Source of the DNA: Octopus vulgaris
Lineage: Eukaryota
DNA length: 64,000 bases
Direction of reading: 5' to 3'
NCBI GenBank assembly: GCA_951406725.2
Contig: OX597818.1
Span: forward strand, 40,920,001 to 40,984,000
Shown one piece after another: positions 1 through 64,000 of this stretch. How positions within the stretch are numbered: the first letter of the stretch is position 1; every line of letters begins with the position of its first letter. The notes under the pieces were generated by a model. The model saw nothing but the letters and a program-made list of their open reading frames with translations, was not told where the DNA came from and did not search any database. The translations under genes were made by a program, and so were the position numbers.

Positions 1-604
1 CTATTGAACTAGAAATATGTCAATGAGCGTCCACTCATCTTCAGACAATATGACTATCATTTTACTTAATGGCATGAAAGCTTTAGAGAACTTTCAGATC
101 TTGAGATTATCTCCCTTTCTCAAATGGACCCAATTTTAATTGCCATTTTGTAACCAGTAAACATCCTGGTAGGCCCAGTGTTTTGTAGAAGAAGCATAAT
201 CATGGTGTTACACAGGAGGGTTGAAGCTGGAACCATATGGTCAGAGGAAAAGTCTTCTTGCACCTATATGTATTTATTGCAGCCACACTTGCGCCTTCAT
301 GTATTTATTACATATATGTGTATATAATATATTGTAAATCATATTTATTCACCCAATTAAATGTTCATTTGCATGAGAGAGAAAGAGAGAGAGCGAGAGA
401 GAGAGAGAGAGAGAGAGAGTGTGTGTGTGTGTGTTTATGTGTGGTGCAGGGGAGAGTGAGAGAGAATATATGTGAGTGTAGGCCTAGATACATTTGATGT
501 CTATATCAGAAGCTAAACAAAAGAGAACTTCCTTAAATATTTTCGTAGTTCTCTATATTTCATTACTGCTTAGCCTAAAATGTAAATAATATTATTATTT
601 AAAA

Positions 605-605
<1 letters not shown>

Positions 606-694
<89 letters not shown>

Positions 695-729
695 GGATGG
701 ATGGATGGATGGATGGATGGAGATGGATG

Positions 730-783
<54 letters not shown>

Positions 784-786
784 TAA
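606..786. repeat. (GATA)n/(GATG)n/(GACA)n compound microsatellite
   Basis: Direct reading. Similar tracts at 4870, 5075, 14532-14830, 16845, 17550 and 21260. Confidence 0.98.
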
Positions 787-1028
787 GCGACCATAACGAA
801 CTAATCCTAGCAACTTTGTGAAATATCTCTAACCGATGCTTTAAGAAGCTTTGGAATTCTTTCTACTATTCTTACGCAGCAGCACAGTAAAATGGAACTG
901 GCTGCCAATTGAACCGAGTTAAAAGAGAATGTGCTTTGAAAATATTTTTCTGAAAATCTTCCGAAATGGGGATTTGACTGAAATGGAATTTCATATGTCG
1001 CATTAATACTTTGCAAGTGTATTGTTTA

Positions 1029-1083
<55 letters not shown>

Positions 1084-1261
1084 TCTTATACATATATACA
1101 CGCATAAAAGCAAAAGTGGAAATAAGTTTATGCATATTTATTCAAAACAGTCTTACGCGTGTTTCATTGATGAATAAATCAGTTGTATCTTACAATCAGA
1201 GTACATTTTATCTTCCAATCATTGTTAGTCTTATAATAAACGATATATTTATAGAAATAAA

Positions 1262-1494
1262 TAAATGCGCACTTTTAAAGCCTAGCCAGGCTCTTCCATG
1301 GCGTATATGTTCCTCAGCTGGATGGGACGCCAGTCCATCGCAGCGTTACTCACTTTTGCCAGCTGAGTGGACTGGAGCAATGTGAAATGAAGTGTTTTGC
1401 TCAAGAACACAACGCGTCGCCAGGTCCAGGAATCGAAACCACAATCTTACGATCATGATGCCGACACCCTAACCACTAAGCCACGCGCCTCCAC
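1262..1494 (-). mobile_element. tRNA-derived SINE family C
   Basis: Inverted homolog of 49716-49979, with central GCGATGGACTGGCGTCCC (V-domain-like). Confidence 0.88.
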
Positions 1495-1756
1495 AAGCGC
1501 TATATTTACCTTACGAAAATTTATTGTCTCAACTAATGGAAATCTATACCCCACCCACATACAAAAATCCCCTACACGAATATATCTCTGATAGTATCCA
1601 AAATAGGCCACCCACCTGACTGTCATGAAGTAGCAAAACAGTAAACGTAAACCTATACATCAAACACGTGCTGCTTCACTGTCTTGTTGTTCCCCATCTC
1701 CTTCAGCAGTACCCTTGGTTTTTGATAGCTGGCTAATCTCATGCTATCTACATAAT

Positions 1757-2203
1757 CCTTTTTACAATAGACACAAGGCCTGAAATTCGTGGCGGGGAGT
1801 TAAGTCGATTACATCGACCCCAGTGCTCAATTGGTAATAAATTTATGAGGGCGGCGAGTTGGCAGAATCGTTAGCATGCCAGGCGAAGTGCTTAGCGGTA
1901 TTTCGTCTGTCTTTACGTTCTGAATTCAAATTCCGCCGAGGTCAACTTAGCCTTTCATCCTTTCGGGGTCGATAAATTAAGTACCAGTTACGCACTGGGG
2001 TCGATGTAATGTCTGTCTTTGTTTGTCCCCTCTATGTTTAGCCCCTTGTGGGTAGTAAAGAAATAGGTAATAAATTTATCAACCCCGAAAGGATGAAGGG
2101 CAAAGTCGACTTCGGCGGAATTTGAACTCAGAACGTAAAGACGGACGAAATGACGCTAAGCATTTTGCCCGGCGTGTTAACGACTCTACCGGCTTGTCGC
2201 CTC
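1757..2203. mobile_element. SINE family B (+, 1847-2065) nested antisense inside a family B copy (-)
   Basis: Perfect 14-bp TSD GGTAATAAATTTAT at 1833-1846 and 2066-2079. Both copies carry the core GCCTTTCATCCTTTCGGGGTCGATAAA. Confidence 0.9.
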
Positions 2204-2439
2204 CATGGCACCTACATAATCTCATCCCTCCATTAGGAGTGCACTAACCAATACGTCGGGTCCTTGTACCCCTGATTGTCAACTCTTGGAATTCACTCCT
2301 TGGTCACGATTCCTAGCAGCTGTCTGCTTGCAAATATCCAAGAAGAGCTTTTACCATGTCAAATTTACCGATTTTTGAGAATCTGCTAAGGTCATGGATT
2401 CAACTCAGCCGCTCTCTCAAGATCAAATCCATGATGTAT

Positions 2440-2848
2440 TCTTTTAAGCTTTTATTTGTTTCAGTCATTTGACTGCGGTCATCCTGGAGCACCACCTTTG
2501 GTCGAGCAAATCGACCCCAGGACTTATTCTTTGTAAGCCTAGTATTTATTCCTTTTGTCGAACCGTAAAGTTACGAGGACGCAAATACACCAGCATCGGT
2601 TGTCAAGCGATGTTGGGGGGTGGGACAAACACAGACACACAAACATATACACACACATACATATATATATGTATATACATATATACGACGGGCTTCTTTC
2701 AGTTTCCGTCTACCAAATCCACTCACAAGGCTTTGGTTTGCCCGAGGCCATTGTAGAAGACACTTTCCGAAGGTGCCACGCAGTGGGACTGAACCCGGAA
2801 CCATGTGGTTGGTAAGCAAGCTATTTACCACACAGCCACTCCTACGCC
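2440..2848 (-). mobile_element. tRNA-derived SINE family A (octopod OK/OR-type), full length
   Basis: Inverted homolog of 9813-10217, with A/B-box head, internal (TA/TG)n and TAAAAGAG-type tail. Confidence 0.88.
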
Positions 2849-3288
2849 TATATGTATTTGTTTTTTTATTTTTTTATATTATTTTCTTTTTTGTTTGTAA
2901 TTCTGGTTTGAAAATTTCCTCTGGTTTGGTACTATATATCTGTTTCTAGTGTGTGCATCAATACCTACACCCCTTTCTGTCTACCACCCCCACCTGCAAC
3001 GCGAAAAATCAATATTTCTAAAGATAGGAAGAAAATGTATGAAGGTCATCAAATTAAAATCAGGTTTCAGTTAGTTGTAGATGTAATTAACATTCAATTA
3101 TTTGTGTATTTAATCACTTCATAATTAACAGAAGACTAATGCATGAAACCACCAAACACATACAGACGTATCATAAACACACACACACATACAGACACAC
3201 ACGCACACGCACGCACACACTCACACATACATGCATACATACACATACATACATGCATACATATATACATACACATATATATATGTAC

Positions 3289-3348
<60 letters not shown>

Positions 3349-3373
3349 ATATATATATGTAGGTATATATATA

Positions 3374-3409
<36 letters not shown>

Positions 3410-4057
3410 TGCACGCACAATTCATATACACGCTCAGACACATAATCACATATACATACATATACGAAGATCCATACAAGAATACATGTACATACATACA
3501 CACAAGCTCCTCTACATGTGTATGTATGCATGTATGTATGCATATATGTATTATGTATGTATGTATGTATGTATGTATGTATGTATGTATGTATGTATGT
3601 ATGTATGTATATTGTACGCATATATAGCCCTAATTGTATCTATTATTCGTCCTATCTATTATTCGTTTCAAATTACACACCTAGCGCCATATTTTTGCTT
3701 CCTTTCTTTTTCACCAACTAACTCATTTATTCGATCCACCACCGTCAACACCACCGTCATCTCAATACGCCTCTGTCTTCTGTTTCTCATTCCCCCCTCT
3801 TTAACTCTACACGTCTACCACACACACTCTCTTCCTCTCCTATTTAATCTCGTCGTTCGCTCTCCCTCTCTCACCCACACGTTCCGGTCTCTGACAACCG
3901 GATGTCCTCGGCTCTATTTTGTCAAGAGTGACTCCTTCTGCGGTTACGAATTGTGAGCTGGCAAAACGTAATAGTGCAGGATGATTGAAAGAGCTAAAAC
4001 TGATACTGCAATTGAACTGGTTATGCTTAGCATATATATATATATATACATATATAT

Positions 4058-4147
<90 letters not shown>

Positions 4148-4298
4148 GTATATGTATGTATATATGTATATATATATATGTGTGTGTGTATGTATGTATG
4201 TGTATATATATATGTGTGCTGGTGTGTGCGCATATATATATATATATATACACACATACATATGTATAAAATACATATATATATATAGACATATGTAT

Positions 4299-4373
<75 letters not shown>

Positions 4374-4869
4374 AGGGGACACACATACACACACATATAA
4401 GTTAAAATGGACGATGGCAGAGACGACGGATAAAAGAATATACATTACGTGTATATGTGCATGTGTGTGTGTGTGTGTGTGTGTGTCTGTGTGTGTGTGT
4501 GTGTGTCTGTGTGTGTGTGTGCGTGTGTGTGCGTGGATACGTCGAACGTATTGAATGTAGAAAAAGAACTTATATATACATATGTGTGAATATTTGCGTG
4601 TGTGTGTGTATGTGTGTGCATGTATATACGTATGTATGCATGTCTGCATGTATGTATGAATGCATGTATGTATGAATATAAGTATGTGTATGTGGAGAGA
4701 GGTAGGGAGAGAGAGAGAGGAAGAGAGAAGGGGGGAAAGAGAAGTGGTTTTCTGTTTGACTTGTCGTTGCTTCCGATAATTATTGGTGTAATTATTGTTG
4801 GCAGCTGATTGGTTCCACCTAAGAAAGAAGACAAAGAGAGATAGATTGTGAGAGCAGCAGACAGAGATT

Positions 4870-4945
<76 letters not shown>

Positions 4946-4946
<1 letters not shown>

Positions 4947-5071
4947 CTTTTTATTGTGGCCACACAGGGCTAACCACAGAATAAAAATGGACGAAATACA
5001 ATGTAGAGTTTTTTCTTTTCGAGGTGGGATGGGTGGGACACAAAGAAAAAGAAACGTTCGATCAATAGGGA
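4946..5071 (-). mobile_element. LINE 3'-end fragment sharing the tail of SINE family B
   Basis: TTTATTGTGGCCACACAGGGCTAACCACAGA resembles the reverse complement of the family-B tail. A related fragment is at 5285-5355. Embedded in (GATA)n. Confidence 0.45.
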
Positions 5072-5073
5072 TC

Positions 5074-5160
<87 letters not shown>

Positions 5161-5359
5161 CAATCTGACAGATAGAGAGAGAGAGACAGCCAGCGAGACA
5201 GGCAGACATACAGACACGCAGGTAGGCAGCAAACAGGCAGACAGACAGACAAACAGACAGCCAGTCAGACAGACTGATAGATATATTTCTTTATTGGCCA
5301 CACAGGACTGAACACAGACGAGACAAAATACAAAGTAGAGCTTTTCTTTTTGGGAGTAA

Positions 5360-5527
5360 CGTTCTGAGTTCAAATTCCGCCGAGGTCGACTTTGCCTTTC
5401 ATCCTTTCGGGGTCGATAAATTAAGTACCAGTTACGCACTGAGGTCGATATAATCGACTTAATACCTATGTATGTCCTTGTTTGTCCCCTCTGTGTTTAG
5501 CCCCTTGTGGGTAGTAAAGAAAGAGGT
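5360..5527 (+). mobile_element. SINE family B, 5'-truncated
   Basis: Core plus tail 1 (GTCCCCTCTGTGTTTAGCCCCTTGTGGGTAGTAAAG). Confidence 0.88.
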
Positions 5528-5536
5528 AATAAAAAG

Positions 5537-5587
<51 letters not shown>

Positions 5588-5756
5588 GTAAAGTAGTTTG
5601 AGAAAATAGGTTAGTTGATTCGTCGATAGGTTGATACCTTTTGAAGGCGGTGAGGGAGGAAGGTGAATAGTTGGTTAGGAAGCTGGTTAGATGGCTGAAG
5701 TGGAGAGTAAGAAACAAGCAGTATGGGTGTATGTGTGTTTGTGTCTGCTTGTGTGC

Positions 5757-5796
<40 letters not shown>

Positions 5797-6219
5797 ATGT
5801 GTGTGTGTATGTGTGTGTTGATGAGTTTCTGTGAAAGTGTGGTAAATACGCAGATATTGAGAGATAGAACAATGTGACAATTGAACTGACGGTTAGCGAG
5901 TGAGGTTGAGAGAAATTTTGTTAAATAGACAGAGATACAGTAAAACACTGTGGAGAGAAAGCGGTGTAACAACTGTGTAGACAATGTTGTAAATAATTAA
6001 TAATTCATCTCCTTCGGTTGCTTAATCTAATCAACGTGAATACACGAAAACTATGAATAATAAATGGTAATACATAATAAATAGTTAATCTACGGTTAAA
6101 CAAAGAAATAGACAGATAGATGGATAGATGGAGGGATGGATATATAGAGAGACAGGCAGATATATATATATATATTTATAGAGAGAGAGAGAGAGAGAGG
6201 GAGAGAAAGAGGGAGAGAT

Positions 6220-6269
<50 letters not shown>

Positions 6270-7169
6270 GAGATAGAGAGAGAGAGAGATAGATAGAGAG
6301 AGCGATTAGTGGTACAATTTAGACGAGATTAATAGTGATTTTCCATGAGCAGTATTAAAGAATAAGTATCCGGACAATGCTTTACAGAGTTCATAAACGA
6401 AAGGAACTGTACCTCAAATGGAAGCTGTGGGAGAGAAAGGATGATGGTGAAATCGTTTTGCTTTAAAATATTTAAAGATATACGGTTTATTCCCGATGTT
6501 ATAGGAAAAAAATGGTGTAAACAACTGAAGTGAATTTAATAACTTGGGCCGAAGTATGTTATATAGCATTTGGAATGAAAATTAATTACACTTATATAAA
6601 TTGGTATTCATTTGGCCTTGTCACCTCTAATCACATATATAATCATTAAAACTTATGACTAGTGGGGCGAGGATTTTGTCCTTTCAGGGTCAATGAAATA
6701 AGTTCCAGTGTTGTACTGGGGCCGATGTAATCATCTTCCCCCTCTCTTCTGAAACTTCTAGCCTTGAGCCAAAATTTGAAACCGTTAATATCAATGACTA
6801 TATGAGGTTTTTTTTATTATTTTTATTTAACTAAAATCAAACTGTAGCTTGTTCTTAACTAAAATACTGGAAAGCAATAATTATTCAAGTATGGATAAGA
6901 AACATAGTTACCTTTTCCTGATTAACTTTCGAAGCTAAAAACGCAAGAATGTTCTGCATCATAATAGGAAAACTGAACTTCAATAATAGTGGAAATAGGG
7001 GTTGTGTACGCAGCGGGGGTCAGTTTTCCCCGTCATTTTACATTCAAAAATGTGCTCATAGAGGTTTATAAGCCACCCTCGATACCAGCCTAAATCACAC
7101 GGATCTCTGCTTCATAGATCTTAGCTTCATGGACCTAGCTACGAAAATCCATTTCTAAGAAACTTAACA

Positions 7170-7231
7170 TCTAGTGGTTAGGATTCCTGGCTTTCACCCA
7201 GGCGGCCCGGGTTCGATTCCCGGCATGGGAA
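7170..7231 (+). pseudogene. 5'-truncated tRNA-Glu(TTC) pseudogene
   Basis: D-arm remnant TCTAGTGGTTAGGAT, anticodon arm CCTGG-CTTTCAC-CCAGG (TTC at 7193-7195), T arm CCGGG-TTCGATT-CCCGG, 3' acceptor strand CATGGGA-A, then a T7 terminator. The roughly 10 nt carrying the 5' acceptor strand are absent. Confidence 0.85.
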
Positions 7232-7244
7232 CGTTAATTTTTTT

Positions 7245-7397
7245 GTCCCCATCACTTAGCGGTTCGGCAAAAGAGACCGATAGAATAAGTACTAGGCTTA
7301 CAAAGAATAAGTCCTGGGGTCGATTTGTTCGACTAAAGGCGGTGCTCCAGCATGGCCGCAGTCAAATGACTGAAACAAATAAAAGAGTAAAAGAGTA
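7245..7397 (+). mobile_element. SINE family A 3' portion
   Basis: Matches about 10059-10217 and directly follows the tRNA-Glu T-run. Confidence 0.88.
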
Positions 7398-7877
7398 TTG
7401 GGGCAAAATGAGAGTAATCAGTAAGGCCGTTATCAGTACAAAACTGGTCTTCGTGTTGAATTATGCCAAAAATATCCACATTTTCGTTCAATCAGGTTTG
7501 GCCATGACCTCATTGATATGAGCCCTCTCTTATGCCGACAATTCGCCTCTCGTCGTTTTGCTTCGCTTTCTATAGCTTGTTATTATTAATTCGCTGATGC
7601 GATAAAAAGAGAAATTACGAAATCTTACACCAATCCATACAATAAAACTACCTTAGACACTAGTGGAAAAATTGTGCACAACTCGAACCATTATTATTCA
7701 CCAGTTAATTTCATACGGCATCTAATTGGCCACAGAGATTCATTGAATATTCAAGTGTACAAAGAGATTACAGATTAGATAGTAGCACGTATTTACTATA
7801 TAAGTTGGCTTGAAATTTTGTGATTGTGTACATAAATCTCTGTTTATATTGTTGTAAATATCTGTATCCATGTATGC

Positions 7878-7938
<61 letters not shown>

Positions 7939-8275
7939 TATATATTGTATATTATATATACACATACATGTGAGTGTGTGTATGTATATGTTCGTTGGAT
8001 TTACTGATAACTGTAACATCTGCTCCATAAGCCCTCAAGTACTAATTAACAACTCAAATTAATGCCAAGCTATTAGACTGGCTGCGACACGTTTCCACAG
8101 CCTTCCTTTCCTCTTCCAATGTTTCGTTCAAGATTTTGTGTTTCAATCAATTTCAGTCATATATTTAGCCATTTCTTTCTTTCTTTCCGTCGTTACCAAA
8201 TTTAGTTTCCAATTAGAAATGTTAAAGAAACATTCCAATCTGTTATACCATATATACATATATTGTGCGTGTGCG

Positions 8276-8307
<32 letters not shown>

Positions 8308-8459
8308 CGTGTGAGTGATTGAGTGTGAATATGTGTGTGCGAGTGTATGTGTGTGTGAGTGTATCTGTGTGAGGGTATGTGTGTGAGTGTGTATATATAT
8401 ATATGAATATATACATACATACAAAGATACATATACATCTACGTCTGTGTGTGTGTGTG

Positions 8460-8534
<75 letters not shown>

Positions 8535-8989
8535 ATATATATATATTTTTTGTTTGTGTAGTTTTGGTCCAGCATGGAAATAATTTCTCTAGTTTAAAAT
8601 AGAAACATTTGTAGAAGGTTGCAATATAGAGAAACACTTACGAAAATATACGGACATATAAGGGAACATGGCTAATTAAGGGGCGTGTATACAAGAAAAT
8701 AACTGATGCACTTACAGAAATACTTGAACCCAATTAAAATCTTGCAATACTTGGGCGAACGTTCTCAATAAGAATTTTGCTACACTTTGATCCTTGGTGT
8801 TTATAAATTTCACTTTCCCAGTGAATATTTCACTGATTCAACATGGCCGACAACACATTTTCGTTAGCTAATCAATGAAAAATAATGTAATAGGTTTTAC
8901 ATTACAATTGAGCTTGAATAATTTGCTTCGTTAGTTAATCGTTCAAACTTTATTGGAGAACCATATTTGAAAGTAGTAGCCGTTAGATT

Positions 8990-9258
8990 GTGGAGGCGCA
9001 ATGACCCAGTGGTTAGGACAGCAGACTCGCGGTCGGAGGATCGCGGTTTCGATTCCCCGACCGGGCGTTGTGTGTGTTTATTGAGCAAAAACACCTAAAA
9101 GCTCCACGTGATCCCTGTTGTACTCTTTCGCCATAACTTTCTCTCACTCTCTCTTCCTGTTTCTTGTGTAACGCTGCGATGGACTGGCGTCCCGTCCATC
9201 TGGGAGGACACATACGCCACAGAAACCCAGGCTAGGCTTGAAAAGGGCGAAAAAAAAA
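8990..9258 (+). mobile_element. SINE family C
   Basis: GTGGAGGCGCAATGACCCAGTGGTTAGG head and A-tail. 15-bp TSD AGTAGCCGTTAGATT (8975) / AGTAGCTGTTAGATT (9259). Confidence 0.92.
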
Positions 9259-9812
9259 AGTAGCTGTTAGATTAAGGGGTAATCATTTGCGACATCAGCG
9301 TTTCATATAATCCTATCTGCACAGTTCACTCCATAGCTTAGATTCAATTTTCTAGCTTTGTCCACTGAGTTGTTAGTAGGCACCAAATGGTATCATAACT
9401 AACCACTTTATGGTCGCTTTATGGTTTAAAACATATGTAATCTTTTTTATTTATGCTAAACATTATTTTCATGTTTCTGCATTCATTTATTCTTAAACGG
9501 TTGTGAAATAAACACCAATATACAATTTAGCTTAAAATGTTTTAAGACAATCTCTATAAGATTAAAAACAGCTTTTTCTTAACATCATGAATACTGAAGT
9601 TAACCAAGCTTTATCAAAAAGGAGATTTGAAACAGTGCAAAGAATTTCATGCTTTTCTTTTTTAATGAAACCCTAAGGTACTTTTAGTGGGTGCCGTTTC
9701 ACAGGAAATTGCCATATGACTTTTGAATATATAAATTTACTCCAGTTTTATGATTTATTTAAACGTCAAGCTGAGTCTTGCGTGTACTATTTTCACCAAT
9801 AAACACAATGTA

Positions 9813-10217
9813 GGCGCAGGAGTGGCTGTGTGGTAAGTAGCTTGCTAACCAACCACATGGTTCCGGGTTCAGTCCCACTGCGTGGCATCTTGGGCAAGTG
9901 TCTTCTGCTATAGCCCCGGGCCGACCAATGCCTTGTGAGTGGATTTGGTAGACGGAAACTGAAAGAAGCCTGTCGTATATATGTATATATATATATGTGT
10001 GTTTGTGCGTTTGCCCTCCCCCCCAACATCGCTTGACAACCGATGCTGGTGTGTTTAGGTCCCCGTCACTTAGCGGTTCGGCAAAAGAGACCGATGAATA
10101 AGTACTGGGCTTACAAAGAATAAGTCCCGGGGTCGATTTGCTCGACTAAATGCGGTGCTCCAGCATGGCCGCAGTCAAATGACTGAAACAAGTAAAAGAG
10201 TAAAGAGTAAAAGAGTA
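9813..10217 (+). mobile_element. tRNA-derived SINE family A, full length
   Basis: GGCGCAGGAGTGGCTGTGTGGTAAG head (A box), GGTTCAGTCC (B box), tail GTAAAAGAGTAAAGAGTAAAAGAG. Multiple copies in the window. Confidence 0.9.
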
Positions 10218-10736
10218 TGAAAATATGAAGATTGTTCTAAGACTGAACAACTATAATGTTAGTTCATTTCTTTTTGCAATATTTTAAAGAAGCTTATATT
10301 CTTTTGATAATTCAGTAAAAGGCAGACAGACGCATACTCTCATATTATTAGATGGCAGATGAAGAAACAGAATGCAGTAAGAGATTAAAATTTCTGAACT
10401 GGAAGATTGAAAAGATATGCAAGGAATGTTGTATATCTAGCATACGACACATCTCTGTGTAGTCACTATGGCATGTTAAATATGAAACAATGTAGAATAC
10501 ACAGATTCCGCTTTACTCCCCTTATAATACATTCGCATTTGCAGCTCCTGACCTAGCAGTAGCAAAAGATGTCATTAACTAAACAAACGAAGATGGAACT
10601 AAACATAAACAACCGCTTTTCTTAGAGAGTCACCGCTTTTGTTTATTTCCAATCTGTGAATAGCGTTGTTAAAACAAAGCATGAAGAGAGAGCTTAATAA
10701 GAACAGTTATATTTACATAATCTAAGCAAAGACAAA

Positions 10737-11140
<404 letters not shown>

Positions 11141-11392
11141 GAGTGAGAGAGCAGCGCAAGCCATCAAAGTGACACTGGGGTAAAATATACGAAACCCAAT
11201 ATACCCATCATGACTACCCGTCTGATAAGGTTACACCAGGCACATGCATCACAACCGTATGTGCGCGACATGGTGATCTCATATCAAGATAAATAACGCA
11301 TGACCTTGCAGATGGAACCCATCCAGAATTTTCTTCTGGTCGAGTAGCCCATCCCGCTCAAAAAGTCCCTAAATAAGGATTGTTTAAGGATG
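11141..11392 (-). mobile_element. 3' UTR fragment of the same LINE family as 52441-54884
   Basis: 11141-11286 is the inverted homolog of 54740-54884 and ends in (AAT)n on the minus strand. Confidence 0.8.
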
Positions 11393-11858
11393 TATCATTA
11401 TTATGCTGGATTAAGGATTCAAAAGTTATCGTTATTACAATATATTCAGTTGAATCTTTGTCACTAATATTGGTGACTCTTGTTTATATGTGCGAAGCCA
11501 GATTAAAAGTACTATCGGCAAGAGCAGCTGTAACTGCTGTGCGATGTGACGTTGCAACTACTGTACCAATAAACCTTCTCTATAAAAGTGCATTGTAGTC
11601 AATTCCAAAATTTCTATCATTGATAGAGACTTTGGAATTGTTTGTACTTATTTTGTTACGATCATACCAGCAATGTTAGTAGTAGTTGTTCAATAACAAC
11701 AACAGCTACAGCGGAAGCATTACTAATGGTAAAACGCCAGTAACAGAAATAACCAAATTGATAATTAGTAGCATTTTCTTTCGCCTCCACAATAATTATC
11801 AATAGTAACAGATACAGATTTAACACTATAGTATTAGCGGCAGCGGTAGCAATACCAA

Positions 11859-11870
11859 TAGTAGTAGTGA

Positions 11871-11924
<54 letters not shown>

Positions 11925-11984
11925 CAGCAGCAGCAGTAGTAGTAGCAGCAGCAGAAGCAGCAGTAGCAGTAGTAGTAATAATAA

Positions 11985-12017
<33 letters not shown>

Positions 12018-12097
12018 AAGTAGTAGTAGTAACACAGTAACAACAGCATCTGTAACAGTAGCATTAGTAGCAGCAGCAGTAGCAGCAGCAGCAGCAA
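11859..12097. repeat. (TAG)n/(CAG)n compound microsatellite
   Basis: Direct reading. Confidence 0.97.
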
Positions 12098-13147
12098 GCA
12101 CGCAAACCCATTATCATGTTCATTAACCAATAAGTTCGTATTATTTATTATTTCAACGTAGTTATTCATTTTGTTCGGCCGCCATCTTTTTTTTCCTATA
12201 TTAATTTTCTCCGTTTTTCCATGTTTTGTAATATCAACTACTTTGCTATGTATTTATTCCATCCTTCTCATTATGTTTCCACACCATTGCTTTATCATCC
12301 TTCCTTTCCTTTCTCTATGCAATTTGTTTCTGTTTTCTTTTGATACTTTCATCTGCTTTTTTTTATTTATTTATTTAGATATTTATTTTGTATTTGTCTT
12401 TATTCTTCTTTCCTCCATAATCATCGTCTTATTGTGCCCACTCGCCAGACTTTTCTCAGAAGATGATAGGAAAAAAAAAAGACAAAATTAGAGACAGAAA
12501 GAATGTTTAATTCATTAGTGTCTTTTCATTTAACCCCATTCATCCCCTTTCACCTCTGTTTCATTCATGCAAAATGTCTCGTCTTCATGCTATTTTGACG
12601 CTGCATCTTATTATACCATTTTTTCCCCTCTTTTAACCGTTTTAATAAGCATATTTTACAAAAAATGTTTGCATCTTCTTCTCCTCCTACTACTCGCAAT
12701 GTCACTCTTTGCAATGCATTTGGATTCAGTGTTCGTTCATTACACAAAAGGAACGTCACACAGAGTATTGAAGCAGAGTAAAAGAGTTACCATGAATATT
12801 TTCGCTACTTTCGGAACTCATATATTTCGTAGTGAAAGAAAAAAGAAATGTTCAGTTGAAATACTCACTGCGTAAACGGAATGCAATACAAAGAATTTTA
12901 TTACGTCCAAAGGTGGACCGAAACACTCGTTGAGGCGATATAACCTGAATGAGTAATTATGTGCTGGACTAACGGTCCTTATGAAAGAGCATAGCCTAGT
13001 GGTTAGGGCGCTAGGTTTCATGAACAAAATGGTCGTGAGTTTTTATTCCTGGATCGAGCAATGTATTTTACCCTTTAGCAATACATTTCATTCCACGTTG
13101 CTTCTGTCTACTCAGGTGCGATGAGTGCCAACCGAGTGCTGAGTGTA

Positions 13148-13205
<58 letters not shown>

Positions 13206-13806
13206 CTCCGCCACTCTCTTTCTTTCTGTTACTTGCCCTCTTTCTCTCCAGCTGTCATATTTTGGACGTTCCATTTTGTCAAGTGCAAAGGTGAGCGGCA
13301 AGATGCTTATGACTGCTTGTGACTACATAGACTCCTAAAACAATTAACGAAAGCACTGTGCATGTTACCCAGCCATACTCATTCACGAATGACCTTTGGC
13401 TCTACTTTTGTACCTCTCCATAGTAATGAATTCAAATTTACTGCAGGGGTTTCATTATTCCATACTACCTTTCTTCATCAGTTCACTCGTTGTGCTTCTT
13501 GTGGCTGCTGCTGCTGTTGCTGTTCTTGTTGTTGTTGTTATTTAACTCCGGATAAACCCTGATTGTGCAAACCTTGATAGAAAGTATTCTAGCAAATACT
13601 ATCCCCTCTTTTCCATATGTCTAAGGAAACCCAATACGTGTTTTCCTGTAAGACAGTGGGGTGTGATTTGAGGGATAATTTAGCTACTAATTCTTGTAGG
13701 TCAAGCGACCTCGTAGGTTCTCTGTCGTTGATGTCTAGAATACGTTATCACACAGGAATGTTACTTGAAATTAAATGGCAGGTAGAGTAGCTAAGATATA
13801 TATATA

Positions 13807-14038
13807 TATTTCTTTACTACCCACAAGGGGCTAAACACAGAGGGGACAAACAAGGACAGACAAACGGATTAAGTCGATTATATCGACCCCCAGTGCGTAA
13901 TTGGTACTTATTTAATCGACCCCGAAGGGATGAAAGGCAAAGTCGACCTCGGCGGAATTTGAACTTAGAACGTAACGGCAGACGAAATACCGCTAAGCAT
14001 TTCGCCGACGTGCTAATGTCTCTGCCAGCTCGCCGCCT
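13807..14038 (-). mobile_element. SINE family B, full length, tail 1
   Basis: Reverse complement of the 18677-18907 type. Confidence 0.9.
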
Positions 14039-14531
14039 TGTTCATAAAAAGTTTACGTATTCGATCCATTTACATATTACAACTCAACCCGAACCCCTTA
14101 ATTTTCTCAATGCCCCTCTCATTCTTTGCATATCTCATTCATTATAATCCTTGGTTTAATTCGGTGAATCAATTTTTTTTGAATTTGTATTCTCTGTATC
14201 ACTCATTTACTTTATCATATCGTTTTCTCAACATATATTAATGTTCAGTTTATTTCGACATTTGAAAAATACTATCACATGAGCACGTAGATTATATTGT
14301 AAGGATGCAATGATTAGCTCAGGAAAGGAACGTTAGGCAATGAATACAAGAAATAGAAATCCAGGGAACAGCAAGAATATGTTTGGCCGAGACAAGTAAT
14401 GCACATGGATACACACACGTATGTATACGTAGATGAGTACATAGGGAGATATTCGGCAGCCATGTTTATGTATGTTTGTGTGCTTATGTGTGTATATAAA
14501 CGTGTATGTGTATGCAAAGACAGACAAATAC

Positions 14532-14618
<87 letters not shown>

Positions 14619-14635
14619 CATATAGATAGACAGAC

Positions 14636-14722
<87 letters not shown>

Positions 14723-14739
14723 CAGATAGATAGACAGAC

Positions 14740-14830
<91 letters not shown>

Positions 14831-15622
14831 CGGAATAATTGACGCTTGTTTCATTCAGCTATGTTTTAGTCAAATCGATATTTAATCATATAAAACAATT
14901 CTTAGAAAACAACATGCACTTTATTCATTTAGAAAATTAATCTACATCAGACAAGGAAACGATTGATGTCAAAATTAGAAACTTGATTAAATAATAAACT
15001 AAATGGATAATGAGGCTTTGAGAAAATGATGGGAGGAATTAAACTATGGACTAATATAACCATGCGGATAAATGTTTTCCCATTTCGTGGTTTGGGCGTA
15101 ATTCGATTAACGTACTGGATGTGAACGTAACCCAATTACGTCGTACGTTAACGAGTTAGCAAGAAATCCTTTGTGTGGTCGTTTTACATGCTAGAAATTA
15201 CAATGAAATTCTTCTCAAATTAAGATCCTACAGTATTGAGGAAATGAAAGACATGCTGGGTAATAAATATAGATAGAATACACGGAAATAAAATAATTGT
15301 CAGCTGGTCATATCTGGAGTGTCATAGATCATATATTTACATACAGCATGCTATGTACAACGTTAATATGTATAAATTTCATTCTTTGAGAACATGAATG
15401 TGAATCTGTTATCGTGATTATCTTCCCAGTAGTGCTAGTGCATTTCCCTTGGATAGCATTAGTGGCGTGGAGAGGAGAGGCAGGTATGTATGGGCGACTG
15501 CTGGTCTACCATAAACAACTTTGCCCGGACTTGTACCTCGGAAGGGAACATTCTAGATCTAATCCCATGGTCATTCGTGACCGAAGGGGGTCTTTACCAT
15601 TTTACACAATACATACATACAT

Positions 15623-15917
15623 GTGGAGGCGCAATGACCCAGTGGTTAGGGCAGCGGACTCGCGGTCGTAGGATCGCGGTTTCCATTCCCAGACCGGGCG
15701 TTGTGAGTGTTTATTGAGCGAAAACACCTGAAAGCTCCACGAGGCTCTGGCAGGGGGTGGTGATCCCTGCTGTACTATTTCACCACTCTTTCTTTCACTC
15801 TTTCTTCTGTTGGTCTGCTCGCTTAGCCAGTGGGGTGGCGTCATTCGAAGGCTAAAACAACGCGAACACATTGTGACCAGTGATGTGTAACATCTGATGG
15901 TCTGGTCGGTCACGTGA
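15623..15917 (+). mobile_element. SINE family C head with an alternative 3' tail
   Basis: Same head as 8990 but a different tail (CATCTGATGGTCTGGTCGGTCACGTGA). Flanked by (ACAT)n. Confidence 0.88.
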
Positions 15918-16432
15918 CATACATACATACATATATGTATAAACGGTGATCAAGAGATTCAACCGTTCAAACATTTTGTTCCTTCGACTTTCGAAAGTCA
16001 GCCGAATACGATTATCGAACGGTTCAATTTCGAGGAATGCTTATATTGGTATAAAAGAACATGAAACCGATAGCCTAATCAATCAGCAAGAAATCAATGA
16101 TGTTACCAAACTTCTATTCCAACTTGCTTACTTTTTGACCAACGAGGAAGATTCTATGACTGTGGTTTCTGAGATTTCAATGTTTCCGTGGCCTCATAAT
16201 CTCACCTCTTTATTCTTAACAATTACATTGTTTAAAACGAAAGCCTTGTTGTCGCTTAAACTTCATTAAAGTGATACAAAAATCAAACAAAGGAAGTAAC
16301 AAAACGTGCATTGCTTATACAATCTGTAAGTGGAACAATAGAACATTACAAGATATTTCTAAAGTCCAGCACTTTCACTGTTGGCATTATTTACATTCCA
16401 GGAATGGACGCTTGTTACAAACCAATGCACTG

Positions 16433-16479
<47 letters not shown>

Positions 16480-16484
16480 CTTTA

Positions 16485-16561
<77 letters not shown>

Positions 16562-16843
16562 AAATAAATATATATGTACACACACGCACGCACACTCAGA
16601 CATGCACACACACACACACGCACACTACCACCACCACACACACACATTCATAAACACTCACACACTCACATTCTCACACATTCATATCGCTGGAAAGTGT
16701 ACCTATTTGTTCATCCCACCAGGAACAGAGCAGTGCACTATGAGTGTGTGTGTGTGGTTTGATTATGTACACAAAGGAAGGTAAACTTCTAAGACACAGG
16801 CAAATTTATATCTGTCTCTCTCCCCGTTTTCTCTCTATATATT

Positions 16844-16945
<102 letters not shown>

Positions 16946-17547
16946 TGTTTGAATCGATATATGTCCCATTGCAAATTTCTCTCATGATTGTTGAGACATA
17001 CGATAGGATAGTAAGGACCATCGATTAAATTGTGCCGCTGCTGAGATTGAACCAATTACCACATGGTTCCAAGACGAACCGCTTAGCCAAACAGTCAAGT
17101 CTGCACCCATGAATATTAAAAATGCTTTGTATAACACTTCGCTAGACGGCAGACACTTAGCTCCATTTGGGAATACTTTCATTATATACTATTAACCTCG
17201 ACCCTAATAAGATCCCTCTTCTCCTTAATTAAGTTGCCACGTTTCCTACAACAATCTTACACAGATTCGTAAACAAAAGAATGAACTTTGCTCTTGCAGC
17301 TAGGACCGAGTGATTTATAGCGATTTAACGTCGCCTTTGATGATGTAAGTCATTCAAAGCGACGGCTGCTTCGCCATACAAAGCGCATACAAGCAAGCAG
17401 ACGAACTCACCCACAAACACATAAAAAGAAATGATATTTTTCTCTGTTTATTTCAGCGCTTTTAGTTTATCTCTCACTTTTATTCAGTTTCATCTCTCGT
17501 GTATGTATGTCTCTTGTCTCTCATCGGGCATACAGACACGGACGCAC

Positions 17548-17603
<56 letters not shown>

Positions 17604-17768
17604 GTAGATAGATAGATAGACAGATAGACAGATAGATGCATAATACAAACTTCAGAGTAACAGATTTTGTTGAATTTTCTGCTGCTTAAAATAAAGTATA
17701 TATATATATATATATATATACATACAAACACACATACATACATATATATAACTGCATACATTTATATA

Positions 17769-17853
<85 letters not shown>

Positions 17854-18325
17854 CATATATATACATATACATACAAACATACACACACACACATATATAT
17901 ATAACTTCGTACATATGCATACATATACGTTAAAAGAAAGCAACGTATTAGCGACATGTTATATATTTATCTGATGTCACTCTTTCTCTCCCCACTCTCC
18001 AATTATTGTCTACGTACACCGCGGTGGACAGGGGTTAATTTTATTAGGACAGTTCAGTACAGCGTTTGAACTTGTCGTTAATTTGGGGCTTCACTTTAAA
18101 TTGCTTTAAACTCTATCTGCTGTATCCTCCCACGACCACCACCACCACCGTCACCACCACCACCACCGCCGCCGCCGCAATCACCGCCATTATTGCTGCC
18201 CTCAGTTTCTTTTATATCTAGTTTCTCTTACTTCCTTCCTCCCGTCGCAATTCAATATCGACTCTCTCCTACTCTGCTCTCCCACTTCATCCCGCGCCAT
18301 GCATGTCATTATTATCACCACAACA

Positions 18326-18369
<44 letters not shown>

Positions 18370-18676
18370 CACTACCACTACTACCACTACTACCGCTACC
18401 ACCACCACTACTACTACTGCTACAACTTGGACTACGATTAGGTTTATTCCTACCGATGTCCTCCTAACTGTTTCAGCTACAGTGTGAAGCGTTATTGTTT
18501 TGTCTCCTTCTAGCTTCGACCACCTCCCTCTGCTCTTGCTGCAAGACCTTACCCCTGCAAAACCCTATACCTGCAAAATCCTACCCCCTGCAAGACTCTT
18601 TCCCTGCTAGCCCAACCTCCATTATTACGCTGCCATCACCATTACCATAACTGAAGTTTCAGGATTGATAGTATGC

Positions 18677-18907
18677 GAGCGAGCTAGCAGAAACATTAGC
18701 ACGCCGGACGAAATGCGTAGCCGTATTTCGTCTGCCACTACGTTCTGAGTTCAAATTCTGCCGAGGTCGACTTTGCCGTTCATCCTTTCGGGGTCGATAA
18801 ATTAAGTACCAGTTACGCACTGGTACTTAATGTAATCGACTTAATTAGTTTGTCTGTCCTTGTTTGTCCTCTCTGTGTTTAGCCCCTTGTGTGTAATAAA
18901 GAAACAG
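18677..18907 (+). mobile_element. SINE family B, full length, tail 1
   Basis: Imperfect TSD AGGATTGATAGTATGC (18661) / AGGATTGATGTTATGC (18908). Confidence 0.9.
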
Positions 18908-18968
18908 GATTGATGTTATGCTATGAGAATATCTGATTCCATCTTAGGTACGAATGTGTTTATCAGTA

Positions 18969-19287
18969 GTGAAGCTGCGTAACTTGGTGGTTAGGATATT
19001 TGGGTCACGAGGTTGTGAGTACGATACCCGACGGTGTGCTGTGTCCTTTAGCAAGACCCTTTATTTCACCTTGATCTCATCTACTCAGCTGGCAAAATTG
19101 AGCAGTAACTATATTGCAAAGGTCAAGCCTTGTCACACTCCGTGCCACGCTAAATCTCCTCGAGATCTACGTTTAGGGTATGCGTGTCTATGGAGTACTC
19201 AGCCACTTGCACGTTAATTTCACGAGCGAGCTGTTCCGTTGATCGGATCAACTGCAACCCTTGTCGCCCTACACGAACAAGTGCCAG
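18969..19287 (+). mobile_element. Diverged SINE with a family-C-like head and a different tail
   Basis: GTGGTTAGG A box and GTGTCCTTTAGCAAGAC...ACTCAGCTGGCAAAA body. A similar decayed head is at about 12985-13115. Confidence 0.55.
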
Positions 19288-19812
19288 TTCATCGTGTGGA
19301 GTGTTTGTGTGATTTATCTTTTGCTGGGTTCAGTCATTAGAGTACGGCCATTAGACTGGGTTCAGTCATTTAGACTGCGCCTTGAAGAATTTTAGTAACA
19401 CACTTCTCCCATGTACTCTCCGAATCTAACATGTATCAAATTTCTTTCTTTGATTAACAATAGCAGCAAAACTATTGCTGTTATCCTCAATAACACCTTA
19501 ATTCGAGATATCATTATCATGTCCATGTGTTAAAATATAAAAGTCTGTTAAGTCAAGTTATTTGATTGTATTCATTTTCATTCATCTGTTTGGTTGTTCT
19601 TCAAAACGTTTTCCTTTTGAAGGCGTAATCAGTAGCAAAGTAGTATCAGCAAGATTATCGTTACTATAGTCATCATATAATCCAAACTAGATTCACAACT
19701 TGTTTAGTGAAAAGTCGGTTTTGATCCAACAAAATCTATGATCAAAGAGACTGCGAACATGGTTTGCCTTCCTTTATATGGAAAACGCCAGCCAACATAA
19801 CTTTTTTCAAAA

Positions 19813-20160
19813 GTCGCAGAGTGGCTGTGTGGTTCCGGGTTCAGTCCCACTGCGTGGTACCTTGGACAAGTGTCTTCTTCTATAGCCTCGGGCCGACCAA
19901 AGCCTTGTGAGTGAATTTGGTAGACGGAAACTGAAAGAGGCCCGTTGTATATATGTAATTATATGTGTGTGTGTCCCTCCAACATCGCTTGACAACCGAT
20001 GCTGCTATGTTTACGTCCCCGTAACTTAGCAGTTCGGCAAAAGAGGCCGATAGAATAAGTACTAGGCTAGCAAAGAATAAGTCCTGGGTTCGATTTGCTC
20101 GACTAAAGGCGATGCCCCAGCATGGCCGCAGACAAATGACTGAAACAGGTAAAAGAGTAA
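19813..20160 (+). mobile_element. SINE family A with head deletion
   Basis: Homologous to 9813-10217, lacking the segment between two TGG microhomologies in the tRNA head. Confidence 0.88.
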
Positions 20161-21198
20161 TATGTGATTTGAGGGAGACTCCGTTGCTATTTCTAACACA
20201 TAGATTCAAAAGTCTACGCTTTGGCTTTATTGATTGATCTGGTCTGATTAAGGCGTAATAAGGAGAGAGGGATTGGCCCCCGCTCCCAACAACCAACAAA
20301 TATGAAAAATATCTAATAAATACATCGTTGGACAAACGAGCTTAATCATATCGTTTCTTTAAAAAAAAAATAGGAAAGAAAATCGTAGAGAGAGAAAAAA
20401 TGATAAGGTAAGAACTTCAAGCAAGGAAAAATAAGAAAAGGAAAAAAAAAAGATGACTGCTTGTCATAAAATGTCGTTATCAATGATCAACTGTTATTGA
20501 TGCGTTTAACTTCCTGTTTTATGTGTTCAACAAATGAACACGTACGCTCAGTTAATGAGATCTTTTGAGTTAACGAGCTAAATTTACATACCACACAATA
20601 CAAATCAAATATTTTGAAAAATCAAAGGAAACTGAACAACAAAAAAACAGCATCTTTTTTTTTTTGTTTGGAATGAAAATAATAAAAATAATGTAAAAAT
20701 ATTAATGCAATGATAAAAAAAAAGACAGAAAATTCTAAAATTAAAAGAGTAAATCAAAAGAAAAATATATTAGATTTTTTTCAAATTTTATTTGAAAAAC
20801 TGAAAAGAGGTTGGGAGTAAAATTGAGTCAGAGAAAAAGAGAGCTAAAGGTTGAGAGAGAGAGAGAGAGAGATGGAGAGAGCTAAAAGTTGAGAGAGAGA
20901 GATAGAAACAGAGACAGACAGAGTGAGAGATCAGTAAGAGTAAATGAGGAATGGTAAATGAAGAATGGTAAAAAAAAAAGGTGATGATTTAAAGAAAACG
21001 TGAAATTATATAACGAAGACTTCATAACATGGAGTTGACCCTTTAATTGTTACAATCAGTAAATAAAAGTTATTTATGACGATATCCACAGACGATGGTA
21101 GGAAAATCATGAGAAACGGATAGGGAGAAAGAAAAGAAAAAGAGACAGGGAGATAGACAAAGAGAAAAACACATAGGCAGAGAAAAATTGAGATAGAG

Positions 21199-21244
<46 letters not shown>

Positions 21245-21259
21245 ACAGATAGGTAATAT

Positions 21260-21323
<64 letters not shown>

Positions 21324-21394
21324 AAGACGACATACTGCCAAACAGACGAGCCAACGGACAGACAGCTACATACATACATAGATACATACATACA

Positions 21395-21722
21395 TTTACT
21401 TTTCTACTCTAGAGAAGGAATGGGAGCCAGTCGATTAGATCGACGCCAGTGCGTAACTGGTACTTAATTTATCGACACCGAAAGGACGAAAGGCGTGCTA
21501 ACGTTTCTTATTTCTTTGCTGCCAACAAGGGGCTACACACAGAGGGGACAAACAAGGACAGACAAACGACCCCAATGCGTAACTGGTACTTATTTAATCG
21601 ACCCCGAAAGGTTGAAAGGCAAAGTCGACCTCGGCGGAATTTGAACTCAGAACGTAACGGCAGACGAAATACGGTTATGCATTTCGCCCGGCGTGCTAAC
21701 GTTCCTGCCAGCTCGCCGCCTT
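21395..21722 (-). mobile_element. SINE family B dimer (tail-1 unit joined to a tail-2 unit)
   Basis: Two cores. On the minus strand, tail 1 is followed by re-entry at GAAACGTTAGCACGCC. Confidence 0.85.
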
Positions 21723-22487
21723 ATACATACATACATACATACATACATACATACATACATACATACATACATACATACATACATACATACATACATACAT
21801 TTTATTGATTCTGAATTTGCAGAATCGGTAGAGCGCCGGTCAAAATGCCTCATGGAATTTGTTTCAACTCTGTATTAACGGCATCGATAAGATGCCGCTG
21901 GTGTACTCTAGAACTGTTCAATCGACTAACCTTTTCCATTTCTAAATTTCTACCGTTGTGTATTTGCAAGAAATATACAATGGCAGGGATTTAGCGATGG
22001 AGACAGGGTAACGGAGGCCATTGCCTAATTAAGCTTTCCCAGATAGGTGGTAGTCGACTTAAATAATGTTCAGTTTGAATCTCTGATTATTGTTGTTGTT
22101 TCTTTGTTGTTATTATTGTTGACCCCCAACCAAAAAAAAAAAAAAAAATATATTAAAAGTAACTATGTCATATGATCAGAATGAGCTAGTTCCATGGCTA
22201 TCAGTTCCTGATTAGAGCCATTTGTACTACAATAATTCCATCACAAATGCAAATTAGGAGTGTAACGTTACTGTTTTCCCAACGACAGATTACGTTATTG
22301 TGTGAAGAGCAGCGAGAGAGAACCATGACGTCACAAGGATTGCTCCACCCCCACTACCACCACCACTATCATCCGCCTTCCTCGGCTTATTCGAAATTTT
22401 TTCATTAACTGTCGAAAGTCAGTTATAGCCCTATGTTATAATTCCTGTATTGTAAATGATTAGAAACGATGATGGTGTTATTGATGA

Positions 22488-22858
22488 CTATCAGTATCGC
22501 CCGGCGTTGCTCGGGTTTGTAAGGGAAATAACTATAAAGCATTTTTAGAGAGTTATAGCCAAAAAATGGGAAAAAAATGATGGTAAATTTTTTTTAGTTA
22601 AAAAGGTCGAGTTGCGTCCCCTAGACAGTCTGTGGTTTGTGTTTCTGATTCTCGACCCCCATGTCGAATTTATCGATTTTTTTCAGAACTGGGGGAACTT
22701 TTCAAAATTTTCGCTGCGTTAGTTTTGAATTATGACATTGGGCTATGTGTGTGTCAAGTTTCATCAGAATCGGTTGAAAGCCGTGGTCAGGGTGAGGGTA
22801 CAACCTAACAGACACACAGAAACACACACAGACAAACTGCCGTTTATATATAGAGAGA
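22488..22858 (-). mobile_element. Non-autonomous Helitron
   Basis: Minus strand starts TCTCTCTATATATAAA and ends with the hairpin CCCGAGCAACGCCGGG plus ATAG (mutated CTAG). Inserted between A and T within a (GAT)n tract, with no TSD. Confidence 0.78.
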
Positions 22859-23377
22859 TGATGATGTTATTGATGATGTTGATGGTGGTGGTAGTTATTG
22901 GGACGGTGGTGGTGGTACTGGCGATGTTTTTTTGCGATGGAAGTGATAGTAGGTGTGCAAATGGCAGTGGGAAATGTGTCACTGAAAGCACCGCGCAGTA
23001 ATCTCTCCCGAGCAAGTCTTCAAGCGATGCGATGATATATAATAAAGTTGGTTAATAGGACTTTTTTTTGGTTTTAACATCCAGCCAACATGACATAAAT
23101 GTCAAATTTACTGGCAGGAAGACTGCCAGTAAATTAAATACTTCTCTGTGACGTGGAATTTTGGGAGTGTTTGAGGTGGGTGATGGGGCTGGTAGGGGAT
23201 TTAGATAGGACATACGAAGCATTGTAATCTTTTTATGGTGCGGATGGAAATATTGAGTAAAACATTTCTCCAACCCATCAGCAAGAGGTCAGTCAAAGAT
23301 CGGTACAATTTTCAGTTTAGTTTTCCTTATTATGGTCTTTCCAGTCGTAAAAGATAAAAGTAATGATACTATTAATT

Positions 23378-23586
23378 ACGGAGATGTACTTGCATAGCAA
23401 GTGACCTGATCTGAGATCGTGTGCTGCAACGAAAACAATTGCAGCGTGGAAGGTGTTTATAAGCCATTTAAGAAACACACAAAATCCGTTAGATTCACTT
23501 CAACATTTAAATTTAATTTGTCAAAATATTTTCGTCGCTTTGAGACCGCGACCTGTTCACTGACAAAAAAATCCGTGCTGCATCTG
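23378..23586 (-). mobile_element. Short hammerhead-bearing (Penelope-like/retrozyme-like) insertion
   Basis: Flanked by a 14-bp direct repeat with one mismatch: TGATACTATTAATT (23364-23377) and TGATAATATTAATT (23587-23600). Confidence 0.6.
23517..23567 (-). ncRNA. Variant minimal hammerhead ribozyme (G3/C8 core)
   Basis: Minus strand reads UUUGUCA-GUGAACA-G-GUCGC(GGUCUCAAA)GCGAC-GAAA-AUAU-UU-UGACAAA: 7-bp stem I, 5-bp stem II, palindromic AAUAUU stem III. Confidence 0.55.
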
Positions 23587-23764
23587 TGATAATATTAATT
23601 GTTTCAAATTTAAGCGTAAGTTCAAATCTCGCAGTGGTTCAATTATCTGAGGTCGATAAAATAAGTAACAGACAAGTATTAGGGGTCATTACAATCGACT
23701 TACCCACTCTCCGCAAAACTGTTACTCCTTGTGCTAAAATTTGAATCATCATCATCATCATCAG

Positions 23765-23824
<60 letters not shown>

Positions 23825-24429
23825 CGTTAAAGTATAAGGCCATTTTTTTTTTATGAGAATGTTATTGAAATGATATGGATACCTCTGTATTTGAGCAGTG
23901 CTTATTCTATAGACCTTAGAAAGATGAACGGCAAAGTCAACCCATCTGAGATTTGAACTTAGAATCTAAAGGAACGCGACTGACTACTGAAAGGTTTCGG
24001 CCAACCATAATCACTACATTCATAGCCTGTGTAACACGGAAGATGTCAGTTCTATTTTTTTCTCTTTTGTCTTTCAAAAATATTTCCTCAGTTGTGGTTA
24101 TTTAATCATCAACACATTAAGTATTTATTATTAACGACCGTCAGAGAAATTAAATAGTAAATACACTCACAAGAGATGAGCAAATATAATGATGGCAAAG
24201 AAGGAGGAAAAAAAAAGCTCTTGACGGAGAAGCTAAAGTATTATGGTATTGAGTAGTAACAAAGAGAGAGAGAGGAGGAGTAAGACAGAGATAGAGAGAA
24301 AGAAAGTGAGCGAGAGGAAGAGAGAGAGGGGGGAGGAAGTCAAACGGAATTAAACGCCATACTATCTTGAAAAAGCGACAGCGTGATAACAACAATACTG
24401 AAGTATTGAGTTAGCTACGATATATTGAA

Positions 24430-24689
24430 TTTATGAATGCGTCAGGTCATTGTGGGCGCTGTTAAAGCCGGTTAAGTGACAAGGTCTTTCAATTTTTAAT
24501 GAAGTCTGAAGGAAAACGATGAATAAGAGGCGAGAAACACATATTTAAGTATTTCTAATAACCATCGACTCAATAAACAAGATGACGTCTTGGATGCGTA
24601 AATCACATCTCTTCCATGCACATTTACGGTAATAAGGGGAGAAAATCTGCATTTCGTATACAGTCAGAAGACGTCAGATTTACAAGAAG
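24430..24689 (+). promoter_or_regulatory. Candidate promoter / first exon ending at donor AAG|GTATGC
   Basis: Non-repetitive CpG-containing island. CRE-like sites TGACGTC (24583) and GACGTCA (24670), Inr-like CAGT near 24661, donor GT at 24690. Inference only. Confidence 0.3.
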
Positions 24690-24918
24690 GTATGCGCGTA
24701 TCTGGGAAGATGTACGCGCGAGACGTGTGGAAGCAAGATAGATATATAGATAGATACCTATATACATCCATCCATCCATCCATACATACATACATATTCA
24801 CACCATTTACACCATACTTTTTCCTGGTTCCGCATAAGTATCCATGTGATCTCTCTTTCCCTCTCTTTTTCCCCCTCCCTCTCCCTCTTTCCTTATACAC
24901 ATACACACACATATATAT

Positions 24919-24970
<52 letters not shown>

Positions 24971-25224
24971 ATATATATGTGTATATATATATATATGTAT
25001 ATTTTTGATAACAAATATTTATAATCTTAGTAACCTTTCGGGCGAACGTGAAATAATTCTTTTCTAGAACTGGATCTCGAAGCACATATAAAACTATAAA
25101 TAACAGCATGCAAACCGAAAGATTACTGAATACTTTTTGTAGAGTACATATTTATTTTACGATTACCAGAAAAGTGGTGAAAGAGACTCTGTGTATGTGT
25201 ATGTGTGTGTGTGTTTGTGTGTGT

Positions 25225-25287
<63 letters not shown>

Positions 25288-25499
25288 GGAGCTCGAATGA
25301 GAGAAGCTAAAAATGCTAGCTTGCAATATATTGGGAAAATAAATCTTCTTGGACGAACAAAAGGCTGACAGCCACCCATGGTTGTTTTACCCCCTGCATT
25401 GCTACACAGGCATTAGAGCTATTTTGTAATATAGACTTATTTTCATATTTCTCCCTGTCTCTGAAGTACGATCTAGTAAACGCATACACACATATGCTT

Positions 25500-25604
25500 A
25501 CACACACATGCATACACATACATACATAAATACATACACACCTACATACATACATACATACATACATACATACATACATACATAATATATACATACATAC
25601 ATAT

Positions 25605-25635
<31 letters not shown>

Positions 25636-25760
25636 CATACATACATACATACATACATACATACATACATACATACATACATACATACATACATACATAA
25701 ATAATATATACATACATGCATACATGCATACATACATACATACATACATACATACATACA

Positions 25761-25794
<34 letters not shown>

Positions 25795-25846
25795 CATACA
25801 TACATATATATATACATACATACGTAAGTACGTACATACATACATA
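25500..25846. repeat. (CATA)n microsatellite
   Basis: Direct reading. Confidence 0.98.
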
Positions 25847-26270
25847 GGCATAACAGGCCGGATATTGTTGTTTGGGACAGACGGGCAAAGGTATGTACCA
25901 TCATAGAGGTTAGCTGCCCTGCAGGTATAAATATTTCTTTGAAAATCAAAGAAAAAGTGGATATCTATGGACAACTGCTTCTAAACCTCCAGCTTCTATA
26001 TCCAGGCTATGAATTCACTAGGTTTTGTTAGTAAATGCTTAAAGGGGAATCGGGATAAACTGGAATTTTCAGAAAGAGAAATCGACCGGCTGATTCGTAC
26101 ATTACAAGTCCAATCTGTGAGTGGAACAGTAAAAATATGCAAGACCTTTCTCAAGTTGCAAATGTGAATTTGCCTGTGTTAACTACATCCCAAAGATGGA
26201 TTCTTGTATCTTTTTTGGAAACTGGCTCCCTCCTCAGTGGAAGATTTTAATAATTAAAAAGTAGAAGAGA
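25847..26270 (+). mobile_element. 5'-truncated RLE non-LTR retrotransposon 3' end embedded in (CATA)n
   Basis: HNRPDIVVWDRRAKVCTIIEVSCPAGINISLKIKEKVDIY (PD-(D/E) RLE), then a deletion/frameshift, then LGFVSKCLKG...SVSGTVKICKTFLKLQM* (stop ends 26167). (CATA)n lies on both sides. Confidence 0.85.
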
Positions 26271-26276
26271 CATACA

Positions 26277-26307
<31 letters not shown>

Positions 26308-26337
26308 CTGTAACATTTCCAACTCTTCTTTAATGAA

Positions 26338-26368
<31 letters not shown>

Positions 26369-26572
26369 CTGTAACATTTCCAACTCTTCTTCAATGAATA
26401 CATACATACATACATACATACATATCTGTAACATTTCCAACTCTTCTTCAATGAATACATACATACATACATACATACATACATACATACATACATACAT
26501 ACATACATACATACATACTTACATACATACATACATACATATCTGTGACATTTCCAACTCTTCTTCAATGAA
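26271..26572. repeat. Compound minisatellite: four copies of a 31-bp unit separated by (CATA)n
   Basis: TCTGTAACATTTCCAACTCTTCTTCAATGAA (up to one mismatch) at 26307, 26368, 26425 and 26542. Confidence 0.95.
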
Positions 26573-27214
26573 TGCCAAAAACATGTCAGACAGTTTGTGG
26601 GCAACACAATTGATCCTAAACGCTATATTCACATCTGTTAAACAATAGACAAAGACTATCTCAATGAGGGGTGCCATGAAAGAGATGAAAGGAGGAGTAA
26701 CTAATCATTGCATTGTACCTAAACCAAGATGTTTATTTTAAGCTACTCTCCTTTATAACAACATTGATATCAATATTGGCATTCTTAGCTATCCTAAGTC
26801 AACCTGAATTAGTGGGTCTATGACCAAAAACGTTCTAGCTACAACCGATCTACGTTTATGTGCGTCCGATATGTCTATGTACGTACAATTTAGGGCTATT
26901 TTATCTAATATATTCCTTCATTTTGAAAACTGTAGGATATAATTTAAGGCGAATTTGACGGGTAATTCTACCAAACTAAGTAAACACGTAGGAACAGTTT
27001 CGCAAGCTCGTAATTATAATAAATGTAAAGGCTTGTGGTGTAGTCCAAATCGTACTGTGCTGATCCATACATCTTTCGGTAATATAGCAAGATCCCTTTG
27101 GGTGTTAAGTTCAAATTCATCCAGAAGAGATCAAGTTAATATTAGCCAAAACTCAGGATTTTTATATCGACAACAAATCTCCACTACTCATGATATACTT
27201 GAATACTAGAATAT

Positions 27215-27518
27215 CCCCCTTTACAAGTCTAGCCAGGCTCATGGGCCCGGTTTCCCAGTTTCTGTGGTGTATGCATTCCCCCCAGCTGAACAGGACGCCT
27301 GTCCATCGCAGAGTTACCCAAGAAATAGAAAGAAAGAGTGAGAGAAAGTTGGGGCGAAAGAGTACAACAGGGGGTCGTCACCACCCCCTGCTGGAGCCTC
27401 GTGAAGCTTTTAGGTGTTTTCGCTCAATAAAAACACTCAACGCCCGGTCTGGGAATCGAAACCGCGATCCTCCGACCGCGAGTCCGCTGCCCTAACCACT
27501 GGGTCATTGCGCCTCCAC
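27215..27518 (-). mobile_element. SINE family C
   Basis: Reverse complement of the 8990-type head, body and tail. Confidence 0.9.
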
Positions 27519-28532
27519 AGAATACATAATAATGAATCTTAATCCGGAGCCAAGAGCTACACACTTCAGTGAAGGAGCAATCAAATAAACTGACCCTAGT
27601 ATTTAACTGGTACTTTATTTTACATCCACAGAAGGATAAAAATAAATCTTTCTTTGACTGCTTTTGAACTCAGAACTCAATTTCTGTTTCCCTTCTGTCT
27701 CTAAGTATTCTTACGTAATGTATCCCATGCGAATGCGTTTTCCTCACACATCTCTACATACAAGCTTGACTAAAAAAGCATGTTTTTTTTCTTTCCTCTA
27801 TTGATAATAAAGTTGTTATCATGCATAATTACCCTTTTTATTCATGTTCTGTGGCCTACATTATGAATAGGATTTTTAGGAATAGGATGTTATACGTTGT
27901 AAGAGATTTAGCTTATGCTTTCATCCAGGTTTCAGAACCAAACGGTTTCAACATCTTTGGTTTATTAGGGTTATGTGGCTGCTATTTCTGCAGGTCGAAG
28001 AACCACGTTGAGAAAGGAACATTTTACAATCAGCTTCACTAGCTTCCATTTCATAATTTCTATAATAGCGATATTCCTGGAATCCATATTACTGATTTAA
28101 AACAAACCTCTGTATCTCATTATGTCAATTGATTGTGTTTGAACATTAAATGTTTTTTTACTGAAAATTAAACTGAATTAGATTAAATCGAATTAAATGA
28201 TTTATTTAAAAAATTAACCCGAGATAGAAATAGATATTCCGAGAACGCTCTAAGACACCAAAGCTAGGCATCCTTCATAATCTAGCGCAGTGATTCTCAA
28301 GCTCTTTTGCTTCTGGATCACTTTGATTTCTAATTTATTCTACTGGACCTATACAGCCATTTGTTGTATATCAAAAAAAAAAAAAAAACAACATCTTAAT
28401 GTCTTTTTATAATCAAATAATATTAGTAATTGTATAAAAATTGTTCAAACGTTTTGTATATTGTAGAAGTATAAACAATCTATTGCGCATAACTTTTAAC
28501 AACAAAATCTTATATGGACTCCGAGTACCATG

Positions 28533-28593
<61 letters not shown>

Positions 28594-28619
28594 GTATGTA
28601 TATATATACATACATATAT

Positions 28620-28819
28620 ATCAAAATAAGCAACAAGGATATCCAGAGGTAATGCAGTACGATCGTTTCGTGCGACTCCATTTAATTGAACAATGCAATA
28701 ATTTCATCGCATCAATTTAAAATGTAGAGCAATCTTCAGCTGCACAAAGACAATTAACTGGAGTCGCATGAAACGATCATACTGCATTACCTCTGGATAT
28801 CCTTGTTGCTTATTTTGAT
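28620..28819. mobile_element. Inverted-repeat Penelope-like pLTR remnant
   Basis: 69-bp arms (28620-28688 and 28751-28819) match at 66/69 in inverted orientation, with a 62-nt spacer. It contains the hammerhead above and lies between (TA)n tracts. Confidence 0.75.
28653..28744 (-). ncRNA. Penelope-type minimal type-I hammerhead ribozyme
   Basis: Minus strand reads UGCAG-CUGAAGA-(stem II UUGCUCUA...UGGAGUCGCAC)-GAAA-CGAUCG-UA-CUGCA. The core is canonical, stem III is palindromic, the cleavage triplet is GUA and stem I pairs. The stem II closing pair is a U-C mismatch. Confidence 0.7.
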
Positions 28820-28890
28820 TTTAATCACCTTATTTTGAAATTGTATGGATAATAACATACTAAATTCTGATACCGTATTCGTCTGAATCT

Positions 28891-29006
<116 letters not shown>

Positions 29007-29016
29007 CATATATATA

Positions 29017-29049
<33 letters not shown>

Positions 29050-29064
29050 ATATATGTATGTATG

Positions 29065-29117
<53 letters not shown>

Positions 29118-29118
29118 G

Positions 29119-29149
<31 letters not shown>

Positions 29150-29761
29150 CAGCTGCCACATGAGGTCTCTGATATTTTGTAGCACTTAAATCTAGGATAA
29201 TATAATGAATGTTTATTCAACGTTTAACAAAGTGTTCTCGAGTAAAATTCTCATCGTTATTATGATTTTGAAAAGATCCTACAACACCTTAATATTAATC
29301 GCATTTGATAAAATAAAATGGCTAAAAATCTTCTATTACACATTAAAGTAAATTCTATTACACATTTTATAAGAGGGAGTTTTTAATTCACTAAAAATAA
29401 ATTATGTGCTCAAGAATTAAGGTGAAATAAATTTTATATAGGCTAAAGTACCTTTGTGGTAGCTGACTTCGATAGCAGAAATGCTCAGTAGTTTTGATGC
29501 AAGGGTTAGCACGTTGTCTTCATTATGATACATACGTTGTTTGTAGACGGTTCGGTGCATATTTATTTTTCATATTAGATTCATGTTTATAAAGTTTTTG
29601 ATCTAATTTTATGCTTATATTCGAAAATTTCAGCCTTTATACGTTATCATATGCCATTATTCCGCTAAATGTTCCTGTTAAGTATTCCATGCAGATTCAG
29701 TTTCATTACAAATAATATAAGAGCTAGGGTTACATAAACGTGTTTGCTTCTTTTATATTTG

Positions 29762-29861
<100 letters not shown>

Positions 29862-30064
29862 ATACATGTGTGCGTGTATGTATACATACATGGATGTATG
29901 TATGTATATATATATATATATATGCATATATATATATACATACACCTACGTATATATATATATGTGTGTATATATTTATACATACATACATACATATATA
30001 TATATATATAATTACACATACATATATATATACATATACACACACATACATATATATGTATATA

Positions 30065-30128
<64 letters not shown>

Positions 30129-30290
30129 ATGTTGAGTCATTTTGATAGGTGTTTCCGAATGCTGTTTCAGCTGCTTGTCCCTTGTATAGCGTTTGTAATT
30201 AAGATATATTTTTATTCTTCAGGTAAAATTCATAGCACATAAATTACAACTACTACCATTTTACAACACTATTAGCTGTAATCAAACTAA

Positions 30291-30308
30291 ATAATAATAA
30301 TAATAATA

Positions 30309-30374
<66 letters not shown>

Positions 30375-30376
30375 CG

Positions 30377-30430
<54 letters not shown>
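30291..30430. repeat. (AAT)n microsatellite just upstream of the 30473 acceptor
   Basis: Direct reading. Confidence 0.99.
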
Positions 30431-30473
30431 TCACATTAACTACTTTAACAATCTCGTTTCTTCTGCTCTTCAG

Positions 30474-30566
30474 GGGGTCCGGGACACAATGAGAGTGACC
30501 TTGCTGCAACTGATCTAATAGCGGGACCCCTGATTGGCTGAAGAAAACGAGGACAGTAGCCACTCG
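30474..30566 (+). other. Candidate non-coding 5' exon of the VAChT/ChAT locus (alternative end at 30570)
   Basis: Acceptor TTTCTTCTGCTCTTCAG ends at 30473. Overlapping donors CG|GTGAGT (30567) and GA|GTAAGT (30571). GC-rich relative to flanks, with stops in all three frames, and about 0.6 kb upstream of the VAChT ATG. Confidence 0.5.
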
Positions 30567-31177
30567 GTGAGTAAGTTCGGTTGGCAAGTCAACAGAAGAG
30601 GACGAATATATTTCGTTAACCATTTCCATTTCAAATCATCTTAACCAAATACCACACAAGGCGAAAGTCTTCCTTGTGTACTGTACCCATACCAATAAAA
30701 GACATTAATAATAAACACGGGTATTTAAGGAACGTGTCAATACTCTCATACACAGTTCTGGAATTTTGACTCGTTAAAAAATGTAAATAAATATTAATAA
30801 ACATATGTTCTTGTGTCTGAACACTTAACACATAGAATTGTTCAAATAGAAAGAACTGTAAAATCAGCGAAGATCTGATAAACTGAGAAATTATCGAACA
30901 ACGGTAATGCATGCAGGATATTTATTGATTCCATTATGAAGTGGTCCCTAACAACGGAAATTTCACACGGAAACTAATGTCCATCATATTTGGAAAATAT
31001 CAAACTTAATTAATGATGACAGAAACTGTATTGATAAAATCAAAGGAAAATGTGCAGTTGTAAATAATTAAGGAAAGTGCTGTTGCTTATCTTATTGAAT
31101 TCATATAATATAAATTTACGAACTATTTTGCTAGCTATTACGATTGTTGTTTTAACACACACAAGAAATATAACGAA

Positions 31178-33007
31178 ATGGCGTCGCTTACTCAGGTACG
31201 CGATAAAATCTTTGAAATGATGGACAGGGCTGGTACTTACATACATGAGCCGACACATCAGCGCCGCTTAGTCTTAATCATTGTCTGTGTTGCTTTACTG
31301 CTGGACAACATGCTTTACATGGTCATTGTTCCAATTATACCAAATTATCTTCGAAATACATTTTCTCATGAATCTATGACAACGACAGTTAAGGCACCTA
31401 TTAAGTACAATCGCATCTATCGCAATGTAACCGGGGCTCCTAACACAACATCCTGGTATACAGTTGTTAGTGAAACGACGACATCTATACCACCGCCTCC
31501 CATCGATTATGGTAGCGAAGGAGGGGCAATAGGCTTCTTATTTGCTTCAAAAGCTATCCTTCAGTTAATGGTCAACCCCTTTACAGGGGCTTTGATTGAT
31601 CGAATAGGTTACGATATGCCAATGATGATTGGTTTGATTATTATATTTCTATCAACCGCTGTATTTGCATTTGGAGAAAGCTATGGTGTGCTTTTTATGG
31701 CCAGGAGTCTGCAGGGATTGGGATCGGCTTTCGCCGATACATCAGGTTTGGCTATGATTGCTGATCGATACACGGAAGAATCCGAACGTAGTAGGGCTCT
31801 TGGCATTGCTTTGGCCTTTATATCATTTGGTTGTTTAGTGGCTCCACCATTTGGTGGTATTCTTTACGAATTTGCTGGTAAAGTGGTGCCGTTCTTATTT
31901 TTGGCAACCATGTCGCTTATCGATGGTTTTCTCTTACTTCTCGTTATGAAACCAGTGAGAGCTCAAAGATCCAAAATTCCAGAGGACCAGCGAGTGAAGG
32001 GAACTCCTATTTACAAACTCCTCATGGACCCTTACATCGCTAATTGTGCCGGTGCTTTAGCAATGGCTAATGTTTCGTTGGCTTTCCTCGAGCCCACGAT
32101 CTCACTCTGGATGAAAGATACGATGGACGCTAGTGAATGGGAAATGGGCTTCATTTGGTTGCCCGCTTTCGTACCGCACATCGTTGGAGTTTATGTAACT
32201 GTAAAATTTGCTGAAAGACGTCCAAATAAACTGTGGGTTCTCGCTGCAGCAGGACTTGCTTTAGAAGGGGTTTCTTGCTTTTTCATCCCCTTCGCTACTA
32301 CTTTCACTTTTCTTATGTTTCCAATCGCCGGTATTTGCTTCGGTATAGCTTGTGTAGACACGGCACTTTTGCCAACTCTTGGATATCTAGTCGACACTCG
32401 ACATGTATCCGTCTACGGTAGCGTTTATGCTATTGCTGACATATCTTATTCTTTGGCTTATGCTATCGGACCAATAGTTGCCGGTGGAATCGTCCATTCG
32501 ATTGGTTTCTTAGCTCTCAATATTTTAATTTGTATCAGCAATGTCCTTTATGCCCCAGCCCTATTTTATCTAAACAAAGCTTATGCTTATAAACCATTTG
32601 AGAATGAAGAGATGAAAACTCCTGTCACAGAGGACCGCAGCTTCTATAATACTAGTGACACACAGTCCCAACAAAACTATGCTAGTTACGGTGGGGCCAG
32701 TGATAAAGTTGAAGCTGATCAAAAGCTAAATCTAGAAATGGGTAAACCTTCCCAAGCATGGGATCCACCCGCAGACCATGGCTACCATAGTAGTGAGAGT
32801 CGTTACAATACTAGTATCGGCACTGATAAAAGAAGCACATATAATAACACTGGTGGAAGTAATTATACTCAGAGCAGTGGAACTGGTTACAATCCTACCG
32901 GAAGCAGTTATAATAACAGCGGAAACCGTTATGGTGGTGGAAATTATAACAATGAGACAAGTCAGAGATTTGGTGACGATAAATATAACAGATGGGAACA
33001 ACCTTAA
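31178..33007 (+). CDS. SLC18A3: Vesicular acetylcholine transporter (VAChT, SLC18 family MFS), intronless, 609 aa
   Basis: Uninterrupted 609-codon ORF with about 12 hydrophobic segments. VAChT-type motifs: [131 protein letters not shown]. Luminal loop has NVT and NTT sequons. Intronless coding is typical of VAChT and not of VMAT. Confidence 0.97.
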
Positions 33008-33562
33008 GATCGATGCATACGTGCACAGACATGTACGTATATATCAATATACAAATACATACATTCATATACACACATAAGCAGCCATAGATATGATGAT
33101 ATTCATTTATATATGATATGTATATATATAGATAGGAACAGATTTACATATTTGTATGAGTAAAAATATTCTAATTATCTTAGAGCTAAACTTGACAGAA
33201 GAACAATATTCATAATACTCGAACATTAGAGAAGAAAGAAAAATTGCTGAAATTGAATAGGAGTAACAAGTATGAAGGCAGGTATTTAGTGCGCATGTCA
33301 TTGAATCAGAGTGAAGACTTAAAGATAGCTATTTGCATTTCACATAAGATTTTCAGTAACATTTCCTCGGTAACTCATTATTAAATTGAGGCTTTTGAAC
33401 GTCACGTAGACGCAACACAACAGTTGTTAAATAGGACTAATTTTAAAATGGTGCAGTAAATTTATCGCAAGCAAAGGTAATATAGATTTCTGATTATCTG
33501 TAGAAATACAGTTAAATTATAATTGATTTAACATAAATACCGGTTAATTCGTCCGGGAATTT

Positions 33563-33568
33563 AATAAA
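33563..33568 (+). terminator. First AATAAA noticed downstream of the VAChT stop (possible proximal polyA signal)
   Basis: Hexamer about 555 nt after the stop. The background is AT-rich, so a chance occurrence is likely. Confidence 0.25.
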
Positions 33569-33685
33569 ACAAATATGGTAACAGTATCAAGTGTTGAGGT
33601 GAACCACTTCCTAACGTATTAGGATAACTACATTAGAATGCATGAGATTAACAGCGAATTAAGCATAAACTACTGCCATCTTAGC

Positions 33686-33795
<110 letters not shown>

Positions 33796-33801
33796 TAATA
33801 A

Positions 33802-33948
33802 TTTGTCTCTTAGGGATAGTAAGGATTATCAGGAGTGTCCTAAGCATTTGAAAGTCTGCTGAAACTAGTGGGTACCTAAGGTCATAGGTAATAACCTGTT
33901 ATCCACAGAATCCCTATCAGGAATACGACCGAACCTGAGAAAAGCCAA
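33802..33948 (+). mobile_element. Very short R4/Dong-type 3' end (different family) in (AAT)n
   Basis: CLLGIVRIIRSVLSI* resembles the LLGTARILRKVL-type C-terminus. AAT repeats on both sides. Confidence 0.6.
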
Positions 33949-34698
33949 AATAATAGTAATAATGATTTCTGTGTTGATATTCTGTATCAAACTACCCCTT
34001 CACATCAACCATCTGAAACTTCATTGAAAAAAAAACAACAAGAGATTACTAACGTAAATAGTAGGTTGCCATATATATATATATGAAAAATGATGTTGGT
34101 AGTGGTGGCAGCGGTAATTGTGATGGTGGTGATGGTAATGGTGGTGGTGGTGGTGGTGGCGGCAGTGGTGGTGATGGTGGTGGTATTGAAGAGGAGGAGA
34201 AAGTAGAAGGAAGGAAAATAATAACCAAGAGAACAACAACGAGGATTTTGATAATAGTGTCCAATGCATGGTAAGGTAGAATAGCAATGCCATGACACCA
34301 CTGTAAAATGGGAACAGTATTCATAGAAGCGAGTCTGGTGTTAAACTTCAATTTCTAGTTGAAATTGCTACACTTGTTTTACATTTCCTACATCAGTGAG
34401 TTCATTTGTAATTAACAAATTATGTGATATATATGAAACACCAGACTGACTTGCTTTTGACAAGAGCTGGATTTCAAACTCCTCAGTCGTGACTAAACCA
34501 TCCAAAATAGTTGTAGAAAATACTACGCTTACGTATTTTTGACATTTACATTTATTTTCTACATTTATATGTTTCATAGAACACATCAGAATATTACAGA
34601 ATATTTACTCTACTCGTTTACCAAACCTTTTAGCTTTTTGGTGTTATTTCTGCGATTGAAGAAGCGCATTGTATTTGTTATAAAACATTGTGTAGTGT

Positions 34699-34910
34699 GT
34701 GGAGATGCGTGGCTTAGTGGTCAGGTTGCTGAACTCAGAATCGTAAAATTGTGGTTTCGATTTCTAGACTGGGTGATGTGTTGTGTTCTTGATCCCAACA
34801 TTCTATTTCACGTTGCTCCAGTGAAAAATGAGTAATCCTGCGACAGACTGGCGTCTCGTCCAGCGGTGATTATATATACGCCACAGAAACTGGGAAATCG
34901 GTTCTATCAG
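34699..34910 (+). mobile_element. SINE family C, diverged
   Basis: Homologous to 49716-49979. Confidence 0.75.
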
Positions 34911-37900
34911 TTCATATGATCAAGGAAGGAGGTTTATTCTTTACAGCATAATGTAGTAATTTAACAAGAACGTCTAGAATGACTATGTTGCTGCAGGGAC
35001 AGTAGTTGGTATTTAGGCAACAACTTAATGTTGTATGTATAGCCAGGACACTTAACGAACAAACAGCCAAGTCAACTTCGTTGAAATAGATATACATACA
35101 AACACACAATATATGTACATACTTATACATATGACAATAATATTGTTACATATATGTCTGAATATGTATGTGTGTATGATACAGTGTTGCAAAATTTCAA
35201 CTATGTAAGGACGAATAGTATAATATAAATCACGAGTTTTTCTTTAGTTTACAATTTTGCGATAAAATTCCTCGATGTGTGCCACCTAGACATGAATGGA
35301 CTCCGCAAAGTTGAGTGCACGATAGAGGAATCGCGAAGGTTTTCTTCGGCATCCCAACGGAGTATGTAAATAGAAATTTATCGCTAATAGGAAAGATTGC
35401 GTATAGTTTTGGACTTGTTTTTCGTCCGTCGAAACTATGCACACAAAATATATAAGTTGTATGAGGTCGTCAAAGTTAATTAGCTAAAAATGTTATACGT
35501 CTATCTACGAGTAAAATCCCCCAAAGTCACATTTATCCTGAATTCGCTTATTATTATTTCATTATTACATGAAACAACAATCGATTTTACTAATTACTAT
35601 GATAAACAAGGATATGGCTAACAAGACGAATAACAACAACGAAACACCGATATCTTTATCGGCCAAGCTACCAACATTTAATACTGCCAGAGTTTTGTTT
35701 TGTCGACATCAAACTACAGCTGACTGCGTGATTAAAGGACATTAGACAGGGAAATTCAAGCAACATGTTTCTTCGGCATCTGACTTAGCGACAATTATAG
35801 TATCAGTATCAATAAAAACATACACACACATACACACACGCGCGCATGCACATATACATACATATGTATAAACATACAATCATACGTACATATATCGATG
35901 TGAGTGTGTGTGTATGTGTGTGAGTAAGTGTATGTAAAACTCATCTTCAGGTCTCTTTTCGCAATAAAACTTCATTAGAGTTCATTGCAGTTGCTTCTTG
36001 TACAGCTTTCGAGCAATTAGCTTAACCGGGTTTGTGGATACGTATTTTTGCTCGAGAGTGTACGCTAAATTATGCAGTTGTCTCTCTGACGGTCTGTAGG
36101 TCTGTCTATCTCCATAATATGCATATATATACACACACAAGTATATGTTTATATACATACACAGTCTCACACATGCACTCACAAGTGTGTATGTGTATCG
36201 TGTATATTTCTATATGCATTTGTGTTTGCACTTGTAGAAGTGTACGCAAATTGAGGGAGAAACACGAGACAGAGGAAGAGATGGTTTAAAAGAAAGGGAA
36301 ATATTGAGAGAGAGAGATAAAGAGATAGAGGGGGAAAACTGACCGTTCATGAATACATAATGAAAACGATCTGTGCGCATTATGTCTATAGACACGGTTA
36401 TGTATTCATAAGTAATATGATTAAATGCAGATGCATACAGCTTAAGTGAAAGTGAATGTAATGGAACTGGGTTCGATTCCTGCAGTGCCTTTCACTTTCT
36501 TCTTTTCTTTCTGCAACTGTATAACACAGATGACAAATTATGCGAATACATATTTATCGTCCAATCCAGCGTCATCTGCTTAAGAGAATTAAAATGCTCG
36601 ATCGTATCTTGTTAAAAGTTCAATAGAGATCATATCTATTGGGTATAGTTTAGTTCCAGCAGGTTGACTATCAAGAATTGCCATCCAGGTCTTTCTTAGA
36701 TTGCAAATTTGCACTCATTGCATTTAAGCCTGTCCATTTATTGATGTTAGCCATCCACTTAATATCTGCATTTTCTCTTCTTTTCCATTTTACTTCCTAT
36801 AACTTATCTCTGTGAAGAGATAAGAAATGCTGTATTAATGTTTGTTTAGATATTCCTTATCGTAAGTTTAAAGAGGAGTCTTAGTTCATTAGTATTGACA
36901 CTGTGGAAAACTACAAAACATTCACAAATTATTTCCGTTCATATTTCTATATCATTATTAATATAAATTGATACAGTGATATTACATCTGTGCTATCTAA
37001 GATGGTAATTTGTAAGGTTATAAGGGTGGTTTGTAGTCATTAATTCTGTTGCAGAGGTTTTGTGGATGAACTAAAGCAATCCAAACTCTATGAAATCGCA
37101 AACAAATAGTTATATTATCTTTTCCTTCGATAAAAATGCTTGAAAGTACAGAAGTACTTTCACTGTACGTCTCTGTATATTACAGGTACATCAATTCGAT
37201 TTTTGGACCAGTGATGCAAGAAGGATTTATTAGATAACATGAGAAAGCTCTGCCGATCCTGTAACCTTCTGCTTTAGTTATTGCCGTTACTGCTGTTGTT
37301 TATAGCCTGTTCATTTTCTGATTGAAGAGACTCTTAAGCGAAAACATTCCACTCCGATCTCACAGTCTTATATCCGACATCATATAATTGCATGTAGCAG
37401 TTCATTATTGAATGTATGGGCTCTTAAGTATTTGCGTGTAATATAACTTTTCTGCAACCAATACTAACACTACTACCACGAGAGCTGACTGTGGTGTTAT
37501 TCCTAGATATTTCTTCCTTGGCTCAATGCATATTTAATTTTAGTGATTTCCGTGAAGATGTGCATAAAATGCTGAATTTTTAGCCAAGATTTGAAGCAAA
37601 GAGAATCACATCGAACAAAGTGTTGTTTGTTATTTAAATTGTTTCTCTTAGCTCAGAGATAAATAATATTTTCTGATTTAAGCACAAGACCAAAGATTTT
37701 GAGGGGAGGAAGTTAGCCAATTAGCACGGCACCAGTAAATGACTGTACTTATTTCTTTGAGCACGAAAGAATGAAAAGTAAAGTTAGCAGCTGAAGATGT
37801 TAAGTGCCGGAAGAAATATCGAATGTTCTAAAGATTCTGTCAATGCTCTGTCCGTATTGAAGCGAATGTTGAAACAGCTGTTAGTGGTTAATATTCTAAT

Positions 37901-40900
37901 ATTTGTTCATTAATACGTTCTGAATTCTTATCCTATCGAGGTTGACTTTGTCTTATATTAGTTCAGGAACCATAGTTCCAGCCAAGCAATTGGGCTTTCA
38001 CCCCTTTCTCTAAATATACGAACTTGTGTTTCGATTAAAAATAAGAATTTATAATCTTTGACTGAGATTTTAAGAGGCTGCAAGAATTTCCATTTTTTTA
38101 ATGAAAACACTTCATCTATATATGACAAGCACAGCTCAGCAAGTATGTAAAGAGTCAAGTAATTCTCGCTTCCTTAGCCATCTAGATGAAAATAGATATC
38201 ATAATCGGTAAAGATTCTATTTATATTTGTTTGTTTATTTTTACGTAACGATGTTTCGTTAACTTGGCGTGCCGAGGTCTCATGTCTCTGAATTACAGAA
38301 GTATGAGCAGCAATAAACAATTTTGTTGACTCTATATAAAAAAAATTATGTCTTCCACTGCTGCCTGCTGATTTATTGTAGGAATTGCTTGGCAATCCTG
38401 ATAAAATTATGCTACAGCAATTTTTTTATATAGTGACAACCATATATTAAAATAACGGTGCTTGAGTCTTTTAATTCTCCTAATATCACGGAGAAATCAA
38501 AATTAATTTCGTATAGTTATTGTCTTTGATTTTCGGTACTGCTGATTTATCATATGTGCCATCTATTTCCTACGGAGAAAGCTCCTTTCCTTCGTATTGC
38601 CTCTTTTTCTTTGTCCGGCCTCTTTTCCTTCTCATTACATTCGTCCTTCTTGTCCTACACATTCTCATTTTAATAATCAATATCCTTACCATAACGATCA
38701 GCCACGCCATTCGGTTAGTGAAGTTTTAATACTTTCTACTTAATCGCATTCGTAGTAGTGCCAAATAATAATTTTTTTTTTTTGAAATTTGAATACGTAC
38801 ATATAAATACACCCACACATATATGCTTGACCAATAGGATTTTATTGTTAATACAGTAAATATAAACATTCAATGAATGAAGGACTCAAATACTGTTCGT
38901 AGAACTGAAATAATATCTAATATTCATAGTAACTGTTTTTGAGGAGCCAATTTTAATAACGATTCTTTGGAGTAAACAGTCAATATTAATATATATATAT
39001 TTATATATGTATAGAAATAGATATATATGTATGTATAGATGGATGGATGAATGTGTATACATATATATGTAAATACAGATATATAGATATGTGTGTGTGT
39101 ATTTAATTTCTCATCAGGTTTATACTCAAATTCTTATTTGACGTAATATACTGGCAATAGAAATCAACAAGTAACGGACCAGTGACGACAGTATAGCATT
39201 TATGATGACAGCAGCATCTACAAATTCGAAAAACCAAGCAAAAAAATTATATAATCAAAATAACACTAACAACTACCATGAGATACTTTGCACATGCAGA
39301 TGATTCAAAAATTGGAGTCTTCCTAAAAATATATTTTATTACTTGGTCCAATTTTCTCCGATTTTTGTTCTGGCGATATTTAGTATTATCACTAACAAAA
39401 CAGAGTTTATGCTTTTTTTAAACACAAAATATTTTCAACCTCAACTACAAGCATTAGTAATACGACAACCATTACAAGTTATGCTACCAACATTTGTTCG
39501 TTAGTCACGTTTTGCTACAAGTAACATGATGCTTAGTAATGCATCGCGTTACTACTTCTACTACTATTAATACTACTACTACTACTACTGCTACTACTAT
39601 TGATAATAATAATAATGCTTATGTCACCACCACCACTATTACTACCGCGCTTGATATTAAACCTACTAAGACCGCTAATATTCCAATACTAATACTAATC
39701 ATATTATATATGTACTTGATCATAGAATTAGAGTAACGTTGTTGTATATAAATAATTGAAATAAATATCTAGAAACATTGGACATTTATTTTATTCCATA
39801 GTCTATTATTAAGTCTAAATGCTTAGATACATATTAAAAATGTGAAATTGTACAATGATTCTAGATACATTTTAAAGGGGAAAATATCGATGTATGAAAA
39901 ATGTTACTGAAATTGTGTGAAATGTAATCAATAAAGAAACAATAGCAAGAACAATAACACTGAATAATAATGATAATATGCGAAGTATTCAATGTTTGTA
40001 TCTTCAGCCATTTTAAACTTCTAATAACATCATTTGTCATCACCCATATATACTGGAAACAATACCAAAAAGTACAGCTGCATTTAAATCATTGTTATGA
40101 ATATCTTAATACTTCAGACATCGTTTTTTGTACAAAATTACACATGTTCAGTAAGAGATAAGAAGGTAAATTATAAAGTGATAAATGGAGGATATCGTAG
40201 TAGACTTTATGTTGAGATTGGTGAATCTCTTAAAGATTTTGCATTAACAACAGCCGAAAAACATACACAAACACACAGAAATATAATTGTGGACGTAGTG
40301 GAGTTACAACATTATTCAATCTAAGTTCGTAATTGTTTATTTGTGTGTCAATGAGCGAGAAATGAACAGCAACAAAAAGAAAATAAAAATAGCACTAATT
40401 AAAAGGTTACGTTGAAACCTCGACGGAGAGCTGTCAAATCTCAAACAAATTCTGTGTCAATCATGAAAATAAAGTACAGACACACATACACACAAGTTCA
40501 TACATATATATACACACAGGTTCGCACGCACGCACACATACATGATTACATGCTAATGTGCTTACATACTTACATACACGGAAAGATTTCGTGAATTTTG
40601 AACAGTACATACTTCTGATGAAATTTCTGTTGTAATTAAGCAACTCGGTAAAGATTTCTTTTGCCTCAATATTTCTTCAAGACATTTTAAAGCAACAGAA
40701 AAGAAAAGCATGAAAGAAAAAATAAATGGAAAAAAAAAACCAAACAAACGAAATGGATGACAAAAAAAATCACAAAACGTTAATATTTGTAAAAAATGTT
40801 TAAATGATTATTAATGTTTGGAAAGTAAATTAAATGGAGAGAAAAAATATCCTTTAAAATCAACTTGTTATAAACACGGAAAACAACAACAAAAATGTAG

Positions 40901-41350
40901 TCGGACCTTGTGGTATATACATTTATATTATTTGTAGGACTTTTTAAAGATATTGTAGCAACATTTGACGAAATTACTAATAGAGAACAAGTGACAAAAT
41001 TTGAGACCCTTCTACACTGTCAAGGAAACTGAGGTGTTGGATTGTTATTAATATTATTAGATTAAAACTTTTTAAAATGGATCACTAACGAACAAAGGAA
41101 AAAAAGTGAAAAAAAAATAATAGTAGTGAGCAGTGTGAGGTAGAGATAAGCTCTAGCAGAAAACGAAACCGGTTTTCGAACTTATTTCATTCCTCTCACA
41201 CTGCTATTGCTTTGGGGGAAGGCAGGAATATTACAATTAATTTCTCCTTTCCCTACCTACCTTCTAAACTATAATTTAAAAAATTTGTCTGGCTTGATGC
41301 CCACGTAAGAAACAGTTATTAGAAAAGGAATATATATATATATATGTATG

Positions 41351-41444
<94 letters not shown>

Positions 41445-42265
41445 CACACACATACACGAAGTAAAACTCAGAAGATTTAGTAGAAAACTTCGTCCTGTTT
41501 ATTAAAATCTTGAAAATCTTGGACTGTATTTCTTTTGTTCTCGTTACTATTTTCCAACTCTCGCTTTTCAGCGAAGAGTAAAGTGCATTGTCATTTCTTC
41601 TAAAGTAATTATGACTGGATTCTTATGATAATAAGCATGTATTTATCATGTTTATTACGATTAAAAGGATTATAAAATTATTATTATTATTATTGTTATT
41701 AATTTTATTACTATTATTATTATTATTATTATTTAAAGACTTTTTTTTCACATCGTCGGACCCTTCGTTTACTAGTCATTATGGAGTAACAATGTACTTT
41801 AAAAAGAAATTGATGAAGTTACAAAAGACTTTTTACGAAACAGTTTTTGTTATTGATTTATTTTATTGCTCTTTTTATGTTTGTTGTTTTGTTTTTCTTC
41901 CAAAGTTTTGATCTTTGAAAAATGTTCTTATGAATTGTTTGAAAATTATTGTTATGAATTAAATTTTATAAGCAATTAATTCTATTGTTGTGATGTGAAA
42001 AAGAAGAAAAAAAAAGAACATATTATCAAAAAACACCTCCCACCAAACAACAAATTATCCAAACAAGTAAAACTAAAATAATTATATGCATAAGTATGCA
42101 CAAATTCACCATGTGGTTTCCGTTGAGTGAAATGGTAAATATATATTCGCATATGCATATACATACACAGGTGTATGTATGTATGTATATAAACACACAC
42201 ATATATATGCATGTATGTATGTATGTACAAATGTATGTATGTATGTATGTATGTATGTATGTATG

Positions 42266-42296
<31 letters not shown>

Positions 42297-42571
42297 GTAC
42301 GTATGTATATATGTATGTGTGTGTATATGTATGTATGCATTACAATGTTGAAAAGAGAGTGAACATATTTAGTTCAGAGTTTCCTTTCAACATGGTCATC
42401 AGGTTTCGAGAAACATTTGCCGAAACATACTGTCCACAATGCAAAGAAACGAGAACTTTAATGAATGTCTGTATAGGAATGTATATGCATGTATACGGTG
42501 TATGGCATTTGATTTACCTGCATTTGTGGATGCTTTACATACATACATACATACATATATACGCATGTATA

Positions 42572-42607
<36 letters not shown>

Positions 42608-42882
42608 TATGTATATATATGTTTGTGTGTGTGAGTGTGTGTATACATATACATATATATAAACATCTATGTGTGTGTGAGTCTGTGGAGTGGGGTAGCA
42701 GTAATAATAAAGTTAGTCAGAATAAAAATGAAAGAATTGTTCCCTAGAATATTTATATACGATACCGAACGTACAAAAATGAAGTAAAGAGTTCATCTCT
42801 CATTTCCTCTGACTTACAATATTATTACCAATGCACTATTGTGTACACTACCAAATTACTTTATTCATACACACACACATAT

Positions 42883-42931
<49 letters not shown>

Positions 42932-43153
42932 GAGAGAGAGTGAGAGAGTATGAGGGAGAGAGACATACACGCATACATAAATATGTACATATTTTACATG
43001 TCTGTGTTTCTCATAATGCGTGTATGGTGCATTTACGCACATTACGCACAATGAAGAATGCTGCAGCCGTAAGCATATATATACATTTCTTTAACGTTAA
43101 GAATACTTATTTTCTACTGCATGTATGTATGTATGTATGTATGTATGAATACC

Positions 43154-43200
<47 letters not shown>

Positions 43201-43374
43201 AATACATACATATATGTATAAATGCATATCTGTATATCTATACACACACACATATATATATATATATATACACATGCATATATATATATGTATATATATA
43301 TATACACATAATATATATACATATATAAATGTATGCATGTGTATATATGTATATGTATATATACATATGTAATA

Positions 43375-43501
<127 letters not shown>

Positions 43502-43954
43502 GTTGTGTTGTCGAGAACGTCAATCAATGCACACTGTGATTATTGCTGAAGAAACACAGAAGAGTTGTTGAACCTGAACTCGGTGCAAGGATCATAACAT
43601 ATTTGGTTCATTAGTAAACTCTGATGTTTTTGTTGATGTTGTTGTTGTTCTTGTTATTATTTTCCATTTATTCGATTGTTTGTTGTTGTTGTTGTTGTTG
43701 ACTTGTTTTTTGTTTCTCTCTTTTTTTTTCATCGCTTATAATTGTTAATGGTAATCACGTGATAGCTGTTACCTTTTGAAAAAGAAAAAAAAATTTTTTT
43801 TCATGAATCAAAAACTTAGAAAAATTACTATTGAGACAGCAATGGCGATGATCACGTTGACATGGAACGAGAGGAAACGTCGATAATGATGATGATGTCG
43901 GTGATGATGATGATGATGAGGAGGAGGAGGAGGAGGAGGATGATAATGATGATG

Positions 43955-43985
<31 letters not shown>

Positions 43986-44507
43986 CAGGGAGGTGGAATA
44001 GCAAGAGACGAAGGATGACCGCGTAACTCACAGGAACATCAATAATTAAGGAGTATGAAAGTAAACGAGGTAGTGATGGTGGTGGTATTGGTGGTGGCGG
44101 TTTTGTTTTTATCGGCGCTTGTTTGAGTTGGTAAGGACTATTGACTTGGTCGATATTAGTGGTGAGGCTCTGTAGGGTCACAAAGATTCTGCTGCCGCTG
44201 CTGCTACTACTACTACTGCTGCTGCTGCCACAACCACTGCTGCCGTTGCTAATGATAACGATGGAGATGATGATGATCATCATCATCATGATGCCGATGA
44301 TGATGAGGATCATGGTGATAATCATGATCAACATGATCATGATCATAATGACATTGGCTGTCAAGATCTTCAAGATAACCGGCACCATTATTTCGATTAT
44401 ATTATTACAACGGATATATATGTTATGTTAATGTTTGTGCTAAAGCAATAATTAGCGTATCATCATCTTACTACCAATACTAGTAGCAATATTATTATTA
44501 TTATCAT

Positions 44508-44729
44508 GTCGGCGAGATGGCAGAATCGTTAGCACGCCGGGCGAAATACTTAGCGGTATTTCATGTGTCTTTACATTCTGAGTTCAAATTTCACCAAAGT
44601 CGACTTTGCTTTTCATCATTCCGGGGTTCGATAAAAATAAGTTCCAGTTGAGTACTGAGTTCGATGTAATCGTCTTAGCTACCACCCACCGACCCCGAAA
44701 TTGCTGGCCTTGTGCTAAAACTTAAAACC
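44508..44729 (+). mobile_element. SINE family B
   Basis: GGCGAGATGGCAGAATCGTTAGCACGCCGGGCG head, core and tail variant. Confidence 0.85.
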
Positions 44730-44878
44730 GATGTTATTTTATATTCATCATCATTATCATCATCCTTACGCACACTACCACCACCACTACCATCATCATT
44801 GTGATCATTCCCTCTCTTATTGCTGTTGTTGATGATGATGATTTGTTTTCAGAAAACATCACTGAAAACATGATTATA

Positions 44879-44945
<67 letters not shown>

Positions 44946-45307
44946 ATGTGTGAGGTTTTTCTTGTTGTTATCAATTTCCTTGTTACCACTCATTGTTTCT
45001 TCTCTATGTGTTGTTGCTGTCATTATATTTTATACTTCCAGTAAAGACGATCAACATTAAACTTGGATATTATTGGGGTGGGTCTTTATACGATTAAAGC
45101 AAAAACGGTGAAAAAATCATTGTGTTATATATATATATATTTTGTTCTCATTTGCATCTTACTGTTTTTTTTTCTATTTTCCCCCCAATGCTTTGATGGT
45201 ATGCTTGGTATAATGGTATGGATGATAATAAATATGTTTCTGAAATTTAAGCTTTGCTTTTTTTATTTCTCTTACAAAATTACTACTTACAAAGTTACTA
45301 CTAATAA

Positions 45308-45396
<89 letters not shown>

Positions 45397-45399
45397 AGT

Positions 45400-45560
45400 T
45401 ACCGTTATAACTATCACGTGCTACGTTAGTTATCAGGGCGTTGTCTTGAGATTTGGTGTCACCAAGTCTCCTCAAAGCTCAAGTGTCTTTCTTAGGATTC
45501 ACGTCTTTATAATTGTTGAAAGTGTCTGGCCAGGTCAGATCGATAAATCAGTTTTTTAAC
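45400..45560 (-). mobile_element. Decayed R4/Dong-type 3' end
   Basis: Minus strand ILRKTLEL* followed by a short UTR running into (AAT)n. Confidence 0.4.
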
Positions 45561-45630
45561 ATGTCTTTCTTCTATTCTATGTTATTTTCTATGCAATATT
45601 TTTATGTTATTATTATTATTATAATTATTG

Positions 45631-45810
45631 TTTTTTTTCTTCATTCAAATTTGCTTCCATTTCTTGCCGGGTGTCTTCCCGACTCCTAGGGCAAAGAAAC
45701 TCATAGTATACATTGGTAGGCCATTAAACTAAACTCAATAGTTCGTTCATTTTTTTTTTTTAAGTTAAATTAAAATACATGGGTAGTATTAGTTCTCACA
45801 TCGACAATGC

Positions 45811-45811
<1 letters not shown>
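45631..45811 (-). mobile_element. Shorter copy of the same R4/Dong-type 3' end as 61552-61853
   Basis: Near-identical to about 61560-61743 (CAAATTTGCTTCCATTTCTTGCCG...TCTCACATCGACAATGCT), with (ATT)n flanks. Confidence 0.85.
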
Positions 45812-45868
<57 letters not shown>

Positions 45869-46007
45869 GATGGTAACCTGGCAGAATCGTAAGTAGAATC
45901 GGAGGAAATTCTTAGCGGTGTTTCGTCCGTTTTGACGTTCTAAGTTCAAACTTTACCGAATTTGAAGTTGCTTTACATTCTTTTGGAACCTTGTGCTTAC
46001 TGTAGGA

Positions 46008-46078
<71 letters not shown>

Positions 46079-47561
46079 TACTACTATTATTATTATTATC
46101 AATATTATTATTAATATGTTTCAAGAGGTTTACGCAAACTTTTATGGCATCATCAGATACACGTCTTTCATGTTCCTGAGGTAAATGCTGCGCTACCTCT
46201 CGCGGGATGTAGGATTGTAAGCTACTTCCGTTTTGTTTTGAATGTGGAATTTATGTCCGTATTTCTGATGCTATTTTAGTGTTTTGTCCGTTATGCTAAG
46301 TATGTGCACTGGGAGTTGTGTTATACTGTCGGGTTGTGTTTCGCACCTGCTGTATGATTGGTAGCAGACAAAGATCGAGTAGAATATTTGTTGTGTAGGT
46401 TGCACTACATTATTGGAGACAAGTGTATAGAATACGAGCTACCTAAGCTGGGGTGTTAGAGTTGTATCTGATAGTATATGTTAGGTTATTAAATTGGCTG
46501 GTGTCATTTCGTACAGTATGTGTTCTGTAACTGTCTGTACTCCTTGCATTGTGTTACAGCATATTATTACAATTGTCTTCTTTACTCAGTATTGATCTTA
46601 TTCCTGGTAGAATTAATGCGGTTAATGGATTGCTACCTGTAACCTTAGATATCCACCTGATTTCAATATGCCATCAGTTGCTCAAAACTCTTCTGGTAGT
46701 ATCTTTCCCATTCCTAAGAGCAAACCATTTTTAGGAATATTAACAACTATAATGTGAGGAATCTCCTAACAACATGAGCATGTTCCAGAATTGCGCCGCT
46801 CATAGGCATATATATGTTTATCGTTATAATCAATCACTTATCAATGCTTCTCAGTTAGTTCCCATATCTTGCAGATTTCCTTCTTTCTTTCCGTATGTTT
46901 ACCCAGCTCATAAATGCCAGCAATAAGAGCAGTGTTTTGTTGATATTTCTTAAGTTTAAAGAACATGTGCGATGATATATTTGAAAATGTTTCAGAGAAT
47001 GATACGTGCCAGTTCATAAAGAGTTGGAAATGAAGTCAAATCTTCTAGATAATGCTGTCTAAAATTACCAGGCAAAAAGGTTACAAATAAGAACCTTGTT
47101 ATTCCTAGCAATGTTAAAATGGAAATTCGTACTTTAAATTTAAACCATAAAAAATACCGCATCAAAAATAACGTGAAAACTAGGTATAGCCAGACACAAA
47201 TATACAGTTACCCAAGGAAACTGACAAGTTGAAAAACACTGGATATTACTTACCAAATTTTGCTACGCACACACAGACGCACCACCACCACCTCCACCTC
47301 CACACACAACACCACCCCCCACACACACACACACTTAAAAATTCCTTAAACGGACGTGGAATGAATACTTTATTCTCTGTGATTATTATATAGCTGTACT
47401 CTAACCATAAAACGAAACAAGGAAAATCTTTTGAATAAAATTTTGAAGGAAACTAACCTTAATCTCAAACTAACTGCAGTACACAAAACGCGGCTCTTTT
47501 TATATGTATTCTCCGGCCAAAAAGTAACATAACCATTAGGAAAAACTTAAAGAAGTAATCG

Positions 47562-47722
47562 TTTCTACCATAGTCACAAGGTCTGAGATTGTTTAGCGGA
47601 GAGAGGTAGTCGACTCCATTGACCCCAGCACTCAACTAGCACGTCATTTTTCGACCTTGAAAGGATGAAAAGCAAAGCCGGCCTTGGATAATTCGAACTC
47701 AGAACGTTAAGACAGACGAAAT
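47562..47722 (-). mobile_element. SINE family B, diverged
   Basis: Tail 2 and core homology on the minus strand. Confidence 0.7.
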
Positions 47723-48127
47723 AATGCTTGACAAAAACAACAATAATAACAACAACAGCAAAGAGAAAACGAACCAGAATGAAAATATTAGGATCATGGA
47801 TCACAAAGAGCGACCTAATATTTGCTAAACGAACTAAATGAATAAAGACTCATTACTAAACCATATCCTGGAATTTGCAGACAGCTGACCAAAAAATTAA
47901 ATAATATACATGGAAGGGAATATTAGAATTGAATAAGAGCGGAAGATTCTAATGGCAGAAATTATAAATATGAGATGGAAATAGCTAATAAATTAAAATC
48001 GGTGAAAGATTAGATTATGAACTGAAAAACGTATCACGAAGGATAGAACTTGCCAATGAAATAGCAATAGAAATAGAAATACCCAGAGCATTGATAATAA
48101 AATGAAACAAAAAAAAAGCAGTATATA

Positions 48128-48407
48128 GGCTCAGGAGTGGCTGTGTGGTAAGTAACTTGCTTACCAACCATATGGTTTCAAGTTCAGCCCCACTGCACGG
48201 CACCTTGGGAAAGTGTCTTCTACTATAGCCGCGGGCCGACCAAAGCCTTGTGAGTGTATGTATGTATGTATGTATGTATGTATGTATGTATCCACTCACA
48301 AGGCTTTGGTCGTCTCAAGACACTTGTCTAAGGGGCCATGCAGTGGAACGGAACCGAGAACCATGTGTTTAGGAAACAATTTATTTATCACACTGCCACG
48401 CCTGCTC
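48128..48407. mobile_element. Two inverted SINE family A heads around (TATG)n
   Basis: Plus-strand head 48128-48256 and minus-strand head 48291-48407. Perfect 20-bp inverted match between 48237-48256 and 48293-48312. Confidence 0.85.
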
Positions 48408-49715
48408 TTTCTCACAATAATATCTTTAAAGGTTCTAAGATAAACAGAAGTGCGCCAAATCAAAGTAAATTTGCCTGAAAGAAGTAATCCTCGCTAAATC
48501 GCAACGAATTTCTCCTTATGAAAAAGGTTACCGCGACATTTAGAACAAAACAAATTAGCTTGGCTCTAATCCAGTAGAATGTTATTAAAAACTAAGTGAA
48601 AATAATATCAGCAGTTCATAGCGTAAGAACAGCAAGAAGTATTGTGGTGGTGAACATGGAAAATGGACAGCAAAGGAGCTGAATTTGATTTTTGAGAACT
48701 AATGCAGCATCCGAATAATCATGGCATACCATTAATTCAAGAATTAGTACTGGTCCTACAGCAAATGAAACATTTGATGATTCCAAGAAATTGTCGAAAA
48801 AACGCCAATTAAATTATTCAGCAGGCGCATATGAAGTTATGGAGAAAATGTATAATGAACCAAAAACAATATCTGATTAGCTCAATAAGGAGAATTAATA
48901 CCAATGACTAAAAAAACAGAGCAAGCCCTAAATATTATAAACCCATAACATGTTTTTCTACAGGTTACAAACCCTTAACTTCAATAATATCACAAAAAAT
49001 AACTTTAGAAAAAAGAAGACTTTAAACATGGCATACTCTGACTATAAGGGGGCTTTTCTTAGTTCCACTATAAGGAGGCTTTACTTAGTCTAATCGCAGA
49101 AAACATTAGTCACGTGTAATGTAGCATCAGTAATAAACCGATATTTTAAACGCTATGTCAAAATGGCGAACAATTTTAAAAATAACAGTGAAAATAGGGA
49201 ATTATTATAACTAACCCGAATCTCTATTAAAGGAGGAATATTTCAAGCTGGCACTTTTCACCAACCTACTTCTATCTGGTGCTAAAGTTAAACCTGACTG
49301 AATTTGAATGCATATATTATGTGAAGATAATTAACTAGCTTCTATTTGGACGGTCTCATGTTTGATAGTGTACATGATCATCAACTAGAAACACTGCTGC
49401 GTATACTAGGCGGATTTACGGAAGTAATTCGTAAGAGATTGAAATTTAAAAAATTCATCTTTGAAGAGAGGAAATTTATGAACACTATTATAATGTTATA
49501 TAAAGAAATTTGCAGTTACAAGATATGCAGACACTCGCATATTTAAGAATAAACGAACTAAACAGTAGAACACATACAAATGAAAGCCATTTTTAAGGAA
49601 GAACTATTAAAGAAGATTCATTAGTTCAATACTTTAATAGAGCTAAATGTTAGAAGTAGTAAGAATCAATACAATATCAGTCAGAGATTAATGAGGTATA
49701 ATTACAACGTTTTGT

Positions 49716-49979
49716 GTGGAGGCGCGTGACTTAGTGGTTAGGGTGTCAGCATCATGATCGTAAGATTGTGGTTTCAATTCCTGGACCGGGCGACGCGTTG
49801 TGTTCTTCAGCAAAACACTTCGTTTCACGTTGCTCCAGTCCACTCAGCCGGCAAAAAAGAGTGACGCTGCGATGGACTGGCGTCCCGTCCAGCTGGGGAA
49901 CACGTACGCCATGGAAACCGGGAAACCGGGCCCATGAGCCTGGCTAGGCTTTAAAAGGGCGCATTTATTTTATTTTTAT
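49716..49979 (+). mobile_element. SINE family C, full length
   Basis: 10-bp TSD AACGTTTTGT at 49706-49715 and 49980-49989. Confidence 0.92.
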
Positions 49980-50752
49980 AACGTTTTGTACTTGACATTG
50001 AATAAGTTTGTCGGACAAGATAGAAAAGCAGGAAAATAATAAATGTGGTTAGAATACATCACACAAATATGTCAAAGAACGTCTATAACATATGGACGTA
50101 GATGTTTCTTTAACGGGAAGACTATTCTAAAACGTCCACTGTAGGTCTACATATCTAGTACAGGACAAAGAAAAACTAATACAGATAACTGCAAAACACA
50201 ACCGAGGAAAATGTAAAAGAGCTTTCTGTTCTGAAAGGAGCCAGCAAAAGGAAAAGAAACTCAAGATTTAGATAATAGACATTTGAGAGAAATAGAGAAT
50301 AACAAGAAAAATTGAGCTAAAGTTAAAGCCATGGCGGTAAAAAACAATTGAATGACGGAAATAAAAAGTAAAAATTGCAGTTGGCTGAGTAGAGAGGATT
50401 ACACAGCTGAAACTGAATGATAATCGATTGCTATACTGGATCAATATTAGATAGCAAAAAAAGCAAGTGATTAAGAGAATACATTCATTAATTGTTCAAC
50501 ATGTGGAAGATGGGAAGTAATAATTAATACTATTACATCCAACTACCTTTCTCAGCCAAAAGAAAAATTCACTTACAAGCAAGATAGAGTTAAGGCTTTA
50601 ATGATAATACCCAAAATATTCTGGTAATCTAAAATTCCAAGTGACAAGAAATGGTATAAATATATAGTAGGGAAGTCTCAGAATACGCGAAAGCAACTAT
50701 TGTATATTACGGGATATGCCAATCCACACAAATAGGTAGATCTATAGACAAT

Positions 50753-51334
50753 CCTTTCTACTGGAAGCACAATGCCTCAAATTTTGGGGAAGGGATTAAG
50801 TCGATTACATTGACCCCAGTGCATAACTGGTACTTATTTAATCAACCTCGAAAGGATGAAAGCCAAAGTCGACCTCGGTGGAATTTGAACTCAGAAGGTA
50901 GTGGCATATGAAATACATATTTCTTTACTACCCACAAGGGGCTAAACACAGAGAGAACAAACAAGGAGAGACAAACGGATCAAGTCGATTATATCGACCC
51001 CAGTGCGTAACTAGTACTTATTTAATCGACCCCGAAAGGATGAAAGGCAAAGTCGACCTCAGCGAAATTTGAACTCAGAAGGTAGCGACAGATGAAATAC
51101 CTATTTCTTTACTACCCACAAGGGGCTAAACACAGAGAGGACAAACAAGGAGAGACAAACGGATCAAGTCGATTATATCGACCCCAGTGCGTAACTAGTA
51201 CTTATTTAATCGACCCCGAAAGGATGAAAGGCAAAGTCGACCTCAGCGAAATTTGGACTCAGAAGGTAGCGGCAGATGAAATACCGCTAAGCATTTCGCC
51301 CGATGTGCCAACGATTCTGCCAGCTCGCCGCCTT
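50753..51334 (-). mobile_element. SINE family B trimer inside the decayed LINE
   Basis: Three cores, flanked by an 18-bp TSD GGTAGATCTATAGACAAT (50735-50752) / GGTAGATTTATAGATAAT (51335-51352). Confidence 0.9.
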
Positions 51335-51632
51335 GGTAGATTTATAGATAATGTTGATGCTGTGGAGTACTAACAGGAAAAGAAGTACCTTCTAACTGAC
51401 ATATAAGCACTAAAAGATGATTATGTATCGTTAAAATGAACGAGAAAATGGTGCAAATATAAAAACGGTAACCAGAATGTGGGGGGGGGTTGAAAAGTGA
51501 TATGACATCTATGATAAGAAAAACATTAAGAATGATTTAACGAATTATAGTCAAATACGTAATCAAATAGGAATGACTTACAGAAAATAGCATTATAGGC
51601 TATTCACGGTATCGACCAAATCATCAGATACT

Positions 51633-51887
51633 ATTATACACCGCTGGTTACAATGCGCTTCCAATTCTGTCTTGATTGCGCCATTCTTTTCCATCTTGAC
51701 CAAAACTGCATTACTAGATCGTCTTCCCATCGTCGTGGAGGCCATCTGAACTCTTGGATACTACTCAGCAACTGTACGGATCCGCCAGCTGTCTGTGAAC
51801 CTCGTGACATGTCCGACAGAGCAGAACTTTTGCTTTCGGCATTCTGTGATCACGTCGTACACTGCGATCCGTTCTTGAATATGCTCT
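51633..51887 (-). mobile_element. RTE-clade LINE 3' fragment
   Basis: Minus-strand DVITECRKQKFCSVGHVTRFTDSWRIRTVAE*YP...PPRRWEDDL...WKRMAQSRQNWK matches the RTE C-terminal pattern (WAGHVAR...GRP..RW.D). Confidence 0.7.
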
Positions 51888-52052
51888 AGTAAAGATTAAA
51901 GGAAAATACTAAATATATACCCAAGTTATACAGAATTGCAGCTGCTTGCAGAGTCAAAACATGTACAAATGTAAGATTAGTGAATACTAACTATCATTAT
52001 CATTATTAACATTTTTATTATTATTATTGTTGTTTTTGTTGTTGTTGTTGTT

Positions 52053-52109
<57 letters not shown>

Positions 52110-52320
52110 CCTTTCTACTATTGACACAAGGGCTGAAATCTGGGAGAGGGAATAGTCGATTATAACGACCCCAGTACTTGACTGGTACTTAATTTATCGA
52201 CCCCGAAAGAATGAAAGGCAAAGCAGACTTCGGTGGAATTTGAACTCAGAGCGTAAAGATGGACGGAATACCGCAAAGCATTTCCCCGGCACGCTAACGA
52301 TTCTACCAGCTCACCAGCTT
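52110..52320 (-). mobile_element. SINE family B, tail 2
   Basis: Full head, core and tail, preceded by (AAT)n. A second tail fragment is at 52383-52440. Confidence 0.88.
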
Positions 52321-52440
52321 GATGATGATGATGATGATGATGATGATGACGACGACGACGACGACGACGAAGATGATGATAATTCTTTCTACTATAGGCA
52401 CAAGGCCTGAAATTGGGAGGAGGAGTTAAGTCGATTACGT

Positions 52441-54884
52441 CACTGCAAAAGAAAGAAGGGAGCACAACAGAGATAACTCTGTAAATAATAAATAAAATGC
52501 TAAACCATAGTAAAATCTCTATACAGCTACCCAATCCAGAAATAAATAGAACAGCACAGCAAATCAACAACACAGACAGGCGACTACTGAAGCACAAAAC
52601 GACAAGAAACACAATAACACACACCATGACAGATCAGCTATAACCGAGGACGGAGACAAACTGATTGAAGAAATAACAAAAGTAGAAGAACTAAACATCA
52701 CACAGTCGATAAATATGGTTTAGCGTTAACATCTCCCCAGGTTACAGAAAAATAAATAGCTCTATGATAGGATAAATTGATACAACAGAGCCTTAAAATT
52801 AATAATGCCCATATAAAAAAATAAGCTAGATATCAATAAATTAAATGACTTGATCTACTCCACAGCTGTAGGGATATCCCTTACAAAGAAAAAAAAAATC
52901 CCAGCCAAATCTCAAACCCCAAAATGGAAACAGGTCATAGTAAATAAAAATCAGAAGTAGTGTAAGAAAGACTTATCATTATTTTGCGAATTAGAGAAAA
53001 CGGGATCAAATATGAAAAATTAAAAAAAAAGGACCATGGCATAGCAGCAAAAACTTGCCGCATAAAATGGTATGAAAAACGGAAACGCTTCTTCCACCAA
53101 AATAGAGAATTCAAAATAAGCACAAACATTTTTTATAGAAAGTTGAGCAAAAAAATGTATATTAATAAATGCCATGCCAACAACATCATCGATTCAGTTA
53201 CATTGGGAAGCAATATAAGGCAAACAAAAAAAATGCTCAGTGGATTAGTAGGGAAAAGGAAAGGAAGAACACAATAGAACAACAGGTATGGCCCACCTTC
53301 ACAGCCCAAGAGGTCACAGATACACGGAGGAGTACCAGCAACTGGGAATTTCCAGGAATAGACAAGGTCTCCAACTTCTAGTTGAAACACCTCACCAGTA
53401 ACCACAACCACTTAGCGGCAGCGTTCATTTTATTGATAAGTGAGCCAGAATCAATACTAAACTGGATGCTGGAAGGATAAACCACCCTGATTCCCAAAAA
53501 CAAAGACACCACATACCCACAAAATTACAGGCCAATAACATGCCTATCAACATCCTACAAAACTCTAACATCAGTCACCTATAACCAGCTTATAAAGCAC
53601 CTGGAAAACAACAATGCCTTACCAGAAGAATAAAGTGGCTGCCGGAGAGGGATGTATGGCTGTAAGGAACAACTTCTGGGAAAACCGAGCCATTATACAG
53701 GATGTAAAAGGAGAAAGACAAACCTGAACATGACTTGGATTGATTACCAGAAAGCATCCAGCAGTGTTTCACACTCATGGACACTGGAATCTCTCCACAC
53801 AAATAAGGTAGCCCCGCCACTACTAAAATATATTAAATACGCAATGGCAAACTGGAAACCTTATGTAACATTTAAAAAATTACTCACGTTATCAAAGCCT
53901 ACCCTATACCAATAAGAAGACGGAATTTCCAGGGAGACTCATTGTCATCCCTGCTTTTCTGCCTTTCTCTGACCCTGCTAACAAAGTTGTTAAACGAAAC
54001 CACTAAGGGTTATAGGTGCTATGAAGCAAAAATAAACCATCTTCTATACATTGATGGCCTAAAACTTTTGGCTAAAAGCACCATGGAACAGAGAAACCTT
54101 ATCAAAATTGTCCAGAGTTTCAGCAATGACATCGGAATGAGCATGGGGATGGACAAATGTGCCAGAGTCACACTGAGAAGAGGCGAATTATTCAGCACTG
54201 AAAACACTGCACTCGACAGACACAGGAATTAGAGAATTAGACCACAACCGCCCATACTAATATCTAGGAATAGACGAAACAGCTAAAGTGCAACACACAG
54301 AAATGAAAGAGAAAATTTTGAGAGAGTATTATAGATGAGTTAGACTAATATTAAACACTGAACTTAATGCTAAAGATAATAGGGATAAACACGCTAGCCA
54401 TACCAATCATACAGCTTTAACATAATAAACTGGAAGATCAGTGAATTGAGAAACTTAGATAGAAAAACCAGAAAACTACTAAAAGCGTACCGTCCAAAAA
54501 ACAGCCTTGCCAGGAACAGCACACATCCTACGCAAGACACTATCAATCCAATAATACAACCTAAACAAAACAATCCTCAAATAAAAGATACGAGAAACAG
54601 CATTTACCCAGTCAAATAAACTTCTACCAGTAAGCCAGAAAACCAAAGCATTACACATTCAACACATAATACAAGCAGTATCACAACAAAAGGTTGCATC
54701 ACACCTCATGAGGAAAAAATACTAACACAATACAGTATCGATATGAGATCACCATGTTGCGCACATATGGTTGTGATGCATGTGCCTGGTGTACCCTTAT
54801 CAGACAGGTAGTCATGATAGGTATACTGGGCTTCGTATATTTTACCTCAGTATCACTTTGATGGTATGCACTGCTCTCTCAATC
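52441..54884 (+). mobile_element. Decayed R4/Dong-type (RLE) non-LTR retrotransposon with internal deletion
   Basis: Frameshifted RT motifs PKNYRPITCL, GCRRGMYGCKEQLL, NLNMTWIDYQKA, QGDSLSSLLFC, INHLLYIDGLKL, FSNDIGMSMGMDKC, YLGI. They jump to the C-terminus VQKTALPGTAHILRKTLSIQ* (stop 54552-54554). The 3' UTR ends in (AAT)n. Confidence 0.88.
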
Positions 54885-54897
54885 AATAATAATGATG

Positions 54898-54992
<95 letters not shown>

Positions 54993-54994
54993 CA

Positions 54995-55107
54995 TGGTTT
55001 GCAATTTTGGTACAGGACCAGAAATTTCAGGGGAGAGGGAAAGTCAATTACATCGACCCCAGTGCTCAGCTGGTACTTGCTTTATCAACCCTGAAATGAT
55101 AAAAGGT
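54995..55107 (-). mobile_element. SINE family B 3' part
   Basis: Tail and core homology, abutting (AAT)n at 54885-54992. Confidence 0.75.
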
Positions 55108-55630
55108 ATTGTCCTCCTTGGCAGGTCGCAGAAAAAGTATTATATAGAAGGCCATGTGGGAGCGAATGTGTCACGAGAAGCATTTTACTCCCTCGTTTAT
55201 TCATTTATATATTTTATATCACAACAACGTCGTTGATTTCAGATTTTCAACAAGGCAATCATGGGTCTTCTTTATTTCTTCCAGTGAGATTGATAAAGCA
55301 GTTTTTTGGAATAAAGTGTAGAAGGTTTTTTCTTTGTAAAACAGCTGTCTTTCTATTTTCACTCGTTCATGAGTTATTTTTGCAAGCGTATCAGAACTGT
55401 TTCTAAGAACATAACTAAACTTAGCTAGTTATATATCGGGTGCAGATTGCATCAATAACCAGCTGGAGGAGACACCTTCTTGGGGTTAAAAATTGTAGTA
55501 TCGTTGGTTCGTACGGAACAGCCATGTTGAAGTGGCGACAAATAACTAAACTTACTGATGGAAAATGCATGAAACTGTAACAAATTTCATGTCTTTTCAC
55601 TTAACATATAATATATTTTTATTTATTTAC

Positions 55631-55673
<43 letters not shown>

Positions 55674-57193
55674 TTATGGCTGCAGGAAAAGGTAGACATA
55701 ATAATCTTCTGTCGCTATGAAGCAAAACCTGTGCTACTTTACATTTTTGGAATCTAAAACAAGATCTAGAAAATATTTGTTGGTCAAAATGATAGTGGTG
55801 GACTTAAGACCCTTACATACGAAATAATATGTTGATTGTGTCACATGACTTCAGAAAAGATGCTCATATGAGAAGCTTTCCTTTGTTAGAAATTATATGA
55901 CACTCAAAAATAGCAAGATATGCTTCCAAATATGTTGTGCGTAAGAAGGACTTCAACCATAAATGTAATGCATATAGGCTCATTTATCACTGATCCAGGA
56001 TAACACAGTATATTCAGTTGTGAACCATGTTATGCTTATCACGAATTGGTCAGTGATAAGATGAGTCGTCGATCAATCGAAGAATCTGTATCGCAGACAT
56101 GCACCCCGGCGAACACCTAATTTGCCCAACTACCCAGAATCCACTAACAAACACTAGTTTACATGAACATATTGCGAAGTCGCATATATTTTATACGGAT
56201 TTGCGTATTTGTTCCCATCAACATAGAACCAGTGAATAGAAATATATACGAATACATATGATCGTAACAAAAGACAGATGATCAAGAAAAATACGTGACG
56301 ATGATAGCAGCTTCATTGCCATGGGCCGAAAATTTGGTCTCAATGGGTTTGCTGTTCATTACATTTACGAAGAGCGAGGAGATGACTCACCTATCACTGT
56401 TCTTTTGTTATTTGGAACCAAGCCGCCGTGACAGATGAAGATAGATATACTAATAACTAGGATCATAGTAATATTTCAATAACAAGAACGTCGCTAGAAT
56501 TATATTCATCAAAAGTCTCTACCAACATAACGAGGAAGCCTCTACTCTATCACTCTACCGCTAGAAACAAGTGTCCCACATTCCTTACATAATCTCTTCT
56601 TAAAATAGGAGTTAACGGGTAATGTAGTCCTAGATACGTTCTTTACACAGAAATAGATGAGTTACTCAATATCGTTGCTTTGGATGAAAGAAGCACAACA
56701 TTAAGCCCTACATGGTTATCTTAAAGAAACGACATAGCCGTGTCGTTATGGGAAACATCTGATATGACTGCTTAATGGAGCATCAGTTAAGAAGATAATA
56801 CTTGCGGGCAATTCCTTTGTAAGCTACAATGTCTTTACCTGAAATATATATTCAGGCTTCAGCTTGTAATCACTGAATGAGTTATTTACTATTTATTTAA
56901 TCAAAAATCTTGAATTTTGTCCTGGACGAACAAAGTATATTTAATTCTATGGAAGTCTGCTATGTATGTCTACATATGTATCTGTATAAGAATGTATATC
57001 GACGCAGCTAGGTTAAGTGGTCAGTAGCTCGCTTCACAATCACAAGTTCTGAGGTTCGATACATTACATGCCATTTACCATACAAGGTGAGCTTAAATTT
57101 CCTGAGTGAAATTGAGTAAAGCGAAAACTGTGAAGAAATCAGAACAAATATCGTAAAGCGTTCTGTGCAATAAATACTCTGACACCACATACT

Positions 57194-57381
57194 GGTTTCA
57201 AATTTTTGCACAATGCCAGCAATTTTGGAGGAGGGGTAAGTCAATTTCATCGAATCCATGCTCAACTGGTACTTATTTTATCGACTCCCAAAGGGATGAA
57301 AGGCAAAGTAGAACTCGGTGAAATTTGAACTTAGAACATAAAAACGGACGAAATGACGCTAAGCATTTTGTCCGCCGTGCA
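57194..57381 (-). mobile_element. SINE family B
   Basis: Tail, core and partial head on the minus strand. Confidence 0.82.
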
Positions 57382-57965
57382 ACACCGTATATTGTTTATA
57401 GGTTGGAATAAATATTTTGAAAGAACCAATGGTTATTTTTTTATTTAGGCACAAATCCAGCTATTTTAATACAAGGGATTCGTCGAAAACAAAAAAATGA
57501 AAATTGAAGTTGACCTTGTGAATTTTGAAGACAAAACATAAAAAGTTGGAAGAAATACTCGATGGCATCGGGTTTTTTAAACTATAGCTGTAATATATCC
57601 GGTTTGACATCTGCTTGTGATGATAGAATACTGCACAGTACGGCTGTCGGTATTTGTCTTGATTCTTTGCGATATAAGATCAAATCAATCCCAGGTTGAC
57701 TTTGCCTATCATCGTTGCGCTGTCAAAAAAAAAAAAAATACCAATCCAAGATAATAGGTTGGCTGAATTATTTGAGTGTGCGAGTTCAAAATCCGCCCAT
57801 CACCGCAAAACGTCAATACTTCTATCAGTACATACAACCGACTATATATATATATTTATATATGTATATATATATGTGTGTGTGTGTGTGTGTGCATATG
57901 TACACTTATATACATATATACACACAGGCACATATGTGTATGTATATGTATATATATACGTGTGT

Positions 57966-58004
<39 letters not shown>

Positions 58005-58625
58005 TGTGTGTGTGTTTTCCACAAACGCATTTTGTCAACAGAGAAAATGCAAGAGTAAGAAAGAAAGAAAAAAATGAAAGAATGAAAGAAAAAAAGAAAG
58101 AAAGAAAGAAAGAAAGACAAAGGAAGTAAGCATAAAAATGATAAAAACACATTAAGCGGAATTAATTGAAGCAATTTTATTTACCATAATGTTGCGACAT
58201 CAAAAACAAAAACAAAAAATCAAATCAAACAATTCCTTACTGCTTTTGACATTAATTGCAATGTTGCAATAATTATCAGTTGAAAGCATTCCACTTTCAT
58301 ATACACTGCACTTCACAGTTGCAAATTACATTCTTTTCTTGTGCAACCACACCTTTATTAATGAATTACTGATAAACAAGCGTACATATACAGATGCACA
58401 TCTATACACGTTCATACATATGCATCGACACATACATATACAGACAGGTATCTCGAGAGTTCTAATCGCACACACATGCACAAACACACACACAAACAAA
58501 CAAACATACTGCTATACTCATATATGATTTGCTTGTGTGTGTGTATATATATACAGAGAGAGAGAGAAGGAGAAAGAGAGAGAGAAGGAGAGAGAGAGAG
58601 AGAAATATATATATACACGTGTGTG

Positions 58626-58656
<31 letters not shown>

Positions 58657-58685
58657 GTGCACACACACACAGAGGCAAAAGCACA

Positions 58686-58720
<35 letters not shown>

Positions 58721-58814
58721 AGGAGAGAGAGAGAGAGAAATATATATATACACGTGTGTGTATGTGTGTATATGTATATATGTGTGCACACACACACAGA
58801 GGCAAAAGCACATC

Positions 58815-58867
<53 letters not shown>

Positions 58868-59196
58868 GTGCGTACAAACAAAACGGCACTCAATACATAC
58901 GTTAGAGTCTATATTTATAGGTAATCGGTCGGTCGATTTTTCACATGGTTGCTCAGAGTTTCATCCTATTACATACGAAGAACCTAGTTCATGGATTGTT
59001 TCTCATTGAGTAAATATATGAACATTTCATATATATATGTGTGTTTGTATGTATGTATGTATGTATGTATGTATGTATGTATATAAATATATATGTATGT
59101 ATGCATGTATGTGTATGTATGTATGTATGAACAGATAGATAGATAAATATAGATACAGATATTTATATACATACATGTATATATATATACATGTAC

Positions 59197-59266
<70 letters not shown>

Positions 59267-59354
59267 ATGCATGTATGTATACATATATATATATATTAAG
59301 AACAAATTTACTTAGAAATGGATGCGCGCGTTCTGTCGTGTAATGTATGTATGT

Positions 59355-59416
<62 letters not shown>

Positions 59417-60115
59417 GCATGTATGTATTTATATATATATAAATATACATACATAGATATATGTGTACGTATATATATATATATATATATACATATGTAT
59501 AAATACACGCACACACTCACACACACATATATGCAATCGCATAAACGCACACATTCACACACACACACACACTTATATATATATCACATACTTACAGAAC
59601 ACACAAACATACATCTACACGCAAAAACGATGCAATTACATTAAGTGCTCTGCAATTTAAGTGTTTAATGACATCGAGGTCGAACTCTCTTACCAACTTC
59701 TATACGTACTCCTCCTTTATGCTCTTCATATATTGTTTTCCTTTTGGTTCTAATTATATTTCTTTTAGCTTTTCCTTCCCACAATGCCTTGCAGATTTGC
59801 GACTCAGAAATCTTCCCGATTTCTATTTTATTTTCCCTGTTTCTTTTTTTCTTTTCTTTTTTTTTTTGTTCATACTTTTCCTTTTATTATTTCGAACCAC
59901 ATGACCTGTTTGTCATTTGCATTGAGTGACACACGTTACAATTTCGTTTGCCACTTGCCCACGTCTACACATCTCGTCCCGACATTTCATTCTCTAATTG
60001 TATCATGTATCTCATATCTGAGATTGCATTTTATCTAAATTTGTATGTTGCATGTGCGCGTTATGCATTGCCCATGCGCGCGTTATGCATTGCCCATGCG
60101 TTGGTGTGCGTGCGT

Positions 60116-60174
<59 letters not shown>

Positions 60175-60310
60175 GTGTGAATGTGTGTCTGTGTGTGCTT
60201 GTGTCAGAATGTGTTCTTGAGTGCTTGTGAGCGTGGCTGCGGTATATGCTGGGAGTTATCTCATTTGCTTTTAAGTGTTAATTGCACAAAAGTAATACGG
60301 AAGACTTCGT

Positions 60311-60343
<33 letters not shown>

Positions 60344-60628
60344 AGAGAACGAGAGAGAAGGGGGTGAGAAAGAATTAGACAAAGAGGGAGTGGGTGAGAA
60401 AATGTGGAAGAAAAAAATGTCAGAAAAAGAATTTGTGAAACATTTGTACACTGGTTGTTTTTACATATCATGGGTGAATTCATATACATCAAGGAAACGC
60501 ACAAATGAAATGCACACATGTGTATGGAAGTACTATATATACGAGTGCATATACATTGCTGCACGGACGAGGCTGCTGTGGAAGGGCTATTCGTGTTTCA
60601 CTCTTCCATTTCGTGTTCGTCGACGCAG

Positions 60629-60758
60629 GTACGTGCCAGAAGACCCTACACAGCCGGCGAATTCTCGACATGCTGCAGTCAACTTCACTTCGTCTGTCTG
60701 CACGTGAACGCGCTCGTCTTCGCTGCCCCTGCATGGCTTCTGCCTCTGGTGGAAGCCA
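60629..60758 (+). other. Candidate exon in a GC/CpG-rich island, possibly a 5' exon of the downstream ChAT
   Basis: Pyrimidine tract plus CAG ending at 60628. In-frame ATGs at 60670 and 60733 give MLQSTSLRLSARERARLRCPCMASASGGS. Possible donors GTAAAT (60759) or GTATGT (60771). No homology recognised. Confidence 0.25.
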
Positions 60759-61519
60759 GTAAATGTAACAGTATGTATGTGAATTATATATGTGAAAATA
60801 TAGGTGCGTGTATGTATGTATGTATGTATGTATGTATGTATGTATGTATGTATGTTTGTTTGTATGTATGTATGTATGTACGTGTGTGTGTGGGAGGTTG
60901 TTTGTGTATGTATGTATATATATATGTATGGATAATTGTTGAAAGCTAGCCAACGAGAAAGTTACTGTAAAGTTCTACATGATTTCAGGCTAAGTGCATT
61001 TCGTGCGGAATTTGAACATAGAACGTAAAAGAATGTTACCAGCTATCACAATACAGCTCTGATGTTCTATCGATTCATACTTAATATATATATATATAAT
61101 ATATATACATGATACGGAGTGTGATATGCATACTTTAATATTTGAGAAATAACAACGAGACGATCATTATTGCATAGAGAGATGAGTGTCGCTGGTATAA
61201 CCGAACAATAAGTTAGACCTAAGTTAATTAAAGGCAACAGAGAGCTCTGCCAACGCACGTGATGGTAGAGCGGTCCTTTAGGTACAAGCTTAACCTCACA
61301 CTGATAAAACATATACGAGTGGAATCTTATAAAATATTAGTTTAACAGGAGGTCAGAAGGTATACTACAATTTTGAGAGCATGAAGCCATCTTAGTTTTT
61401 CGTGTGTTGTAATGGTAAATAAACTCTGGCTTTATAAAGAATTATTTTCCTTATTTGCATGGCAGCACTACAGCGTATTTTAAGTTTGAGAGCAGCTGTT
61501 TTAATTATTATTATTATTA

Positions 61520-61551
<32 letters not shown>

Positions 61552-61552
<1 letters not shown>

Positions 61553-61853
61553 CTTTTTTTTTTCTTCTTTCAAATTTGCTTCCATTTCTTGCCGAGTGTC
61601 TTCCTGACTCCTAGGGCAAAGAAACTCATAGTATACATTGGTAGGCCATTAAACCAAACTCAATAGTTCGTTCATTTTTTTTTTTTTTTTTTTAAGTTAA
61701 ATTAAAATACATGAGCAGCAACAGTTCTCACATCGACAATGCTCTTCTCAATACGTGTGATGTACCAGTTAAGACAATATTTTGCACTTCTTGCAGGGAT
61801 GGTAAGACAGGGATCCTTCTCATATAATTTTCGGTTCCCTTCTTGATCATTCC
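61552..61853 (-). mobile_element. 5'-truncated R4/Dong-type LINE 3' end in (TAA)n
   Basis: GMIKKGTENYMRRIPVLPSLQEVQNIVLTGTSHVLRRALSM* plus 3' UTR, with (ATT)n on both sides. Confidence 0.85.
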
Positions 61854-62258
<405 letters not shown>

Positions 62259-62365
62259 ACATACATACATGCATGCTCCTTCCTTTAATGAGCGTCCGAT
62301 AATACAATACTTGTACCACGTCCTCGCGTTGATGTTTTTCTTGTTTGTTCTTTGCTTGGATTCAC

Positions 62366-62433
<68 letters not shown>

Positions 62434-62644
62434 ATCCCGCTTCAAAAAAAAAAACGAAGAAAAACCACAAGAAGAAAAAAACATCAACACGAGGACGTGA
62501 TACACGCAATGTATTAGCAGACGCTCAGGGAAGGAAAGTAAGGTGGTTTTGCGTTTCTGACAGAAACAGAAGACAGAGGAAAGTCCAAGAGAAAAGGAAG
62601 ACGGAGTGAAAAATCGCCAACGATCGACATGTGGTTACATTTTG

Positions 62645-62722
<78 letters not shown>

Positions 62723-62899
62723 GGAAATCATCGTCTGACTGAAGTCTTCATTCGAAGGCTTGCAACCGTGTCCTGCGCTGAAAGTAATGATGCGACAGAG
62801 TGGAGTAAAACCGGTTGACAGATGTGAAGAGGTATAACCGCATAGTGTCGGTCGCCTGATTAAATGTTCCGGTTTGGTCAGAGAAGAAAGAAGTTAAAC

Positions 62900-63300
62900 A
62901 TTGAAAACATGTTTTCAGACTTAAATTGCAGAAGCTTCGACCAGTTAGTTGCACTAAAACTGAAAATGGGAGAGAGAGATGAGGAAAGGAGTAGATAATC
63001 CAGTATGGATCAGTAATAGATGGAGAAAGGTTTGTTCATATAGACGGTGTGTAGATCAAAGATATGACTAGAATAGTTTATGAAGTCAGTAGAGACACCA
63101 CAGGCTGGTAACAGAATCAGCCTGCATACGAGCAATGCTAGAACAAAAATGATTTGTGTACGTTGAACTCACCAAGAATGATGTTTATTAGAGAGGAGAG
63201 AGAGCGCGAGAGCGAGAGATCGAGAGAGATCTTAGCTGAGTTCACATGTAGTCCACCAACGCAGGCTGATAAATACGGCAATTGATGGTGGTGTGCAATA
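62900..63300 (-). mobile_element. Decayed APE-endonuclease LINE fragment (CR1/L2-like)
   Basis: Minus-strand IILGEFNVH resembles the APE motif IILGDFNVH. Ends are approximate. Confidence 0.35.
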
Positions 63301-63327
63301 TACGAACAGTCATACGCGCATAAATTT

Positions 63328-63616
63328 GTGGAGGCACATGGCCTAGTGGTTAGAGCCGCGGACTCGCAGTCGAGGGATTGCGAGTTCAAATCTCAGACCA
63401 GGCGATGTGTGTGTTTATGAGCGAAGCACCTAAGCTCCACGCGGCTCTGGCAGAAGGTAATGGCGAACTTCTGCCGACTCTTTCGCCACCACTTTCTCTC
63501 ACTCTTTCCTCCTGCATCTTGCAGTTCACCTGCGACGAACCTATACGCCAAGGAAACCGAAAAGCGGTCCTTATGAGCTGGGCATGGCTCGAGAAGGAAC
63601 ACACAACAACATAACA
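63328..63616 (+). mobile_element. SINE family C variant
   Basis: 9-bp TSD CATAAATTT at 63319-63327 and 63617-63625, with a CAA-rich tail. Confidence 0.88.
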
Positions 63617-63925
63617 CATAAATTTACGTAAATACCCAGCACACATATGTATCTCTGTATACTTTAAGATGCACACATATAACTGAAACAGAATCAGAGA
63701 AAAAGATAGAGAGAGAGAGAGAGAGAGAAAGAAAGTAAAAGAGTGAGAGAGTGGAGGCAATGAGTGAGGGACTGAGCGAGAAAAATTTGGACTTAGAATT
63801 GCTCTTTTGGTACAACATATAATTATCATTACTACACGTTTTTGGCAAGCCTGACTGCCGCCAACTATAACTTGTAGCATATATATATATATATACATAA
63901 CAATATATACGTGTGTGTATACATA

Positions 63926-63991
<66 letters not shown>

Positions 63992-64000
63992 CACATATAT

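What the first reader, a model, noticed from the sequence alone, without database searches (positions are those of the whole stretch)
30470..30576. Hairpin-masked splice acceptor, tandem donors and a uORF in one small exon: a candidate VAChT/ChAT switch
Seen: TCAGGGGGTCC (30470-30480), which includes the acceptor CAG, can pair with GGACCCCTGA (30524-30533), giving 10 bp, 7 of them G-C, with one bulge in otherwise AT-rich DNA. The exon contains uORF MRVTLLQLI* (30489-30518) and ends in overlapping consensus donors GTGAGTAAGT. Known: stem-loop-forming complementary sequences regulate splicing at the C. elegans cholinergic locus. Inference: reading through the donors would give VAChT mRNA, using them (or skipping the masked exon) would give ChAT mRNA, and RNA structure would set the ratio. 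I know of no description of this in cephalopods.
Basis: partly seen in the sequence, partly recalled or inferred. Interest (0 to 1): 0.75.

Follow-up and report, generated by a model that had tools for sequence, protein, structure and literature searches.

The report
Hairpin over octopus VAChT splice acceptor
In an octopus, the splice site used to make the acetylcholine-transporter message is predicted to fold into a long hairpin, which likely lets some transcripts skip it and become the message for the acetylcholine-making enzyme, as reported for roundworms.

Summary
Position 30474 is the entry acceptor of the VAChT terminal exon. In 5 of 5 RNA-type runs (4 studies) the contig joins it to an exon 78 kb upstream and runs unbroken through the 'donors' at 30566/30570. 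ChAT's start-codon exon lies 186 kb downstream. Contig break points in 3 of 5 runs imply that the upstream exon also splices to a second acceptor, probably ChAT's; that junction was not read directly. The hairpin is larger than reported: 24 predicted pairs (30453-30480 with 30524-30551) cover the pyrimidine tract and the AG. Only 18 of 20,000 shuffles did as well, and it is the strongest of 104 acceptor-like sites. Similar pairing appears at 3 of 5 VAChT entry acceptors of other invertebrates and at 0 of 27 coding acceptors, in a post-hoc test. Covariation could not be tested. The uORF is one of 10 upstream AUGs. Best reading: an ordinary cholinergic gene locus with a candidate acceptor-masking hairpin of the kind reported in C. 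elegans.

The parts
30436..30449 (+). two TTAAC branch-point-like motifs, just outside the predicted stem
   Evidence: sequence; function inferred
30453..30480 (+). 5' arm of predicted hairpin: polypyrimidine tract, CAG and first 7 exon bases
   Evidence: folds; shuffle tests
30472..30473 (+). AG of the VAChT entry acceptor; closes a 78,102-nt intron from an exon ending at G000:C5:40872371 (outside the window)
   Evidence: contig loose ends; placed
30474..31177 (+). 5' UTR part of the VAChT terminal exon (704 nt, 10 upstream AUGs)
   Evidence: unbroken contigs in 5 of 5 RNA-type runs
30489..30518 (+). uORF MRVTLLQLI*, first AUG of this exon, between the two arms
   Evidence: translation not tested
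30524..30551 (+). 3' arm of predicted hairpin, including a purine-rich GAAGAAAACGAG stretch
30567..30576 (+). overlapping donor-like sites GTGAGT / GTAAGT; no use seen
   Evidence: read through; G|GTRAGT occurs 4 times on this strand of the window
31178..33007 (+). intronless VAChT (SLC18A3-like) coding sequence, 609 aa
   Evidence: (534 bits to VAChT structures against 361 to VMAT)
33008..33710 (+). VAChT 3' UTR, at least this far in the longest contigs; poly(A) site not determined
   Evidence: arithmetic on record lengths

Best explanation
Position 30474 is the used splice acceptor of the VAChT terminal exon, and a predicted 24-pair hairpin over its pyrimidine tract and AG likely weakens it, so that part of the transcripts from an upstream, probably shared exon would skip VAChT and splice to ChAT instead. 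Shown: the upstream exon joins 30474 across 78 kb; the donor-like sites are read through; ChAT's start-codon exon lies 186 kb further on. Inferred: the same upstream exon also joins the ChAT exon directly (264-kb intron). Inferred: the 3' arm is transcribed about 50-80 nt after the AG, so the stem could close before U2AF binds. An open acceptor would give VAChT mRNA; a closed one would leave the upstream donor waiting for ChAT's acceptor. The ratio-setting role is untested.
For: Junction to 30474 in 5 of 5 RNA-type runs from 4 studies, plus one unlabelled run; upstream exon unique in the genome with a GT donor. In 3 of 5 runs (X1, X6, X9; 2 studies) the contig starts exactly 30 letters before 30474, which in a 31-mer assembly graph means a second path leaves the upstream exon with a letter other than G; ChAT's predicted first coding exon starts with A. 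Hairpin: 18 of 20,000 shuffles as good, against z -1.4 to +1.3 for 8 ChAT acceptors; top of 104 acceptor-like sites; with the core kept and only the tract shuffled, 18 of 1,500 as good. Intron-exon pairing z <= -1.8 at this acceptor and 3 of 5 other invertebrate VAChT entry acceptors, 0 of 27 coding acceptors, 1 of 20 decoy sites. Same layout in C. elegans and ticks; 5' splicing elements needed for both transcripts in C. elegans.
Against: The acceptor is used efficiently (contig depth 18-132), so masking is at most partial. The upstream-exon-to-ChAT junction was not read; 2 of 5 runs show no branch. Whole-fragment z is only -1.77 and the second pairing test gives only z -1.86, 48 of 1,000, for this site. 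No covariation: the one diverged relative covers only 16 nt of one arm, unchanged, which has probability 0.53 by chance. The cross-taxon test was designed after seeing the folds; 4 of the 5 other acceptors are predicted, not validated; two lie in CT/GA-repeat-rich DNA; the controls are almost all coding exons, not 5' UTR exons. No second, long-range complementary pair was found in 6 comparisons.
Confidence: 0.48

Rival explanations
1. Same gene layout, but the hairpin is a by-product. A pyrimidine tract followed by a purine-rich exonic enhancer and a G-run pairs on paper; the VAChT/ChAT ratio is set by proteins, by 3' end cleavage or by separate promoters.
For: The 3' arm contains GAAGAA, an enhancer-like word (recalled, from no call). 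The acceptor works well. Whole-fragment z -1.77. AG paired as often in 30% of shuffles. No covariation data.
Against: Trinucleotide-preserving and tract-only shuffles still leave about 0.1-1%. Top of 104 sites. Recurrence at other VAChT entry acceptors.
Confidence: 0.29
2. One reading: a minority of transcripts use the acceptor and then the donor at 30566 or 30570, splicing on to ChAT (adding a uORF, no coding sequence) or to a later acceptor in the VAChT leader.
For: A near-consensus G|GTGAGT lies 93 nt after a used acceptor; such sites occur only 4 times on this strand of 64 kb. It is unchanged in the one diverged relative. Contigs drop rare forms.
Against: No joint, break or loose end there in 5 of 5 RNA-type runs, one at depth 132. 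The branch that is seen lies at the end of the upstream exon. The segment does not encode ChAT's conserved N-terminus.
Confidence: 0.11
3. The duplex acts through ADAR: binding would block U2AF, or editing of the A in the acceptor AG would remove the site and commit that transcript to ChAT.
For: The acceptor A is paired in the stem. A review describes ADAR binding to duplexes between GA-rich exon sequence and the upstream tract that impede U2AF65 at human RELL2 exon 3 (PMC7404189, passages). Extensive A-to-I editing in cephalopod neurons is recalled, from no call.
Against: No A>G difference between 30474 and 30631 in 5 RNA-type contigs, which show majority letters only. The helix is short and interrupted.
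Confidence: 0.07
4. The structure matters after splicing: the remaining stem and the uORF damp VAChT translation.
For: Part of the stem still forms in the spliced leader. The uORF has A at -3 and is the first AUG of this exon.
Against: Most of the 24 pairs use intron bases that are absent from the mRNA. Nine more AUGs follow, and 13.3 are expected by chance.
Confidence: 0.05

Closest known systems
Cholinergic gene locus (VAChT inside the first intron of ChAT), C. elegans unc-17/cha-1 and Ixodes (PMC3875643 and PMC7524744, passages read)
   Same: VAChT nested on the same strand between an upstream non-coding exon and the ChAT coding exons; whole VAChT ORF in one exon as in ticks.
   Different: Scale: 78 kb to the VAChT acceptor and 264 kb to the ChAT acceptor. 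Sharing of the upstream exon is inferred here, not read.
Complementary sequence elements of the C. elegans cholinergic locus (Mathews et al. 2015, Genetics 199:729; text not held, content recalled; one citing passage read in PMC13299628)
   Same: A complementary pair at the proximal VAChT acceptor that would favour the distal acceptor.
   Different: As recalled, the worm has two pairs, tested by mutation, and the paper reports candidates in other phyla. Here one local pair is predicted, no second pair was found and nothing is tested.
Tract-to-GA-rich-exon duplex at human RELL2 exon 3 (as reviewed in PMC7404189, passages)
   Same: Same geometry: purine-rich exon bases pair with the upstream pyrimidine tract.
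   Different: A cassette exon with shown ADAR dependence; here an alternative terminal exon choosing between two genes, with no ADAR evidence.

Membership tests
Cholinergic gene locus | True VAChT gene | tested here: met
   525-534 bits to VAChT structures, at most 361 to VMAT
Cholinergic gene locus | True ChAT gene downstream on the same strand | tested here: met
   (76 bits ChAT against 33 CrAT)
Cholinergic gene locus | VAChT spliced from an upstream non-coding exon | tested here: met
Cholinergic gene locus | The same upstream exon is shared with ChAT mRNA | tested here: inconclusive
   branch signature in 3 of 5 runs fits; junction not read
C. elegans-type complementary-element control | Complementary pair at the proximal acceptor | tested here: met
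   predicted helix
C. elegans-type complementary-element control | Second complementary pair (recalled feature) | tested here: inconclusive
   none in 6 short blastn comparisons of limited stretches; most of the 264 kb not examined
C. elegans-type complementary-element control | Pairing conserved rather than sequence (covariation) | tested here: inconclusive
   one search does not cover the 5' arm in a diverged relative; one search gives a post-hoc cross-taxon hint
C. elegans-type complementary-element control | Pairing needed for distal splicing | not testable with these tools
   needs a minigene or genome edit
Composite (internal/terminal) exon | Internal donor used in mRNA | tested here: not met
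   0 of 5 RNA-type runs; contigs can miss rare forms

The most novel reading that the evidence does not exclude
Burying the VAChT entry acceptor in a local hairpin is an ancient, sequence-independent rule of the cholinergic locus from crustaceans to cephalopods. In octopus it holds a splice decision open across 186 kb of further transcription, and ADAR binding or editing of the paired AG tunes how much acetylcholine is made versus packaged.
Probability: 0.1. Interest if true: 0.8.

Novelty: new member of a known kind. Interest (0 to 1): 0.45.

Why it matters
Cholinergic neurons need both products of one pre-mRNA, and how their ratio is set is called open in PMC3875643 (passage). This locus gives a compact, mutable 100-nt candidate element in an animal where the distal acceptor is 186 kb away, so skipping the first acceptor is a real kinetic problem. 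It also locates ChAT's first two coding exons, which the listed octopus ChAT proteins lack.

Tried and rejected
Repeat or mobile-element origin of the segment: one genomic match only (that search skips common words). Structured RNA family: only a tRNA-like hit at 7169-7223 in the window. Segment as ChAT's first coding exon, including a non-AUG start: dropped once the conserved molluscan N-terminus mapped 186 kb downstream. Promoter reading (CCAAT-like word at 30531-30541): dropped because mRNA contigs extend 5' into the upstream exon. No RNA holder is on record as RNA; the runs are treated as RNA because their contigs cross a 78-kb intron. Covariation: relatives' contigs begin at 30536 and 30540, or carry no differences; uncovered parts are no evidence. 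The 96 unchanged bases at 30536-30631 in X19 are not special: unchanged stretches of 96 and 132 nt occur elsewhere in the leader. Metagenome scan: 20 VAChT loci, none above 71% identity, no DNA similarity to the segment. First pairing test (arm -25..+7) flagged 1 of the 5 other entry acceptors and one unrelated site; the geometry was then changed. L026/L027 gave no clear entry acceptor and were left out; one internal acceptor was too near a contig end. Protein searches with the second ChAT coding exon found nothing useful. The repeat finder was swamped by (TA)n. Mathews 2015 could not be read.

Full report
Observation. The stem has 10 pairs, 7 of them G-C, with one bulged G. Folding shows it is the inner part of a longer helix, 30453-30480 with 30524-30551, 24 pairs including one G-U. 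This helix covers the pyrimidine tract and the AG, while two branch-point-like TTAAC motifs lie just outside. It forms in 5 of 5 sequence contexts and at both 37 and 18 C.

Is it chance? With the acceptor arm (-25..+7) fixed, 18 of 20,000 dinucleotide shuffles of the downstream sequence pair as well (z -4.0); 8 ChAT acceptors score between -1.4 and +1.3. Trinucleotide shuffles give 2 of 1,500, and shuffling only the tract gives 18 and 14 of 1,500. It is the strongest of 104 acceptor-like sites in the window and 18 own-genome loci. Against this, the whole 161-nt fragment has z -1.77, the AG alone is paired as often in 30% of 300 shuffles, and the site was chosen because it looked paired. The segment itself is 55% G+C.

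The locus. An intronless 609-aa ORF at 31178-33007 is VAChT. ChAT exons follow on the same strand outside the window, at G000:C5:41.14-41.52 Mb. One exon is 98% identical to an Octopus bimaculoides ChAT, hence 'an octopus'. Molluscan ChATs share an N-terminus. It does not map to the window but to an exon at C5:41136627-41136920, 186,153 nt after the acceptor studied here; that exon's acceptor is predicted from sequence. So the 93/97-nt segment codes for neither protein.

Transcripts. Five RNA-type runs of the 14 listed as holders were laid on the region; the label is a guess by the tool. Each gave one contig that aligns from 30472 onward and carries a loose 5' end. That end matches one place in the genome, an exon ending at C5:40872371 with a GT donor, 78,102 nt upstream. 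The acceptor is therefore used. An unlabelled run, X20, shows the same join. All five contigs pass 30566 and 30570 with no joint, break or loose end, one at depth 132. Contigs drop rare forms, so minor use is not excluded.

Route to ChAT. In X1, X6 and X9 the contig begins exactly 30 letters before 30474. In a 31-mer assembly graph this is what a fork at the end of the upstream exon produces, and the other branch must start with a letter other than G. That excludes the retained intron, which starts with G, and fits ChAT's first coding exon, which starts with A. X3 and X8 show no fork. This is an inference: I spent the last read-laying run on relatives and did not read the ChAT junction.

Donors and uORF. 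G|GTGAGT is a good donor on paper, and only 4 such sites occur on this strand of the window, so its place 93 nt after a used acceptor is notable. It may help define the acceptor across the long intron (inference) or serve a rare isoform. The uORF is one of 10 upstream AUGs in the 704-nt leader, with 13.3 expected.

Conservation. The only diverged relative (X19, 38 differences and 1 gap over 30536-31700) begins inside the 3' arm; its 16 covered arm bases are unchanged, which is uninformative. Twenty other invertebrate VAChT loci were fetched. Five had a usable entry acceptor: L034, validated by transcript L025, and L019, L023, L029, L032, predicted. In an intron-against-exon pairing test, z was -1.86 (this site), -2.02, -3.22, -3.87, -1.29 and -0.20, against -1.46 to +1.84 for 27 acceptors of coding exons and one value below -1.8 among 20 decoy sites (rank test p 0.0002 and 0.004). 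Taking the nearest site for L019 changes -0.20 to -2.19. The test was designed after seeing the folds, the controls are unmatched, and two loci are repeat-rich, so this is a lead only.

Mechanism. Most likely the upstream exon's donor faces two acceptors. The near one is used to make VAChT mRNA; when the hairpin closes over it, the donor would wait for ChAT's acceptor 264 kb away. Shown: the near junction, the read-through, the positions. Inferred: the far junction and any role of the hairpin. Rivals: by-product pairing (0.29), minor composite exon (0.11), ADAR-dependent masking (0.07), translational damping (0.05).

What is known. The nested layout with a shared first exon is described for C. 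elegans (PMC3875643, one passage), ticks (PMC7524744, passages) and insects (bioRxiv 2021.03.29.437568, first of four parts), and called conserved in PMC8197147 and PMC4769160 (passages). Splicing elements near the 5' end of unc-17 are cited in PMC13299628 (passage). Mathews 2015 itself was not held; that it describes two complementary pairs and candidates in other phyla is recalled, and its supplement may already list a mollusc. PMC9815951 (passages) uses vacht and chat as octopus markers, with nothing on locus structure in the passages shown. PMC12724666 (passages) added nothing on splicing of this locus. PMC7404189 (passages) gives the RELL2 precedent. Searches listed no description of the cephalopod locus or this hairpin; two searches returned none; the library lacks most subscription papers.

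Verdict. A real, used acceptor under a hairpin that is unlikely by chance, in an ordinary cholinergic gene locus. The three-part 'small exon switch' reduces to one candidate element. New member of a known kind; interest 0.45.

Noticed in passing
G000:C5:41136627-41136920 (L039:1288-1581) and C5:41215044-41215235 (L007:1486-1677): ChAT's first two coding exons; the 5 octopus ChAT proteins of the cluster all lack this N-terminus.
   Followed up: partly
L034:142-210: A 20-plus-pair hairpin encloses the transcript-validated VAChT entry acceptor of a crustacean-like contig, with the AG near the loop.
   Followed up: partly
L023 around 3740 and L032 around 3691: Predicted VAChT entry acceptors whose CT-rich tracts pair with GA-rich exon starts.
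   Followed up: partly
window 30285-30430 and 33666-33795: The VAChT exon is bracketed by two long (AAT)n runs in the same orientation; the longest contigs end in the second.
   Followed up: no
window 32700-33007: VAChT ends in a long low-complexity tail rich in Y, N, G, S and T, beyond the part that matches solved structures.
   Followed up: no
window 30536-30540: Contigs of two non-RNA runs both end inside the 3' arm at low depth; probably coverage.
   Followed up: no
window 7169-7223: Partial tRNA-like Rfam match, possibly the head of a SINE.
   Followed up: no
window 31640 and 32534: A>G differences in several RNA-type contigs within the VAChT ORF; alleles or editing, not separable here.
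   Followed up: no
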